From IMG/VR virus record IMGVR_UViG_3300044709_000179, positions 1 through 64,000 of that record: a stretch of 64,000 bases of DNA. One strand, given 5' to 3'. A program made the position numbers and the translations under genes. Of this stretch, positions 1 through 64,000 are shown piece after piece. Positions within the stretch are counted from its first letter, which is position 1, and each line of letters starts with the position of its first letter. Below the pieces are notes generated by a model. The model was not told where the DNA came from. It was given only the letters and a program-made list of their open reading frames with translations, and ran no database searches. This DNA is from a virus. Lineage: Duplodnaviria > Caudoviricetes.

Positions 1-1
1 A

Positions 2-166
2 GGGTTCGTCTGTACCCATGAATTGGAGAACGGCAGCGGCCAATGCGGCGGCAACGTGTTCGACCCCGACGACGCGATCGGCGACCATTGCTGCGCGCTC
101 ACCTCGGAGCAGGTGGAGGCGCGGCTGGCCGAGATCGCCGCGCTGCCCGCGAAGGAGGGGTCATGA
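2..166 (+). CDS. Partial hypothetical protein (5' end outside window)
   Basis: Open frame 2 with GC3-rich codons ending TGA overlapping next ATG. Confidence 0.5.
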   Translation, partial: GFVCTHELENGSGQCGGNVFDPDDAIGDHCCALTSEQVEARLAEIAALPAKEGS

Positions 167-399
167 CCGACTGGCGCGCAACAAGGTTCGAACAGGCCAT
201 GCGCGATGGCGTCACGGCGGCCGGCTTCTACGCACACGCACAGCCCTCGGGGCAGGTGCTCGGCGCGATGCTCGACGGCCTGGAGGCCGCCGGCCTGCTG
301 CTGACCGACGCAAAGGTGGACGATCTCGCCGCTTCGGTGGCTCCGTATGGGGCTGACGCCTCGGATGCGGTTCGCACGTGGGCGGGGTGCTCGCGATGA
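163..399 (+). CDS. Hypothetical phage protein
   Basis: ATG after GGAGG RBS, ATGA overlap with neighbours. Confidence 0.65.
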   Translation: MTDWRATRFEQAMRDGVTAAGFYAHAQPSGQVLGAMLDGLEAAGLLLTDAKVDDLAASVAPYGADASDAVRTWAGCSR

Positions 400-581
400 C
401 CCTGCCACCTGACATCGAAGCCGAACTGGACGCCGCGCTGACCCCGCTGCGCGCCGAGGGCCTCACCGCCGAGCAGGCGGCCAAGCGGCTGCCGAAACAT
501 CTGCGCTCTGTGTTCTGGAGGCAGCACGTGAAACGCTGCCAGACGGACGAGCGGGCGAAGTCGGAAACGGAGGAGACGTGA
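396..581 (+). CDS. Hypothetical phage protein
   Basis: ATGA overlap, GC3 bias. Confidence 0.6.
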   Translation: MTLPPDIEAELDAALTPLRAEGLTAEQAAKRLPKHLRSVFWRQHVKRCQTDERAKSETEET

Positions 582-627
582 CGATGGACGAGGACCGCTT
601 CGAGCCGATCGATGACGAGGAGTACCG

Positions 628-885
628 GTGAACATCAGCCCCGAACATCTCGCGGCAATGTCCGACGACCGCTTGGCCGAGTGGGTGACCTTCCATGAGC
701 AGCGGGTCGAGAGGGAGTCCGCCACTGCGGGGCGTCTGCGCGACGAGGGTCCCGGAACGCGGTCTACGGACCGCCACGATGACCTGATCGCGTCCGCGCT
801 GAACTCGGTGCGCCTGTCGGAATCGGCGTTGGGACAGCTGCGTGGCGAGTTGGAACGGCGGATCGGCGCGGAGGTGAAGCCGTGA
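628..885 (+). CDS. Hypothetical phage protein
   Basis: GAGGAG RBS, coupled to next gene. Confidence 0.6.
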   Translation: MNISPEHLAAMSDDRLAEWVTFHEQRVERESATAGRLRDEGPGTRSTDRHDDLIASALNSVRLSESALGQLRGELERRIGAEVKP

Positions 886-1070
886 AGGTCACGGTGACCC
901 TGCGGGACGGCAGGACCACCTCCGACGACTCGCCACTGGTCCGCATGCTGGTTCCCGGCCTCGTGGACGCGGTGACCGGGGGCGGCACGCAAGAAATCCG
1001 GTTCATGATGGGTTCGCCGACCGCGGACTTCCGCGCGCCGGACGTGGTGCGGCTGGAGATCGAACGGTGA
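882..1070 (+). CDS. Hypothetical phage protein
   Basis: GTGA overlaps on both sides. Confidence 0.6.
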   Translation: MKVTVTLRDGRTTSDDSPLVRMLVPGLVDAVTGGGTQEIRFMMGSPTADFRAPDVVRLEIER

Positions 1071-1444
1071 CCGGTCCCTGCCCGAATGCCGCCGCTCACC
1101 AGTGGCACCCGTCCAGCTATGTCGCCCACTCCTGGTGGGCCGACTGCGCCTTGCTCATCGCCACGCAGGAGAAGTGCCCCGGCTGCGGCGGCTGGGAGAT
1201 CTGGGTGCCGAGGCGCGCCGACCTGCGCATCGCCGTCAACTGGCCGCCGCCGGACTGCGACTGGGGCGGGTGCGACGAGGAGGGGGTGGCGGAGCGGCTG
1301 TGGGAGGGCCGGTGGCTGCCGGTGTGCGTGCTGCACATCGACCTGGAGCCGGACGAGTTGAGCCCGCTGTCGGACATGCTGCGGGCGATCCAGGAGAAGG
1401 TGGCGGCGAGGGCTGCCGCCGAGAAGGACAGGAAGTGTTGTTGA
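1067..1444 (+). CDS. Cys-rich putative Zn-binding protein
   Basis: CPGC, CxxxxC, CxxH motifs; coupled. Confidence 0.6.
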   Translation: MTGPCPNAAAHQWHPSSYVAHSWWADCALLIATQEKCPGCGGWEIWVPRRADLRIAVNWPPPDCDWGGCDEEGVAERLWEGRWLPVCVLHIDLEPDELSPLSDMLRAIQEKVAARAAAEKDRKCC

Positions 1445-1728
1445 TGACCGTCATCCGCACCGCGAACATCACCGCAACAGGCGGCCGACTCGTCGCCATC
1501 CTGCACCTGCACGCCGGCACCTCCGAGGCCGACGTGGAGGCGCTCGTTGGGCACGTGCACCACCACCTGGAGATAAACGGGGTCGACGCGAGCGTGGCCG
1601 CACAACTCGCCGACCGGGTGCTGGACGTGGAGGTGACGCACCCGTCGGAGAGTCCGTTGCACGCGCTGCACTGGCTCGCCGACCAGTTGGCGTGGGCGAT
1701 GGCGACCGCGCCGGAGGTAGCGAAGTGA
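1444..1728 (+). CDS. Hypothetical phage protein
   Basis: TGATG overlap. Confidence 0.6.
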   Translation: MTVIRTANITATGGRLVAILHLHAGTSEADVEALVGHVHHHLEINGVDASVAAQLADRVLDVEVTHPSESPLHALHWLADQLAWAMATAPEVAK

Positions 1729-1886
1729 GCGAGCACTTCGTCCGCCTCCGCGAAACCGCCTCGGGCTGGTGGGTCGCGTGGTGCGAGTGCGGCAAGTACC
1801 GGTCGAAGAGGCCGCACGGCTACATCGGCAACGCACAGCGGGCAGCCGAGGAGCACGTCAAGGCGAAGGGCGGGACCGTCCGATGA
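1725..1886 (+). CDS. Small Zn-ribbon-like protein
   Basis: WCECG...H motif; GTGA overlap. Confidence 0.55.
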   Translation: MSEHFVRLRETASGWWVAWCECGKYRSKRPHGYIGNAQRAAEEHVKAKGGTVR

Positions 1887-2119
1887 CCCCGCGCGAATAC
1901 GCCGCTCGCATGCGGGCACTCAAGTGGTGGACCTTGGTCTACGTATCGTGGTTCGGTGGGACCTTCGGTATGGCCCTCTGGCTGTTCCGCGACTCGACGC
2001 TCCCAACCATCGCGCAGATCGCCATCGGCGTCTCAGTGGCCGGCCTGGGGCTGGCGATCGCGAACACCGTGGAGCGTCGAATCATCCGGTCGTCCGCCAA
2101 GCGACAGGCGCAGCCGTGA
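1883..2119 (+). CDS. Small 2-TM membrane protein
   Basis: Two hydrophobic segments; ATGA overlap. Confidence 0.6.
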   Translation: MTPREYAARMRALKWWTLVYVSWFGGTFGMALWLFRDSTLPTIAQIAIGVSVAGLGLAIANTVERRIIRSSAKRQAQP

Positions 2120-2304
2120 CTAAGCCGTACACCGAGGCCGACGTGAAGGCGATTACCCTGCACACGTTTGGCCGCTCCATCGCAATGGGCGCCAACGTGA
2201 ACGACTGCCGCGAGCGGGTGGTCAAGATTCTGGACTGGCTGACGGACGCCGGTCGACTGCGGTCCGAGGCGGAGCGCGACGAGTTTCGGAAGGTGGGTGG
2301 GTGA
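2116..2304 (+). CDS. Hypothetical phage protein
   Basis: GTGA overlap. Confidence 0.55.
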   Translation: MTKPYTEADVKAITLHTFGRSIAMGANVNDCRERVVKILDWLTDAGRLRSEAERDEFRKVGG

Positions 2305-2992
2305 GGTGGCCGCACTCGGGCATTACTTGCGCTGGACGAATAGCCGCGGTGCCGTCTCGGGTCCGGTTTGGGTGCGACTCGCGGCCGTCTGCTTCTGGGT
2401 GCCCAACACGCTCGTGGCGGGCACAGCCGCGGTCTGGACGCGGTCCGACATGTCTCGGGTGCTGAACACCTGCGCATGCGTGGTCAGTGCGCTGTTTCTC
2501 GTTCGGGCTGTCCGGATCCTGCGATCGCGGCTGGCGAACCGGCCCTACGTCGCGTTGACCCGGGACCTCAAGGCTGCGATTCGGTCGATGCCGTCCGGGC
2601 CGGTGGTCAACTCCGACGCGGGGGTTTTCCTCATCTACGAGTGCCAGCGTCTCGCCTGGTGGTACCCGGTCCGCTGCGACTCGGTGATCCGACTACAGGG
2701 GGACGACGTCGCCGACATTCGCGACTGGCGCCCCTCGGCGGTGGTGATGGAGGTGTTCACCGCCCGTCGCGACGGAACGCCGATCATGCGCCGGGTCGAC
2801 GGGATGCAGTTGCAGGCGGACGAGGACGGCACGTTGACCGAACTGAACACGGTGCCCGCCAAGTTCGCGATCGGTTCCACGATGCGTTCGCTCAGTTCCG
2901 GCCTGCACGACTTGAGCGCCGAGGAACTCGCTGAGTTGCGCGAGCAGATCGCCGGGGCGCGGACGGTTGGGGCCGACGACTCTGGGGCCTAG
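2297..2992 (+). CDS. Membrane-anchored hypothetical protein
   Basis: 231 aa ORF, N-terminal hydrophobic helices. Confidence 0.6.
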   Translation: MGEVAALGHYLRWTNSRGAVSGPVWVRLAAVCFWVPNTLVAGTAAVWTRSDMSRVLNTCACVVSALFLVRAVRILRSRLANRPYVALTRDLKAAIRSMPSGPVVNSDAGVFLIYECQRLAWWYPVRCDSVIRLQGDDVADIRDWRPSAVVMEVFTARRDGTPIMRRVDGMQLQADEDGTLTELNTVPAKFAIGSTMRSLSSGLHDLSAEELAELREQIAGARTVGADDSGA

Positions 2993-3061
2993 CGCCGCTT
3001 CGTGGTCGCCGGGATGGGTGTGACGTGTCGCGGCTCGGGCGAGTGACCGCGCCCCTACCGC

Positions 3062-3097
3062 TTGACGCTGTACCACGTCACGCTGTACGTTAGGTGC
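3062..3097 (+). promoter_or_regulatory. Sigma-70-type leaderless promoter with ACGCTGTAC direct repeat operator
   Basis: TTGACG-18nt-TACGTT-6nt-ATG; ACGCTGTAC at 3065 and 3080. Confidence 0.65.
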
Positions 3098-3373
3098 ATG
3101 ACCGAGACGCGCACCTACCAGGCTGGCGACGAGATCGACATCAACGGCACCACGATCGTCCTGTGCCGCCGCAAGGGCAACACCGGCATCCGCTGGTCCT
3201 GGATGGCGCCCGCGCTCGACTCCGGCAGCGAGGCGTACCAGACGACGCCGGAAGCCGCCATCGAGAACGCGCGCCAAGCCCTCGCAACACGCTGCGCCTG
3301 CGGCGCCGTCGCCACCATGACCGCCGCGACGGTGCGCACCTGCGGCAACTGCTACGACCGCCACGCCGACTGA
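3098..3373 (+). CDS. Hypothetical protein with C-terminal Zn finger
   Basis: CACG...CGNC; leaderless start. Confidence 0.65.
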   Translation: MTETRTYQAGDEIDINGTTIVLCRRKGNTGIRWSWMAPALDSGSEAYQTTPEAAIENARQALATRCACGAVATMTAATVRTCGNCYDRHAD

Positions 3374-3381
3374 GGAGCCCA

Positions 3382-3573
3382 ATGCCCGCCTGCATCGGCG
3401 ACTGCGCCGTCCACAACCGCCCGTGCGATCTCGACGCCGACCACCCAGACGACCACGAGTGCCCGCAGTGCCCCAGCTTCCTGACCCGGCAGCGTAAGGC
3501 GCAGATCGCCGAACGGGTCGCCGCGCACCGAACCTACGTCGAACTCATCGAGACAACCCCGGACGTGGACTGA
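3382..3573 (+). CDS. Small Cys/His-rich protein
   Basis: GAGGAG RBS; C-x-L-x3-H-x3-H motif. Confidence 0.6.
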   Translation: MPACIGDCAVHNRPCDLDADHPDDHECPQCPSFLTRQRKAQIAERVAAHRTYVELIETTPDVD

Positions 3574-4118
3574 TGATCGTAGACATGCGCCTCGGTGGCG
3601 AGCCCGTCAAGGTGGACCTGGACCGGCTCACCCCGACCGCTCGCACGCTGGCCGAAGCCATCGCCGCGCACCCCGCCCGGGTCGCCGGTGACATCTGGAT
3701 GGAGGCCGACCTCCCGCTCCGGGAGACACTGCCGGACTGGGATCTGTGGTACACGCCGGAAGAGGCGGAGCGTCCGGAACGTCGTCCGTGGCGCGGCTGG
3801 TCGGCCGAACCGCTCAACGGGAAAGACCCGCACGACCGACTGGAGTACGAGGCGCGCAAGGTCCCGCCCGGCTGGCACGTCCTTGGCGCGCACCCCGACC
3901 GTCCCGTCCCGTCATCCGGGCCAATCCGGGAGGCGACCACCGAGCAGGTGCTGGCGTACCTGCGCCAGCACGGACGCGGCATCACCGCCGCCACCTGGCG
4001 GTCCTATGTGGGCCGCAACCAGGCGCCGCAGCCGAGCCGACACGTCGGCCGCACGCCGCTGTTCGACCTGGACGAGGTCGCCCGCTGGCACACCCGGACC
4101 AACACGAACGAGGAGTAG
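3573..4118 (+). CDS. Protein with C-terminal AlpA/excisionase-like HTH
   Basis: TTEQVLAYL...TWRSYV..QAPQP...GRTPLFDLDEVARW. Confidence 0.7.
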   Translation: MIVDMRLGGEPVKVDLDRLTPTARTLAEAIAAHPARVAGDIWMEADLPLRETLPDWDLWYTPEEAERPERRPWRGWSAEPLNGKDPHDRLEYEARKVPPGWHVLGAHPDRPVPSSGPIREATTEQVLAYLRQHGRGITAATWRSYVGRNQAPQPSRHVGRTPLFDLDEVARWHTRTNTNEE

Positions 4119-4120
4119 TC

Positions 4121-4426
4121 ATGAACGACGTAACCGTGGTCGTAGACCTCGAAGCCTTGCCGCCGCTCAGCCCCGGCACCCGCGCGGCCATCGCCAACCT
4201 CGTCGACTACGCGATCGAACGCGCCCGAGGCGAGAACGTGGACGCTGAGATCGGCGGAGCCACCGTCATCGCCACCGCCGGGCTGAGGCTCGACCTGCGG
4301 GCGCAGTACCTGGAGGCGGGCTACGCCAACGCCGGGGTCTCTCTCGGCGAGTACGTCGCAGCGGCAATGCGGGCGGTCGTCGAGGACGGGGTGCGTGCGC
4401 GGACCGGACAGGTGGCGCCGGAGTGA
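4121..4426 (+). CDS. Hypothetical phage protein
   Basis: GAGGAG RBS. Confidence 0.6.
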   Translation: MNDVTVVVDLEALPPLSPGTRAAIANLVDYAIERARGENVDAEIGGATVIATAGLRLDLRAQYLEAGYANAGVSLGEYVAAAMRAVVEDGVRARTGQVAPE

Positions 4427-4704
4427 GCCCGGCTGTGGTCCCTCGAATGCCCGATGCGGTGGCCGGCCCCGGCGCGCATGGTCAGACGATGGCCGACGAC
4501 TGGGCTCCGGGGTGGGCGTTCGAACTCACCACGGCCGCCGGCGAGACGGTGGGGCCGGTGCGCTCAGAGCTTCTCTACGTGCACCGGGTGGCCCGGGAGT
4601 CCGTCGCCATGACCGGAGGCGTGTGCGTCGTCCTGCGGGGCGTTGAGGGCGACTGGCGGGCCATCGCCACGTACACCGACGGCGGCCCTGGACGCGCGGC
4701 CTAG
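4423..4704 (+). CDS. Hypothetical phage protein
   Basis: GTGA overlap. Confidence 0.55.
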   Translation: MSPAVVPRMPDAVAGPGAHGQTMADDWAPGWAFELTTAAGETVGPVRSELLYVHRVARESVAMTGGVCVVLRGVEGDWRAIATYTDGGPGRAA

Positions 4705-4937
4705 CGCACGATCAGCCGCTGCGGCGGTAGTACGAGATGGCGCCACGAATCCACCGAGGCCGGGTCGTCGGCGGCCAGAATCCATGCCTCAGGACGGTCG
4801 TAGGCGTCGCGGCGGTCGGTGCGCAGTAGCCAGTCGCCGCGACTGGCCGTAGCGGCGACCATCTCGGTCTCGGAGTCCGCTGTGCCCAGGTAAACGCCGA
4901 TGGTTATGCCGTCGCGGGTTTCGCTGGGGGTGACCAT
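4701..4937 (-). CDS. Small hypothetical protein downstream of repressor
   Basis: Co-oriented with repressor, GC3 bias. Confidence 0.55.
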   Translation of the reverse strand: MVTPSETRDGITIGVYLGTADSETEMVAATASRGDWLLRTDRRDAYDRPEAWILAADDPASVDSWRHLVLPPQRLIVR

Positions 4938-4955
4938 GCGTTCAGCATCGCAGGT

Positions 4956-5579
4956 CTAGCCGAACCGCCGCTTGACCTCCCCGGCCAGCCGCTCCTCGTA
5001 CGGGGCGATGATGTGCTCGACAAGCGTGGTCACCCGTACCCGCTCCTCGTCGGTGAGCGGCGAATCGTCGCCCACCGCGGCGTCGACCAGCAGGGCGAGC
5101 GTGGCCAGTCGGCGGCCTTCCAGTCCGGCGATCGGGTCGGCCGCCGCCAGCAAGTCCGTCTCGGCCACGTTGAGCAGCGGGGCGAGCCGGCGCAGCACGT
5201 CGGGGCGCGGGTTGGGCTCGTAGATGGCGCGGTGGACGGCCTTCGGGTCCAGGTCGGCGGCCTCGGCGAGGGTGCTCGGGGTGAGGTTGGCGTCGCGGAT
5301 GAGGCGCAGCAGGTGGAAGCCGAACTCGGTGGGTTGGCGACGGTGCTGCTCGGGGACGGGTATGCCGTTGAGGATGGCGTCTACGGTGCCGGGGGGCCAC
5401 TGGAGGGCGCGTTCTAGGCGGACGAGCAGCGACGCACGGTAACTCGTGCGCTGGCCGCGCTCGATGTCGCCGAGAGTCCGCGAGCCCAGATCATTCGCCT
5501 CGGCGAAACTGTCGCGACTGTCGTGGCCCAACTCGACTCGGCGCGCGACAACGGCACGTGCGAGCGCTGGCCAGTCCAC
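4956..5579 (-). CDS. Immunity repressor with two tandem XRE-type HTH domains
   Basis: RRVELG.SRDSFAE...TLGDIERG..RLERALQWPPG and second HTH LTPSTLAEAADLDPKAV..RRLAPLLNV; divergent from Cro. Confidence 0.8.
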   Translation of the reverse strand: MDWPALARAVVARRVELGHDSRDSFAEANDLGSRTLGDIERGQRTSYRASLLVRLERALQWPPGTVDAILNGIPVPEQHRRQPTEFGFHLLRLIRDANLTPSTLAEAADLDPKAVHRAIYEPNPRPDVLRRLAPLLNVAETDLLAAADPIAGLEGRRLATLALLVDAAVGDDSPLTDEERVRVTTLVEHIIAPYEERLAGEVKRRFG

Positions 5580-5674
5580 GACGCCATCTTGCCACTTTCT
5601 GCCTGTAGTTGCGTACCCACATCTATGCGGCGTGTCAGTTGCCTATCTGCCGGTTTCTGCCTAGACTTGCACGT
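5580..5674. promoter_or_regulatory. Divergent repressor/Cro promoter-operator region
   Basis: TTTCTGCCT twice, several TTGCC; TAGACT -10 before Cro ATG. Confidence 0.6.
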
Positions 5675-5923
5675 ATGCGCCAGCAACGAATTACCGTGAA
5701 CGGGGGCGCGATTCGCGCTCTACGCGACGCCCTGGGCTGGAACCTCGTGCAGTTCTCCGAGGCGGTCGGCGTCCACAACAGCTACATGAGCCGCGTCGAG
5801 AACGGGCTGCGGCAGCCCTCGTTCGAGGTGCGCCGGCGCATCGCCGCAACTCTCGGCGTGCCAGTCGGCGTCATCACCCGCGAGGTGATCCCGGAGTCGA
5901 CCGAACTGCCGCAAGCAGCCTGA
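5675..5923 (+). CDS. Cro-like XRE HTH regulator
   Basis: IRALRDALGW..QFSEAVGV..SYMSRVENG.RQPS. Confidence 0.85.
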   Translation: MRQQRITVNGGAIRALRDALGWNLVQFSEAVGVHNSYMSRVENGLRQPSFEVRRRIAATLGVPVGVITREVIPESTELPQAA

Positions 5924-6000
5924 CCCCCTGAACGCATCAGGCCCGGCGCGACTGTCCCACCGCCACCGGGCCTCTGATCGGACCAGGAGGTCCAACCGCA

Positions 6001-6081
6001 ATGCTCCATGTCCATGGTAGGGCGAACCGGCGCAAGAACGCGAGATGCTTCGGCATCCTTCCGTCCCGGGGTGCACAGTGA
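6001..6081 (+). CDS. Putative 26-aa leader peptide translationally coupled to replication initiator
   Basis: AGGAGG RBS at 5985; TGA 6079-6081 overlaps GTG 6078. Confidence 0.45.
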   Translation: MLHVHGRANRRKNARCFGILPSRGAQ

Positions 6082-7130
6082 CGGCCCCCGAAGTCGTCCG
6101 CATCGGACGATTTGAGTGGGAGCGACTCATGCTCGCCTCGGACCTGCCCTTCGCCACAAAGGGCATCCTGCTGACGCTCGGTACCTTCATGAGCCCCGAT
6201 GGTGCCGACTGTCGACCAGGGCGCGAGAACCTGATGCAGATCACCGAACGAGGCAAGACGACGCTCTACACGTCGATCAAGTCGGCCATCGATGCCGGCT
6301 ACCTGACCGAGGTCGAGCGAGGCGGATTCCGCAAGGTCGGAAACCGTGCGTCCGAGTATGCAGCCGTCGTCCCGAAGGTCATCTTCAACCACCGCGCGGA
6401 GATCATCGCTGCGATGTTCAGCCGCCGACGGGACGCACGAACGTTCAGTGAGCTGAACCTTGGTGACGCCGAACCAGCGGACGAAGGTTCAGCCGACCGA
6501 ACGTTGGTGAATCACGAAGGTTCAACCAGCCGAACGTTCGTCAGTCACGAAGGTTCAGTTTCGGCGCACGAAGGTTCAGTTTTGAGCCACGAAGGTTCAG
6601 CCCACCGAACCCCACCAAACACCTACACCAACCACCCCCACCAACGGCGCATGATCCACGCGAAAACGTCACCGTCTCGATCAACCCAGGGGGAGGGGGT
6701 CGATCGGAGCCAAAACCAGGACGCCGACGAGGCGTACGTAGCCGAGATCCTTAAGCACCGACCGGACTGGTCATCCCGGCGAATCTTTGAGGCCGTACAA
6801 CGCGCGGTCAAAGACGGCCGGGATGAAGCCCAGGCACGACGGGCGCTGGCATCCCTGGCAATGGGCAAGTACGGCGAGACGCAGGTTCCCGGCAGGCTCC
6901 TTGGCGACGGGCCCTGGTGGATGGATGCGGCCTCCCCACCGCGCGCCGTGGCCGACGATCGCTGCCCACGGCACCCCAACCGGCGCGCCGCCACATGCGG
7001 ACTATGTCTGCGCGAAAAGCCTGAGTGTCCGCATGGACAGGCTGGCGGTGCCGAACTTGCGCCGACGACGGACCTGCCCCGGTGCCCGTTCTGCCGTCGC
7101 GCCGCGCTGCGCTTGGTGGAGGCGGCATGA
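6078..7130 (+). CDS. Replication initiator (lambda O-like, N-terminal wHTH, internal iterons)
   Basis: N-terminal HTH, internal DNA repeats, followed by DnaB. Confidence 0.75.
   Translation: MTAPEVVRIGRFEWERLMLASDLPFATKGILLTLGTFMSPDGADCRPGRENLMQITERGKTTLYTSIKSAIDAGYLTEVERGGFRKVGNRASEYAAVVPKVIFNHRAEIIAAMFSRRRDARTFSELNLGDAEPADEGSADRTLVNHEGSTSRTFVSHEGSVSAHEGSVLSHEGSAHRTPPNTYTNHPHQRRMIHAKTSPSRSTQGEGVDRSQNQDADEAYVAEILKHRPDWSSRRIFEAVQRAVKDGRDEAQARRALASLAMGKYGETQVPGRLLGDGPWWMDAASPPRAVADDRCPRHPNRRAATCGLCLREKPECPHGQAGGAELAPTTDLPRCPFCRRAALRLVEAA
6437..6599 (+). repeat. Iterons ACGAAGGTTCA x5 (+1 degenerate direct, +1 degenerate inverted): probable origin
   Basis: Exact copies at 6481, 6514, 6547, 6568, 6589. 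Confidence 0.85.
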
Positions 7131-8479
7131 GCGAGCCTGCGGCGGTTCGCCCAACCGTCGACCCGGTTGCCGAACAGGTCGTGCTCAGCGGCATGCTGCT
7201 GTCAGACGCGGTCGCCGACCAGGTCTCTGGGACGCTCACCGCCGACGACTTTGCCGGTCCGGCCAACGCTGAGATCTTCGCCGCCATCGTGCGCGCACTG
7301 ATGCTCGGCGAGCCCACCAGCGTCGAAGGGATCGGCTCTGCGCTGCATGCAACTGGACGACTCGCCACCGGGCCGGTCGCCGAAGCTGGCGGCGGCGCTT
7401 ACCTAGAGTCTCTGGCGACCAGGGCGGACATTCCGACCGACGCGGTGTGGAGCGCGCAGAAGGTCCGTGAGTACGCCCAGTTGCGCCGGATGGACGCCGC
7501 ACTGGTCCGCGCGCATCTCGCTGTACGCACCCCCGGCGCGAGCGTTGCCGACGTTGCGGAGCAGGTTCAGCGGGCCGTCGTGGACGCCACGGCCGATTCA
7601 ACCGCCGACGACGGCCTGAAGCCAGCATCCGATGTGGTCTGGGATGTCATCGAGCGCATCGAGAATGTCGCGCTGGGGAAGACCCCGTCCGGCCTGACTT
7701 CCGGCCTCGGCTCGCTCGACGAGGTCACAGGCAAGTGGCAGCGAGGGCAACTGATTGTGCCGGCCGGCCGACCCGGCATGGGCAAGACGGTCGCAGCAAT
7801 GGGGTTCGTCAAGGCGTGTGTTCGAGCCGGACTGCCGGCGTTGTTCTTCTCGACGGAGATGCTGGCCGGGGAACTGCACATGCGGCTGCTTGCCGACGTC
7901 GGGAGCATCAACCACGAGAAGCTTCGCCGCGGGCTTATCGACGACGAGGACCGGGCGAGGCTCGGCGCCGCCGCGACCCTCATCGCGCAGTGGCCGCTGT
8001 ACGTCACGCACTCGGTGCACGACACGGCCACCATTCGTGCCGCATCGCGTCGGTTCCGCCAGCAGCACGGCGATCTCGGCATGGTGGCCGTGGACTACGT
8101 GCAGCGGCTGCGACCGACCCAAAAGTTCGACCGGAACGACCTGGAGATCGGGCAGCACGCCCGCGACCTGAAGTGGCTAGCCGTCGACCTTGAGACGGTC
8201 GTGGTCGCGGTGTGCCAGTTGAACCGCAACACCGAAGGCCGCTCCGACAAGCGGCCGGCCTTGTCCGACCTGCGCGGCTCCGGCGAACTGGAGCAGGAGG
8301 CTGACTTGGTGATCCTGCTGCACCGTGAAGACGCCTACGACCCCGAGTCACCGAAGGCGGGCGAGGCCGAGTTCATCGTGGCCAAGAACCGCGCTGGCCG
8401 CTGCGAGACGGTGGACGTGGCAGCCCAACTCCATCTGTGCCGTTTCTCCGACATGGGAATCGACGACCCTACCTCCTGA
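7127..8479 (+). CDS. dnaB: Replicative DNA helicase DnaB-like
   Basis: GRPGMGKT Walker A, FSTEM, VDYVQ, QLNR, DLRGSGELEQEAD, AKNRAG. Confidence 0.95.
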   Translation: MSEPAAVRPTVDPVAEQVVLSGMLLSDAVADQVSGTLTADDFAGPANAEIFAAIVRALMLGEPTSVEGIGSALHATGRLATGPVAEAGGGAYLESLATRADIPTDAVWSAQKVREYAQLRRMDAALVRAHLAVRTPGASVADVAEQVQRAVVDATADSTADDGLKPASDVVWDVIERIENVALGKTPSGLTSGLGSLDEVTGKWQRGQLIVPAGRPGMGKTVAAMGFVKACVRAGLPALFFSTEMLAGELHMRLLADVGSINHEKLRRGLIDDEDRARLGAAATLIAQWPLYVTHSVHDTATIRAASRRFRQQHGDLGMVAVDYVQRLRPTQKFDRNDLEIGQHARDLKWLAVDLETVVVAVCQLNRNTEGRSDKRPALSDLRGSGELEQEADLVILLHREDAYDPESPKAGEAEFIVAKNRAGRCETVDVAAQLHLCRFSDMGIDDPTS

Positions 8480-8489
8480 AGGACCCGCC

Positions 8490-8861
8490 ATGCCCTCGCT
8501 TTCGCCGCAGGCTCAGGCCATCTATGACCTGATCCACGCCAACCGCACTGGTACCAGCTTCATTGAGGTGACGACCGCGTTTCGACAGGCCGGATACAAC
8601 CCGGACGGCGGCCTCGCCATTGAGCACCCGGCCGTCGAACAGATGCTCATGTGGGGCGGCGTCAGCGACGACCTGTTGGCTGCGGTCAACGAACTGCTTG
8701 GCGCCCGCCTCATTCACTACACGCCGACGTCGGTACTTGTGTACCTCGCCGACGGCGGGATGATGCCCTACCCACTTGCCGAGCGGATGCCAAAGAACCG
8801 CAAGTTCGCGAAGCCGCACTGGATTCCGATGGTCCTCAACGACGGCCCAGCGCCCGCCTAA
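8490..8861 (+). CDS. Hypothetical phage protein
   Basis: GAAGGA RBS, GC3 bias. Confidence 0.65.
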   Translation: MPSLSPQAQAIYDLIHANRTGTSFIEVTTAFRQAGYNPDGGLAIEHPAVEQMLMWGGVSDDLLAAVNELLGARLIHYTPTSVLVYLADGGMMPYPLAERMPKNRKFAKPHWIPMVLNDGPAPA

Positions 8862-8882
8862 CTGCGACCCGAGGGGGAGATT

Positions 8883-9110
8883 ATGCCAATTCCGACGCCG
8901 CTTCCGCCCACCCCACCGTCCGACGCTCTGATCGAAGACCTCGCCCGCGGGCTGCACGCCGACTGGTACCGGGCGACCGTCAACGGCCAGGCCGACGACG
9001 CCGAGGTGAACGCGTTCTGGAACGACCCGCACCCGACGCCATCGTTTCCGGAGTCGGACCTGATGCGGCGCAGCTTCCGGAACAAGGCCCGCGCGCTGCT
9101 GTCCGCCTGA
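8883..9110 (+). CDS. Hypothetical phage protein
   Basis: GGGGAG RBS. Confidence 0.6.
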   Translation: MPIPTPLPPTPPSDALIEDLARGLHADWYRATVNGQADDAEVNAFWNDPHPTPSFPESDLMRRSFRNKARALLSA

Positions 9111-9188
9111 CCACCGCAACCGACCCACGAACCCGCTCTTTAACGCCACGCCAACCAGGCACCGACCACCGAGAGGAACCGACCCGCC

Positions 9189-9328
9189 ATGACCACCGAC
9201 TCCCGCTGCCCCACCTGCGACTCACCCGAGCCGCAACTGCACCCGCGACCCAAGCCGAAGGCGAAGTCACGCACATCTGCCCCGACCCGTTCCACGGCGG
9301 TGGGCCCGACGACCACGAGGAGCACTGA
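9189..9328 (+). pseudogene. Small Zn-finger gene with apparent 1-nt frameshift
   Basis: CPTCDSPEPQLHP in one frame continues as ATQAEGEVTHICPDPFH in another. Confidence 0.45.
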
Positions 9329-9330
9329 CC

Positions 9331-9561
9331 ATGGCCACGTTCAACGGCCCCGCCTACGCCGCCGAAGCCCTGACCCGTCTCAAGCTCGCCGACACGGCAC
9401 ACGATGCCGAGTTCTCCGTGCACCTGCGTGAGACGGCCGCCACCTACGCCACGCTGGCGCTGGTCGCGGCGACCGTCGGACCGACCTACGCCGACCGTGA
9501 CAGCAGCGAAGACGAGCAGTGGGCGAACGCGCTCACCCCGCCCGTGTCGCTTGAAGCCTGA
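9331..9561 (+). CDS. Hypothetical phage protein
   Basis: GAGGAG RBS. Confidence 0.6.
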   Translation: MATFNGPAYAAEALTRLKLADTAHDAEFSVHLRETAATYATLALVAATVGPTYADRDSSEDEQWANALTPPVSLEA

Positions 9562-9582
9562 CCAGAACTGAGAGGAACCCTG

Positions 9583-9858
9583 ATGATCCAGGTCACCGTC
9601 CACGTCGCCCAACCGATCCGCGACGAAGAAGCCGAAACCGGCCACATCGTCATCCGCGAGCCGCTGCCCGAGTTCACCGGCGACGACTGGAAGGAGCAGC
9701 AGGTCGCCGTGCACCGCCGCGACGCGAAACTGATCGCCGACGTGCTGCAAGGCACCCTGCCGGGTGGCACCTTCGACCAGTTGCTGTGTGAACTGCTGAC
9801 CCGTACGGCCAGCGCGTTCCGGGTGCGATACCCGAAGGTTGAGGAGGTGAAGGCGTGA
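9583..9858 (+). CDS. Hypothetical phage protein
   Basis: GAGGA RBS. Confidence 0.6.
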   Translation: MIQVTVHVAQPIRDEEAETGHIVIREPLPEFTGDDWKEQQVAVHRRDAKLIADVLQGTLPGGTFDQLLCELLTRTASAFRVRYPKVEEVKA

Positions 9859-10091
9859 TGAAGGTTCCGACGTGGGATGAGATCGACGGCATGGTCGAAG
9901 GCGACCCGCTCGCCCTGCGCGACCTGGCGGCGAAACTGGTCTGCGAGATCGACCGCCTGCGGGTCGTGTTCGCCGAGGTTGCCGAGTACGCGGAGAAGGT
10001 GGCCGGCCATCCGTGCGGCAACGTGGACCGCGACTACGCGCTGACTGCGATCGCGAACACGGCGCGGCAGGAGGTGACTCGCCATGGCTGA
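9855..10091 (+). CDS. Hypothetical phage protein
   Basis: Coupled ORF. Confidence 0.6.
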   Translation: MMKVPTWDEIDGMVEGDPLALRDLAAKLVCEIDRLRVVFAEVAEYAEKVAGHPCGNVDRDYALTAIANTARQEVTRHG

Positions 10092-10545
10092 CCAGACCCC
10101 CGACCCGACCACCCCAACCATCCGCAACGTCGTCTACGGCGCCCTGTCGTCGGCGCTACTCGACCACGGCATTCACCTGGAGCCGTACATGCGCGGTGGA
10201 ATCCGAGACGAGATCGTGGCAGCGGTCGCCGCGCTGGACGAAGAAGGCCCGCCCGGCTGGGAGGGCTGCGACCGCGCCGAGGCGATCCGCCAGGCCGAGC
10301 ACCACCACGCCGAACTGCTCAAGTGGATGGACGAGCACGACCGTCGCCGCGACGAGCGGGATGCGGCGCTCGCCGACCTGCGGGACCTTGCCGACGGGCA
10401 CGCCGAACTGGTGGTGCACGTCGCACGCCTACGCCGCTTCATGGCCAAGCACGGACTGGAAGACCCGACGTGGGCGAACCTGTCGGAGAGCAACAAGGCC
10501 GTGCTGCGGGCGGCCGACGAGAAGACGCTGGAGGGCGCGGCATGA
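10084..10545 (+). CDS. Coiled-coil hypothetical protein
   Basis: GGAGG RBS, heptad pattern. Confidence 0.6.
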   Translation: MADQTPDPTTPTIRNVVYGALSSALLDHGIHLEPYMRGGIRDEIVAAVAALDEEGPPGWEGCDRAEAIRQAEHHHAELLKWMDEHDRRRDERDAALADLRDLADGHAELVVHVARLRRFMAKHGLEDPTWANLSESNKAVLRAADEKTLEGAA

Positions 10546-10832
10546 CGGTCTTCGGCCCTCACTGCCCGCACGACGACTGCGGCTGGGCCGTCTGTGACAT
10601 CGCGCCGGAGCCGGAGAGTGGCGTCTGGTACACCTGTCGGCACGTCGCCGAATGCGACCTGTGCGGGCCGACGTCGCCGGACTGGCCGCGGCTGGCGGCG
10701 CAGTGGGTCGACTGGTGCGCGGAACGGTACGGGTCGGCGAGCAGCGAGGATCTGCGGGCGCGGGGCGCGATGCCGCCCAACGTGGTGGCGATGGCGGAAC
10801 TGGTTGAGGCGCACCCGGTGGTGACGCGATGA
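10542..10832 (+). CDS. Cys-rich hypothetical protein
   Basis: CPHDDC, CxH, CDLC. Confidence 0.55.
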   Translation: MTVFGPHCPHDDCGWAVCDIAPEPESGVWYTCRHVAECDLCGPTSPDWPRLAAQWVDWCAERYGSASSEDLRARGAMPPNVVAMAELVEAHPVVTR

Positions 10833-10990
10833 CCCCCGAGCTCGGCTACGGCTGCGACACCTGTGGCCCATTCGAGTACTGCCCGGACGACGCGATGGCG
10901 CGGCACTGGGAGGACTACGACCCGAGGGACGAGCCGGAGTCCGTCGCCGTGCCTGTAGTGGTGGCCGAGTACGACGAGAGGCCGTTCTGA
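10829..10990 (+). CDS. Small hypothetical protein
   Basis: ATGA and TGATG overlaps; below ORF-track threshold. Confidence 0.45.
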   Translation: MTPELGYGCDTCGPFEYCPDDAMARHWEDYDPRDEPESVAVPVVVAEYDERPF

Positions 10991-11508
10991 TGGCCTACCA
11001 GCACAACCCAGAGCGTGACCACCACCGCAAGCCCGGCGCCGCCGTGGCGCTGGCCACCGCGATGATTCCCACCGACCGCGTCCGCTGGGTGTACGCGACC
11101 GATTACTACGACGGTCCGCGCTCCGGTCGGGTGCAGGTCCAGGGTCCGAACGGCTGGCAGGACGCCGAGACGCTGTGGGCCGAACTGATCGAGGAGTGCA
11201 CCTTCGCGGTGTACATCGACAACGAGGACGACGAGCGTGAGTTCGACTACCCGTGCGGGTTCAACCGTCGATTCCGACTGGTCCGCCTCACGCCGGCGGC
11301 GGACGCCGAGGAGGCGCGCCGCCACGGGCTGTTCGAGGAGATGGTGGGCACCCACCATCGGTACGTCTACGACGACGAGGGGAACCGGCGGCGCGTGAGC
11401 CTGTTCGATGCTGCTTCGCACCCGGACTGGCACACGTTCTACGACCTCGCCAAGCGGTGGCCGGAGTGGAAGGCGGAGGGTGAAGTGATCGGGTGGTTCC
11501 AGACCTAG
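10990..11508 (+). CDS. Hypothetical protein (YYDGP.SG motif)
   Basis: 172 aa, coupled. Confidence 0.65.
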   Translation: MAYQHNPERDHHRKPGAAVALATAMIPTDRVRWVYATDYYDGPRSGRVQVQGPNGWQDAETLWAELIEECTFAVYIDNEDDEREFDYPCGFNRRFRLVRLTPAADAEEARRHGLFEEMVGTHHRYVYDDEGNRRRVSLFDAASHPDWHTFYDLAKRWPEWKAEGEVIGWFQT

Positions 11509-11753
11509 CGGTCGAGGCGCTCCAGGATCTGCGCGATGCCCTGCTCCAGGCTGGCCATGCGCTGGTCAAGGCCGTCGATGCGACCGTTGACCGCGGCGAA
11601 CCCGCTCTGGACCTCCTCGCGCAGTTCGTGCACCTCGGACTGGACCAGCGACAGGCCGAACGCCTGGGCACGCAGGCCAGCGCCGATCTCGGCGTGGCGG
11701 AGCTCTTGGACTTCCGCTTCGACCTTGCTGAGGCGCTCTTCGGGGGTGGCCAC
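11505..11753 (-). CDS. Small coiled-coil protein (leaderless moron)
   Basis: TATCGT-6nt-GTG; heptads. Confidence 0.65.
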   Translation of the reverse strand: MATPEERLSKVEAEVQELRHAEIGAGLRAQAFGLSLVQSEVHELREEVQSGFAAVNGRIDGLDQRMASLEQGIAQILERLDR

Positions 11754-11789
11754 GGTTCGACGATACCGGATCCGGTCGCCGTGGCCGAG

Positions 11790-12011
11790 TCACCCAACGC
11801 GCTTGAACAGGTACACGCCCCACGGCTGCCCGTTCTCGATCGCGACGGTGAAGAACGCGAGATCCCACCCGACGGCCGCGATCCGGTTGATAGCCACGTT
11901 CGGGTCGACGTTGGCCTCGTACAGCAGCGTGACGTGGAAGAGGCGATCGCCGCGCTGCCAAGCCTGCTGGGCGGCCTTCGCCTCGGGGGTGGTGCGCTTG
12001 AACCACGCCAT
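11790..12011 (-). CDS. Small hypothetical protein (DUF4177-like, leaderless moron)
   Basis: TACGAT-6nt-ATG; IN.IAA.GWDL...YLFKR. Confidence 0.6.
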   Translation of the reverse strand: MAWFKRTTPEAKAAQQAWQRGDRLFHVTLLYEANVDPNVAINRIAAVGWDLAFFTVAIENGQPWGVYLFKRVG

Positions 12012-12187
12012 GCGGTGATCGTAGCGGCGTCGGGTGCGCTAGGCAGCCAGCGTGGCCCGCAGCTCTTCGCCGAACTCCTCGACTGCGGCCTCATTGGGAT
12101 AGCGCTCGCGCAGTTCGCTGATGAACTCACGGGCGTTCATCGCCAGCGACGGCAGCGACCGGCGCCCCAGGGTGAGCGCGCGACGCG

Positions 12188-13027
12188 TTATGCGGCCAGT
12201 TGCTGGCCCCGCGCCCGCTGAAACAGGCAGCACTCCATGTTGCCGCACCAGTGGCCCGCGAGTTCGCCGAGCTGCTTGGCGTGGATCTCCAGTTCCGCCT
12301 TCATCTCTGCCAACTGGTGGTGCACCAGCGCCATTTGATCAGGGGAGACGTCGGGGTTCGGTGGCCGTCCGGGTTCGTTGGGCGAATCGTTAAGCGTCCT
12401 TACGACCGAGCCCTTGCCCTGAAAACTGGTGACCAAGCCTTGGCTGCGCAGTTCGGCAACGACGCGGCGGGCCATGGCGACGTCGACCTGATATTGCTTC
12501 TGCATCTCGGTCAGGGACGGCAGCCACGTGCCAGCGGCCAGTTCGCCGGAGTAGATCTGCGCGGCAATGGTGGCCGCGATTGCTCGAAACGTTGGTAGTG
12601 GCTTGCTGTAGGCCAGGACTTTCGGAATGGGGGTCGGCTCGGGATCTTCAATGAGCCCGCCAAAGAGGTCCACCTGGCCGTAGGGGTCCTCGCCACGACA
12701 AACCAGTTCGACTAAGGCGACCGTGGTGTCGAAGTCTGCGTCGTAGAAGTACTCACGTCGAGCGCGCTCGCCTCGCGAGCTTCGCACCATGAAGTCGATG
12801 ATGGTTGTCTCGTTGCGCGCGAAGCCCAGGTGCGCATCCGATATCCATGCCGCAACCAGCTCGGCGCGAAAGGCAGAGGCATCGCTGATGTGCTGCGCGA
12901 GCCGACTGGCGGGATCGACGGTCTTCCCGACCTTGACCACCTTGCAGTCGAATTCGATGACGTAGAGGTAGCCGAATCCATCAGTAACGGCTGGGCGCGA
13001 GGTCCAGACAGTGGGGTCGATGGTCAC
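12188..13027 (-). CDS. T5orf172/GIY-YIG-like domain fused to GntR wHTH
   Basis: YLYVI..VKVGKT.DP..RL..H..EYF; C-term I.SGEL.AG..LPS..E...Y.V...ARR...L...GLV...GKG. Confidence 0.75.
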   Translation of the reverse strand: MTIDPTVWTSRPAVTDGFGYLYVIEFDCKVVKVGKTVDPASRLAQHISDASAFRAELVAAWISDAHLGFARNETTIIDFMVRSSRGERARREYFYDADFDTTVALVELVCRGEDPYGQVDLFGGLIEDPEPTPIPKVLAYSKPLPTFRAIAATIAAQIYSGELAAGTWLPSLTEMQKQYQVDVAMARRVVAELRSQGLVTSFQGKGSVVRTLNDSPNEPGRPPNPDVSPDQMALVHHQLAEMKAELEIHAKQLGELAGHWCGNMECCLFQRARGQQLAA

Positions 13028-13062
13028 GGTACCAATGGTACCGCATGTACGCTTGGTACATG
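13027..13062. promoter_or_regulatory. Divergent promoter with two palindromes / four GTAC at 9-nt spacing
   Basis: CGGTACCA-A-TGGTACCG and CATGTAC-n5-GTACATG. Confidence 0.7.
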
Positions 13063-13275
13063 GAGCGTGAGATGCGGGTGCGTGAGGTTCGAGACCAACT
13101 CGGTCGCAGGGTGGACGCCGCCCACTACGGCGGTGAAGCCACCGTCATTACGTCAAGCGGCGAGAAGCGTGCCGTGCTTGTGCCATACGAGTGGTATCAG
13201 AGAGTTTGCGTCCAGCAAGCCGCAGGCAAGACGTCACCTCGCCGCCGGGTATCGGCTACGCCTCCCACGCCTTAA
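13060..13275 (+). CDS. Phd/YefM-family antitoxin (orphan)
   Basis: VREVRDQLG..VD.A...GE.TVIT..G..RAVLVP. Confidence 0.8.
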   Translation: MEREMRVREVRDQLGRRVDAAHYGGEATVITSSGEKRAVLVPYEWYQRVCVQQAAGKTSPRRRVSATPPTP

Positions 13276-14089
13276 CCGTCTTGGCCAGAAACGCTCGCGC
13301 ATCCTCACCAGTCAGCGCCTGCTCCCACATCGCGTCCATGACCTCCACATAAAGGTCGGGCGCCTCTCGTGAGTCCTCACCGTCGAAGGTTTCCACTACG
13401 ACGAGGTCGTCGTACATCTGGAAGCCGTGCTGCGGCACCCGACGGTTGCCACCCCGCATGGGCAGCAATCCCAGGCGAACGTTTGGCGCATCCAGCCACG
13501 TGGCGAGGAAGTGCAGTTGCGGGACCATGACGCGCGCCGGCACCCAGTCCCACAGTAGGGCGGGCTCGCCGATAAGGATCTCGAACCGCTTGGACTGGTC
13601 GTAGAGCAGGTGTTGACGCTTCATACGTGCGGCCACGGCTTCGTCGATGTCCTTCGGCGGCCGGTGCAACTCCACCATCTCGGCAAAGACGGCCCGGGCG
13701 TAGTCGCGGGTCTGGACGAGGCCGGGGATCCAGACGGTGTCGAAGTAGCGGATCACCTGCGAGTCTTCGACCATCTGGTTGTGGATGCGCTGCACCTCGG
13801 CTTGCCCGCGCGCCATCGTGTCCTTGAAGGTGCGTTCGTGCGCTACACCCGTGGCGCGTAGCTCCAGCAACTCCGGGGCAGCACCCGCCGCGCCAGTTGC
13901 CTGAGCCCACGCCTCAATGTCGGACTGCGACGGGGTGATGATGCCTTGCCGAATTCGGGACACCTTTGACGGTGCCCAGCCGAGTTGTTCGGCGAGGTCT
14001 TTACCGGTGATGTCGGCGGCGTCTTGCAGTTCGCGCAGGCGCTCGGCGAGGCCGCCGGGCACGATCAGCCAAGGCTTCGGTTCGTTCAT
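13256..14089 (-). CDS. XRE HTH + DUF5753 regulator (WhiJ/Scr1-like)
   Basis: LAEQLGW.PSKVSRI, IPGLVQT.DYARAV, ARM.RQ..L, I.E.AL. Confidence 0.85.
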   Translation of the reverse strand: MNEPKPWLIVPGGLAERLRELQDAADITGKDLAEQLGWAPSKVSRIRQGIITPSQSDIEAWAQATGAAGAAPELLELRATGVAHERTFKDTMARGQAEVQRIHNQMVEDSQVIRYFDTVWIPGLVQTRDYARAVFAEMVELHRPPKDIDEAVAARMKRQHLLYDQSKRFEILIGEPALLWDWVPARVMVPQLHFLATWLDAPNVRLGLLPMRGGNRRVPQHGFQMYDDLVVVETFDGEDSREAPDLYVEVMDAMWEQALTGEDARAFLAKTVKAWEA

Positions 14090-14655
14090 GGCGTGGACTC
14101 CCGGGTTGTGGCGGTGATGACGCCTTCGTGGTCGAGGGCGCCAAGTCGGACCGCCAGGTCCCGCCATGCGCATGCCTGCTTCACTCGGTTGGGGTCGGTG
14201 ACGAGTTCGTTGCGAACGCGCCGCCCTTCGCCGTCGAAGGACATGACGATCAGGTCGCGTTCATCGAGAAGCCAGAGGTCGGTGGCGCCGAGGAAAGCTA
14301 GCAGGCCAGCCTCGTCGGCCTGCGTCCGGGTCAGGTAGTAGATCTGCTCACCGGCCGCCGCGTTCCATGTGCCGATCCATCGCTCCCACCGCTGACTGTC
14401 GGTCGGCGGGTCGTCGTGGATGCGGACGCGGGTCATGCGCCGGCCGCGGTCGGTGAGGTCGCGGATGCGCTCGAACCAGAGTTTCAGGCTGGGCAGTTCG
14501 GTGGGGTCGCGCGGGTCGCCCGCGGCGAAGCTCACCACCGCCTCGTGCTCTTCCGGCTCGTGGTAGATCCGCTGCGCTTCGAAGCGGAACGCCGTGCGCT
14601 GGAAGTTGAAGAGGCGGCGGTAGAACTCGGCTTCGTCGATGAGCTGGCCGGGCAT
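14086..14655 (-). CDS. DUF6879-family protein
   Basis: F.RTAFRFE...Y, RVR..D.PPTD.QRW, N.AAGE.I, D.WL.D. Confidence 0.8.
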   Translation of the reverse strand: MPGQLIDEAEFYRRLFNFQRTAFRFEAQRIYHEPEEHEAVVSFAAGDPRDPTELPSLKLWFERIRDLTDRGRRMTRVRIHDDPPTDSQRWERWIGTWNAAAGEQIYYLTRTQADEAGLLAFLGATDLWLLDERDLIVMSFDGEGRRVRNELVTDPNRVKQACAWRDLAVRLGALDHEGVITATTRESTP

Positions 14656-14657
14656 GG

Positions 14658-14861
14658 TCAGGGTGCCTGCCGGAGCCGGTCGAGCACGTTGGCGGGGACG
14701 AAGACGCCATCCTCGTCGTCGGCGAGTTGCCGGAGGTGCGACCGCTCTTCGTCGGTGAGCTTGATGCCCTGGACGACGTAGCCGCCTTCGGTGGCGTAGA
14801 GGGCGGGGCAACCGCCGCCACCGCTGTCCCGGTCCTTCCAGAGGAATGTCAGGTTCCGCAT
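14658..14861 (-). CDS. Small partner protein of DUF6879/DUF5753 module
   Basis: L.FLWKD..S..GGCPALYAT...YVVQG...E..V.VP. Confidence 0.75.
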   Translation of the reverse strand: MRNLTFLWKDRDSGGGGCPALYATEGGYVVQGIKLTDEERSHLRQLADDEDGVFVPANVLDRLRQAP

Positions 14862-14883
14862 CGTTCGCCCCTTCTGTCGGGCT

Positions 14884-15039
14884 CCAGGTTCCTGACCTGA
14901 TGGTCCCACTGCGAGCAAGATCTATGCAATTGCCCTCGGCATGCCGCACTAGCGGTCATCCGAGGGCAATCAGCGGAACCTGGCTCCTCTCACGGTAGAG
15001 CAATCTTGCACAATTGCTTGAGTTGATCGAGCAATTGTG
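14884..15039. promoter_or_regulatory. Divergent control region with three inverted repeats
   Basis: CCAGGTTCC/GGAACCTGG, ATTGCCCTCGG/CCGAGGGCAAT, CACAATTGCT/AGCAATTGTG. Confidence 0.6.
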
Positions 15040-15089
15040 AGACATTGCATTGCGGGCGCAACGACCCGCCGACCGACGAGGGAGCGAAG

Positions 15090-15398
15090 GTGAGCGCATC
15101 AGCAGCCACAACCGCGGCCATCGAGCGGCTATCTGACGCCGATCGGGCCGCGTACGAGGCGTTCTGCGCTATCACCTGCCCCATCGAGCAGGCGCGGGCG
15201 ATCACCGCCTGGGGGCGACCCCGGGGCACACTCCGCTCGCCGTTCCGCGAGCTGCGCCTTGCCGCGCTCGCCAAGGTCCACGCCAGCGCCCAACTGAAGC
15301 GCGGCAAGGCTGCGGCCCTCGCCCTGCGCATCGGCTTCTCGCCGACCCGGTTCAGCCGTCTCACCCGGCACGTCAGCATCGAAGGGACGCCGTCATGA
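15090..15398 (+). CDS. Putative HTH DNA-binding protein
   Basis: AALALRIGFSPTRFSRL at C-terminus. Confidence 0.55.
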   Translation: MSASAATTAAIERLSDADRAAYEAFCAITCPIEQARAITAWGRPRGTLRSPFRELRLAALAKVHASAQLKRGKAAALALRIGFSPTRFSRLTRHVSIEGTPS

Positions 15399-15823
15399 CC
15401 ACCACGACCGTCGAGCACGCCGCCCGCGACCACGCCAAGCAGATCCGCGACCCGCAGCACCGCGAGGCCTTGGCGAAGCTTCTCGAAGACCTCGCCTACA
15501 TCTACGACGAGATCGGCGGCGGCCTGCACGTCGCCGCCCCCGACGGCCTGAAGGTCAACCCGCTGGTCGACATGAACCTGCGCTTCGGCTCGGACGTCGC
15601 CACCGAACTGGCCCGCCTGATCCGCGACGGCGAGCAGTGGATGACCGAGGCCGCCGCGCTGCGCCGCGAAGAGGACCGGATCAACCGGCTGGGCCAGCGT
15701 GAGCAGGTCATCTGCGTGACCCCGGAGGACTGGCGGCTGCGGCGCGCCGAGGGCTTCGCGGCCGGCGTTGACGCGCTCGCCCAGGAACTCGCCGCGTCCG
15801 ACTCGGATCTGGTGGACGCGTGA
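15395..15823 (+). CDS. Hypothetical protein
   Basis: Coupled ORF. Confidence 0.65.
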   Translation: MTTTTVEHAARDHAKQIRDPQHREALAKLLEDLAYIYDEIGGGLHVAAPDGLKVNPLVDMNLRFGSDVATELARLIRDGEQWMTEAAALRREEDRINRLGQREQVICVTPEDWRLRRAEGFAAGVDALAQELAASDSDLVDA

Positions 15824-16032
15824 TGACCGCCTACATCGCCCGCTACATCACCGTCGACCACTCCGGTGCGGTGATCGCCACTGGCGTGATCGACCTGAAC
15901 GGTCCCGGCTTCGACCTTTCCGATGCGATGGGTGCCAACCACGCCTACCGGACGGCCGCCGAGGTCGTCGGCAGCACGCCGCCAGTGCCGAACGGCACGG
16001 TCATCGTCACCTCGCTGGTGGAGGCCGGCTGA
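15820..16032 (+). CDS. Hypothetical protein
   Basis: Coupled ORF. Confidence 0.6.
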   Translation: MMTAYIARYITVDHSGAVIATGVIDLNGPGFDLSDAMGANHAYRTAAEVVGSTPPVPNGTVIVTSLVEAG

Positions 16033-17243
16033 TGCTCCCCACCGCCGTTGAGAACCCCCGCCCGCCGGTGACTCCCGCCGACGGGCGGGCCAACGGCGTA
16101 CACCCCCTCCAGGCGACCTTCATCGCGGAGCCCGCAGACAGGCATCTCCGGCTCCGCCCCATCGCCGGGCCGACCGACACTGCCGCCCCCCGTCAGCCGT
16201 CGGTCGGCCCGGCCCGCCTCGCCGAAGCCGACCAGGAGCCGACCACTCCGACCGGTCGGTATGCCGACCACGTCGACCGGTGGACCGCGACCCTCCGACT
16301 GGTCGCCCCCCTGCTCCTCGTTAACGCGCTTGCCGTCTACGGGCAGATCGCATACGCCTACGACCACATCGCGCCGACCACTTGGACCACCGCGTCCCGG
16401 GTGGTTCTCGCTGTCGGCGCTGCGGCGGCGGTCGAGTCGATCGCGCTGTACGTCGGATGGCACGCCCACGACGCACTCATCCTGAAGTCGTACACGACCG
16501 CCCGGCACCTCCGCCGCGCCTCGTACGTCATCGCGGCGGTCGTCGGCTCCGTCAACTACACCCACTTCGCCGATGGCTTCCGGCCCACCGGTGCGGCGAT
16601 CATGTTCGGGCTGTTGTCGCTGGTCAGCCCCTGGTTGTGGGGCCTGCACACCCGTCGCGTGCAGCGGGTCCAGCTCATCCGGGAAGACCTTGTCGACGAC
16701 GCCGGGGTCGAGTTTTCGATCACCCGTCGGCGCAACTTCCCGTGGCGGTCCTGGCAGGCGCGCCGCTGGTCGATCGACCACAACATCCGCGACCCGAAGG
16801 TGGCGTGGCGGGAGTACAACGCCGACCGGATGCGTCGCCGCGCGGAGTTGACGCGCGCAGCCGACCACCGCCCGCCCGCCCCGACCGCCCCCCGGTCGGC
16901 GCGGAAGCCGACCACCAAGAAGAAGACCACCCGGCGGGCACCGACCACCACCCCGACCGCCCCGGTTCCGACCACCGACCACCTGAAGCCGACCGGTCCG
17001 ACCACCCCCCCGGTCGAGAAGCCGACCACCACCCCGACCGACGGCAGGAAGTGGGCACCGGTCGCCCTCCGCGACGCGGCACTACTGCGGTCGAAGCACG
17101 GCACGGTCGGTGCCGACCACCTGCCCGGTCGGAACGAGCTGATGCGCCTCCACGACTGGAACGCGGGCAAGGCCTCGGACGCCCGGACTGCCTACCTCGC
17201 GGGCGCGGACCTCGCCCATACCCCGAATGGAGACCTCTCGTGA
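16032..17243 (+). CDS. DUF2637/Spd-like multi-TM protein with Pro/Thr-rich linker and C-terminal HTH
   Basis: 4 TM helices (..VN.LAVYGQ..ESIA..VNY.H..S..SP.LW), repeat linker; architecture typical of actinomycete plasmid spread proteins. Confidence 0.65.
   Translation: MLPTAVENPRPPVTPADGRANGVHPLQATFIAEPADRHLRLRPIAGPTDTAAPRQPSVGPARLAEADQEPTTPTGRYADHVDRWTATLRLVAPLLLVNALAVYGQIAYAYDHIAPTTWTTASRVVLAVGAAAAVESIALYVGWHAHDALILKSYTTARHLRRASYVIAAVVGSVNYTHFADGFRPTGAAIMFGLLSLVSPWLWGLHTRRVQRVQLIREDLVDDAGVEFSITRRRNFPWRSWQARRWSIDHNIRDPKVAWREYNADRMRRRAELTRAADHRPPAPTAPRSARKPTTKKKTTRRAPTTTPTAPVPTTDHLKPTGPTTPPVEKPTTTPTDGRKWAPVALRDAALLRSKHGTVGADHLPGRNELMRLHDWNAGKASDARTAYLAGADLAHTPNGDLS
16861..17120 (+). repeat. 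Cluster of CCGACCAC octamers (candidate clt/TraB recognition locus)
   Basis: 8 exact copies plus CCGACCG variants, in different reading frames. Confidence 0.55.
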
Positions 17244-17563
17244 CCACTCGCGCCACTCGTAAGCGCCACTCCGGCATGGCGCGGCGCACCGCGCTGGCCC
17301 TGGTCGGCGTCATGGCGCTGACCGGCTGCGCCCCGTCCCCGAAGCCCGACTTCGTCACCACCGGTCCGATCGTCGAGAAGAACCACTACGACCCGAAGGT
17401 CGACCCGAGCTTCTCGGCGGACCGGTGGGAGTTCTGCTTCGGTCGGCAGGCGCAGTCGGCCTGCGTCCCGGTCAGCCACGTCGACTACGACTCGTTCAAC
17501 GTCGGCGACACCGTCCATGTCGAGCAGGTCACGGGCGAGCTGGCCGAGGTGAGCAAGCCGTGA
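17240..17563 (+). CDS. Putative lipoprotein
   Basis: Signal with lipobox LTGC. Confidence 0.65.
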   Translation: MTTRATRKRHSGMARRTALALVGVMALTGCAPSPKPDFVTTGPIVEKNHYDPKVDPSFSADRWEFCFGRQAQSACVPVSHVDYDSFNVGDTVHVEQVTGELAEVSKP

Positions 17564-17850
17564 CGATCACTCGCCCAGACCGCATTCTCGGCCCGAGCGC
17601 CTCGACCGTCGAGGGCTGCCGCGCCAACGCCCGCTCCGCCGCGTTCGCCGGTGCGGCGGCTGCCCTGCTGACGGCGGTGCTCGCCAACACCTGGTGGCTG
17701 TTCCTGCTTGGCGCGCTGGTCACCGCCGGCTCGACCTTCGACGCCGTCCGCTACGCCCGCAAGGCCCGACGCCTCGCGAAGCACAACCCCCCGATCTCGG
17801 ACACCCACTCCCGCGGTGTTCCGACCACTTCCGAGAAGGAGCAGCAGTGA
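17560..17850 (+). CDS. 2-TM membrane protein
   Basis: Hydrophobic hairpin. Confidence 0.6.
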   Translation: MTITRPDRILGPSASTVEGCRANARSAAFAGAAAALLTAVLANTWWLFLLGALVTAGSTFDAVRYARKARRLAKHNPPISDTHSRGVPTTSEKEQQ

Positions 17851-18125
17851 ACACCAACGACATCACGACCAAGCTCAGCGACCTGGTCACAGGCTCGGCC
17901 GGCGGCTACCCGCTCCTCACCATGGCCGGCGTTGCCCTCGTGTGGGCGATCGCCATGGCGCTGACGCCCGGCAAACTTCGGATTCTGCCGGTTCTGTACG
18001 GCGTCCTGCTGGTCGGCATCTTCTACACCCACCACCTGGAGTTGCTGCCGTGGCCGCTCGCGGGTGGCGTGGCATGGGCACTGCTCATGTACGTGAACCC
18101 GTTCAAGAGCGCCAAGAAGGCGTGA
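17847..18125 (+). CDS. 3-TM membrane protein
   Basis: Hydrophobic segments. Confidence 0.6.
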   Translation: MNTNDITTKLSDLVTGSAGGYPLLTMAGVALVWAIAMALTPGKLRILPVLYGVLLVGIFYTHHLELLPWPLAGGVAWALLMYVNPFKSAKKA

Positions 18126-18415
18126 CGACTGTGGCCGACGGTGAGCTGCAGCAGCCCCGCTTCTACCGCGTGCGCTGCTTCGACCGGGAGCGGGAGGTGT
18201 TCGTCGAGCGTCGGGTACCGGCCGCGCTCGACCTCACCCCCGGCCCGGCCGTGCTCGCCGCCGAAGCCAAACTGCACGCCCTGCTCCAGGTCATGGCCTA
18301 CGCCGACGGTGCTCGTGGTGCACGCGTACGGGACTACCACCTGACGGTGGGGGACTGGCCGGAAGGGGTCGTGCACTTCCACTGGCCGGCCACGTCGTGG
18401 CCCGACCGCACCTGA
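18122..18415 (+). CDS. Hypothetical protein
   Basis: Coupled ORF. Confidence 0.55.
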   Translation: MTTVADGELQQPRFYRVRCFDREREVFVERRVPAALDLTPGPAVLAAEAKLHALLQVMAYADGARGARVRDYHLTVGDWPEGVVHFHWPATSWPDRT

Positions 18416-18458
18416 CCCGACACCCACCGCCACCTGCGAAAACGAAAGGACAACCCCC

Positions 18459-18977
18459 GTGAACCACACCATGTCCCCGACCGGGGTGGCGGTGCTGCTA
18501 CTGCTGGCACTGGTCGTCGACTACATGTCGGTCGGCCCCAACTCGCTGCGCGACCGGCTCGCGTTCCTGCTGGCCCTGCCCGCCGTACGGGAGGGCTTCA
18601 ACGGTTCCCCGCTCGACAACTGGACGGTCGGCGCCCTGTCCGGTGCCATCGACACGCTGAAGGGCATGTCGGGCGGTGCCTACATCGCCGGCGCGGTCAC
18701 TTCCGTGGTGGTGGGAGCCCTGGTGGGAGTGCTGTTCATCTACACGGTGGGGGCGCTGTTGCCGGAGAAGTTCGCGACCAAGTTGGGCCCGTTCGCGAAG
18801 ATTTCGTTCCCGCAGACGGGCACCTACCGCATCAACTTCAAGCTCTGGACCTGCGCGGTCATGCTCGGCCTGCTCGCCGACCTGCCTTCTGGCCTGGTCG
18901 GCAGTGTGGTCCGGGGCTCGATCACGCTCGTCACCGGCGTCACCTCCCTGCTGCCGTCCCTCCTGTTTGGAGCCTGA
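18459..18977 (+). CDS. Multi-TM membrane protein (transfer/spread-associated)
   Basis: AAAGGA RBS; several hydrophobic helices. Confidence 0.65.
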   Translation: MNHTMSPTGVAVLLLLALVVDYMSVGPNSLRDRLAFLLALPAVREGFNGSPLDNWTVGALSGAIDTLKGMSGGAYIAGAVTSVVVGALVGVLFIYTVGALLPEKFATKLGPFAKISFPQTGTYRINFKLWTCAVMLGLLADLPSGLVGSVVRGSITLVTGVTSLLPSLLFGA

Positions 18978-18978
18978 C

Positions 18979-19467
18979 ATGACCGAGTTTCTGCTGCTCG
19001 CGGCCCCTGCGCCCGCCGCTGAGAACGGGTGGGGCGGGGTACTGGCCCTACTGCTGACGGCGGGCGTGTTCTGGGGGCTGGTGACGGTGCATCGGCGCTG
19101 GCGGGAGGAGAAAGCCAACGGTGGACCGGTGGATCACTCCCCTGCCCTGCCGTCGGCTGAGCCTTCAAATGGGCTCAACCCGCAGGTCAGTGGGCCTGTT
19201 GATCCTTTTGAGCCTGCCGGTGAGCCCGTGTCGGCAGAAGTGGGTCGCAGCCGGGACTGCGAGGTCGAGTTGGTGCCGTCGCGGACGCCGCCGGGCACCC
19301 CGACCGCCCAGCCGGCCGAGCTGGACCGGTTCGTGGCCGCGCGGCTGCGTACCCAGCGGCCCACCGAAATCATCAGCGAGGCCCACCGTCGGTTCGGCCG
19401 TTCGCGGGCGACGGTGAACCGGGCCATCAAGCGCGTCCGCGCGGGTGCAGGTCGGGAGGTGGCGTGA
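18979..19467 (+). CDS. Membrane-anchored protein with C-terminal HTH (Spd/TraA-like)
   Basis: N-terminal TM, linker, RFGRSRATVNRAIKR. Confidence 0.6.
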   Translation: MTEFLLLAAPAPAAENGWGGVLALLLTAGVFWGLVTVHRRWREEKANGGPVDHSPALPSAEPSNGLNPQVSGPVDPFEPAGEPVSAEVGRSRDCEVELVPSRTPPGTPTAQPAELDRFVAARLRTQRPTEIISEAHRRFGRSRATVNRAIKRVRAGAGREVA

Positions 19468-19667
19468 TGCTGGCGTGGCTGTACGAGAAGGTGACCGGCG
19501 AGTCGTTCTGGACGGGCCGGTCTGCGGTTGACGAGTTCGGCCCGAGCAGGGCAACCCGTCACGCCGACGTGCTGCGCGGCCTCACCGACTGGGAGGTCGC
19601 CATGTACGGTGACCGGCTCGTCGCGGCGGCGGAGGCGAAGCAGGCCCCGGTGGGTGCGTCGCGATGA
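19464..19667 (+). CDS. Hypothetical protein
   Basis: Coupled ORF. Confidence 0.5.
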   Translation: MMLAWLYEKVTGESFWTGRSAVDEFGPSRATRHADVLRGLTDWEVAMYGDRLVAAAEAKQAPVGASR

Positions 19668-21391
19668 CCCGCCGGCGGCCCAAGCCTCTGCGTCCTGCCG
19701 CAGTGTTCGCGCTATGGGTGGGTCTGCTGCTGCTCGCGGCGGCCACCAACTGGGCGGCGCCGGTCGTCGCGTTCGTCGTCGCCTACGCCTGCTGGGCCAA
19801 CTTTCGCCGCCGCGTCAACGCGACCGTCGTGCACTTCGGTCAGCGTGTGCTGGAGTCGCCACGGGCGGCCCGGACCGTGTACCTGGTGACCGGGATTGAC
19901 CGTCGGCCTGAGCGTCCGGCGCTGCCCGCGACGGCGCGGCCGGCAGAAATCGTCAAAATCCGTCCAACTGCCGAGCGGGTCGCCGCGGCGCCGGTTCACG
20001 TACCGCAGGCAGTCGACATGGCCACCGCCCGGACCGCGGCCAAGTTGCGGGCCATGTTCGCCGAGCGCGGCGTGGACGCGACGGTGGTCGGGTTCACGCA
20101 GGGCCCGTCGGTGACCCAGTTCGCGGTAGAGAAAGGCGTCGGCACGACGGTCGACGCGATCCTGAAACTGTCGAAGGAAATCGCCTACGCGGTCGGGACC
20201 GCCGACGTGCGCATGGTGTCACCGATCCCTGGCCGTTCGGCGATCGGCATCGAACTGCCCAACGAGGCGCGCCGCACCGTTCGGCTCGCCGACGTGCTGG
20301 CCTCGCCGGAGGCGCGAGGCAACGACGCACCACTCCTGGTGGGGCTTGGCGAGGACATGGAGGGCCGCCACGTGGTGGCCGACCTCGCGAAGGGACCGCA
20401 CACGCTGGTCGGCGGTGTCACCGGTTCGGGCAAGTCGGTGTTTCTCAACGTGGCGCTGGTGTCGATCCTGCGGCGCACCACCCCCGATCAGGTGCGACTT
20501 CTGCTGGTCGACCCGAAGCGGGTCGAACTGGCCGCCTACAAGGACATCCCCCATTTGGTCGTGCCGATCGTCAACGATCCGTCGAGGGCGGTGGACGCGT
20601 TCGCCTGGACGGTCCGGGAAATGGAGTCCCGCTACGACCGGTTCGCCGAGGTCGGCGCACGCAACTTGGACGAGTACAACAAGTGGGCCCGCAAGAACGG
20701 TGAGACGCCGATGCCCAGCCTGCTCGTCGTGGTCGACGAGTTGGCGACTCTGATGATGGTGGCGAAGCAGCGCCGCGACGCCGCGAAGCGCGCCGCCACC
20801 GACGAGCTCCCCGACGACCCCGAGCAGGTGACCGCCCGCCTCGGCGCCGAGGGGCGTGCCGCTGGCATTCACCTGCTGCTGGCCACGCAGCGGCCCGACG
20901 CAACCGTCGTCACGGGCCTGATCAAGGCGAACGTGCCGGCACGGCTGGCGTTCGCCGTCTCTGATGCCGTCAACTCGCGGATCATCCTCGACCAGAACGG
21001 CGCTGAGGCACTGTACGGCGCGGGCGACGCACTGTTTCTGCCGCAGGGGGCCTCGACGCCGATCCGGCTGCAGGGTTCCTGGGTCGACGAGCAGGAGATC
21101 GCTGAGGCGGTTCGTCATGCGAAGGCATGGGGTCCGCCCCAGTTCCGCGACGACGTGCTCACCCCCGCCCCCGCACCGCGCGCGACACCGCAGGTCACGG
21201 TTTCGGCCGCCGACCTGCAGCAGGCTCGTGCGCTGGTGGTCGAGAAGCGGTCGGCGTCGGTGTCGATGCTGCAGCGCCAGATGCAGATCGGCTTTCCGAA
21301 GGCGGCGCGGTTGTTGGACGCGCTGGAGGCGGCCGGCGCCGTCGGCCCGGCCCGCGGTTCGAAGCCGCGTGAGGTCCTCGTCAAGGAGTAG
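19664..21391 (+). CDS. ftsK: FtsK/SpoIIIE DNA translocase (TraB-like) with gamma domain
   Basis: 2 TM, alpha domain, GVTGSGKS, VDPKRVEL, VVDEL, LATQRP, ASVSMLQR..IGF.KAARL. Confidence 0.93.
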   Translation: MTRRRPKPLRPAAVFALWVGLLLLAAATNWAAPVVAFVVAYACWANFRRRVNATVVHFGQRVLESPRAARTVYLVTGIDRRPERPALPATARPAEIVKIRPTAERVAAAPVHVPQAVDMATARTAAKLRAMFAERGVDATVVGFTQGPSVTQFAVEKGVGTTVDAILKLSKEIAYAVGTADVRMVSPIPGRSAIGIELPNEARRTVRLADVLASPEARGNDAPLLVGLGEDMEGRHVVADLAKGPHTLVGGVTGSGKSVFLNVALVSILRRTTPDQVRLLLVDPKRVELAAYKDIPHLVVPIVNDPSRAVDAFAWTVREMESRYDRFAEVGARNLDEYNKWARKNGETPMPSLLVVVDELATLMMVAKQRRDAAKRAATDELPDDPEQVTARLGAEGRAAGIHLLLATQRPDATVVTGLIKANVPARLAFAVSDAVNSRIILDQNGAEALYGAGDALFLPQGASTPIRLQGSWVDEQEIAEAVRHAKAWGPPQFRDDVLTPAPAPRATPQVTVSAADLQQARALVVEKRSASVSMLQRQMQIGFPKAARLLDALEAAGAVGPARGSKPREVLVKE

Positions 21392-21423
21392 GCCACGCCC
21401 CCGTGGCCGGAAGGAGTTCAAGC

Positions 21424-21663
21424 ATGGCAGCGAAAACCGAAACCGCCTTCGCCTCCCACGCGGTCACCCAGGGCGGCATCGTGGTGGCCGCCACCCCCTG
21501 GGGCATCGCCCAGGGCGACCCGCAGGAGACCGCCGACCACCTCGCCCCATGGGCCGCAGAACCCGGCCAGATTCTGCACGTGTGGGCGAACGGCGGGGTG
21601 CAGGCCACGATCGGCGGCACCCTGGCCGATCTGCCGACCCCGGACGCGGAGGTGGCGCGGTGA
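21424..21663 (+). CDS. Hypothetical protein
   Basis: AAGGAG RBS. Confidence 0.55.
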   Translation: MAAKTETAFASHAVTQGGIVVAATPWGIAQGDPQETADHLAPWAAEPGQILHVWANGGVQATIGGTLADLPTPDAEVAR

Positions 21664-21890
21664 CCGACTTCACCTTCGCCGAACGCGACCTGCTGCTCAC
21701 CGCGAAGGCCTGCGGCGGCTGGCTGTCCGTGAGCGCGACCCACGGCCACGACCGCGAGCGGGCGATGGCCCGCCTGATAGCCGACGGCCTGTTCGAGTTC
21801 CGCGGGCGGGAGCCGGGCGTACATCTGGCCCGCTACGTGCTGACCGCCACCGGTCGCGAAGCAGTTGCCAACCTACCCACCAACCACTAA
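21660..21890 (+). CDS. Small winged-helix-like protein
   Basis: L.ADGL...Y.LT.TG. Confidence 0.55.
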   Translation: MTDFTFAERDLLLTAKACGGWLSVSATHGHDRERAMARLIADGLFEFRGREPGVHLARYVLTATGREAVANLPTNH

Positions 21891-21900
21891 GGGAGCACCG

Positions 21901-22104
21901 ATGCCGAACATCCCGTCCAAGCAATACCTGGACGGCCGTCTCGCTCAACTACAGGCGGCCTGCGACGCCCACGACGGTAGGGGCGCCGCCGCCGTCATCG
22001 ACCAGATCCGGTTCGACGGCTACCCGGAGGTGGCCGACGGACTGCTGCGGGATCTGGTCGAGCAGGGCTCCCGCGACCTGGTCGCCGCGGCGGGTGCCCC
22101 ATGA
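21901..22104 (+). CDS. Hypothetical protein
   Basis: GGGAG RBS. Confidence 0.55.
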   Translation: MPNIPSKQYLDGRLAQLQAACDAHDGRGAAAVIDQIRFDGYPEVADGLLRDLVEQGSRDLVAAAGAP

Positions 22105-22165
22105 CCTGGACGATGCCGACGCGTGGACCGCTCGCCGACGCAAGCAACGAGAAGGAGCAACAGGG

Positions 22166-22408
22166 ATGAGCGAGAGCAAGACCGAAGACATCGAGTTCGA
22201 GATCGTGCGGATTCTCGGCAACCATGACGGCCGGCTCACGCTCGGCGAGTTGATGCCGATTCTGGAGACGTGGGTCGACGACCGCCGCTGGATTGGCGTG
22301 GCCATCGACCTGCACCTTGTTCCCGACGGCAAGGCCCGGTACGCGAACTGCCACGTCAACCACAACCACAGTGGGGCATGCGTGCTGGAGGCGGTGAGCT
22401 CGCAGTGA
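22166..22408 (+). CDS. Hypothetical protein
   Basis: AAGGAG RBS. Confidence 0.55.
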   Translation: MSESKTEDIEFEIVRILGNHDGRLTLGELMPILETWVDDRRWIGVAIDLHLVPDGKARYANCHVNHNHSGACVLEAVSSQ

Positions 22409-22611
22409 GCATGCCCGACGAGGTCGTCCTGGTGACGACCGGCGAGTACGCCGACCGCCGCGTGATCGCGGTCGCCGAGGACGAGGAGACGGCGCAGCGC
22501 TATGCGGACCGGTGGACGCTGGACAGTTTCGGCGTCGAGGCGTCCGGCTACGGCCGGCGCGCTGAGGCTGGCGAGCGGGTGCCGTTCGTGCGGACCGGTG
22601 ATGTGCGATGA
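22405..22611 (+). CDS. Hypothetical protein (GEY.D motif)
   Basis: Coupled ORF. Confidence 0.55.
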   Translation: MSMPDEVVLVTTGEYADRRVIAVAEDEETAQRYADRWTLDSFGVEASGYGRRAEAGERVPFVRTGDVR

Positions 22612-22841
22612 GCATTCATGAGGGCCCTCGCGCCGAGGACTCCGTTGCTCGCGCGGTCTATGCGGCGATCGAAGCTGGCGCGGACACTGTTCGCGCGATG
22701 GCCGACCACCTCGACGGCGACCTTGGCCTCCTGGCGGTCCGCGTCGCCCAGATGCGTCAGGCGGGGCTGCTCATCGTCCGAACCGGCAACGACGGGGTGG
22801 CTCATCACGCCATTCCTGAGAAACAAGGAGGTGCGCAGTGA
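22608..22841 (+). CDS. Small winged-HTH protein
   Basis: TVRAMADHL...V.QM...GLL. Confidence 0.55.
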   Translation: MSIHEGPRAEDSVARAVYAAIEAGADTVRAMADHLDGDLGLLAVRVAQMRQAGLLIVRTGNDGVAHHAIPEKQGGAQ

Positions 22842-23011
22842 CCGCCGGCTTCACCCGCACTCAGCGGGTCCACCACGTCATCCGCAACCAGGACGGCCGC
22901 TGGCTCGGCTTCGATGGCGCGGACCGCTCCACGTCATGGGTGTGGTTCGAGTCGGGTGCAGTGCGGGTGTCGACGGCTCGACTGCGGGGGATCGGGGAGG
23001 TGACACGGTGA
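22838..23011 (+). CDS. Small hypothetical protein
   Basis: GTGA overlaps both sides; GGAGG RBS. Confidence 0.45.
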   Translation: MTAGFTRTQRVHHVIRNQDGRWLGFDGADRSTSWVWFESGAVRVSTARLRGIGEVTR

Positions 23012-23217
23012 GCGTCTACGACAACGACTCGCGGGTGAAGCGAATCAGTGACTACCGGTACGACGTCCTCGCCATGCCCAGCGAGACGCCGATCGGCATT
23101 GCGGACTGGCATCCCAACGACGGCTGGGCGGCGATCAGGTACGGCGACCCAGTCGGTGCACCAACCTTCGCCACCGCCGACGACGCCATTCGCCGCCTGA
23201 TCGGAGATCCACAGTGA
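23008..23217 (+). CDS. YxNDxRV-family small protein, copy 1
   Basis: SVYDNDSRV...FATADDAIRRLIGDP. Confidence 0.65.
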   Translation: MSVYDNDSRVKRISDYRYDVLAMPSETPIGIADWHPNDGWAAIRYGDPVGAPTFATADDAIRRLIGDPQ

Positions 23218-23477
23218 ACGAGCCCGACAACCACACTGCGTGGACTGACGAGGACGGCGACACCTGGGTCCGAGTCGATGAGTGCGCGCTCGCCAACCAC
23301 AACTGGTTCGCGCTCACGGACGACCCCGAGCCAGGGACGCCCATGCATGCCCAAGATGCCGTCGGCGCCCCGTTCCGGTGGGAGCAAATGGCGGGCTTCG
23401 GGCTGCGAGAGCCGGCCGATCCGGGTCGTACAGCGCGAGCGCTGGAACGGGTGCGACGGGAATGGGCAGGCCGATGA
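23214..23477 (+). CDS. Hypothetical protein (D.DGDTW motif)
   Basis: Coupled ORF. Confidence 0.55.
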   Translation: MNEPDNHTAWTDEDGDTWVRVDECALANHNWFALTDDPEPGTPMHAQDAVGAPFRWEQMAGFGLREPADPGRTARALERVRREWAGR

Positions 23478-23749
23478 CCACTCTCCTCGACCTGTCCACC
23501 CTGGACCCCGACACCCGCTACACCGTTATCGAGATCGCCTCCTGGGTGCGCAAGGGCGCCGAGAACGCTCGCCAGGTGGCGATGTGCCTGCGCATCGACC
23601 CCGACGACGAGCGGTTCACCGAGGCGTGGAGCGCGGCGCTCGGCACCGACCAGATCCGCTACACGGGCGGCTGCTGCGACGGCGACCACGACCACGGCTG
23701 CGAGGTCGAGACGCCGACCCGCTACTCCATTCCCCTGGAGGTGATCTGA
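23474..23749 (+). CDS. Hypothetical protein
   Basis: Coupled ORF. Confidence 0.55.
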   Translation: MTTLLDLSTLDPDTRYTVIEIASWVRKGAENARQVAMCLRIDPDDERFTEAWSAALGTDQIRYTGGCCDGDHDHGCEVETPTRYSIPLEVI

Positions 23750-23750
23750 C

Positions 23751-24047
23751 GTGGCCCTCTACGCGGTGGTTCCACTTCGCTACGGTCGCGTGCCGCTCGG
23801 TGCGACGGTTCAGATCGTCACGGCAGACGGAACGGAGGTCATCTCGGGTCCGGTGCCTGACAACGGCCGTAGCGGCAGCGACGACCACCGCATCCACCGA
23901 GCGATCTCCAACCTCGGCCTTCATCTGCGCGATGGCAGCCTCGACGCGGCGCGCTGCCCGAGCACGCCGGGCACGGCACGGTTCGAGGTGATCGCGCCAT
24001 CAGGTGACGGTCGCGAGGTTCGGCAGGCTGCGGAGGTTGAGCGATGA
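23751..24047 (+). CDS. Hypothetical protein (paralog of 24516..24761)
   Basis: GPVP...HRI.R....LG. Confidence 0.55.
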   Translation: MALYAVVPLRYGRVPLGATVQIVTADGTEVISGPVPDNGRSGSDDHRIHRAISNLGLHLRDGSLDAARCPSTPGTARFEVIAPSGDGREVRQAAEVER

Positions 24048-24247
24048 CCGACGACATCCGCGCTCAGGAGGAGCAGGCGTGGGCCGAGTACGACGCCGCA
24101 CGTCGCACGTCCGGCATCACGGACCTGGAGTGGGCGATGCACGGGCGGCGGTGCGCGAGGGCCGAGCTGAACGCAGGTCCGCGCGGCGGAAAACTGCACG
24201 ACCGACAGCCGCGAGTGGTTGTCGACGACGAAAGGAAGGCAGCATGA
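24044..24247 (+). CDS. Hypothetical protein
   Basis: Coupled ORF. Confidence 0.5.
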   Translation: MTDDIRAQEEQAWAEYDAARRTSGITDLEWAMHGRRCARAELNAGPRGGKLHDRQPRVVVDDERKAA

Positions 24248-24519
24248 CCGCAGCGTGGACACCGGACGGCACCGAAAACCGCTTGTACCGGCTGGACATC
24301 CGCACCACCGGCAGCGACTACGCCCTTGGCTGGGATCGCGCGCCCAACTACCCGCTGGTCGAGTCGCAGACGTTCGAGGTCGGACATGACGTGGACGGCG
24401 TCGACCATGCTGACGACGTGATGGCGCGGCGACCGAGCACGGAGCACGGATTCCTGTACTGGGTAAACCACCCGCACGGCGAACGCTACGACGTGACGAT
24501 CGAAGGTGGGGCCGTATGA
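24244..24519 (+). CDS. Hypothetical protein
   Basis: Coupled ORF. Confidence 0.55.
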   Translation: MTAAWTPDGTENRLYRLDIRTTGSDYALGWDRAPNYPLVESQTFEVGHDVDGVDHADDVMARRPSTEHGFLYWVNHPHGERYDVTIEGGAV

Positions 24520-24761
24520 CCGCCGTCGCGCTGGTGACCCTGGAGGGCTCACGGATCGCCGAAGACTCGACCGTCACCATCCTGGTTGACGGGGCGCCGG
24601 TCGCGCAGGGTCCGGTGCCGCTGCGGGTTGAGGGAACCGGGCGGCTCGCACCACATCGCATCGTCCGGGGTGTTGCCGATCTCGGCTGGCGGGTCATCGA
24701 CTACAGCCAGCGGCGTGAGGTCGAGGGCGGGCTGGAGTTCGACGTGGAGCGGGTGGCCTGA
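24516..24761 (+). CDS. Hypothetical protein (paralog of 23751..24047)
   Basis: GPVP...HRI.R....LG. Confidence 0.55.
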   Translation: MTAVALVTLEGSRIAEDSTVTILVDGAPVAQGPVPLRVEGTGRLAPHRIVRGVADLGWRVIDYSQRREVEGGLEFDVERVA

Positions 24762-24822
24762 GACTGTGCGGGCCACCTCGCGTGGCTCGTGCGGTGTCCG
24801 ACCGGCCAACGAAAGGAACACC

Positions 24823-25095
24823 ATGAGCTACTACGAGAACGACCCTCGCGTCACGCAGGTGGGCGACGACGAGTACCAGATCGACACGGGACCCCATGGC
24901 CCGTGGCGGGTCTACCGCGACGGCGACCGGTGGTTCTCGGAGTCGCCGCCGAACGACAGCCCGCACCTTCCGGACCACATGACGTTCGAGCACCCGTCGA
25001 AGGAGGAGGCGTTCAAGGCGATGCTGAATCCCAAGGGCGGTGCGATTCTCGTGCCACCCGAGAGCCCGCTGGCGGACCGGGGCGAGGGAAGGTGA
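24823..25095 (+). CDS. YxNDxRV-family small protein, copy 2
   Basis: MSYYENDPRV. Confidence 0.65.
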   Translation: MSYYENDPRVTQVGDDEYQIDTGPHGPWRVYRDGDRWFSESPPNDSPHLPDHMTFEHPSKEEAFKAMLNPKGGAILVPPESPLADRGEGR

Positions 25096-25304
25096 CCACC
25101 GTAGGCGAAGGCCTCGTCGAGGCGATCTTCTGGTACGCCGACGGCCCGCACGCGCCCGTCCCGCCGTCGATCGCGGCGATGGGCGAGAAGGAGCGGGACC
25201 GGCTTTGGAAGTCCGCCGAGAAGCTGTTCCGGGAGCGCGGCCACGACTACGCGATGGGTGTCGCCGAGGGCGTCATCCAGCACCTGAGCAACGAGGAGAA
25301 GTGA
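25092..25304 (+). CDS. Hypothetical protein
   Basis: Coupled ORF. Confidence 0.55.
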   Translation: MTTVGEGLVEAIFWYADGPHAPVPPSIAAMGEKERDRLWKSAEKLFRERGHDYAMGVAEGVIQHLSNEEK

Positions 25305-25510
25305 TGAGCGCTTACGACAATGACCCACGTGTGCGGCGCATCGACCCCGCATTCGACAACCAATACGTCCTGGAGGAGCGGTTCTACGTTTCGCAGACCG
25401 GTGACGGCTGGAAGGCGTGGTCGTGGCCGGCCACTGACCTCATCGCCGGCTCGGCGACATCCACTGCGGACGAGAAGATCCGCGAGTTAATCGGCGAGCC
25501 CCGGCGATGA
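25304..25510 (+). CDS. YxNDxRV-family small protein, copy 3
   Basis: MSAYDNDPRV...TADEKIRELIGEP. Confidence 0.65.
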   Translation: MSAYDNDPRVRRIDPAFDNQYVLEERFYVSQTGDGWKAWSWPATDLIAGSATSTADEKIRELIGEPRR

Positions 25511-26325
25511 CCCAGACCTTGCGGCGGCCACCCCGGCAGGACCCGAACGTCCGCCGCAAGGGTCGCGTCTACCTATTCAAGACCCTGTGCGTCCACGAGT
25601 CCGGCCCCCAGGTCGGGCTCGTGTTGGACGGCACCACCGAAGAGGGCTACGTCGGCAAAACCCGCCAGACCCTGTCGCAGCGCGAGCAGCAGCACCGGGG
25701 CGGCGCGCCCGACGGCGAGGTGACCGAGTTCGAGGATCTGGAGGAGCAGCCGTGGTTCAGCATCACGGTGGGCGGCATCCAGCTACTCGAACAGGGCATG
25801 TGGACCGATGAGGAGTTGGCCGAGCGTGAGCGGTACTGGATCCGCCGGATCGGCCCGCGCTACAACTACGTTGACAACCTTGACTGCGTACGGCGAATTC
25901 CCAAGCCGGTCGCGCGCCAGCACCGAGACAACCGGGACCGGGCGGCGGGACTCGCGCCCCGTCAGTGGCAGCCGTTTAGCGCCCAGCGGCCCGCTCAGAC
26001 GCCCACCACGCGCCCCACATCGCCCCGTCCAGCCCGAACCACCCGCCTGTCCGCCGCGTGGCGCAGACGCCTCCTGAAAGCCGCTGCGTTCCCCTGCGCC
26101 GTGGGCATCCTCTGGCTCGCCCTGGCCCTCTACGCCGCGCCACGGGTCGCGGGCGAGCACTGGCAGACGTGGCCGGTCCTGGCGTTGGCCCTGACCGCCG
26201 AAGGGTTCGCGCTGCCGCTGGTGCGCCGGGTGCACAAGCGGGACCGGGGGATGGCGGCGTTGGGGATTACGGTAGCGGTTGCCGTGCTGGCGTCGGCACT
26301 GTACGGCTGGGCAACGGGAGGCTGA
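25507..26325 (+). CDS. GIY-YIG-like nuclease domain with C-terminal membrane anchor
   Basis: GRVY...YVGKT....R..QH...E...I....P.YN; 3 TM at C-terminus. Confidence 0.65.
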   Translation: MTQTLRRPPRQDPNVRRKGRVYLFKTLCVHESGPQVGLVLDGTTEEGYVGKTRQTLSQREQQHRGGAPDGEVTEFEDLEEQPWFSITVGGIQLLEQGMWTDEELAERERYWIRRIGPRYNYVDNLDCVRRIPKPVARQHRDNRDRAAGLAPRQWQPFSAQRPAQTPTTRPTSPRPARTTRLSAAWRRRLLKAAAFPCAVGILWLALALYAAPRVAGEHWQTWPVLALALTAEGFALPLVRRVHKRDRGMAALGITVAVAVLASALYGWATGG

Positions 26326-26326
26326 T

Positions 26327-26794
26327 ATGCAACTCTGGGACTTCGAGGCGTACCTACGCGACCTGCTGGCCACCCTCGACGGCATCACCTCGGCCGAGAC
26401 CTTCCGGGTCGCCGGCATCGCGTTGCAGCGTGGCGTGGTGATGACCTCCACGTCCGGCACCCGCGTCCTCATCCACCTGACGCGCGGCTCCGGCGGGTCC
26501 GACGAGCGCGAGGAGCCGCCGGAGCATCTGGCGCGCGTGGCCGAGCTCGAAGGCGTGCCCGCGCCGGACCTGAAGCCGTTGCCGGACGCTACGGCGGACA
26601 AGGTGGAGGACCTGCTTCGAACGGCCATCGACAACGCGCCGCCGCCCGGAATGACATACGTGATGACCTTGCACGACTGGCGCAACCAAGCGGGTAAGAC
26701 GTCGCGAGCCCGTGGAACGGAACGTGCGCAGGCCGGGCTGGTGGTGCGCTTCCAGGACCAGAGCGAGACCTATCTCAGGATCTTCCGAGCCTGA
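26327..26794 (+). CDS. Hypothetical protein
   Basis: GGAGG RBS. Confidence 0.6.
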   Translation: MQLWDFEAYLRDLLATLDGITSAETFRVAGIALQRGVVMTSTSGTRVLIHLTRGSGGSDEREEPPEHLARVAELEGVPAPDLKPLPDATADKVEDLLRTAIDNAPPPGMTYVMTLHDWRNQAGKTSRARGTERAQAGLVVRFQDQSETYLRIFRA

Positions 26795-26863
26795 ACCGAG
26801 CCCGCGCGCCAACTTTCCACCCAGCCCACCTGCCACGATTGCGGCACATCGAGAGGAGCAGTC

Positions 26864-27091
26864 ATGTACGAGCACGATGGGCGGGTCGTCCTGCACGACG
26901 ACGGCACCGCCACGGTCACCGTTGTGGGTGGCGACGACTGGACCGTGGCGCACCGGTCGGCGGGCGGGTTTGTCGCGAGGAAGGTGCGCGGCGGGCATGT
27001 GCTGGCGGTGCGCTGGGACAGCCCGCGCCCCCGGGTGTTCGAGACTTGCGACGAGGCGATCGCGGAGTTGCTGGCGACATTTGCTCGGTAG
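26864..27091 (+). CDS. YxNDxRV-family small protein, copy 4 (divergent)
   Basis: MYEHDGRV...FETCDEAIAELL. Confidence 0.6.
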   Translation: MYEHDGRVVLHDDGTATVTVVGGDDWTVAHRSAGGFVARKVRGGHVLAVRWDSPRPRVFETCDEAIAELLATFAR

Positions 27092-27122
27092 GGGCGTCGA
27101 GCGAGTCATCGAAGGAGGAGTT

Positions 27123-27368
27123 ATGGCAACGGTCGTGTTCACGATGGCAAGCGGCACCATCCACACCGTCCCGGACGTGACGCTGACGCAGGTGAGCCAA
27201 GCGTGGTGGCGTTGGGCCCAGGGTGCGGGGGACGCCGCGCTACCGGTCGCGGTATTCCCCGAAGAGGAGGACATTCGCAACCTGAGGGGTATTACCACCT
27301 ACGCCACCCAAGCGGAAGTCGACGCCAACCCGCACGTCCACATCGGCGATTGGGTCCGCATCGACTGA
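27123..27368 (+). CDS. Hypothetical protein
   Basis: AGGAGG RBS. Confidence 0.6.
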   Translation: MATVVFTMASGTIHTVPDVTLTQVSQAWWRWAQGAGDAALPVAVFPEEEDIRNLRGITTYATQAEVDANPHVHIGDWVRID

Positions 27369-27378
27369 CCCTGCACGC

Positions 27379-27428
27379 AAAAACGCGCTCCGCCCGGTCC
27401 GAAGACCAAGGGCGGAGCGCTTCTCGTT
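27379..27428. terminator. Bidirectional intrinsic terminator
   Basis: GCGCTCCGCCC/GGGCGGAGCGC stem, A5 on left, T-rich on right, between convergent genes. Confidence 0.75.
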
Positions 27429-27614
27429 GGTCGGCCCCGTTCGCAGCGGGGCCGCACCGTCAGTCTACCGAACCACAACCACCGCCGATCCGATCGTCGT
27501 CGTCTGGCCGGTGCCCGACGGGCTCACGTACACCCAGCCGAGCGTCGAGGTGCTGCTGGTGGTGTGGGCCGGTTGCGGCTCTCTGGGTGGCTCCGCGGGC
27601 CGCGACTGCGGTCT

Positions 27615-28028
27615 TCACGGCAGTTCCACGTCGCGCACATCCCGGGTCGCCGTGGTCGGCATGGCCCCAGAGGCACTGCGGGACGCCATCTGCCCGACCG
27701 TTGACCGGCTGGGCGCCGCGCCGGCGAACACCATCAGCGCGGCCAGCGCCAGCGCTGACATGTCCGCCGATCCGATGCCGTCCACGATCAGCGACGTGGC
27801 CAGTTGCAGTGATGCTAGGGCGGCGATCACCACGGTTTTTGCGATCGGCCATTGCGGCACGCTGGGGATGGCGTACACGAGCACCGCGTTGCAGACCGCG
27901 ATGGCGATCTGTACGCCCTCCACGTTGGTGATGCGGCCCCCGGTGGCCGAGTCGGACAGGGCGGCCTGGACGGCGGTGACGATCAGGACCAGGGCTGCGG
28001 CGATGGACTTGCCGTACTTGGACCACAT
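27615..28028 (-). CDS. Holin-like 4-TM membrane protein
   Basis: KY.K.I.AA, internally repeated TM pairs with D-x3-IT/DG-I..A motifs. Confidence 0.65.
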   Translation of the reverse strand: MWSKYGKSIAAALVLIVTAVQAALSDSATGGRITNVEGVQIAIAVCNAVLVYAIPSVPQWPIAKTVVIAALASLQLATSLIVDGIGSADMSALALAALMVFAGAAPSRSTVGQMASRSASGAMPTTATRDVRDVELP

Positions 28029-28114
28029 GGGCTACTCCTTGGGGTTCAGGGTTTCAGCCGGCTCCGTGAATGCGGTCCGGCGATGTTCAGGGGTTCAGGT
28101 GCGATGATCTGGGC

Positions 28115-28645
28115 ATGACCTCCACCGAAACCTGTCCGTACGCACCGCGTCACCGCCCCGACCGGCACGGACGGTGCGACTGGTGCATGGCCGACGTGCC
28201 CGCCCCCTGGTTCATGCGCAAGCAGTTGAGCCCCGCCGAAGAGGTAGCCCGCATCGGACACGAGGCGGGCGTGACGATCCCGCCGTACGTGGCCGAGCGG
28301 ATCGCGTCCGCGGTGCTCAGCTACGCGGATTCAGCCGAGGAGGTGCGCCTGCTGGTGCACCGGGAGGAGTGGGCCGACGAGTATCGCCAGCAACGGATCC
28401 GCCGAGGACTGCGCATGTCGCTGTTGGAGCGGGTCGCGACGGTGGGTCGGATTCCGATCGGGCCGCCTTCGGAGGCGGTGCGCTACCTGGAGATGCCCGC
28501 CTACGGCGCGGGCGCGGGGCGGGAGGTGCCAGCCCCGATGGTTGCCGAGGGTGCCGGCTACGACGAGGTTGAGGTGAGCCTGCGGGTCGCGTGCCGGACA
28601 CCGGCCGTCGATCGGGCGGCTGCCGTTCGGGCGGGCGTGCTGTGA
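28115..28645 (+). CDS. Hypothetical protein
   Basis: Leaderless start, GC3 bias. Confidence 0.6.
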   Translation: MTSTETCPYAPRHRPDRHGRCDWCMADVPAPWFMRKQLSPAEEVARIGHEAGVTIPPYVAERIASAVLSYADSAEEVRLLVHREEWADEYRQQRIRRGLRMSLLERVATVGRIPIGPPSEAVRYLEMPAYGAGAGREVPAPMVAEGAGYDEVEVSLRVACRTPAVDRAAAVRAGVL

Positions 28646-28721
28646 GCGACGAAGAGCAGCGGGCCCCGCTAATCGACGTCACCGACCGCACCGTTGCTCG
28701 CGGCGCCGTTAGGATCGCGCC

Positions 28722-28949
28722 ATGACCACCCACGCCGGCTACGTCGTCACCCTCGCCGAAGACATGCGCGAGGACGACGCTCAAGCGACCCTGACCGCAC
28801 TCCGCATGATCAAAGGCGTGGTCGGGGTGGAGCCGGTCGAAACGTCGGCCGACCTGCACATCGCCTACACGCGGGCCGATACGCGGTGGCGGGAGCGGCT
28901 GCTGGAGATGGTCCGCGACGGGGTTGCTGGCGAGACGGGGCGGATGTGA
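28722..28949 (+). CDS. Hypothetical protein (RMIKGV..VEP motif)
   Basis: TAGGAT-6nt-ATG. Confidence 0.65.
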   Translation: MTTHAGYVVTLAEDMREDDAQATLTALRMIKGVVGVEPVETSADLHIAYTRADTRWRERLLEMVRDGVAGETGRM

Positions 28950-29131
28950 AGGTCGGCAACCTCGTCTGGCTTCCGGAGCGACTGCGCACCGGCCCGTTCC
29001 CCGACCTCAGTGCGGACCTGAACGCGAAGCCGGGACGCATCGCTGAGATCGACGGCGACTGGGCGATGGTGGAGTACGAGCGCTGGGGTCAGTTCGGGTG
29101 CCCGGTCGAAGAGTTGACGGCGGCCGAGTGA
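28946..29131 (+). CDS. Small SH3/KOW-like protein
   Basis: KVG.LV...G.I.EI.G..A.V. Confidence 0.55.
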   Translation: MKVGNLVWLPERLRTGPFPDLSADLNAKPGRIAEIDGDWAMVEYERWGQFGCPVEELTAAE

Positions 29132-29454
29132 CCGCCTCCTGGCCGCTCGCCAACCGGGCACCCGAAGCGCTCCAGGCGCTGCTGCGCGGCGACCGCGACC
29201 ACGCACAGGTGCGGCTGCTCACCCTGTCGGAGATGTGCGAACTGTCGGCGGCGCTGCTGGAGTTGAACGGGCTGGCCCGCCAGTACCTGGACACCACCTG
29301 CATGGTGTGCGACGTGGCGGTGACGTGGGACCCGAACGAGCCGACCGGGCAAGAGCCCCGGTGGCGGCACCTCGACCAGGCCGCGTCGTACCGCGTGGGG
29401 GCACATCGGGCGATGCCGGACCGCAGTGGCCAATCTGCGGCTAGCGACGGCTAG
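29128..29454 (+). CDS. Hypothetical protein
   Basis: Coupled; CMVC..W.H. Confidence 0.55.
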   Translation: MTASWPLANRAPEALQALLRGDRDHAQVRLLTLSEMCELSAALLELNGLARQYLDTTCMVCDVAVTWDPNEPTGQEPRWRHLDQAASYRVGAHRAMPDRSGQSAASDG

Positions 29455-29515
29455 TTCTGCCGCAACGCGAAGCGTCCGACCGCCGGAGCCTCGCACCTGG
29501 AGGGTGAATCCTTCC

Positions 29516-29546
29516 ATAGTCCGTGACTGTCATGTACTATCGAGGC
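29516..29546 (+). promoter_or_regulatory. Leaderless promoter inside 12-bp imperfect palindrome
   Basis: ATAGTCCGTGAC-T-GTCATGTACTAT; TACTAT-6nt-ATG. Confidence 0.6.
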
Positions 29547-29753
29547 ATGACGAAGACGATGCCGAGGCGGAGCCTCCCCAGCGCATCCACTGCCGAACTG
29601 ATCAGCCAGTACGACTTGGCAATCAGTAGCTACGCGGGTCGGCTGACCGAGAAGGCGCCCCGGCAGCAGCGCATCAACGTCATCGTTGACCTGCTCAGCA
29701 ATCGGGCGGATGCAGGCGACACGATGGCTATCGCTTGGCTGTCACCGCAATGA
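29547..29753 (+). CDS. Hypothetical protein
   Basis: First gene of cassette. Confidence 0.6.
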   Translation: MTKTMPRRSLPSASTAELISQYDLAISSYAGRLTEKAPRQQRINVIVDLLSNRADAGDTMAIAWLSPQ

Positions 29754-29956
29754 GCGCGTACCAGCGGACGCACCAACCGATCCGAGTGGTTGAGGTCAAG
29801 TGCACAAGCCGACGCCAGCTAGACGCCAACGGGATGTGCCCAGACTGTGGCCGCCGCCTGAAGCGTGCGGGACGCGATCACCTTCCCAATGTCGATGGTG
29901 CGCTCGGATGGGTGGAGCACTACGGCGACGGATCAACGCGGACGGTGAAAACGTGA
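29750..29956 (+). CDS. Small Zn-ribbon-like protein
   Basis: CPDCG. Confidence 0.55.
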   Translation: MSAYQRTHQPIRVVEVKCTSRRQLDANGMCPDCGRRLKRAGRDHLPNVDGALGWVEHYGDGSTRTVKT

Positions 29957-30255
29957 GCCAAGACAGGATTTCCCTAACTCAGGTCAATGCCCGACCGACC
30001 CACGCAGTCGGCGACCCCCGAAGCCCGACGCGTTATCAGGTTTGCGCCAACGATGAGGCCGTCGGCTACGTATTCTCTCGCTCGTCGGAATCTTGGGGCA
30101 CCAGCTCAAACGGACGCATCCGGACAACATTTCGTGGCTATTCGCGATCATGGGGCGCCGATTATGTCGATGGCACGCTGGTTACGAAGTGGGCTTGCAG
30201 TCGCAGGCGGGCCGTCAAGGATCTGATCGACTATCACCGGAAGGCGGTTCAGTGA
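29953..30255 (+). CDS. Hypothetical protein
   Basis: Coupled. Confidence 0.55.
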   Translation: MSQDRISLTQVNARPTHAVGDPRSPTRYQVCANDEAVGYVFSRSSESWGTSSNGRIRTTFRGYSRSWGADYVDGTLVTKWACSRRRAVKDLIDYHRKAVQ

Positions 30256-30473
30256 GCCAGCAGCACCGCAACACGCAATTCACGTCGGTTAGCGTGACGC
30301 CGGAGGCGCGGGCTGCGCTCCGGAGGGCGACGGTTCACCTTTCGGCTGAGTGCGACAAGCGGCTAAGCATGTCCGAGGCGATCGTCATCATGGGACAGTT
30401 GGCACTCCGCCTTGGGTACGACCGCATCACCGAATGCGCGCGCGATGTCGGCGTAATCCCCGCGAATGACTGA
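30252..30473 (+). CDS. Ribbon-helix-helix-like regulator
   Basis: TSVSVTPEAR..LRR.......R.SMSEAI. Confidence 0.55.
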   Translation: MSQQHRNTQFTSVSVTPEARAALRRATVHLSAECDKRLSMSEAIVIMGQLALRLGYDRITECARDVGVIPAND

Positions 30474-30544
30474 TGTCCCATCGCGGCCGGTGCAACCCGA
30501 GCGGCCCTGTTGGGAATCCCCGGGACGACCCTACATCGCGCGCC

Positions 30545-30696
30545 TCACCGTTGGCCGTTGCGACTGACCGCCTCGTCGACCTCGGGCACGTGGGTCATCG
30601 ACCACACCCGCCACGCGTTCACCTCGTCGTTGACGGTCTTGCCGGGGCAGAGGCAGCACCAGCCGAGCACGACGTGCGAGGGGATGCTGTGGCCGA
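30545..30696 (-). pseudogene. 3' part of small gene interrupted by tnpB element (5' part at 32055..32090)
   Basis: Joining at GGGAT|GCTG gives a 58-aa ORF with GGGAGG RBS. Confidence 0.5.
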
Positions 30697-32054
30697 TGCC
30701 GGTAGACTGGAGGCATTCCCCGAGCCACCGCGAGGCAACGTGAACGAAGGTAGCCGCCCTGTCGGCGAGGCTGCTGAATGCTGACCGGCCGCCGCTACCT
30801 GCTCTCGTTCACCAACGAGCAGGCCGACTACGCCGAAACCGTCGGCAACGCCTGTCGCGCCGCGTGGAACACTGCACTGGAGCAGCGCCGTGAGTACCGG
30901 CGGCGCGGCGCGTTCATCTCATATGTGGAGCAATCCCGGCAGCTAGCCGAGGCCAAGAAGGACCCATTTTGCGCCTGGCTAGCCGATGTGCCGCACTGTG
31001 CACTACAGCAGACCCTTCGAGACCTTGAGCGCACCTGCAAGGCACACGGAACGTGGAAGGCGCGCTGGCGGTCCAAGGTGCGCACCGCCCCATCGTTCCG
31101 GTTTCCTGATCCCGCGAAACTCGCGGTGCGTCGCCTGAATCGCCGTTGGGCTGAGGCTCGTCTGCCGAAGTTCGGCTGGGTTCGCTTCCGCTGGACTCGC
31201 CCGCTCGGCGGCACGATCCGCAACGCCACAGTCTCCCGCGACGGCGGACGCTGGTACATAGCGTTCTGCGTCGAGGATGGCGTGGTCGAGGTTGCCCCCA
31301 ACGGCAGGCCCGCAGTTGGGGTCGACCGAGGTGTCGTGACTGCGGTTACCACATCTGACGGCGAAATGTTCGACCGCGGGTCGATGACCACCGGCGAGGC
31401 AAAGCGTCTGAAGCGACTCCAGCAGCAGTTCGCGCGTCAGGAGAACAAGCGGTCCAGCCGTCGCAAGGCTACGCGCGGCGAACTGGCTGTACTCAACGCC
31501 CGAATTCGAGCGCGCCGGGCCGACTTCGCCGCACAGACCGCCGTTCGATTGATCCGTAACTACGGCCTGATCGCCGTCGAGGATCTGCGGGTGAAGAGCA
31601 TGGCGGCTAGTGCAAGGGGCACCGTCGAGAGGCCCGGCAAGAACGTGCGGCAGAAGGCCGGGCTCAACCGCGCGATCCTTAACAAGGGCTGGGGCGGTTT
31701 CCTACTCAAGCTCGAACGCGCCGCCCGCTACCACGGCGCGACGGTGGTCAAGGTCCCACCCGCGTACACGTCGCAGACCTGTTACGCCTGCAAGCATGTG
31801 GATCCGAAGTCCCGCGAGAGCCAAGCGGTCTTCAGGTGCACGGCCTGCGGGCATCAGGACCACGCCGACGTGAACGCGGCGAAGAACATCCGTGAGCGAG
31901 GGATTGAACTCGCTTCCGCCGCAGGGCTTGCGGTGGCAGGGCGTGGAGACCTCGGCGTTGGCCGGTCCGCGAAGCGCCAACCACCCGTGAAGGTCGCAGC
32001 ATGAACGCGGCCGATGGGCGGGAATCCTCGTGGCACCCGCGAGGTGGAGGTCAA
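30686..32054 (+). mobile_element. Non-autonomous IS200/IS605 (IS1341-type) element, tnpB only
   Basis: Right-end hairpin 32026-32044 then GGAGGTCAA; degenerate related hairpin ~30715-30735; no tnpA; left boundary uncertain. Confidence 0.7.
30778..32004 (+). CDS. tnpB: RNA-guided endonuclease TnpB
   Basis: VGVDRGV, IAVEDL, TSQTC..C, CTACG...HADVNAA; all three RuvC acidic residues present. Confidence 0.95.
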   Translation: MLTGRRYLLSFTNEQADYAETVGNACRAAWNTALEQRREYRRRGAFISYVEQSRQLAEAKKDPFCAWLADVPHCALQQTLRDLERTCKAHGTWKARWRSKVRTAPSFRFPDPAKLAVRRLNRRWAEARLPKFGWVRFRWTRPLGGTIRNATVSRDGGRWYIAFCVEDGVVEVAPNGRPAVGVDRGVVTAVTTSDGEMFDRGSMTTGEAKRLKRLQQQFARQENKRSSRRKATRGELAVLNARIRARRADFAAQTAVRLIRNYGLIAVEDLRVKSMAASARGTVERPGKNVRQKAGLNRAILNKGWGGFLLKLERAARYHGATVVKVPPAYTSQTCYACKHVDPKSRESQAVFRCTACGHQDHADVNAAKNIRERGIELASAAGLAVAGRGDLGVGRSAKRQPPVKVAA

Positions 32055-32074
32055 GCTGTGGCCGAGAGGGATGC
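31880..32074 (+). ncRNA. TnpB omegaRNA (scaffold to TCAA 32054 + ~20-nt guide); 5' end approximate
   Basis: Known overlap of omegaRNA with tnpB 3' end and right end. Confidence 0.55.
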
Positions 32075-32252
32075 CGACGCCGTCGGGCATCTGGTGCCTC
32101 CCGTCGGGAATTGCAACGGCCCCAGCCTGTGGGGGCCGGGGCCAGAGACGATCCGGGCTGACAACTGCCGGCTAGGCCGGGTGTCCCGCAATGCGGTACT
32201 GCCAGTGGGTCCCGCAATCGCAGGTTCAGGATACGCCGTGGGGTGCGACCGG

Positions 32253-32648
32253 TCACGCCGGTTCAGCCTCGCGCGTCGTGCACGCCTCGCACGCACACGG
32301 ACGGATCTCGATCAGCGCACTACGCCAGTGGCCATCCCGCGAACTGTAGTGCTCGTTGGCCCAGGTCTGCGGTTGGATCTGGAAGTCGATCGGTAGCCCC
32401 GTCATCTCCTTGCCGAGCGCCGCGAACGCCAGCGTGATCGCCGCCAGTTTCGGATTACCCTCGGCGTTGTGGATGCGCCCGAACCGCTCCTCGAACTCGT
32501 CATCGTCCATGATGAGCCGCACGTCCACGTCGCGCCAGTCCTTCGTCTTCAGCGACGACCCGACGTGGTAGGCGACAGACCCGAAGTAGTCGCGGACGAT
32601 GGTGCCGAACTTGTGCAGCCAGATGCCGGCGGGCATGCCTGTGCTCAT
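32253..32648 (-). CDS. Minimal Pol-beta-type nucleotidyltransferase
   Basis: VGSS..RDVDV..IDFQ. Confidence 0.7.
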   Translation of the reverse strand: MSTGMPAGIWLHKFGTIVRDYFGSVAYHVGSSLKTKDWRDVDVRLIMDDDEFEERFGRIHNAEGNPKLAAITLAFAALGKEMTGLPIDFQIQPQTWANEHYSSRDGHWRSALIEIRPCACEACTTREAEPA

Positions 32649-32660
32649 CGCACCTCCCGG

Positions 32661-32918
32661 TCAGTACTTCTTGCCGTCGTCGGCCGGCGTGCGCATCTCG
32701 TGCGTCCAGCCGCGCTCGGCGCACGTGCATCCGTCGACCGGCCCCCACGACGGGCACACGTCGCGGTAGTCGGACCGGTGCTCGCACGGCACCAGCATGA
32801 GCGGGCCGGGGACGTCGAGGGCGCCGTCGATCCAGTTGTCGCACTGGCGGCACTTCTTGTACGGGTCGGCGAAGATGGTCGCGTTGTGGGTGCGGGTGAA
32901 GGTGTGGGTCAAGGTCAC
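32661..32918 (-). CDS. Cys-rich hypothetical protein
   Basis: CRQC, PCEH, CPSWGPVDGCTC. Confidence 0.6.
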   Translation of the reverse strand: MTLTHTFTRTHNATIFADPYKKCRQCDNWIDGALDVPGPLMLVPCEHRSDYRDVCPSWGPVDGCTCAERGWTHEMRTPADDGKKY

Positions 32919-32922
32919 GTGA

Positions 32923-33204
32923 TCAGCCTACGGGCGTCCAGCCCGTCCCCGGTGCGCCGACAAGCAGCTCGTACGACTCGGCCTCGCCAGTACCGTCGAT
33001 CCGCTCGACCGTGACGCCAGCCGTCCGGGCCGCTGCCAGGAACGCCTCGCGGTGTTCGTCGAAGCAGGTCACCAACCACGTCTCACGGGCGCCGTTCTCG
33101 CGGCCTTCGATCCAGTTGGCGTACGCCCCAGTTGTCGCCCAGACATCCATGCGTCGGGCGGTGTCGGACGTCACGAGGAACCGGTGCACACTCACGTTGG
33201 CCAT
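32923..33204 (-). CDS. Hypothetical protein
   Basis: 93 aa, co-oriented. Confidence 0.55.
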   Translation of the reverse strand: MANVSVHRFLVTSDTARRMDVWATTGAYANWIEGRENGARETWLVTCFDEHREAFLAAARTAGVTVERIDGTGEAESYELLVGAPGTGWTPVG

Positions 33205-33363
33205 GATTCCACGTCAGCTGACCGGGACGCCGGGGCTGGCGGGTGGCGGGAGCCGACGGCGGGTGCGACAGTCCGGGGTCCCCTCTCGGTTCGCCGACCT
33301 TCGTCATCCCGGGTTTAGGCCGACCCGCTTGCGCGCCCCGCTGTCGCTTCAAGCGTAGGGCAA

Positions 33364-33744
33364 CTAGTCGCGCTCCCGCCGCCACCGCGCCCACTCGCTG
33401 ATCCGCCGCACCTGCTCCAGAATTAGCTCTTTCGCGCGCTCGTCGGCCAGGTCGTACTCGTCGGCGAGGTTGTCGAACGCGGCCGGCAGCGGCTTGGGTG
33501 GCGGGCGGTCCTCGGTGCCGAAGGCGGCGGCGAACAGGTCGGCCTCCTCGACACGAAGGTGGGGGGCTGCGCGCAGGAGGAGTGGGGCCGTGGGCTCCGT
33601 GGTGCCCGAGATCCACCGGAGGACGACGGACGGCTGCATGCCAGCCGCGCGGGCGAACGCCGTGGGCGAGCGGTAGCCGGCCGCCTCGATGGCGGCGACC
33701 ACGTAGTGCCCGAACTCCCCGGACGGCGCTCCGCCTTTGCCCAC
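33364..33744 (-). CDS. Second XRE-family repressor
   Basis: SPTAFARAAGMQPSVVLRWISG..EP; leaderless TACTGT promoter. Confidence 0.8.
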   Translation of the reverse strand: MGKGGAPSGEFGHYVVAAIEAAGYRSPTAFARAAGMQPSVVLRWISGTTEPTAPLLLRAAPHLRVEEADLFAAAFGTEDRPPPKPLPAAFDNLADEYDLADERAKELILEQVRRISEWARWRRERD

Positions 33745-33837
33745 GAGCCAACAGTAAGGGACTACCGAGCGAAACCGGTCACTCGTCGGATCGTGCGTGT
33801 CTTAGCTTTCAGGCCAATGAACTGGTAGCATGTGAGC

Positions 33838-34101
33838 ATGCAGACTTACGCACCACGACGACGCCGAGGCATCGAGGTGCGGCCCAGTGAAGTTCGGCGC
33901 CGAGGTCGCGAACGCTTCGGCGTCCAGACCGACCGCGCGCTTGCCGAACGCCTCGGCTTCCATCCGGTCAACCTGTCGAAGCTGTTTCACGGCCAGCAGC
34001 CGAGCGGCATCGTCATCGCGACCCTGCTCGACGCGCTCGACGCCAAGTTCGAAGACCTGTTCCTGATCGTGCCGTTGAAGTCGGAGGCGGCGAGCCCCTG
34101 A
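33838..34101 (+). CDS. Second Cro-like HTH regulator
   Basis: TDRALAERLG....LSKL..GQQPS..FEDLF; TAGCAT-6nt-ATG. Confidence 0.8.
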   Translation: MQTYAPRRRRGIEVRPSEVRRRGRERFGVQTDRALAERLGFHPVNLSKLFHGQQPSGIVIATLLDALDAKFEDLFLIVPLKSEAASP

Positions 34102-34177
34102 GATGCATCAGGCCCGGTGGCGTTGGCGCGCCAACCGGGCCCCTGTGAACCACCCAGCCGTAGGAGGTCCGACCGCA

Positions 34178-34264
34178 ATGCCTCGTGGTTTCCATGCTAA
34201 CGCATGCAGTCGCGTCGTGGCACGCAAGCCATCGCGCAACCGCAGCCATCGGGACGCGGCGTGA
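34178..34264 (+). CDS. Putative 28-aa leader peptide coupled to AAA_25 helicase
   Basis: AGGAGG RBS at 34162; TGA overlaps GTG 34261. Confidence 0.45.
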   Translation: MPRGFHANACSRVVARKPSRNRSHRDAA

Positions 34265-35340
34265 CTGACGTCCACAAGCCCAACTTCGACCCGAGCCTTT
34301 GGGCCGCCTACGAAGCTGGCGCCGGTCAGGAGCCTCCGGGCGGCAACGGTAACGGCAAGGTCGTGAGCATTGCTGACGCAGCGGCGTCGCGGGCCGCCCG
34401 GATCAGGCGCCTCACGTATCGACGGTCCGAACTCGACAACATCCCGCCGCCGAGCTATCTCATCGACGGCGTCCTCAACGACAACGTCCTTGCCCTACTC
34501 GCGGGCAAGTTCGGCACCTACAAGTCGTTCGTGTCCGTGTCGTGGGCGTGCTCGGTCGCCACCGGAAAGCCGTGGTTCGGCCACGACATCGTCAAGCCCG
34601 GCCCAATCGTCTACATCGCCGCCGAGGGCGCATCCGGCCTGAAGCAGCGCACGGAGGCATGGGAGAGCGTCTACAACCGCGGCCAGCGCATCCCCGACGA
34701 TCGGTTCATTGTCGTCGGAGGCTCGGTCCGGTTGACCCTCGGCGGCGACATGGACGCGATCAGCGAACTGTGCGCCGAGGTGAAGCCGGTCTTGCTCATC
34801 TGGGACACCCTGCACCGCTGCGCGCCCGGCGTGGAGGAGAACTCCAACACCGAGATGGGCATGGTCGTCGCGGCGATGGACCGCCTGCGCGAAGCCCATG
34901 CGTGCACGCAGCTCGTCAACCACCACACCGGTCACGCCGGAAAACGTTCGCGCGGCGCGTCGGCGATCGAGGACGACTTCGAGAACTCGTGGGTGATCAA
35001 GCTCCGCGATCCCGAGGACCGGTCGCCCAAGAATCCGCGCACCATGGAGCACCGCAAGTGCAAGGACGACGTACTGCAGGAGCCGATTCCGATCCGGCTG
35101 GCGCTCTGCGACATCTCCGCCACCGTCGAGCGCGATGAGGATCGGGACGAGGACAGCAAGTGGCTCATCGAGGACAAGGCGAAGCGGAAGGCGGCCGAGT
35201 GTGACGCTGCCGGAATTCCGACGGGACTCGGCCGTGATCGGCTGAAACTGGCCGCCCAGCAAGCCGGGATCGCGGGGGTCTCGGACACGCTGTGGGCGCT
35301 GGTCGTCAAGGCCCGAAAGGGGCTGGACCGTGCGGCATGA
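34261..35340 (+). CDS. RepA-like (AAA_25, RecA-fold) replicative helicase
   Basis: GKFGTYKS, YIAAEG, LIWDT, EENSN, HHTG..G..RGASA. Confidence 0.85.
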   Translation: MTDVHKPNFDPSLWAAYEAGAGQEPPGGNGNGKVVSIADAAASRAARIRRLTYRRSELDNIPPPSYLIDGVLNDNVLALLAGKFGTYKSFVSVSWACSVATGKPWFGHDIVKPGPIVYIAAEGASGLKQRTEAWESVYNRGQRIPDDRFIVVGGSVRLTLGGDMDAISELCAEVKPVLLIWDTLHRCAPGVEENSNTEMGMVVAAMDRLREAHACTQLVNHHTGHAGKRSRGASAIEDDFENSWVIKLRDPEDRSPKNPRTMEHRKCKDDVLQEPIPIRLALCDISATVERDEDRDEDSKWLIEDKAKRKAAECDAAGIPTGLGRDRLKLAAQQAGIAGVSDTLWALVVKARKGLDRAA

Positions 35341-35360
35341 CATCGATACCCGCGAGCGCC

Positions 35361-35522
35361 GACCTGTTCCGAACAGGTCAGGACCACAACCTGTACCGGC
35401 GAGATCAGCACAGTTCCCGCATTTCCGCAGGTCAGACCTGTTCCGAACAGGTGCCGGCACAGGTCAGAACAGGCACAAAAACCTGTACTGTACCGGCCCG
35501 CCCCTAGGGGGCGGTACAGGTC
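35361..35522. repeat. Palindromic repeat cluster, candidate origin of second replicon
   Basis: GACCTGTTC-C-GAACAGGT at 35361 and 35435, further ACCTGT/ACAGGT half-sites, CCCCTAGGGG. Confidence 0.7.
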
Positions 35523-35699
35523 GGTTGCCCGCCTCCGGTACGGAGAAGAAGGCAAGGATCAGACCCCTGGCCCGAGCCTCATCCGGTACGTCTCTGACCT
35601 TAGCCACGCCCCACCCGGAGCAAGACCGCAAGCCCAGCCCGCGTTCACAGCCGCACTCCACGCCACGACTGAACCGCCGAGCACCGGAAGGAACCCGCC

Positions 35700-35966
35700 A
35701 TGCTGACCATCGATAACCTGCCCACCGACCTGCAAACCGCCATCCGCCAGTTCCAGCGCGACCGCGCCAACGGCTCCCGCTCCGCATCCGCGTACTTCGA
35801 AGCGTTCAGCGACTACCTTCAGAGACGCGCCCACGTCAGCGAGGTCAACGCCCAGCGCCTCATCGACAACATCTGCGCCCTGCGGATGCCGGACCGCCCG
35901 GACGCGGCCCCGTGCTTCGAGGAGCCGAACCACGACGGCTGCCACACCTGGGAGCGGTGGCACTGA
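35700..35966 (+). CDS. Hypothetical protein
   Basis: AAGGA RBS. Confidence 0.6.
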   Translation: MLTIDNLPTDLQTAIRQFQRDRANGSRSASAYFEAFSDYLQRRAHVSEVNAQRLIDNICALRMPDRPDAAPCFEEPNHDGCHTWERWH

Positions 35967-36274
35967 TGACCATCGACCCGGAGGTCGCCGATGCCCCTAT
36001 CGGCCTGCCGTACCAGCACTACTGGGACGACGAAGAATACAAGGCCGGCCTCCACGCCGAGATCGTGGAGGCCATCGAATACGCACGGGAGCGCGGCGAG
36101 ACGACCAAGGACTACCTGCTGGCCGACCACATCATGGACCGGGTGTTCAAGCGGGTGAAACTGCACACGTGGTGCGCTCGCGTGTCCTGCGGCGGGCACT
36201 GTTCCGGCCCGACCCACTACGCGTTCGACATCACCACGCACCCACGACGGTTCGCGGACGGGGACGTCGAATGA
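35966..36274 (+). CDS. Hypothetical protein
   Basis: Coupled. Confidence 0.6.
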   Translation: MTIDPEVADAPIGLPYQHYWDDEEYKAGLHAEIVEAIEYARERGETTKDYLLADHIMDRVFKRVKLHTWCARVSCGGHCSGPTHYAFDITTHPRRFADGDVE

Positions 36275-36291
36275 CCCAGGGAGGATTACCA

Positions 36292-36699
36292 ATGACCGAG
36301 GAGCCCGCCGCTAAGGATGCCGCACCGACCGTGACCGTTTTCTCGGCCACCGGAGCCGTCCGCACCTTCCGCGACGTCACCGACGACGACGTGGCGCAGG
36401 TGATCGTTCAGGCCCGCGCGCTCATCCGCCTCGACAAGCAGTTGTGGGACGCTCGACAGCGGGCCGAGCAACTGGAACGCCGGCTTGCCGAACGCGAGCA
36501 ATACGCGGAAGCCGCCCGCTCCCGCGAAGCCGACCTTCAGGCCCGCCTCAATGCCGTCCGGTCGATCCACTGGGAGGCCGAGCAGCCCTCCTGCGCCGAC
36601 GGTTGCTGCCACGAAGGGCTCGGTTGGTGCCGGGAATGCGGCGAGGGCACACCGTTTCCGTGCAAGACATACAAGGCCGCACGTGGGGAGACGTCGTGA
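36292..36699 (+). CDS. Coiled-coil protein with C-terminal Zn finger
   Basis: H...C..C...PC.T. Confidence 0.6.
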   Translation: MTEEPAAKDAAPTVTVFSATGAVRTFRDVTDDDVAQVIVQARALIRLDKQLWDARQRAEQLERRLAEREQYAEAARSREADLQARLNAVRSIHWEAEQPSCADGCCHEGLGWCRECGEGTPFPCKTYKAARGETS

Positions 36700-37070
36700 T
36701 GGCCAGCACCACCGCATGGCTCGACCGCGCCGAAGAGGCCCTCACCGCCGCGCGCAGCGAGACCACGCCGCAGTTCCGCTACCGCAACGCCTACCTGGCC
36801 GCTGCCCGTGCCGCCGCAGCCGTGTTCGCCGAGCGGGGCAACGGACCCGCCGACGGCGCCATCCTCGTCGACATCTGGACGCATCTGCCGCAACTGGCCC
36901 CCGAACTGGCCGACTGGGCGCGAACCTACGACCTCCGATCTGAAGCGCGGGCGACCGCCGACGCCGGCATTCGGCAGGTGCGGGGCGAGGAGGCCGACGG
37001 GGAGATCGACGACGCCGCGCACTTCCTGACCACCGTCTCACTTCTGCTCGGGATTGGAGGGGCGCGATGA
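36699..37070 (+). CDS. SAV_6107-like HEPN domain protein
   Basis: RY..AYLAA.RAAAAV..RG...W..L...APELA.WA. Confidence 0.8.
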   Translation: MASTTAWLDRAEEALTAARSETTPQFRYRNAYLAAARAAAAVFAERGNGPADGAILVDIWTHLPQLAPELADWARTYDLRSEARATADAGIRQVRGEEADGEIDDAAHFLTTVSLLLGIGGAR

Positions 37071-37444
37071 CCACCCACGTGACCATCGACCCGCCCACTC
37101 TCGACGGCTTCGAGACCCACTACGGTATCCCGGTGGCGATCCTCGGCGAGGACGGCGATCAGTTCGTAGCCCTCGGTCGCCACGACAAGCGTCGCGTGCT
37201 GGCCGCGTTCAACCGGATGTGCCGTGTGGATCTCGGGTGGCGTAACGGGCTCAGCGCCGAGTTCTCCACCGTCAAACTCGCCAACCTTCGCTACGAGCAG
37301 TGGGTGCTGGCCACCGACTGCGGTGACTGCGGGGACAACCCCGAGTGCACCTACTGCGCTGAGATCCGCAGCGGCAGGTGGTGGCTGCGGATGGCCACCG
37401 ACCGAGACGCCGAAGCGTTTCCGGTCACCGTCTGGATTGCGTGA
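37067..37444 (+). CDS. Hypothetical protein (GEDG..VALG.H motif)
   Basis: Coupled. Confidence 0.6.
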   Translation: MTTHVTIDPPTLDGFETHYGIPVAILGEDGDQFVALGRHDKRRVLAAFNRMCRVDLGWRNGLSAEFSTVKLANLRYEQWVLATDCGDCGDNPECTYCAEIRSGRWWLRMATDRDAEAFPVTVWIA

Positions 37445-37457
37445 GAGGAGCCCGATC

Positions 37458-37688
37458 ATGAAGCCCTGGCTGCTGATCCGCCCCGACGAAGACGGCAACC
37501 CCTGCCGCTGGCTCGACGACAACGACGTGCGGGAACTGCTCGCCAACCCGCGCGACCACGGCGTCGAGACCTTCCTGACCGAACCCCCGGACCGGGGCCC
37601 CAACTACTGGCCCGACGGCTCCGTGCTGCGGCTCAAGGTCGAGGCCGTGGTGCCGAAGCCGGCCGTTACCGCCTACGTACTGCCCTGA
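37458..37688 (+). CDS. Hypothetical protein
   Basis: GAGGAG RBS. Confidence 0.6.
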   Translation: MKPWLLIRPDEDGNPCRWLDDNDVRELLANPRDHGVETFLTEPPDRGPNYWPDGSVLRLKVEAVVPKPAVTAYVLP

Positions 37689-37703
37689 CGAAAGGAACCC
37701 GCC

Positions 37704-38147
37704 ATGACCACCTACTACTTCGCCGCCCGGTACTCCCGCAACGCGGAACTACGCGGCTACCGCGACGAACTGCAAGACAGGGTCCCGGACGCCAAGGTCA
37801 CGTCTCGCTGGATCGACCAGCACGGCGGAACGCAGGAAACCTCCTACCTGCCGGAACTCCTCAACGCCGACCCAGAAGGCTGCTGGGCGAACGGCCAGGC
37901 CGACTTGGAGGACCTCGCCGCCGCCGAGGTGATCGTGTCGTTCACCGGAGGCGGCGGGAAGGGTGGCCGACACGTCGAGCACGGCATCGCCATCGCGTAC
38001 GCCGACAACGGGCCGTGGTTGGCACCCAACGCCGCCCAGTTTCGGCTCGTAGTGGTCGGGCCCCGTGAGCACATCTTCCACTGCCACCCGGCAACCGAGG
38101 TGCACGCGACGTGGGGCGACTTCCTGGCGGCGGAGGTGGCACGGTGA
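37704..38147 (+). CDS. Nucleoside 2-deoxyribosyltransferase-like protein
   Basis: YFAARY.R, TSRW, D..D...A, GGRHVE.G.A.A, VVGP.E.IFH. Confidence 0.7.
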   Translation: MTTYYFAARYSRNAELRGYRDELQDRVPDAKVTSRWIDQHGGTQETSYLPELLNADPEGCWANGQADLEDLAAAEVIVSFTGGGGKGGRHVEHGIAIAYADNGPWLAPNAAQFRLVVVGPREHIFHCHPATEVHATWGDFLAAEVAR

Positions 38148-38378
38148 CCGCCGAAACGGAAGCCCGCCTCCATCTCCTCGACGCCCTCATCGCCGGAGTC
38201 CACCACCTCGAAGGGGAGGGTGGCGTCGCGGGCTCCTTCCGAGAGGCGTCCGTCAGGCCCCGGGCGATGCCAGTCGCGCCGGGGCCACCCATCTATTTTC
38301 CCAGGTCAAGGCCACAATCGCCAGTCAAAATCCATTCAAGAAAAGCAAAATGTCTTACCGGTCTGGCAGACTCTGGCC

Positions 38379-38879
38379 GTGACTTCCGTGCCCAGCGACG
38401 ACATAGGGATGGCGATCTGGACCGAGCCTGGCCGCCAGCCCGTATTCCTGGTGGTCGACGGCGGCAAGGTTGTGGACTGCACCCCGTTCGCGGAGCCTTG
38501 GGCGAAAGGTCGTAGTGCTGCCCAACTGCTGGAGCGCGCCGAACGCCTCGGAGTCAAGGTTGAGTGGATCCCGCTCAACTCTGTACCGACACGTCGGTCC
38601 GCGCATTTGGTCGAGCGGACCCGCCTGCGCCACTGGGCGACCAAGCACGACCGGGGCATCGTGAGCACGCTGGAGTTCGGCCAGACCGCCGACGGATTCA
38701 CCGTGGACGACGGGACTGAGCCGCACCTGTGGATCTACCCAGACCGCGACGATGCTGTCCGCGAGGTGCGACGTCGACTGGCGGTCGGGACGTGGTGGCG
38801 GATTGCGGCTGACCACGACGCACAGGGGCGACCGAAGCCGGACCCGGAGTTGCCCAGCGAGTGGGGCGTGCCCGACTAG
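38379..38879 (+). CDS. Hypothetical protein
   Basis: CAGACT-6nt-GTG; convergent with lysis genes. Confidence 0.5.
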   Translation: MTSVPSDDIGMAIWTEPGRQPVFLVVDGGKVVDCTPFAEPWAKGRSAAQLLERAERLGVKVEWIPLNSVPTRRSAHLVERTRLRHWATKHDRGIVSTLEFGQTADGFTVDDGTEPHLWIYPDRDDAVREVRRRLAVGTWWRIAADHDAQGRPKPDPELPSEWGVPD

Positions 38880-38912
38880 GCCCTACTGGGTCACTGTCTC
38901 GCGATCCGCGCG

Positions 38913-39287
38913 TTACTTGGCACCGGTTCGCGCCGTCAACTGAGCGCGGAGTGCGATCGTCAACTCCTCCATCGTCCGCATCTGCAGCTCCAACGTCCGC
39001 ACCTGATCGCGGAGCACGTTGGAGGCGTCGCGCTCCTTGGCGAGCTGCTCCGACACCCGGGCCATCTGGTCGTTCATTCGATCCTGCTGCGCCCGCAAGC
39101 GGTCCAACTGCTTGTCGGCGTCGGTGAGCGCCTTTTCGTAGATTGCTCGTGACCGTTCGTACGCCTCCGCGTCGACCTTCTTCTCGCTGACCTGATTCGC
39201 CTGCGAACTGGCTCGGTACGCGAAGGCTGCGGCTGCGATCGCCGGGATGCCCGCGACCGCGGCGACGATGATCTGACCAGCGTCCAT
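38913..39287 (-). CDS. Lysis-cassette protein, N-terminal TM + coiled coil
   Basis: Position after endolysin; TM then heptads. Confidence 0.7.
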   Translation of the reverse strand: MDAGQIIVAAVAGIPAIAAAAFAYRASSQANQVSEKKVDAEAYERSRAIYEKALTDADKQLDRLRAQQDRMNDQMARVSEQLAKERDASNVLRDQVRTLELQMRTMEELTIALRAQLTARTGAK

Positions 39288-39712
39288 CAGGACCCCCGGC
39301 GGTGCCGTGCTTCAGCCGGGGAGGGCTCCGGCCAGGTGGAGATGAGGCCGACAACGGCCGCGAACGCCAGCCAGATGACCGCGCCTACGTAGGCACGCTC
39401 CAGGTGGGCGACGATCGCCCCGGCGATGTAGGTGGCACCCCACAGCACCTTCACGCCCATGGCGGCGGCGTAGGCGGCCCGGTCGTTGCGCATGAACGCC
39501 TGAATAGCGCAGAGGATGCCGGGGACCAGCCAGATGGCCGACCAGACCGGTAGCGGCGCGAGGTGTGCGATGAAGTGCATGGTCGCGGAGCGGCGCGCAG
39601 ACTCGGGCGGGTTGAACAGGCTGTAGGCATAGACAAGATCGAGTTGGGCGAGGAAGAGCAAGAAGCAGCCCCGTCGGCCGATTCGACCGGCGAGGCTTCG
39701 AAGCGCTGACAT
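39287..39712 (-). CDS. Lysis-cassette 4-TM membrane protein (holin-like)
   Basis: GRRG.FL, four hydrophobic helices. Confidence 0.7.
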   Translation of the reverse strand: MSALRSLAGRIGRRGCFLLFLAQLDLVYAYSLFNPPESARRSATMHFIAHLAPLPVWSAIWLVPGILCAIQAFMRNDRAAYAAAMGVKVLWGATYIAGAIVAHLERAYVGAVIWLAFAAVVGLISTWPEPSPAEARHRRGS

Positions 39713-39739
39713 GTGGGCCCCCGCTCTCCGATGGTGCAG

Positions 39740-40666
39740 TTACGGCGTTCCGGAGCCCTCGCGCAGCGCCTGCTTCAGATCGGCAACCACGCCGGCGTGA
39801 TCGGCCGCGGTGAGCCCGTTGGCGCCGCTGGCGATCAGCCGGTCCGCGATCAGGTTGGCCTGCGCGGTCACCTGCTCGTCGGTGACCGTAACGACCGGGT
39901 CACGGAGCACCGTTCCGAACGCCGCCTCCGTCCAGCCGAGCCGCGACCAGCCGCCGTCGCCCCACTCCGCGCCCTCGGCGCCGTGGCCGTAGCCCATCTG
40001 CTTGGCGAGGTAGAGCACATCCGGGACCGCGAACGGCGGCACCGGCCGGGAGTGAACGAGGTCGCAAACGTAGTACTGGCCGGTGGTGGTGTCTTTGGCG
40101 ATGAACGGCATGGGGGTCTCCGGGGTTGCGGGGGTGGATTCGGTGCGGGGGTTGATCGCGGCGTCCATCAACTGCAAGATGCGGGCGAACGACGCTTGCC
40201 GGGCGTTGATGGTGTTTCGCCACCATTCGACATGCGTGTGGATGTTGACCGTATCCGTCGAGCTGATGACACCCTGACTGCGGTTCGCCGTGTCGAACCG
40301 CTTCTTGGCGGTGCCGTCGGGCGAGAAGTTGATGGCGCGCACTGCGACAAGCGCTGGGTCCGCGACCTTCAGGGCTGCGACCAGCAGGTTGTTGAACCGG
40401 ATCCAGGCCGAGCGTCCGCCGTGCGGCCAGTCGTCGCCGATGTCCATAGCTGACGCCTCATTGCCGCCGACGCTGCGGTCCCTGACCTGCCGGGTCGAGT
40501 AGTCGTTGTCGAAGTTGCCAGCGGCGCGAATCGCGGACACGCCGACGTGGTAGCCCTTGACGTGATGCTCGTCGGGCGCGATGCCAACCTCGACCGGGTT
40601 GGTGAAGCCCGTCGTACGCATGACGGCGGAGCGGAAGCTAAGCAGGTCGGCCGGCGCACTGGTCAC
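39740..40666 (-). CDS. Endolysin (M15-like Zn peptidase domain)
   Basis: GYH...ASAMD...H.H; GGGAGG RBS before GTG 40666. Confidence 0.7.
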   Translation of the reverse strand: MTSAPADLLSFRSAVMRTTGFTNPVEVGIAPDEHHVKGYHVGVSAIRAAGNFDNDYSTRQVRDRSVGGNEASAMDIGDDWPHGGRSAWIRFNNLLVAALKVADPALVAVRAINFSPDGTAKKRFDTANRSQGVISSTDTVNIHTHVEWWRNTINARQASFARILQLMDAAINPRTESTPATPETPMPFIAKDTTTGQYYVCDLVHSRPVPPFAVPDVLYLAKQMGYGHGAEGAEWGDGGWSRLGWTEAAFGTVLRDPVVTVTDEQVTAQANLIADRLIASGANGLTAADHAGVVADLKQALREGSGTP

Positions 40667-40722
40667 AACAAGCCTCCCGGGGGGGATGGGATCCAACCGA
40701 AGCTCTCAGGAGGGGTGGCGCA

Positions 40723-41328
40723 CTACGCCACGCTTGCCCAGGTCTTGCGGCGGACTACTGACTCGACTGCGGACGGCCAGACAACCGGATACGAGCGAGC
40801 GATACTGGCCGCAGACTCACCCTGGGCGGCGCGCTCGCGGATCACACGCACGTCGGCAACCGTGAGTTTCGGCCCACCCTTCGGAAGCCATGCGGGATCC
40901 GTAGCCTTCAACTTCAGGCATTCGCGACAGGAGCGCCGCCTGCGTCCGCTCGTGTGCCAGATCGTGTTTCCGGGCGTGAACTCGTGCCCTCGGCAGCACT
41001 TGGTCCGCGCCCCCAAACGGACGGGATGCGTGTCCCCGCGCCGGGTGTTCTGAGAGCGGGTAGTGGCCTCAAGGTGCGCTGGGTTGCAGCAGATCCGAAC
41101 ACGGCACAAGTGGTCAATGACCAGACCCTGCGGGATTGGTCCCTTCCAAATCTCGTACGCCACGCGATGGGTGTACGCCTTCCTGGCGTGGCGGATGCCG
41201 ATCGTCCCATAGCCATTGGGGAGCCGGGTTCCTTGCCAAATCCAGCAACCGCTTGAGTTCATGTCAACTCGCGCGAGTAGCCGATCCTTGATCGGCGTTC
41301 GTCGCGGGAGACTAGTAGCCTTTTCCAC
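40723..41328 (-). CDS. HNH homing endonuclease
   Basis: CWIWQG...GYG...HRVAY...DHLC..R.CCNP.HL...N; C..GH.F...N; C-terminal HTH. Confidence 0.9.
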   Translation of the reverse strand: MEKATSLPRRTPIKDRLLARVDMNSSGCWIWQGTRLPNGYGTIGIRHARKAYTHRVAYEIWKGPIPQGLVIDHLCRVRICCNPAHLEATTRSQNTRRGDTHPVRLGARTKCCRGHEFTPGNTIWHTSGRRRRSCRECLKLKATDPAWLPKGGPKLTVADVRVIRERAAQGESAASIARSYPVVWPSAVESVVRRKTWASVA

Positions 41329-41460
41329 TGCGGGACTCCTCTAGTCAGGCGTTCCGTCAGGCCCCGGGGCGCTCCAACGTCGCCGGGGCCGTCCATCCTC
41401 CCCATTTTCTCACGGTTCCACTCGGCTGCGTACTGCGGAACCGTTCTGCTGCAACGGGTT

Positions 41461-41586
41461 TTAGGCGACGCCACCGCCCGCGAGGTGGCGGGGGTCGGCG
41501 GCAATGCCCACGTCGTTGCCGGTGAGCCCCGTGACGGCCATGACGTCGCGGCGGAAGGCGAGGAGGTCGGGCGGGGCGTTGGACAT
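41461..41586 (-). pseudogene. Truncated 41-aa paralog of endolysin N-terminus
   Basis: MSNAPPDLLAFRRDVMAVTGLTGNDVGIAADPRH vs MTSAPADLLSFRSAVMRTTGFTNPVEVGIAPDEHH. Confidence 0.7.
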
Positions 41587-41607
41587 GGGAACCTCCGGGG
41601 GCGAGGG

Positions 41608-42306
41608 TCAGGGGCGCCGCCCGGTCAGGGCGGGCACGTCTGCGGGCGGTGCGGCCCAGCCGTAGGCCGGCCCGAGCACCCGCTCGATCTGGTGGGCCAT
41701 CGCCGCGTAGCCGATGTCACGAGGATGTATGCCGCCCGCATCGAGATCGGCGTGGGGGATCACCTGGAAGTCGACGAAGCCCGCGAACCGCGCCGGCCGC
41801 GGCGACGCCATGAAGCCGTGGGCGTAGCTGGCCCGCCAGATCGCGTCGTTGGCGTAGCCGACCCGCACCCCGAGCAGCCCGGCCGGGTAGCCGAGAAACG
41901 CCACGGCAACCTTGGCGCGGCAGATGTCGATGGCGACGTTGAGCAGCCAGTTGTAGCGCCACTCGAAGAGTCCGATGTCGCCGAGCGCGTCGTTGGTGCC
42001 GAGCGCGATCAGGACCAGATCCGGGTCTTTGTCCAGCAAGAGCGTGCCCAAGCCGGGCAGGGCGTCCGCCGTGCCCCAGCCGCCGACGGCGTAGGAGGTG
42101 ATGGTGAGTTCGGTGCCGGATGCCGCCACGTCCGCGATGAGCTTCGACCGCCAGCCTTGCCCGTCCGATGAGCCGTAGCCCTTGGCGATGGAGTCGCCAA
42201 CGACGACCAGATGTAGCCGTGCGACCGCCGCGCGGGTCGGAGTGGATCCGGCCAGCAGCAGCGTGGCGAGCAGGGCGAGGGCGAGTAAAGCGGCTTTGGC
42301 GCGCAC
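41608..42306 (-). CDS. Secreted SGNH/GDSL hydrolase
   Basis: GDSI, GTND, GIHP; signal peptide. Confidence 0.85.
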   Translation of the reverse strand: MRAKAALLALALLATLLLAGSTPTRAAVARLHLVVVGDSIAKGYGSSDGQGWRSKLIADVAASGTELTITSYAVGGWGTADALPGLGTLLLDKDPDLVLIALGTNDALGDIGLFEWRYNWLLNVAIDICRAKVAVAFLGYPAGLLGVRVGYANDAIWRASYAHGFMASPRPARFAGFVDFQVIPHADLDAGGIHPRDIGYAAMAHQIERVLGPAYGWAAPPADVPALTGRRP

Positions 42307-42379
42307 GGGGTCTCCTGTCGTGGGGTACGGGTACACCGACAGGCGGGGCGGAGGGGTGACGGGCGGTCCCTCGAACGGG

Positions 42380-43018
42380 TCAGGTCTGCTCGCCGTAGGC
42401 GGCCATCACGCGCACGCCGATCGTGCCGGGGCCCGCGGTGCGACGGGCCTGCACAGTCACGTCAACCGAGGCGAGGTGCGCGTAGGCGATCGGCAAGGCG
42501 GCCGGGCCGAACTGGAGGTAGCCGAACATCCCGGCCGTCACCGTCTGTGCGGCGGCCAGCGCGACCCCACCGACCAGCACCTGCACCTCGCCGGTGGTGG
42601 TGCCGTCGGACGCGCGCGCCAGGACGTTGACGGACAGGCGCGGATGCTGCGGCCTGTACCGCGCGATCGCGAGATCGACGAACGTGGCCGAGGCCGTGGT
42701 GTCGGTCGGCACTGTCGTGCTCGCAGAAGCGAACGGCACCGGGATGTAGGGACGCGCGAGCCCCGTGCCGTTGGAGTCAACGGTGGCGAGAGTGTTGCCG
42801 ACCGCGTCGTAGACCGCGACGCCGTAGACGTCCACGCCGTCCTGCACGAACTTGCCGATACGAGCCACCACATCACCAGCGGCGTTGCGCACCTCCATGG
42901 CGCCGTGCGACAGGACCGCGCCGTTGAGGGTGATGCCGCGTCGCAGCACTGCGACTTCGCGCTCCAACGCACGGAGCCGTTCGATGAAATCCTGGGGGTG
43001 GTTGGTCTGGTGGGACAT
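42380..43018 (-). CDS. Minor tail protein
   Basis: N-terminal coiled coil, follows tail hub. Confidence 0.7.
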   Translation of the reverse strand: MSHQTNHPQDFIERLRALEREVAVLRRGITLNGAVLSHGAMEVRNAAGDVVARIGKFVQDGVDVYGVAVYDAVGNTLATVDSNGTGLARPYIPVPFASASTTVPTDTTASATFVDLAIARYRPQHPRLSVNVLARASDGTTTGEVQVLVGGVALAAAQTVTAGMFGYLQFGPAALPIAYAHLASVDVTVQARRTAGPGTIGVRVMAAYGEQT

Positions 43019-44169
43019 CAGGCCACGTCGTCCAACATCGGATTCATCGTCAGGGTGGCCAACTCGACACCGTCCTGACCCGGGTCCACGTCGACCCCGA
43101 CAATCCGCATCGTGGTGTCCAGGCCGGCCGAGAAGAACAGGTCCTGGATGACGACCCGGGCGTCGTCGCCGGGGCCGTAGTCGCCGACGGTCGGCCCGAC
43201 CACGGCGCCGCTGGCGTTCCGGCCATCGCCGCGCACCTTCAGCGCCGGTGTGGCGACCGGCAGCCGGGAGGCGTGCAGGTCCCCGTCGGCGTGGGCCTGC
43301 AGCGTGGTCGGGTCGCTGACCCCGGATTCGCTGCTGTCGGCCTCCAGGAGGGGCCAACCGTCCGCGTATTTGGTGGTGTCCTCGGCGACGGCGATGGCCT
43401 GCCCGACCTCCATGCCTTCCCCGGCCGCGAACTGGCGGGTGACCATGCGGGTGCCGTCGGACGGCCATGTGTAGGAGAGCAGGTTGCCGCCGAGTTCGAA
43501 GACATGCGGGGAGCCCATCTGTCCGATCTCCGGGGTGCCGACCCGCATCAGGCGGACCGGTCGGCCGGAGGTGTCGAGGTCGGCGGCGACGTCGAACATG
43601 ATGTCGCAGCCGCCTTCGATGTGGCCCAAGTTGCGTAGCGCTTCGCCGACGTCGGTGCGGTCATGGCCCCACCACGTTCGGTCGCGCAGCACGCCAGAAA
43701 CGGTCGAGTCCAGTTGGATGCCGATGTCGCCGCCCGTGTGCGACTGGGCGAGGATGACGAGGTTGCGGGCGATCTGGTTCTGGTCGACGGCGGTGTAGAC
43801 GGTGGACAGTCCGGCGATCGTGGTCACGTCACCGATCACACCCAGCGCGGGCAGGACCTTGCGGTGGTCGAAGTAGGACCACCAGTCGGCCGCTCCGAGG
43901 CGAATCGCGTTGCTGCTGGAGTCGAACTCGGATGTCCAGAGGATGCCGCCCCACCACGGGCGCCCGTCACGCAGCAGGTAGAGCGCGGTACGGGCTGGAC
44001 GGGTCAGCCCGTACGGGTCGCCGCCACGCCACGAGCTTGACAGCGTCCACGTGCCCGTCACGGACCCGGAAGCGTTCAGCTTCTTGGACGGGGCGAACCC
44101 GGTCAGCGGGATCTCGGCGGTGATCGCGTTGGTCCGCAGATCGGCGAGCCAGCACGTCCACTCGGCCAT
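43018..44169 (-). CDS. Tail hub/Tal protein (ReqiPepy6 gp37-like)
   Basis: ADLRT...LN..G...R.G.P.WGG. Confidence 0.75.
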   Translation of the reverse strand: MAEWTCWLADLRTNAITAEIPLTGFAPSKKLNASGSVTGTWTLSSSWRGGDPYGLTRPARTALYLLRDGRPWWGGILWTSEFDSSSNAIRLGAADWWSYFDHRKVLPALGVIGDVTTIAGLSTVYTAVDQNQIARNLVILAQSHTGGDIGIQLDSTVSGVLRDRTWWGHDRTDVGEALRNLGHIEGGCDIMFDVAADLDTSGRPVRLMRVGTPEIGQMGSPHVFELGGNLLSYTWPSDGTRMVTRQFAAGEGMEVGQAIAVAEDTTKYADGWPLLEADSSESGVSDPTTLQAHADGDLHASRLPVATPALKVRGDGRNASGAVVGPTVGDYGPGDDARVVIQDLFFSAGLDTTMRIVGVDVDPGQDGVELATLTMNPMLDDVA

Positions 44170-45471
44170 CTACAACCACGCCTCAAGCGTCGCCTCAGTG
44201 CCGACCACGAAGTTGCCCAGGTTGGCGATCAGGGTGATCGACGCGTAGGGTCCGGCCACGTTGTAGACGCCGCCACCGGTCTCGTGCATCGACGTCGCCG
44301 CCGACGGGTAGACCGCCGAATGGGCCGTGAAATTGAGCATGTGCGAGGCCTGCGACCACCCGGTCAACTCGATCGTCGACTGTCCGAAGTGGTTGCTCGC
44401 GGCGACCGGGCCGGAGATCCAGCCGACAGCCGCGACGGTGCTCACGCTGTAGTTCTGGATCGATTCGGTGGTGTTGGCGATGGCGTGCCTGATCCCGTAA
44501 TAGTTGCCGCCGCTGTCGCCGTTGATCCGCATGTACAGCTGGACGACGGTGGCCCCCGCCGCGTCGCCCCGGCCGGTAACTCGAAGGGTGATGGTCTTGG
44601 TGGTCGCGGGGATCGACGAGAATACGATGCTCGCGGCGGTGCCGGTGAGGGTGACGACCTGCCGGTGCGGCGTGATGGACTGCCAAGCGCTGCCGGTGTA
44701 GCGGTGCAGCACCGCGTTGCCGGTGTCGGACGCGACCAGCCCGGTGTGCGGGTTGGAGACGGCGGACAGGTCGGCGATGGACGTGACCACCGGGAGGCTC
44801 TGCACCCGCCACGCGCCCGAGTCGCGGACCTCGACCCAGTCGCGGTCCTGACGGTAGGCGGGCATCCCGTCGTAGACGCCGGTGAGGCTGTCCCGGGCGG
44901 CCTGGGTGGGCACGGGCAGGATGCCGCCGACGGCGACCGTGTAGGGCGCCGAGGGCCGCAGGTCGGTGATGTTTCCGGACGTGATGGTGGTGGCGCTGGC
45001 GTTGACCCGAACGCGGGCCAGGATGATGCAGTCGGGGAATGCGGCTGTCGACGGGTCGGCGGGGGTGGCGCTGGGGGTGCCGACCACCTGCCGAACGGTC
45101 ATGTTGGAGTTGGCGTCACCGTAGAAGGTGTCGGCCTGGTGCGCGATGACGAGATCGTTGCGGGGGTTGGTCGCGTTGGCCGGCGTCGACAGAATGTTGA
45201 TGTCTTTGACGCTGTCCAAGGTGAGGACGTACGGCCCGCCCGGGGTGGCGCGCGAGGTCTGCAACGTCGCCTGGAACGGCTGGACATGGACGTTGCCGTC
45301 CGGCGTGCCGCTGGCGTAGACCGTGCCCGGGGTGACGGATCCGGGGCCGGGGCGGAAGCCGGTCTTGGCCGCGATGGCGGACGAGCCGGGGGTCCACAGG
45401 GCGCCGATGGCCATGCGGGCGTCCTGCTGGTCGATGCCGCCGGTGGTTGCCCAGCTATCCCTCTCGGCCAT
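44170..45471 (-). CDS. Minor tail / fibre protein
   Basis: A.ATNPR.DLV, ITDLR motifs. Confidence 0.75.
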   Translation of the reverse strand: MAERDSWATTGGIDQQDARMAIGALWTPGSSAIAAKTGFRPGPGSVTPGTVYASGTPDGNVHVQPFQATLQTSRATPGGPYVLTLDSVKDINILSTPANATNPRNDLVIAHQADTFYGDANSNMTVRQVVGTPSATPADPSTAAFPDCIILARVRVNASATTITSGNITDLRPSAPYTVAVGGILPVPTQAARDSLTGVYDGMPAYRQDRDWVEVRDSGAWRVQSLPVVTSIADLSAVSNPHTGLVASDTGNAVLHRYTGSAWQSITPHRQVVTLTGTAASIVFSSIPATTKTITLRVTGRGDAAGATVVQLYMRINGDSGGNYYGIRHAIANTTESIQNYSVSTVAAVGWISGPVAASNHFGQSTIELTGWSQASHMLNFTAHSAVYPSAATSMHETGGGVYNVAGPYASITLIANLGNFVVGTEATLEAWL

Positions 45472-45502
45472 GGCCTACCTTCCGTCCACAGTGGTCATGG
45501 CG

Positions 45503-46372
45503 TCACAGCCAAGCGTCCCTGAACTTGACTGTGAGCGAAGCGGCCGGGTCGTAGGCGCCGGCCGAGGCGAACAGGATGTGGTTGGCGCCCGGGTTGAGCG
45601 GGAACCACTGCCGGATTCGCAGTCGGTCGCCGCGCGGAACGCCGGACAGCGTGACCGACTGGGCTGCGGTATCGACGGTCAGGGTCTGCCCAGCCTCGAC
45701 CGTGAAGGTCGGGTCGAAGAGCAACTGCTGGCCGGTGTCCTGGTTGACGATTGCCGGACCCGTGATCGGTCCGGTGATGTCGAACGTCGGCCACGTGGCG
45801 GCCTTCCCGGCGTTGGTGGCGGTCGCCTGCGAGGTCGAGGTGGCCGAGCCGAATGACAGGGGGAACGTCAGCGGGAACGACAATCCGCCGGTCGCCCCTG
45901 ATGGCAGCCCGATCGTCGTCGAATGCTCGGTCACCGAGTAGCGGCGCGGATCTGTGGCCACCCACTGGGCCACGAGGTGCTCATCGCCGACCGACCAAGC
46001 GTGACCGGTGGGGACACTGGCGCGTTCTAGCCGGGCCCACACCAACTCCGGGGCGGCGGTACCGAACCAGGCGACCAAGGCCTCCTCAACGGGATCCTCG
46101 GCCACCGCGGTCGCCGCAAGCATGGCCGTCAACGTGGTCCCGCCGTCCGGGTCGAGCACCGACAGGTCGGCTTCGATGACGCGCTCACCGATCCGTTTCC
46201 GGCCGGGCATGCTGCCGTGCCGGTTGGGCCGGGGCGCGTTCTCGCCGCGCATCGCTGGCCGGTCCAACCACCCGTCGAAGTTTTCGACGTTGACGTTGGT
46301 CCCGGGCTGCCCCCACAGCACGCCGCGCCATTCGAGCTGATACGGGGCGGTGATGAGGTCGCCTGCCGCCAT
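45503..46372 (-). CDS. Distal tail protein (Dit)
   Basis: After TMP; DPRRY, FPL.FPL.F, N.G....P, L.PG.N. Confidence 0.8.
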   Translation of the reverse strand: MAAGDLITAPYQLEWRGVLWGQPGTNVNVENFDGWLDRPAMRGENAPRPNRHGSMPGRKRIGERVIEADLSVLDPDGGTTLTAMLAATAVAEDPVEEALVAWFGTAAPELVWARLERASVPTGHAWSVGDEHLVAQWVATDPRRYSVTEHSTTIGLPSGATGGLSFPLTFPLSFGSATSTSQATATNAGKAATWPTFDITGPITGPAIVNQDTGQQLLFDPTFTVEAGQTLTVDTAAQSVTLSGVPRGDRLRIRQWFPLNPGANHILFASAGAYDPAASLTVKFRDAWL

Positions 46373-46373
46373 G

Positions 46374-49300
46374 TCAGCCCCGCCCTCGTGACAGCCAGTC
46401 GAGTTCGCGGGCCACGTCGTAGGGGTCGTCGCTGCGGGCGTAGAAGTTGTCGATGGCGACGACCGCGCGCGGCTGCGGTGTCGCTAGGGCCGCTTCCTGC
46501 TCGCGGGTGCGGACCGTCTCGTTGCCCCTGGTGCCGTTGTATGCCAGCGTCAGACCGGGGCGAAGCACGCCGCCGCCGTCGTAGGTGCCGACGTGCAGCG
46601 GCAGGCGCGTGGTTGGCACGCCGAGGTGCTGGGCTAGACCGACCTGTCCGCCGCTGGCCATGGCGATGTGGATGTGGTTGCGGTGGGCCTGCATCAACCC
46701 CTCGTTGAATGAGCCCCGGTCGCGGCCACGGGTGTAGGCGTAGTCGCGCTTGCTGGTGCGGTGGATGAGTTCCAGCGGCCGACGCTCGGCGAGGAAGGTG
46801 GCGAGGGCGTCCTGTTCGTAGCCCATCCAGTCGACCGAACGTCCGGAGCCGTGCCACAAGGGATCGCCAGCCCTGTATGCGTTGCCGAACGAGCCCGAAA
46901 GCGGCCCTGTGGAACGGATCAGCGCGACGATCGACCGCCACACCCCACTGTCGCCACGTGATGCGGCTGGCGAGGACGGCCACGGCGGGAAGCCGGGCCC
47001 CGGGCCGAAGTTCGGGTTGACTCCGATGCCCTGCGGCCGGGTCGCGGCTTTCCATGCGTCCCACAGGCTGTCGACGGAAACGGGAAACACGACGTTGGAG
47101 GGGATCTCGACCGGCCACGTGCTCGACACCGCGCCGCCTTTAGCGAACCCGGGCAGCACGCCCTTGAGTCCGCCACCCAGGATCGTCTTGCGTAGGGCGT
47201 AGATGTTGCCGTGCCCACCGGCGGCCTTGACCTCGGCCGCGGTGAGGATGTGCTCGTCGTTGGACAGCCGGTAGCGGGTGCCGGTCTCCGGCAGGTAGGC
47301 GGGAACGTCATCCGAGGTGCCGGTGCCGGGGCCGAAGACTGGGCCACCGTCCGCCTTGAAGCGCGCACTCTGTCCCGTCTGACCGTTGACGGAACCCTTC
47401 AGAAAGTCGATCTCCGACTTGATCTGATCTTTCGTCCATGGCGGCTTCATCGCCAGGCCGACCTGCACGGCGTGCGCCTCGATGAGGTCGTCGATCGCCT
47501 TGTCGAGACCAGGGGTGGACACGTCGGTGGTGACCTTCGGTGGAATGTCCCCGTACTTCTTGGCGAGATCCTTCACGGCGGCCGTCTGCCGCTGGGTGGG
47601 ATCGATGCCGTTCATGATGGACTTGACCGTCTTGTCGTGCGTGTCGCGGGCCTTGTCCTCCGACACCCCGTTGGCCACGTCCTGCACGTACTTGTCGCGG
47701 GCGGCCAGCAACGCCGCTTCGAGGGCGTCGCGGTTGCGCAGGACCTCCTCGGTGTTGCCGCGCTGCTTGCCCTTGTTGAGGTCGAAGCCGGCCGAAGATG
47801 TAGCGAGTTGTTTGGTGAGGTCGGACTGTGTGCGGGCCAACTTCTCGTCGACTTCGACCTGGTCGATGGCAGTGCCGTACATCTGCTCGACGGCTTGGTT
47901 GAGCAGCCGGACCTTGTCGCGGGCGTCGATGGACGACTTGGCAATGTTGCCGAAGGCGAGGGCCAGATTGTCGAAGACTGGTCCGGAGTTGGAGGCCGAA
48001 TCGCCGATGCCGGACAGGATGTCGGCAAACAGGGACGTCTTGTCGGCCGCGTCGAGGTTGGCGTCGGCGACCCGCCCCGACATAAGGGCCAGCACTTCGG
48101 CCTTGGATGCCGCGTCGGCCTCGAAGCCGGCCAGCCGCTCGATGCCGCTGCGGTAGGCGTCTACTGAGTCGCCAGCGCCATTCAGCGCCGTCTTGACGGC
48201 ATCGAGCGCGCCCACCGAATCTTCGCCGGCCTCCGCCAGCGCGCGGGTCAGGTCGGCGGACTCAGCCATGGCCGAGTTCTGGCCCTCGAACGCCTTCGCC
48301 ATCTCGCGGAGTTGCTTGATCCGGTCGGCATGGGCCTGGGCTTCGCGCTTGTCGTCGGAAGAGTTGGCGAGGGCCTGTCGCTGCTGGATCTTCTCGGCTT
48401 CGATCTGCTTGTTGATCGCGGCGACCACCTGGCCGCGTGCCTCTCGGTCGCCGTTAAGCCCCTTCACCAGGGTCTGAGACTGCACGCCGGCCGCCTCGGT
48501 GGTCCGCACCAGATCCCGCAGGGCGGCGTTCTGAGCGAGCGCCTGCCGCGCCTGCTCGGCGGCGGCCGGTCCGGTGCCGTCCTTCAACGTCTGAGCATAG
48601 GAGGCGGCGGCGGCACGGAGCGCCTCGATCCGGCTACGAGCCTCCTCGTTGGCGGCGACGAAGGCCCCGATGATGCCCAGGGCGATGGTGAAGCCGGCGA
48701 GGAACGGGCCGCCGATGAACGAGGACACCGAGGCGACGCCGGTCCGGAACGCGGACGCCGAGGTGGTCGCGGTCGCGGTGGCGGTGGAGAAGCCGAGCAT
48801 CCGCGCGCCACCGGCCAGCAGTCCGCTGTTGAGCAACGTCTGCGCGCCGCTGGTGAGCAGCGCCGCCGTCTTGTAGGCGGTGATGGCGAACGCCAGCGCG
48901 GTGATGACCGGGACCGGGATGGCGTTGATGATGGAGGCGAGCAGCTTCAGTTCGGTGGCGACGACGGACCCGACCGGCGCGTACGCCTCGACGACGTGAA
49001 GCCCCGCGCGCGCCAGTTCGCCGATGGTTGCGACGACGTGGGGGCCTTCGGCGAGGACGAACCGCACGAAGCGCTGGAAGCCTTGGTTCTGGTCGAGGGT
49101 GCGGGACCAGTCGGCGAACCGCTCGCTGATGGTGAGGATGCCCCCGCCGACCTGCCGCTCAACCGGGATGAACTGCTGGACGATCCGCGCGAGGCCTTCG
49201 GCGACGTTGAGCGACGTGCGGAACATCAACTCAAGGTTGGGGTTGGCCTCCGAGGCGATGAAGCCGAAGAAGCCACGCCAGAACGGGTTGGTGAGTGTCT

Positions 49301-50939
49301 TCGCGGCACGGACCTCAAGCTCGCCGAGCTTCGCGGAGATGCCGCCAACAGACCGGTCGAGGCTGCCGAAGTAGGGGAGCAGAGTCGTGATGGCCTCTTG
49401 TGCGCCGGGCAAGATGCCGCCCTCGGCACTCGCCTTCAGGTCGTCCACGTTGGACTTCAGGCCGAACAGGAACCGGGCGAAACGCTGCCCGCTCGGCGAC
49501 AGTCGGTCCATCGCGTCGGCGAGCCCGTCCATGGCCGCGCCACCGGTCGCCCCGGCAGCGACCGCAGCGGCACCGATCCCACGCTGCGCGGTGACGACCG
49601 CCTGGCTGGCCTGCTGAATCTGGAACGCAGCCTGCCGCGCAGCGGTCGCCTGCTGAGTTTGCGCGTCCTTCACGGCCTGCGTGGCGTCGGCGACCCGTTG
49701 CTGGGCCGCGCGCACCGCGTCGGAGCCCTCGACGCCGGTCTTGTCGTTGCGGGCCTTCTCGTCGGCCAGCCGCTTCCCGGCGATCCGCAGGTTTTCGAGG
49801 CGTAGTTCGGCCTGCTCGGCGGCGATCTTGTCGACCTCGGTGCCGGACGCGGCGCGCTTGCGGGCGTCGGCCAAGTCGAGGACGGCCTGCCGCTGGTCGA
49901 TGGCGTTGCCTTTGGCCTGCTGGGCGAGATCCTGCTGGCTGCGGGCCTCCTGTTCGCGGACATCGGCCAGATCCCGCTCGGCCTGCTTCTCGGCGCGGCG
50001 GGCGTCGGCGACCTGTCGGGAGGCGCGCAGCAACGCGTCGGAGGCGTTGGCGCGGGTGTTCGCCAGAGACGCTTCGGCGGAGCGGACCTGGTCAGCGCCA
50101 CCGGCGAGCGACTTCTGTTGGCTGGCCAGCGTTGAGCCGGTCTTGGCCGCGTCCTGCTGGGCGGTGTCGAGCGCCTTGACGGCGTCGGCCACGCCATGGA
50201 ACGCGAGCGCGGCCACGCCGCCACCGGCCAGCGCCGACGTTGCCGCCGACCCGATGGCCAGGATGGCGCCCGCCGCGGCGATCGCGCCGGGGATGATGGC
50301 CGGACCGATCGCGAAGCCCGCCGCGACCAGAAGGTTGACTTCTTGCGCGGCCTGGCGGGCGTTGGTGCCCACCCGGATCTGCGGGTTAAGGTGGCCCACC
50401 TGCTGGGCCTGCGCGGTAATGGCGGCGAGTTGGGCGGAGGCGGTGCCGAGGTCGGTGCGGACCTGGATGGAGGGCGAGCGCCGGCCGAGTTCGGCGAGCT
50501 CCAGTTGGATGCGCCGCAGTTCGGCGAGCGCGTCGGCGTCGGAGATGTCGATGCCGATTTTCTGCGACCGCAGCGTGTCGATCGAGTTGCGAAGGTCGCG
50601 GACCTTCTGCTCGGCCTCGGTGGTGGCCGCGCCGATCTGAGGGGTCGGCAGTGCTCGCAGCGCCTTTTCGAGGCGGGCGCGGACTGCGTCGCCGAACCGG
50701 CCGCCGTACTCGGCCCCGGCGCGGGCGCCCTGGACGCCGATACCTGTGCCGTCGAGGCCATCGCGGACGGCTTTGCCGATGCGTGCGGAGATGGCCTTGC
50801 CGATACGGTCGCCGAGGTCCTCACCGGCACGGGCGGCCCCTACGCGGTTTTCGGCAGACCACTTGGCCCAGGCGTCTTTGGCCGTCTTGAGATAGACGTC
50901 GGCATGCACATCGCCGATAGAAATGCCGTCGTCGGCCAC
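46374..50939 (-). CDS. Tape measure protein with C-terminal peptidoglycan-peptidase-like domain
   Basis: 1521 aa Ala-rich; GPGTGTSD, H..GR.VD...H.NHIH. Confidence 0.9.
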   Translation of the reverse strand: MADDGISIGDVHADVYLKTAKDAWAKWSAENRVGAARAGEDLGDRIGKAISARIGKAVRDGLDGTGIGVQGARAGAEYGGRFGDAVRARLEKALRALPTPQIGAATTEAEQKVRDLRNSIDTLRSQKIGIDISDADALAELRRIQLELAELGRRSPSIQVRTDLGTASAQLAAITAQAQQVGHLNPQIRVGTNARQAAQEVNLLVAAGFAIGPAIIPGAIAAAGAILAIGSAATSALAGGGVAALAFHGVADAVKALDTAQQDAAKTGSTLASQQKSLAGGADQVRSAEASLANTRANASDALLRASRQVADARRAEKQAERDLADVREQEARSQQDLAQQAKGNAIDQRQAVLDLADARKRAASGTEVDKIAAEQAELRLENLRIAGKRLADEKARNDKTGVEGSDAVRAAQQRVADATQAVKDAQTQQATAARQAAFQIQQASQAVVTAQRGIGAAAVAAGATGGAAMDGLADAMDRLSPSGQRFARFLFGLKSNVDDLKASAEGGILPGAQEAITTLLPYFGSLDRSVGGISAKLGELEVRAAKTLTNPFWRGFFGFIASEANPNLELMFRTSLNVAEGLARIVQQFIPVERQVGGGILTISERFADWSRTLDQNQGFQRFVRFVLAEGPHVVATIGELARAGLHVVEAYAPVGSVVATELKLLASIINAIPVPVITALAFAITAYKTAALLTSGAQTLLNSGLLAGGARMLGFSTATATATTSASAFRTGVASVSSFIGGPFLAGFTIALGIIGAFVAANEEARSRIEALRAAAASYAQTLKDGTGPAAAEQARQALAQNAALRDLVRTTEAAGVQSQTLVKGLNGDREARGQVVAAINKQIEAEKIQQRQALANSSDDKREAQAHADRIKQLREMAKAFEGQNSAMAESADLTRALAEAGEDSVGALDAVKTALNGAGDSVDAYRSGIERLAGFEADAASKAEVLALMSGRVADANLDAADKTSLFADILSGIGDSASNSGPVFDNLALAFGNIAKSSIDARDKVRLLNQAVEQMYGTAIDQVEVDEKLARTQSDLTKQLATSSAGFDLNKGKQRGNTEEVLRNRDALEAALLAARDKYVQDVANGVSEDKARDTHDKTVKSIMNGIDPTQRQTAAVKDLAKKYGDIPPKVTTDVSTPGLDKAIDDLIEAHAVQVGLAMKPPWTKDQIKSEIDFLKGSVNGQTGQSARFKADGGPVFGPGTGTSDDVPAYLPETGTRYRLSNDEHILTAAEVKAAGGHGNIYALRKTILGGGLKGVLPGFAKGGAVSSTWPVEIPSNVVFPVSVDSLWDAWKAATRPQGIGVNPNFGPGPGFPPWPSSPAASRGDSGVWRSIVALIRSTGPLSGSFGNAYRAGDPLWHGSGRSVDWMGYEQDALATFLAERRPLELIHRTSKRDYAYTRGRDRGSFNEGLMQAHRNHIHIAMASGGQVGLAQHLGVPTTRLPLHVGTYDGGGVLRPGLTLAYNGTRGNETVRTREQEAALATPQPRAVVAIDNFYARSDDPYDVARELDWLSRGRG

Positions 50940-50942
50940 GCG

Positions 50943-51299
50943 CTACGCCCCTTCCGGCTGGTCGAGGTCGTAGCCGTGGAGCCGGGCGTGTTCTTCGGCG
51001 ATGGCGCGCAGTTGCGCCACAACGCGCGGGTCGCGACGGTACTTGCGCTTGAAGATGCCGGGGCGGTTGTACGGCTCTGGCACCTTCTCGTAGACCTTCA
51101 GGCCGTAGCCGAGGTGGCCGAGCCGGTCGATGATGTCGGCGAGCAGTAGATCGGTGTGGCTCCACTTCCCGTGCCCGGACCGTGGTTGGTCGATCAGATC
51201 GCGCAGCGTGTCCTCGTCGAGATCGTCGCGGACCGCCGTCTTGTACTGGCCCTCGCCGGGCAGTGCGTCAAGCAGGACATCGAGCCGCCGCCACGTCAA
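50943..51299 (-). CDS. Tail assembly chaperone, frameshifted C-terminal part
   Basis: Open -1 frame extends back to slippery site. Confidence 0.7.
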   Translation of the reverse strand: MTWRRLDVLLDALPGEGQYKTAVRDDLDEDTLRDLIDQPRSGHGKWSHTDLLLADIIDRLGHLGYGLKVYEKVPEPYNRPGIFKRKYRRDPRVVAQLRAIAEEHARLHGYDLDQPEGA

Positions 51300-51394
51300 T
51301 CGCGACGGCCCACCACGAGGGCGGAACAGGTCGCGCAGGTCGACGCCACTTGGCAGGCAGGCCAGGTCGCCTTCGATCTGGCGACAGTAGCGCT

Positions 51395-51778
51395 CTAGCT
51401 GGCCAGCGAGGTCAACCAGCTTCCCAAAGGGAAGCCGATCACGCCCTCGATCGCGGCGATGAACTCAGCGGCCTGCCGATTGGTCGGGTTGATTTTCGCC
51501 CAGGCCGCGAACTCGTCGGCCGGCATGACCTGCGACGCCCATTGGACGATGAGGCCACGCGCGAGCAGTTCGTTCGCCGCCGCTGGCCAGTCCCAGAAGT
51601 CCTTGACGAGGACCGTGATTCCGGCGAACGGCACAGGATGCAGCCGCGGCCCGCCATCCGGCAGTTCGGCCGCGACCTCGGCACGCAGGGCGTCGAGGCC
51701 GGACCGCCTGACGGTGGCGGGCCGCTTGGCCGCGAGGTCCGCAGGTGCGGACCCCGCCTTCTTGGCGCGTGGGGGCAT
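51395..51778 (-). CDS. Tail assembly chaperone
   Basis: Between major tail and TMP. Confidence 0.75.
   Translation of the reverse strand: MPPRAKKAGSAPADLAAKRPATVRRSGLDALRAEVAAELPDGGPRLHPVPFAGITVLVKDFWDWPAAANELLARGLIVQWASQVMPADEFAAWAKINPTNRQAAEFIAAIEGVIGFPLGSWLTSLAS
51422..51431 (-). other. Programmed -1 frameshift site (C CCT TTG / T TTG GGA)
   Basis: In-frame X XXY YYZ heptamers. Confidence 0.6.
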
Positions 51779-51790
51779 TCAGAGCTCCGA

Positions 51791-52369
51791 TCAGCCGAGG
51801 TAGGGGAGCGCGAAGTAGGTGTAGATGGCGTTGCCGGACGTGTCCGGGTAGGCGGACATTTCCACCGAGAACTCCAGCGTCTCGGAGTTCGCGATCTTGA
51901 TGTCACCCTGGTTGACCACTTCGACCGACGGCATGTAGTACCGGATGTGGTTGGTTCCGTCGACCATGTCGACGACGAGGGCGTAGAGCTGCCGCACGTA
52001 GGTGCCGGCCGTGACGGAGAATGCGCCGGTTGTGACCGCAGGAGTGATCGAGTTCAGGGCCTTCCTGAAGAAGACCTCCATCGTCCTGGCGTTGACCTCC
52101 CCGAACACGGCAGACACGGTGAACTTCTGGTCCGTGATCAGGGTTCGCTGCACGGCGGGACTGCCGTAGAATTTCTTTTCCGACGTGGTCGTCGCCTGCT
52201 TGATGGTGACGCCGGCCTCCGTCTGCCCCCCCATGTTCTTCCATGCTGCGGCCAATGCGGTCGTCGCGTCCGTCGGCGCGGTCGACCCGGTGGCCGCCAT
52301 CCACACCAATGCGAGACCGTCGGCCCCAGTGGCGGAGGTACCGGCGAGCAAGCCCCTGTTGTCTGCCAC
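51791..52369 (-). CDS. Major tail protein
   Basis: AP.G.TAPT...W..MG...E.GV; AYPD..GN. Confidence 0.85.
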   Translation of the reverse strand: MADNRGLLAGTSATGADGLALVWMAATGSTAPTDATTALAAAWKNMGGQTEAGVTIKQATTTSEKKFYGSPAVQRTLITDQKFTVSAVFGEVNARTMEVFFRKALNSITPAVTTGAFSVTAGTYVRQLYALVVDMVDGTNHIRYYMPSVEVVNQGDIKIANSETLEFSVEMSAYPDTSGNAIYTYFALPYLG

Positions 52370-52394
52370 GGTCGGGTGTCCTTTCTAGACGGAA

Positions 52395-52427
52395 AACAGC
52401 CCCGACCGACATCCGGTCGGGGCTGTT
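52395..52427 (-). terminator. 14-bp hairpin upstream of major tail gene (attenuator or mRNA stabiliser)
   Basis: AACAGCCCCGACCG/CGGTCGGGGCTGTT. Confidence 0.55.
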
Positions 52428-52444
52428 GAGTGGCTTGCAGGCGG

Positions 52445-52840
52445 CTAGCTGACGCCGACGTACCTGCTGATGGTCAGTTGATAGGAGGCCGACGCCCTGA
52501 ACACGTTGGTGGCGTCGTACGGGATGAGCTTCGGCGCGGACATGGTCTCCACCTTCGACACCGTCGACCCGTCGAACATGTAGCGGACCAGTCGTGTCCG
52601 CATCGCCGCCCGTATCTGCTCGGCGAAGTCCTCAGCGGTATCGGCAGCGGCTGCGTACGTGTCGATGTCGACGCGGGCGATGTCCAGCCAGTTGGCGCGG
52701 TCGGCCCCGCCGAACCGCTCGACGACATGGAACGGAAGGTCGAAGGCGAGGTTGGACGGCACTTCACGCCCGACGTTGGTGTGCCCGACGGTGGCGAGGA
52801 ACGCCTTCAGGAGCGCGTAGATGGAGGTGTAGCCGGCCAC
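52445..52840 (-). CDS. Tail terminator
   Basis: P...V.R.GG...VDID.YA. Confidence 0.75.
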   Translation of the reverse strand: MAGYTSIYALLKAFLATVGHTNVGREVPSNLAFDLPFHVVERFGGADRANWLDIARVDIDTYAAAADTAEDFAEQIRAAMRTRLVRYMFDGSTVSKVETMSAPKLIPYDATNVFRASASYQLTISRYVGVS

Positions 52841-52861
52841 CGCGCACCCCGTCTCAGTCGA

Positions 52862-53143
52862 CTACTGCGCGTCTTCGGTGTCATCGCCGTGGAGTAGGAT
52901 GCTGCCGGTCGCAGCGCGGGTGAACAGACCGGGCGGAAGATCGCCGCCGTTGTCGTACCGCTCCGCATCGCCTTGCGCCGCACCGTGGTAGGCCGCCAGC
53001 TCTTCCTCGGTCGGCTTCCGCGCGGTGCCCAGGTCGAGCATCGGTCGCGCCACCTCGTCGGGGATGTCCTCCACCTTGCCCAGCCGATCCAGGTCGGGCC
53101 CCGTGTTGTCCGCGTTGGGCGCGATGACGATGGTGACCAGCAC
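52862..53143 (-). CDS. Small virion-associated protein
   Basis: AR..L..G.AR motif; AAGGAG RBS. Confidence 0.6.
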   Translation of the reverse strand: MLVTIVIAPNADNTGPDLDRLGKVEDIPDEVARPMLDLGTARKPTEEELAAYHGAAQGDAERYDNGGDLPPGLFTRAATGSILLHGDDTEDAQ

Positions 53144-53154
53144 GGATTTCTCCT

Positions 53155-53553
53155 TCAGGCGAGGTTGACGGCGTCGAGGGCGCGGCCCAAGATGCGTTGC
53201 TTCTTGATGGTGTGGGTCCGCCCGGTCCGCTTGTCGACCCACGTCAGCCCGTATTCCAGGGCGGCCCCGTACCCGAACCCGTTCGGAAATCGCCTCGAAG
53301 GGCCCGAGCGAACACGGTTGATGACCCGCACGCTGGCGACGCCGTTACGGATGCCCGCCTCGACCTTGAAGCCGCCACCGTGGGCGCCCTTGCGGGATTC
53401 GATGCCGAACGCGTACGCGCCGCTGTCGACGGGCGCGATCTCTTCGGCGCGAATCCGGATCAACTGTCCGATGTGGTCCATGGCCGCCACTGCTCGCGGG
53501 GTCCGCAGCATGGCGAGCATTCCGGCGCGGTTCTCCCGGAACTCGGTAGGCAT
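53155..53553 (-). CDS. HK97 gp10-like neck/tail completion protein
   Basis: APVDSG.Y, Y...LEYG, ILGRA. Confidence 0.8.
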   Translation of the reverse strand: MPTEFRENRAGMLAMLRTPRAVAAMDHIGQLIRIRAEEIAPVDSGAYAFGIESRKGAHGGGFKVEAGIRNGVASVRVINRVRSGPSRRFPNGFGYGAALEYGLTWVDKRTGRTHTIKKQRILGRALDAVNLA

Positions 53554-53892
53554 TTACGCGACGAACATCGCGGTCGCGCCGGTCGTCGAGGTGAAGTTGA
53601 CGCCGATGAGGCCAGAGGAGTTGATGTAGCCCGCGAGCTGCAACCGGCCGAACGCCTTCGAGGTGTTGGCCGCAACCGTTGTTGCGGCTGGCGTTCCGGC
53701 TGCGGTTCCGGCGGGGGTGTGGCCAGGGTCGGTGAAGCTCACGTCGGTCGGGGTGTTCCCAACGGTCACGATGAAGACGCCGCCGTTGTTCACATCGTTG
53801 CCGTTGATTGTGTCGGCGGAGGCGGTGACCTGAACTCCGGTGCAGACGAGTGCAGTGGCGCCGGGGGTAACGGCAGAGAAGGCGGTAGCCAT
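53554..53892 (-). CDS. Small beta-rich virion protein
   Basis: AGGAGG RBS, Thr/Gly-rich. Confidence 0.6.
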   Translation of the reverse strand: MATAFSAVTPGATALVCTGVQVTASADTINGNDVNNGGVFIVTVGNTPTDVSFTDPGHTPAGTAAGTPAATTVAANTSKAFGRLQLAGYINSSGLIGVNFTSTTGATAMFVA

Positions 53893-53944
53893 CGAGTCCT
53901 CCTGTAGGCGTGATGTTGGGAGGCCGCATGGACGGCCTTACGTT

Positions 53945-54442
53945 TTACGGGATGAGCAGCTGGTCGCCCCAGGCGACTGCGCTGGGAAACGACCACACGG
54001 GCGCGATCTCCAGGAACCCCGAGTCCTGCGGATCCGTGCCGGTCAACGCTTCGTTGGCCAGCGCCAGTTCGTCGCGCGCCTTCTCGGCCTGCTTCAGCCG
54101 CTCTTTCGCCGTGGCGATGGCGTCTTCCCGGTTGAGGTGCGAACGCTCCGGGTAGTAGAGCTCGATGTTGCCGCAGGCGAACAGGGACGCGACCGTGTTG
54201 GCTTGCGGCCGCAGCGTCTCGTCGATGGTGCCGCATTTCAGCGTGACCCAGCCGCAGGCGTCGGCGATCAGACGGGTAACACGGGCGGCGGTCGGCCGAG
54301 TCGTGGTGGTGAACGCGTCCTGTTCGTCGTTGGCGCCCGTCGTCGGGTTCGGCACCAGCGTGCGCGCCGTCGTGTAGTCGGCTACCTCGGCCAGGGTGGG
54401 CGCCCAGTCGGGCAGGGTGGATGGCCCGGCGGGGATCGGCAT
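53945..54442 (-). CDS. Head-tail connector/adaptor
   Basis: PT...V......RT, FT..TRPT...V..LI..A. Confidence 0.65.
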   Translation of the reverse strand: MPIPAGPSTLPDWAPTLAEVADYTTARTLVPNPTTGANDEQDAFTTTTRPTAARVTRLIADACGWVTLKCGTIDETLRPQANTVASLFACGNIELYYPERSHLNREDAIATAKERLKQAEKARDELALANEALTGTDPQDSGFLEIAPVWSFPSAVAWGDQLLIP

Positions 54443-54449
54443 GCGGCAC

Positions 54450-57400
54450 CTACCTCGTGAACCAGTTGGTGCCGTTGGAGTACACGGTCGTCTTCGCGTA
54501 GGCCGCATTCAGCACGAGGTTGGCCGCGCCGTCGATCGTCCCGGAGGCGGGCGTGACCGTGATCGTGTTCGACACCGAGCACGAGCCTGACTCGTCTTTG
54601 ACCGTGAATTCCTGGCTGCTGGCCGACGACACCGACGGCAGGGTCGCCACCCGCGCGGCGGTGATCGACGTGTACGCCACCGTCATGTCGGTCAGCAGGA
54701 TGGTGTAGTTGGCGTCGGCGACGGTTGTCCGCTTGCGGGTCAGCCCCCCGCGCAACTGCAGCCGGTTGTCGAACAGCACCCCGCCGACCGTGTCCGGCCC
54801 GACGACGAGGGTGGGCATCGGCACCCGCGGTCCGGGAATGATGGTCCGCACGACGGCGGTTCCGGACTGGGTGAACGGGTTGGCGGACCCGGACGTCACC
54901 ACGTTGATGGCGGTCAGGTACAGCGGCGACGGCGTGGTGCCGATGGCCACGATGTTGACCGGGAAGCCGGTGGCGCCGTGGATGGACACGTTTTCCAGCG
55001 TCAGCGGCATCGAGTCGGTGTGCCGGATGGCGGTCCAGTCGGTGGCGTTGAACGCCTTGCATTCGACCGACGCGATCCGAGTGGCCGGCCCGATGGTGCC
55101 GCCGTACGCACTTTCCCAGAACAGTGCGGCCCCGTCGCAACGGACCCCGTCGATGACGATCTCTTGGATGCCCGGCTTGATCCTTTTAAAAAAGATCAAG
55201 TTGGTGCCGGTGCCGCCGCCATGCCAGCCCGCATTGGCCCCGTTCATGGTGACCGTGCTGCCGCACTGGTCGGCGCTACACCCGTACATGTGCAGGTTGA
55301 GGACGTTGGCGGTGGTGCCGTTGCCGAGATGCCATGCGCTCTTCGCCACGGCGGTCACGTCGCACTGCAGCCACGACAGTTGGGCGATGTCGAGGTCGGC
55401 CGCCCCCGGATGGTCGGCACCGACAGAGAAGCCGTTGAGCAGCCAGCCGACCGAGCCGGGCTGGATCCGCAGCGGCGCGACCCCGTTGGAGACGGTGGCG
55501 GGCACGTTGTCGGCGAGGGTGGCCGAAGAGAACGAGACGGTGGCCCCGGCGGTGTGCACGGCTGCGGGATAGACGAGACCTCGCCCGCGTGACGTGCAGG
55601 TGAGCGTGGTGGTGGTGCCGCCACTGGAGACGAAGAACAACTCCCCGTCGATGTTGACGACGAACCCGCCGGACGGTGCGGTCGGCGACAGCGGGGCAAC
55701 CAGCGGGATCGTCAGCGTCGAGGAGTTGATGTCACTGGCCAGGGTCGCCGTGTACTGCTGGACGGCGGTGACCGTGGAGGCGAACAGGTCCAGTCCGGAC
55801 AGTTGGATGGTGACGAGCCCGCCGACGTCGGCCGCGGAGAACTGCGCCGACTGCCACGGCGAGCCGCCCTGGTAGTCGGTCTGGCCGGTCTGCGCCGTGT
55901 AGATGGTCGGGGATCCGGCGGTGGTGACGCCGTCCCAGGCGCGCCGGAAGTTGATCGGCCCGTTGATGAACACCTTCTGGAACAGGCTGTGGTGCGCGCT
56001 TCCCGGCGACGACGTCGTGTAGTGCACGGCGTGCGTCACCTTCGCCGTACCCGACGCGGAGAACCGCATGTTGTCCATGCCGAACCGGTTGCAGGTTTCC
56101 ACCCGCAGCAGTTCGGTGGCGGTCGCAGTGGTGGTGCGGATGTGCGCGCCGGTGCCCGCGCCGACGAACCGGATGTCTTGCTTGCCCTGCAGTAGCAGAA
56201 TCCAGCCGGCGACATTGACGGTGCTGCACTGGTAGATGCCGACCGGAAAGTAGACGGTGGCACCGCCGGTGGCGGGGAGGCTCGCGAACAGCGCGTTCAA
56301 CGCGGCACTGTCGTCGGTGGAGCCGTTGCCGACCGCGCCGTAGTCTTTGACGTTGAACCACAGATTCGCTTTGTCGGCCTTCAGGTTCAACGCCGTCTGC
56401 TGCGCGGTGCTGACCGGCTTCGCGGTGTCGGCCGTGTTGTCGACGTTGCCGAGGCCGAGGTTGGTCTTGGCGGTCGCCGCTGAGGCGAGATCCGACAGGT
56501 TCGACGCCTTCTGTGCGGCGCCGGTGATCCTGGTGTCGTTGCCCTGCGCGGCGGTCCCGCTGCTGGTGCCATAGCTGACGACGAACGTCCGGTCGGCGGA
56601 CAGGTCCCCGCCGCCGATCAGGCCGGTCCCGGCGGTGAGCAGGCGAGCGACCGACACCGCCCCCAGGTTGGTCCGGGCCGTGGTGGTGGATGCGAGGTCG
56701 GACAGGTTGTTGGCCTTCTGTGCCGCACCGGTCACCCGCGCGTCGTCGCCGGCCGCGACCGTCCCGGCGGTGGTGCCGACGTTGAGGGTCGCCGCGCCGC
56801 CGAGGCCGAGGTTGGTGCGCGCAGTGCTCGCGGAGGTCAGGTCGGCGAGGTTCTGGCTGCGGGTCGCCTTCGCGTCGAGGGCCGTCTGCTGGTCGGTGCT
56901 AACCGGCTTGTTCGCGTCACTGGTGTTGTCGACGCTGCCGAGTCCGACCATGGCCTTGGTGACACCGCCGACGGTGCCAGTAAACGTCGGCCCGGCGATC
57001 GGCGCCTTCAGGTCGAGCGCAGCCTGCGCGGCAGTACTGACGGGCTTGTCAGCATCCGCAGTGTTCTCGGCGTTGGCGAGCCCGACGTCCGACTTGGTGA
57101 CGACGACGGAGCCGGTGCGGCCCGCCACCGAGGTGACCGGCGCAGTTGGGTACGGCAGTTCCGTCCAGTTCGACAGTTGAGTCGGGTCGGCACCAGTGAT
57201 GACCCAGCCGGTTGACAGGTCGTCGCGAATGACGAAGTCGGCCAACTGGCCATTCGTCGCGAGCATCGCCGCCTCGTCGGCTACGTGGCCGATGAAGTTG
57301 ACGATGCTGATGGATGGAATCTGCGCTGCGGTGAGCTTGCCGTCCGGCCCCAGGGTGGCAACGCCGAGGGCTGCACCCTTCTGCCCCAAGGGGATTGTCT

Positions 57401-58193
57401 GGGTGGCGAGGGCGTCGACCTTCGCCTGCGCGCCCGCCGACGTCTCCAGCAGCGACGTGTCCGCGATGCCGTGCACGGCGGTCGTGTCGATGATGTGCGT
57501 GCCGAGCATGGCGGCGGCAGTTCCAGCCGGCTCCGATGCGGCGATGGCTGCGGCCTGCGCCGCCTCGGCCTTGCTTGTCGCGTCGGTAGCCGCGGCGGCG
57601 ATAGCGGCCACCTGGGCGGCGTCGGCCTTCGCCTGTGCCCCGGACGTCGTCTCCAGGGCCGCGGTGTCGGCGATGCCGTGCACCGACGTCGTGTCGCCCT
57701 CGTGGGTGGCCAGTGCGGCCAGGGCGACTGCCTGCGCGTCGTCGGCCTTGGCCTGCGCTCCGGCTGGGGTTTCCACGCCAGCCACGTCGGCGGCGGCCAG
57801 CACGATGTCACCGGTGCGCCCGGCCACCGACTGGACCGCGCCACCGCCCCCTCCACCGGAGATCTCGACGGCGGTGACCCGTACGTCGAGGGCGTCGATC
57901 CGGTCGCCGGGGATCGCGTCGACCGGCCACGGCGCGACGATGCCGTCGGACAGCCACAGTCGCTTCGTGCCGTCGGTCGGGCCCCACCAGATCGGCAGGT
58001 AGCCGTAGCTGTCGGTGGGCACCTTCGAGTCGGCGATGACCGCCCCGGGGGCGCCGCCGCTGTCGGCCGCGATGGTGGCGAGGATGGTGCCACCCGAGTT
58101 GCTGTAGACGGTATAGGTGCGGTTCGGAACCGGGTTGCCGGCTGAGTCGTCAGCGCGGCGGCTGCCGGATTCGGGGAAGGGGAGGCGGGCCAT
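54450..58193 (-). CDS. Large fibre/spike with repeat stalk and pectate-lyase-like beta-helix
   Basis: VGL.NVDNT.D..KPVS.A.Q.AL repeats; NVKDYGAVG.G..DD..A..YFP.G.Y. Confidence 0.8.
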   Translation of the reverse strand: MARLPFPESGSRRADDSAGNPVPNRTYTVYSNSGGTILATIAADSGGAPGAVIADSKVPTDSYGYLPIWWGPTDGTKRLWLSDGIVAPWPVDAIPGDRIDALDVRVTAVEISGGGGGGAVQSVAGRTGDIVLAAADVAGVETPAGAQAKADDAQAVALAALATHEGDTTSVHGIADTAALETTSGAQAKADAAQVAAIAAAATDATSKAEAAQAAAIAASEPAGTAAAMLGTHIIDTTAVHGIADTSLLETSAGAQAKVDALATQTIPLGQKGAALGVATLGPDGKLTAAQIPSISIVNFIGHVADEAAMLATNGQLADFVIRDDLSTGWVITGADPTQLSNWTELPYPTAPVTSVAGRTGSVVVTKSDVGLANAENTADADKPVSTAAQAALDLKAPIAGPTFTGTVGGVTKAMVGLGSVDNTSDANKPVSTDQQTALDAKATRSQNLADLTSASTARTNLGLGGAATLNVGTTAGTVAAGDDARVTGAAQKANNLSDLASTTTARTNLGAVSVARLLTAGTGLIGGGDLSADRTFVVSYGTSSGTAAQGNDTRITGAAQKASNLSDLASAATAKTNLGLGNVDNTADTAKPVSTAQQTALNLKADKANLWFNVKDYGAVGNGSTDDSAALNALFASLPATGGATVYFPVGIYQCSTVNVAGWILLLQGKQDIRFVGAGTGAHIRTTTATATELLRVETCNRFGMDNMRFSASGTAKVTHAVHYTTSSPGSAHHSLFQKVFINGPINFRRAWDGVTTAGSPTIYTAQTGQTDYQGGSPWQSAQFSAADVGGLVTIQLSGLDLFASTVTAVQQYTATLASDINSSTLTIPLVAPLSPTAPSGGFVVNIDGELFFVSSGGTTTTLTCTSRGRGLVYPAAVHTAGATVSFSSATLADNVPATVSNGVAPLRIQPGSVGWLLNGFSVGADHPGAADLDIAQLSWLQCDVTAVAKSAWHLGNGTTANVLNLHMYGCSADQCGSTVTMNGANAGWHGGGTGTNLIFFKRIKPGIQEIVIDGVRCDGAALFWESAYGGTIGPATRIASVECKAFNATDWTAIRHTDSMPLTLENVSIHGATGFPVNIVAIGTTPSPLYLTAINVVTSGSANPFTQSGTAVVRTIIPGPRVPMPTLVVGPDTVGGVLFDNRLQLRGGLTRKRTTVADANYTILLTDMTVAYTSITAARVATLPSVSSASSQEFTVKDESGSCSVSNTITVTPASGTIDGAANLVLNAAYAKTTVYSNGTNWFTR

Positions 58194-58234
58194 TTACACC
58201 GCCTTCAGCCGTTGAGTGTCGCGCCAAGACATGA

Positions 58235-60385
58235 TCAGAAGTAGGTAATAACTTGGCAATAGCCACCGCCACCCGCGCCGCCGGCACCTGAGTTGCTGCC
58301 GTTGACTGAGGCGCCGCCACCGCCGCCGCCGCCGCCCCAGGAGCCACCCGCGCCGCCGGTTTGACCCACGCCGGAAGTCGACGAAGCACCGCCGCCGCCG
58401 CCACCACCTGGGAGGCTTCCGCCGGGCGTGGAGCCGGCTCCAGGGCTGGCGCCTCCTGCGACGCCTGCGGATGCCGCCGCGGCGGCAACGCCGGACATGG
58501 CCCCGCCCGCGCCGCCGTTACTCGCCGTCTCCGACGCGGAGATGATGCCGCCACCCGAACCGCCGCCGGTCGCGCCGAAACCCGAGGAGCCCGCGTTGCC
58601 GACGGTGCCTGTCGTTGAGGCGCTTCCGCCACCCGAGCCTGTGATGTAGCCACCGCCGGCCGACCCGCCGGTGCCGGTCGCGTTGGTGCCTCCCGCGCCG
58701 CCGGACGAGGAGGAGGCGCGCACGTAGGAACCGAACGTAGTGGTTCCGCCGGCGCCGCCGTTGCCGCCGTTGGTGTCGTCAGCGGTCGCCGCCGCGCCGG
58801 CGGAACCACCCGAACCGATGGTGACAGTCACGGGGGAGGTGATCGCCGACGCGGCCAAGGTGACGCGGGTGATGCCGCCGGCCGCGCCACCTCCGCCGCC
58901 GCATCGCACCGATGCGGCGGCGCCGCGACGTCCGCCACCCCCGCCGGAGCCGCCGGAGATGACGAGAATGTCGACGGAGACAGCACCGGTCGGCTTGGTC
59001 CACGTGCCGCTGCCACTGAAGGTCTGCACGTCGGGGGACCGTGCCGCCCATTTCATGCCATCGGTCTGGGTGGAGTCGGCGACGAGCGCGTAGCCGTCGG
59101 TGCCGATCGCCTTGCGCGCCACTGTGTCGGCAGCCGTGGCGACGATCAGGTCGCCTTTCGCATCCACCAGCGCCTGCGCCACAAACCGCGCGTCCAGACT
59201 GGACAGGGTGACCCGCCCAGAGGCGATCGTCCACACCCCGGCCCCGTTGGAGGTGAGGACCAGCGCCTCGTCCGTCAGGGTCAAGGTGACCGACGTGCCG
59301 GCCGCGTTGATGGTGTCGGTGCCGGCCCGCGCGATCGTCAGCGCGTTGGACCCGGAGGTGGCCAGCAGTTTGAATGCGACCTGCGCACCGGCCACGTTGG
59401 CGGCGGGCAGCGTCGCGGTGAACGAGCCGCCGGAGACGTCGCAACGCACCAGTTCCCACGCGGCTGCGGTGTACGTCCCCGTCTTGGTCGCGGTGACCGT
59501 CCACTTCGGCGTGACGTCGGCGGCGGTCAGTCCGTTCGGCCACGCGCTCGCACGGTCCAGCGGGTCCCGGTCGGTGACCGCGGTCGCCTTGAGCGCGGTC
59601 ACCTGGGCGGTCCAGTAGGTGGCGAGGGCGTTCCAACTCGTGTCCGTGACCTGCGTGGTGTAGCACCAGCGGGCGCCGAGCGATGCGGCGTGCGCGATCG
59701 CGGCAGCCATGTTGCCGGACGACACCCCGTAGACGAGGTGCAGGTACTTCGACGGCGGGTGCAGGTGGTACCAGTCTGCGGCATAGCCGGGCACCGTCGC
59801 GGCGAGGTAGGAGCCCGAGGTGAAGTCGCCCTCCCAGGTGCACACGATGTCGGCCGGCGCGACGTAGGCGTCGGCGAGCGGGTGCGTGCCCGGGTTGACG
59901 ACCACCGTCCAGCCGGAGGCCTTGCGGCGGGCGTAGTCGCACAGCGCCTGGAAGTACGTGACCTTGTCGCCGTTGGCGCCGGTCGGGGAGATGTCGTAGA
60001 AGATGCCGTCGACCGTGTACAGCGACGCCCACAGGTCCACGTCGGCCTGGACGGTCGCCTGCGCACGGGTGCCCGGACCGGTGCCGCCGTCCATCGACAC
60101 GTAGCCGAGAACGCGCGTGCCGGCCTTGCGGGCGTTGGCGATCGCGGTCACGTAGTCGCTGTTGGCAGACCCGCCGGGGCCGGTGGCCGGGTTGGCGATG
60201 ACCATGCCCGACGGGTTGGCCGTCATCGTCACCCAGTCGCTGCCCGCGAAGCTCGGGTAGACGTACAGGGGCACAATGGGGCGCATCGCGACGCCGTTGA
60301 CGGCCGTGGTGATGGCGGTCGCCTGAGCAGCAGCGACATCGGCGGCGCCGCCGCCGTCGCCCAGAAAGAGGTAGCCGTCGCTCAC
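58235..60385 (-). CDS. Virion protein with Spherulin-4 (GH135-like) domain and Gly-rich C-terminus
   Basis: PLYVYP, NP..GPG, VLGYV, DGIFYD, VNPG, AD...T.EG. Confidence 0.8.
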   Translation of the reverse strand: MSDGYLFLGDGGGAADVAAAQATAITTAVNGVAMRPIVPLYVYPSFAGSDWVTMTANPSGMVIANPATGPGGSANSDYVTAIANARKAGTRVLGYVSMDGGTGPGTRAQATVQADVDLWASLYTVDGIFYDISPTGANGDKVTYFQALCDYARRKASGWTVVVNPGTHPLADAYVAPADIVCTWEGDFTSGSYLAATVPGYAADWYHLHPPSKYLHLVYGVSSGNMAAAIAHAASLGARWCYTTQVTDTSWNALATYWTAQVTALKATAVTDRDPLDRASAWPNGLTAADVTPKWTVTATKTGTYTAAAWELVRCDVSGGSFTATLPAANVAGAQVAFKLLATSGSNALTIARAGTDTINAAGTSVTLTLTDEALVLTSNGAGVWTIASGRVTLSSLDARFVAQALVDAKGDLIVATAADTVARKAIGTDGYALVADSTQTDGMKWAARSPDVQTFSGSGTWTKPTGAVSVDILVISGGSGGGGGRRGAAASVRCGGGGGAAGGITRVTLAASAITSPVTVTIGSGGSAGAAATADDTNGGNGGAGGTTTFGSYVRASSSSGGAGGTNATGTGGSAGGGYITGSGGGSASTTGTVGNAGSSGFGATGGGSGGGIISASETASNGGAGGAMSGVAAAAASAGVAGGASPGAGSTPGGSLPGGGGGGGASSTSGVGQTGGAGGSWGGGGGGGGASVNGSNSGAGGAGGGGYCQVITYF

Positions 60386-60666
60386 CAGACACTCACCGAA
60401 ACCGTCGGAGTGCCGGCCGAGCGCAGCCGGACCTTCGCCACGCCGGACATCTTGATCGGGCCCTCGAAGCTCGCGAGCACGGCGGGGATGACGTCGTTGC
60501 CGTCCATGTTTCCGCTGACGGTACCGATGGCGACGTCCTTGGCGTTGAAGTAGACGGGCGCCGGGTTGTCGAGCACAGTTACGCGGTACCGGCTGTAGCC
60601 CTCCCCGAAGGTGAGGGTCGTCTGCGTGTCGGCGGACAACGTCACATGCTGCGGCGAAACGCCCAC
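60382..60666 (-). CDS. Small beta-sandwich virion protein
   Basis: Within head module. Confidence 0.6.
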   Translation of the reverse strand: MGVSPQHVTLSADTQTTLTFGEGYSRYRVTVLDNPAPVYFNAKDVAIGTVSGNMDGNDVIPAVLASFEGPIKMSGVAKVRLRSAGTPTVSVSVW

Positions 60667-60700
60667 GTCCTCACCTCACTTCCTGGTTGGGATGAGCGGA

Positions 60701-61057
60701 TCAGGTGGACTGGATGCCGGCGGCGCGCAGCGCGGCCAGTTCGGCGTTGAGCTTCGTGCGGGCCGCGGCGAGGTCCACCACGGTCGCAGCGACCGTCGAG
60801 CGCAGTGCGGTGATGTCGGTGACCAGCGCCGCCACCGTGGTCCGCAGCGCGGTCACGTCGGCCAGCAGCGCGTCGAATTCGTCGTCGGTCGGGGTGGCCC
60901 CAGCCGCCGTCACTGCGGTGAGCGCGGCCGGAGCCGACGCGGTGAGCGCCGATGGGGTGCTCGACGTGAGTGCGCCCTGGTCTGCGACAGCAGCGGCCGG
61001 GTTGACGCCAAGCGTCGGCTTGTCGCCATAGTAGGCGGCCCGTGGTGCTCCGGTCAT
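60701..61057 (-). CDS. Head fibre/decoration-like coiled-coil protein
   Basis: AAVAD...KLN..LA.LRAAG. Confidence 0.65.
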   Translation of the reverse strand: MTGAPRAAYYGDKPTLGVNPAAAVADQGALTSSTPSALTASAPAALTAVTAAGATPTDDEFDALLADVTALRTTVAALVTDITALRSTVAATVVDLAAARTKLNAELAALRAAGIQST

Positions 61058-61290
61058 GGCTGGTTCCCCCTCTTGCCGCGCCGGGGCTGCCGGACGGTAG
61101 CGGTCGTCCTGGTAGATTCCGGCGGCACGGCCGGCTCCGTGAGTTGGAGCTCGACCGTGCCGACGGGTGGTTGCTTGACCTCGTTGAGGCCGTGGATTCG
61201 AGCCAGCAGCCGGTTCTGTTCGGCCAGCAGCGCGCACATCTCGTGCAGAAACTGCTGGTCATTGGTGACCGGCTGCGGCAGGTCGGTCAT
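61054..61290 (-). CDS. Small head-module protein
   Basis: Directly after capsid gene. Confidence 0.55.
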   Translation of the reverse strand: MTDLPQPVTNDQQFLHEMCALLAEQNRLLARIHGLNEVKQPPVGTVELQLTEPAVPPESTRTTATVRQPRRGKRGNQP

Positions 61291-61291
61291 G

Positions 61292-62437
61292 TCAGGAGCC
61301 GTCACCCTGTGAGCCGATGGTCATGCGGGGGTCGATTCGGCTCCCGCCAAATACGTGAACAACCTTCTTCTCCGCCGCGCTGTGGTTGAACGACCACGGC
61401 ACCTCGCCGCCGCCGATGCGGCGCATGTCCGGCAACTTCTCGTACAGCGCCGGGGCCTCATAGCCGCGCAGGCGGCCGAACTCCAACGCCGGACGGGACT
61501 CGCCCGGGTTCGCGAATAGCCACCACGAGGTGTCCGCGTTCGCCGTGGTGGCGACGGTCGGGATGAAGTAGTTGACGTTCACCCGCAGGTTGGCGGCGAC
61601 GCCGTTGCCCCGGATGATCGTCACGTCACCGTTGGCGCCGACCGCACGGTATTCGGTCGCGTTGACGATCTCGTTGGCGGCCAGCGCGAGGCCGGGGCCG
61701 ACGACGAGCTCGACGCTCTTGACCTGGATCGGCATGCCTTTGTCGTCGACCCGCTTCGTCAGCACGGTGATCGCCGCCTGCAGCGCGGCGCGGGTCAGCG
61801 CCGGGTTGCCGGTCAGGATGTTGAGGTTGCCGGACGTGTAGAAGCTCGCGTGCGGGCCGCTCGCGTCACAGAACAGTTCGGTGACAAAGAGTTCCTCGGA
61901 GTCGATCGCCGACTGGGCGAGGTCCTGCGGCAGCCGCATGAACGCGTCCAGGTCGTCGTTGATCATCGCCTCGAAGGACAGCCCGAAGCCGGCCTCGTAC
62001 TTGTCGACCGCGTACTTGTACTCGGCCAAGCTCTGCGCGCGGCGCTTGTGCTCGTCGAGCTCCTGCACCTTCTCCAGCCGGCCACGGATGCCGGTCGTGG
62101 CGAACCGCTTCACCTCGCGGAAGTCGTTGACCGTCGCCGCGCGGGCGTAGTTGCGCCACGTCGGCTCCGTCGCCGTGTAGGCGCCGTACATCTGCCGGTC
62201 CAGGCTGTCGGCGAAGTACAGCGGGAAGTCGCTGCGGGTCATCGCCTCCTGGAAGTGGTGGATCGGGCGACGCCCCCGCCGGATGTCATCCAGGAAGCGC
62301 TCGGCCTCGACGAGTAGTTCCGGCTTCAGATGCGGCCGGTTCAGCGCGACCGCCTGCCGGTCGCCGAACAGCACACCGTACGAGGCGGACTCGGCGTCGA
62401 GTTCCGCCACGGTGCGGGAGAACAGAGTGTTGGTCAT
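61292..62437 (-). CDS. Major capsid protein (HK97 fold, Mu gpT-like)
   Basis: EA.T.SDFP, V.DF, S.EAMINDDL.AF, LVV.P.L. Confidence 0.9.
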   Translation of the reverse strand: MTNTLFSRTVAELDAESASYGVLFGDRQAVALNRPHLKPELLVEAERFLDDIRRGRRPIHHFQEAMTRSDFPLYFADSLDRQMYGAYTATEPTWRNYARAATVNDFREVKRFATTGIRGRLEKVQELDEHKRRAQSLAEYKYAVDKYEAGFGLSFEAMINDDLDAFMRLPQDLAQSAIDSEELFVTELFCDASGPHASFYTSGNLNILTGNPALTRAALQAAITVLTKRVDDKGMPIQVKSVELVVGPGLALAANEIVNATEYRAVGANGDVTIIRGNGVAANLRVNVNYFIPTVATTANADTSWWLFANPGESRPALEFGRLRGYEAPALYEKLPDMRRIGGGEVPWSFNHSAAEKKVVHVFGGSRIDPRMTIGSQGDGS

Positions 62438-62450
62438 GTCGGTCGTCTCC

Positions 62451-62810
62451 TCAGCCGGCCAGGCGGACTTCGATGTTCGTGCCGGTGGCTCCCGACGCGA
62501 CGGTGTCGACGGCGTGACCGATCAGGGTGCCGGTCGCCTTCTTGCTGACCGGCGGGGTGTCGGCGTCCGTGTAGTAGAGGGCGTCACCGGTCGCCACGGC
62601 GCTGTTGCCGGACCCGTCGATGCCCTTGACGGTGAGCGCGGCGCAGCCGTTGAACTTGACGGTCGTCTTGCCGGTGACCGTGTCCTCGTCGGTCAGCGCG
62701 ACCCCGGCCTTGACGCCCCAGCGGACCGGCGAGCCGGAGGTGGGGGTCGTCGGGTGCGAGACGGTGACGGCGAGCTGGTCGCCGAGCTCGCGGGTGATGT
62801 TCGTTGCCAT
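62451..62810 (-). CDS. Capsid cement/decoration protein (DUF2190-like)
   Basis: SG.PV..G...GVALT, GD.LY, G.A...V. Confidence 0.8.
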   Translation of the reverse strand: MATNITRELGDQLAVTVSHPTTPTSGSPVRWGVKAGVALTDEDTVTGKTTVKFNGCAALTVKGIDGSGNSAVATGDALYYTDADTPPVSKKATGTLIGHAVDTVASGATGTNIEVRLAG

Positions 62811-62826
62811 GTCGATTTCCCCCTTC

Positions 62827-63999
62827 TCAGATCGCTCGGCCGCGGGCTGCCGCGGTAGCCGCTTCGGCGGTCAGGCCTCGGGACTTGTAGGCCTCCACGA
62901 GGGCGGTGTTGACCGGCGTGGTCGGCGTGGCCCACGAACTGGCCGACGCCGTGTCGGTCGCCGTCGCGACCGGCTGACCGAACCCCGTGACCCGGCCCGC
63001 GCCGTCGGCCTCGGCCAGCGACGCCAGGTAGGTCTTCTCGGCGGTCGCCTCGGCCTCGACGAGGGTCTTGAACGCGGCCTCGTCGAAGGTGCCGGACTCG
63101 GTGAGCGGAACCCGCCGTTCGACGGAGGCGAGCACGCGGGCTTGCGCCGCGGGCGGAAGACCGGACTCCGCGAGAGCGACCGCGGCGATCGGGCGGGCAG
63201 CCTCGACCGCGCGGAACCGCTGCAGCTCCGTCTTCGCCTCGGCGGCCTCCCGCAGCGCCACATCGCGGGCCTGCTCGGCGGCGGCGCGCGCCCGGTCAGC
63301 CTCCTGCGCCTGAATGTTGACGGTTTCGATGGCCGGCGCGACCTCGGCCGTACCCGCCGTTCCCGGCGCCGGGCCGGTGGTGCTCCCCGACATGGGGTGC
63401 TCCTCTCGTTGTGGTGGGTTGGGTGCGGTCGGCGCCGTGCCGTCCGTCACGTCTTCTGCGGGGGTTTCGCCGCCGCCGGCGGCGTGTGCGTCCGGCTCAA
63501 CCTCGGCGGTGCTTGGCGGCTCGGGCCCGCGGAACGCCTCGGCGATGGCCGCAGCGGTCTCCGGGCACTCCCACGGCGAGCGCTGGAACAGCTGCGGCGC
63601 GTCCGCTTCGACCCGCGCCGACCACGCCTGAAGGCCGTCGCCGATCGCGGCCGACAGGGTGATCCGCTCCTCGCGGGTCAGTCGACCGTCGCCGTACATG
63701 TCGTCAGCGAACGTGGTCAGGGCGAGATGCAGCCGCGACTCCAGCCATGCGCCGACGTTGCGGGCCTCGCGCAGTTCGACCGGCTGCGGTGCGGGCTCTG
63801 AGGCCTCACGTCGCGCGGCCTCACGTGCAGACTCCAGCAGCGACACGATCCGCCCGCCCGCGCCGGCCGAGGTGACGAAATCGACGCTCTTGCCGACACT
63901 GATGGACTCCACGATCAAGCCCTTGCGGCCTTCGCGGGCGCCGTAGACCCCCTCGCCGTCAGCGTTGATGGAGACGCCGATGTTCTCCCATGCCTCCCG
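62827..63999 (-). CDS. Capsid maturation protease/scaffold (5' end outside window)
   Basis: IGVSINA, SVDFVT.AGAGG, Ala/Glu-rich scaffold tail. Confidence 0.8.
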   Translation of the reverse strand, partial: REAWENIGVSINADGEGVYGAREGRKGLIVESISVGKSVDFVTSAGAGGRIVSLLESAREAARREASEPAPQPVELREARNVGAWLESRLHLALTTFADDMYGDGRLTREERITLSAAIGDGLQAWSARVEADAPQLFQRSPWECPETAAAIAEAFRGPEPPSTAEVEPDAHAAGGGETPAEDVTDGTAPTAPNPPQREEHPMSGSTTGPAPGTAGTAEVAPAIETVNIQAQEADRARAAAEQARDVALREAAEAKTELQRFRAVEAARPIAAVALAESGLPPAAQARVLASVERRVPLTESGTFDEAAFKTLVEAEATAEKTYLASLAEADGAGRVTGFGQPVATATDTASASSWATPTTPVNTALVEAYKSRGLTAEAATAAARGRAI

Positions 64000-64000
64000 G

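Follow-up and report, generated by a model that had tools for sequence, protein, structure and literature searches.

Two copies of a short control module were found in the genome of a tailed actinomycete phage, each placed between a small Cro-like gene and a replication gene. Each copy is probably a two-layer control cassette for that replication gene, in which a countertranscript would act together with a translationally coupled leader. The repeated module is real and non-random, and appears to represent a known type of mechanism in a new setting, an actinomycete phage. Three independent signals in the sequence (a promoter-like hexamer, the strand asymmetry of a conserved hairpin and a T-rich tail) point to a short minus-strand RNA gene; this putative antisense RNA is well supported in silico.

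Two copies of the module in one phage record

The record analysed (IMGVR_UViG_3300044709_000179) is linear, 118,071 bp long and 97% complete according to CheckV; the window corresponds to its first 64 kb and has a G+C content of ~68%. Protein families characteristic of Streptomyces-like hosts are encoded in the window, including DUF5753/HTH_31, DUF6879, SAV_6107-type HEPN, GntR and an FtsK/TraB-like motor. The early arm carries a GntR-family regulator and a complete FtsK/SpoIIIE motor with alpha, motor and gamma domains (12188-13027 and 19703-21391), a combination that recalls actinomycete conjugative elements. Two divergent CI-like/Cro-like switches lie in the window, both with replication genes after them, and one copy of the module is associated with each of them (modules A and B). 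The features are as follows.

Module A:
4956-5923, divergent CI-like/Cro-like switch
5676-5923, plus strand, Cro-like HTH_3 gene, probably leaderless
5925-6081, module A
5931-6007, minus strand, predicted antisense RNA A, ~77 nt (inferred ends)
5939-5973, minus strand, hairpin I
5985-6004, plus strand, ribosome-site block
6001-6081, plus strand, leader ORF of 26 codons, its TGA overlapping the GTG at 6078
6014-6019, minus strand, -10-like hexamer TACCAT of the predicted antisense promoter
6078-7130, plus strand, gene for an initiator-like protein (HTH_36 match weak, under Pfam's cut-off)
7127-8479, DnaB helicase gene, after the initiator-like gene

Module B:
33364-34101, divergent CI-like/Cro-like switch
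33364-33744, minus strand, divergent CI-like HTH gene (Pfam HTH_3/HTH_31)
33826-33831, plus strand, forward -10-like hexamer, 6 nt before the ATG of the Cro-like gene
33838-34101, plus strand, small Cro-like HTH gene (Pfam HTH_26/HTH_3)
34095-34264, module B
34103-34187, minus strand, predicted antisense RNA B, ~85 nt (both ends inferred)
34111-34141, minus strand, hairpin I, its 8-bp stem continuing as CAG/CTG beyond a 2-nt bulge (predicted fold -26.6 kcal/mol)
34162-34181, plus strand, ribosome-site block made of AGGAGG, a 10-nt spacer and the leader ATG
34178-34264, plus strand, leader ORF of 28 codons, its TGA (34262-34264) overlapping the helicase GTG at 34261
34194-34199, minus strand, -10-like hexamer TAGCAT of the predicted antisense promoter
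34261-35340, plus strand, AAA_25 ATPase gene (359 aa; PF13481, E = 5e-36)
35359-35605, no strand assigned, origin-like cluster of ACCTGT-type palindromes, directly 3' of the AAA_25 helicase gene

The AAA_25 family profile matched the RSF1010 RepA helicase (PDB 1g8y, E = 5.9e-9). Sequence comparison of the two CI-like proteins revealed 40% identity over 65 aa between that of module B and its module A counterpart (4956-5579). The initiator-like gene of module A contains four 33-bp direct repeats (6437-6621), which encode a repeated EGS-type peptide kept in homologues; by analogy with lambda O, these repeats may be iterons located inside the gene. A TnpB gene (IS605 OrfB / Cas12f-like TNB) lies at 30778-32004, 1.4 kb upstream of the module B CI-like gene.

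The initial annotation had described the region in front of the AAA_25 helicase gene as a second copy of a module combining a hairpin, a ribosome site, a leader and an antisense signal. In agreement with this, the module was found exactly twice in the 118-kb record, each copy made of ~160 bases. As the annotation had stated, the 13-mer GCATCAGGCCCGG is identical in both copies (34105-34117 and 5934-5946); these were its only two matches in the window when up to 1 mismatch was allowed, against a mean of 0.30 in shuffled sequences. The 8-mer ACCGGGCC, which forms the 3' stem arm, was present at 34134-34141 and 5965-5972, and the 20-nt ribosome-site blocks were identical at 19/20 positions, again as had been noted. 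Across the whole 118,071-bp record, this 20-nt block had only 2 copies, the next-best matches carrying 5 mismatches. The distance of 10 nt between AGGAGG and ATG is long.

The similarity between A and B is made of four blocks: the 13-mer with the 5' stem arm, the 8-mer of the 3' arm, the 20-mer ribosome-site block and, at leader nt 10-22, a block of 9 nt. They are split by a diverged loop (16 nt in B, 18 nt in A) and a diverged spacer, both of unequal lengths. Comparison of A with B thus upheld the view that the stems and the ribosome-site block are kept, whereas loops and leader peptides differ. No mutual similarity could be detected between the Cro-like proteins flanking the two modules, and the genes located downstream are unrelated to each other, indicating that the similarity is a short island rather than the result of a gene-block duplication.

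The module was also searched for outside the record. The exact ribosome-site block and the whole module had 0 matches in IMG/VR, and the exact block or module had 0 matches in JGI metagenomes. In GTDB genomes, the ribosome-site block gave 15 matches, all of them ordinary ribosome sites in unrelated taxa and about the number expected by chance. No similar DNA was found in GenBank phages and no Rfam match was obtained, even at E values up to 10. A search of IMG/VR with the hairpin pattern of one relative described below (L046) only returned chance matches in coding regions. Relatives of the module A initiator were found as proteins only; these homologues begin with MT.

The 28-codon leader of module B and its overlap with the helicase GTG, both previously annotated, were present as described. 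Leader peptides were not conserved across modules. In the close pair L046/L053, nearly all leader differences were non-synonymous, with the hairpin, ribosome site and start codon kept. The ribosome sites of the replication genes themselves are weak, suggesting that translation of these genes would depend on translation of the leader. The predicted accessibility of the helicase start region gave no discrimination.

Conserved layout and minus-strand signals

A protein search with the AAA_25 helicase identified close relatives at 55-92% identity, and the corresponding DNA was compared for the metagenomic phage loci L003 and L046-L054. The helicases of L046-L053 are orthologous (55-75% amino acid identity), and these 8 loci share the same upstream order: the stop codon of a small gene of DNA-binding type, a hairpin, a Shine-Dalgarno sequence and an ORF of 15-35 codons overlapping the helicase gene. 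A longer upstream ORF was present in L003 and L054, with the same stop/start overlap. The overlap, in the form (A/G)TGA, was found in both window copies and 11/11 close relatives, and the first residue (M or V, most MT) was aligned with the window GTG start in 10/13 homologues. The hairpin begins 5-35 nt past the upstream stop codon; where the upstream gene encodes a Cro-like HTH protein, it ends 6-15 nt ahead of the hairpin. The Shine-Dalgarno sequence of the relatives often lies within a second small hairpin.

The small regulators encoded upstream in these relatives belong to different families; those of L047 and L051 appear ribbon-helix-helix-like by eye and had no Pfam hit. A divergent minus-strand gene was found upstream of the small regulator in every relative with enough flanking sequence. 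Many of the regulator genes have a forward TAnnnT placed 6-7 nt ahead of their start codon and appear to be leaderless; the mRNA of the module B Cro-like gene is probably leaderless as well, given the same layout. A TAnnnT hexamer was seen at this distance from Cro-like gene starts in the window (5640-5678 and 33800-33840) and in L046, L049, L050 and L052, and three of the apparently leaderless Cro-like genes have a TGG extended -10.

More distant primase-helicase relatives (L060, L063/L064, L067 and L078) have no leader ORF. In these loci, a reverse TAnnnT is located in the spacer between ribosome site and start codon, and a hairpin lies 30-50 nt upstream. This arrangement is suggestive of an antisense RNA whose direct target is the ribosome site of the gene itself, and may point to a countertranscript family that is older and more widespread.

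The reverse TAGCAT reported earlier within the module B leader was found in the sequence, and module A has a related hexamer in its own leader. Among 11 modules, 10 contained a reverse-strand TAnnnT at leader nt 7-22, with 0 on the forward strand; 1.68 would be expected on either strand from local composition (binomial p < 2e-6). The modules stem from few independent lineages (~8); when 9 independent lineages were counted, the binomial p was 3e-5. Since the antisense hypothesis came from the two window copies, the relatives provide an independent test: a reverse TAnnnT inside the leader was found in 8/9 further modules, and L048 had its reverse hexamer at +33. Hexamer sequences vary from one lineage to another, and their positions shift by 3 nt, indicating that it is the presence of a hexamer that is conserved rather than an inherited sequence. 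The same type of hexamer precedes the leaderless Cro-like starts by 6-7 nt, which argues that it is a working -10 type in these phages. A scan for sigma-70-type -35/-10 consensus sequences found none on either strand, so the predicted antisense promoter rests on a hexamer with 3 of 6 positions specified. In 6/9 modules (6014-6020, 34194-34200, L046, L049, L050 and L053), a TAG or TAA in the frame of the replication gene also arises from the reverse hexamer, and the codon phase is the same for 8/9 hexamers, so that a further constraint may be involved. The hexamer (10/11) is nonetheless more universal than the in-frame stop (6/9), and L047 and L051 have hexamers without a stop.

The hairpin stems displayed a marked difference between strands. 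They contained 13 A.C juxtapositions on the plus strand, which become G.U pairs in a minus-strand RNA, and 0 plus-strand G.T. Across five alignable modules, 98.4% of cells could pair on the minus-strand RNA versus 84.4% on the plus strand; 5 pairs varied by G.U wobble only and 1 was compensatory. Two stem-loops made up the RNAalifold consensus; in the predicted RNAs, the loop of stem-loop 1 or its immediate vicinity holds the anti-Shine-Dalgarno sequence, and stem-loop 2 corresponds to the conserved hairpin. The 12-nt tail past the stem was T-rich on the minus strand only (T at 45/120 positions versus 20/120 on the plus strand; expected fraction 0.158; p = 8e-9). L048 and L074 had a run of U4-5 in this tail, most hairpins lacked a canonical U-tract, and a terminator scan found no terminator-like site on either strand. 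Taken with the hexamer, the asymmetry and the minus-only tail make an antisense RNA terminator the best interpretation of the hairpin.

The ends of the predicted RNAs were placed 7 nt past the hexamer (5') and 8 nt past the stem (3'). With these rules, the predicted length was constant across modules (72-89 nt), with 32-53 nt between hexamer and hairpin. An unbiased detector combining a hexamer, a hairpin of at least 8 bp and a T-rich tail was run on both strands; it recovered only 12 units in the 236 kb of strand that make up the record, both module copies included, and a unit at the module position in 8/12 close loci. The antisense strand was predicted to fold more stably than the sense strand in 10/10 comparisons (mean difference -8.2 kcal/mol). 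This difference is mostly an effect of G+T composition (r = 0.86; p = 0.05 versus composition-matched controls) and for this reason was not used as main evidence.

Other units and repeats were observed in the window. On the minus strand, the detector also picked out a unit at 27385-27467 that combines the hexamer TAGACT with an 11-bp hairpin and a T5 tail. This unit faces the start of the gene 27427-28107, encoded on the plus strand, which makes it a candidate for another antisense RNA. A weaker unit of hexamer plus hairpin at 34280-34351 on the minus strand, within the first 30 helicase codons, may be due to chance. Two 45-bp direct repeats (38249-38293 and 41353-41397; 76% identical) each form a GC-rich hairpin with a distal T-run and bracket a 3.1-kb segment with mostly minus-strand genes; like the module hairpins, they contain the 8-nt core TCAGGCCC and a stem arm that is almost the same.

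Proposed mechanism and rival explanations

We propose that the sense transcript would start at the leaderless Cro-like gene and carry the strong leader ribosome site past the stop codon of this gene. An antisense promoter, with its -10 hexamer in leader codons 3-8, would direct the synthesis of a ~75-90 nt RNA made of two stem-loops. The 5' part of this RNA would be complementary to the leader start codon and ribosome site, with the anti-Shine-Dalgarno sequence displayed within or beside the loop of stem-loop 1; the conserved hairpin, forming the 3' part, would act as a terminator. Pairing of the antisense RNA with the mRNA would block translation of the leader and hence the synthesis of the helicase or initiator. 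The leader peptide itself would be irrelevant, the link to the replication gene being provided by the overlap between the leader stop codon and the GTG start. The upstream Cro-like gene would add a layer of transcriptional control. The initial annotation had proposed an RNA-level function, with an antisense RNA and a coupled leader. These proposals gained in silico support from the conserved layout, the hexamer, the asymmetry and the tail; the role of the hairpin was refined, its most likely identity being the antisense RNA terminator rather than an element of the sense mRNA.

The main rival explanation, which we consider unlikely, is that the hexamer belongs to a promoter similar to lambda pE (P_RE). 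A long leftward transcript, antisense to the Cro-like gene and sense for the CI-like gene, would then serve the lysogeny decision, and the hairpin would be a leaky attenuator. The divergent minus-strand gene found upstream of the regulator in all relatives with enough flank is compatible with this explanation, and the absence of a strong U-tract from most hairpins would make read-through possible. A stable hairpin of 8-15 bp followed by a T-rich tail, however, was found at a constant 32-53 nt after the hexamer in every module, which fits a short, terminated RNA, and the complementarity that is conserved has its centre at the leader ribosome site. Repeats of activator type were not found beside the hexamer, and the leader ORF is too short and variable to encode a CII-like activator. 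We attach slightly less credence to the proposal that there is no antisense RNA at all, the hairpin and ribosome-site block acting in the sense mRNA (in processing or stability, or by sequestering the ribosome site) and the hexamer being a by-product, for example of an in-frame stop. This proposal could draw on the small second hairpin that can enclose the ribosome site in several modules, on the hexamers overlapping TAG or TAA in the helicase frame (6/9) or sharing one codon phase (8/9), and on the empty promoter consensus scan. It is at odds with a sense stem that has 13 A.C mismatches and no G.U and with a sense tail whose T content is at background; in addition, the hexamers of L047 and L051 contain no stop, and the hexamer is present in 10/11 modules compared with 6/9 for the stop.

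It is very improbable that the similarity between A and B is left over from recombination or gene conversion at a mosaic joint, or that the hairpin functions as DNA, in duplex or single-stranded form, for example as an operator or single-strand initiation site. In favour of these explanations, the similarity forms a short island at a gene boundary between unrelated genes, and single-stranded DNA also tolerates G.T pairs. The identity is nonetheless distributed over four separate blocks instead of one contiguous tract, each block is a functional part of the predicted RNA gene, and the same architecture is built from other sequences in ~10 further phages; as for an operator, duplex DNA would give no strand asymmetry.

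Other identities for the module or its parts were considered and rejected. A sense-strand terminator after cro (tR1-like) was discarded on the basis of the empty terminator scan, the T content of the sense tail (20/120) and the A.C mismatches of the sense stem. A nut/put-like site does not fit loops that differ between copies and a strand asymmetry in the opposite direction. SAS/ESAS repeats of Cluster K mycobacteriophages occur in many copies per genome, upstream of many genes; a start-associated repeat of this type was dismissed, as only two copies exist in the 118-kb record. A leaderless minus-strand ORF was rejected because its start codon is not conserved.

Known control systems and possible cross-regulation

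Replication control by an antisense RNA together with a leader peptide is textbook knowledge for enterobacterial and Gram-positive plasmids. No account of this combination in actinomycete phages emerged from the literature searched. The modules can be compared with the copB-CopA/CopT-tap-repA system of plasmid R1 (IncFII) and the related IncI2 repR/repA system, as outlined in PMC8053102, citing Blomberg et al. 1992. As in R1 and IncI2, a small repressor gene (copB-like, here a Cro-like HTH gene) occupies an upstream position within the operon. Opposite the leader region, these plasmids encode an antisense RNA in cis (~90-108 nt), and such an RNA is predicted here. A short leader ORF, through whose translation control would also be exerted in the phage, has a stop codon that overlaps the replication gene start. 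Unlike R1, the element described here is a tailed actinomycete phage; the controlled gene encodes a RepA(RSF1010)-type helicase or, in module A, an HTH initiator followed by DnaB, and not IncFII RepA; and the regulator is one half of a CI/Cro-type divergent switch. The predicted antisense RNA would also differ in covering the leader ribosome site itself, and no sequence or Rfam similarity to R1 was found.

In pMV158, CopG and the antisense RNAII control repB, and it is the single-stranded 5' tail of RNAII, not its loop, that drives binding (PMC4485353). The modules resemble this system in the small transcriptional repressor gene directly upstream, in the predicted short antisense RNA whose 5' part is complementary to the translation-initiation region and in the intergenic position of the terminator hairpin. 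There is no leader ORF in pMV158, whereas in the window copies the ribosome site of the leader is the predicted target. RNAII is also smaller: its tail measures 17 nt, and it has a single 8-bp hairpin in place of the two stem-loops predicted here. Having no RNA or protein homology to either plasmid system, the module is considered an analogue, and not a member, of the R1/IncFII or pMV158 families.

In lambda, cII is the target of the OOP RNA, whose overlap with the 3' end of this gene spans 52 nt; pE transcripts are long and activator-dependent (PMC5869508). The predicted RNAs share with pO-oop-tO a short leftward transcript with a hairpin terminator, located between the cro side and the replication genes, and with pE a leftward promoter within the first codons of the ORF after cro. 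In contrast to OOP, the RNA would end at the stop codon of the Cro-like gene, only its tail reaching the stop, and would cover a ribosome site.

The blocks shared by A and B map to the -10/start region of the predicted antisense gene, its 5' target-recognition part, both terminator arms and the tail. Over the 20-nt target block, all 20/20 positions of antisense A could pair with target B, including one G.U, and pairing of antisense B with target A left one C.A mismatch. Duplex energies calculated for the heterologous combinations of A with B were -114 and -109 kcal/mol, compared with -190 and -210 kcal/mol for cognate pairs and -52 to -87 kcal/mol for unrelated modules. The shared target block makes cross-regulation between copies A and B plausible, and binding driven by the tail, as in pMV158, would let the two copies cross-react.

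A broader proposal, which we regard as tentative and somewhat doubtful, is that antisense RNAs of shared specificity tie both replication modules together, and that a wider, undescribed family of countertranscripts guards RepA-type helicase genes in phages of actinomycetes and in related elements, whether or not a leader ORF is present. If so, the initiator/DnaB module and the RepA-type helicase module would both be throttled by either antisense RNA. The cassette, if real, would mean that these temperate phages place plasmid-style copy control behind a CI/Cro switch. It would also define a family of small RNA genes to annotate in phages, well suited to the study of cross-talk between two replication modules that share a genome. 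The modules could in addition provide compact regulatory parts for Streptomyces genetics.
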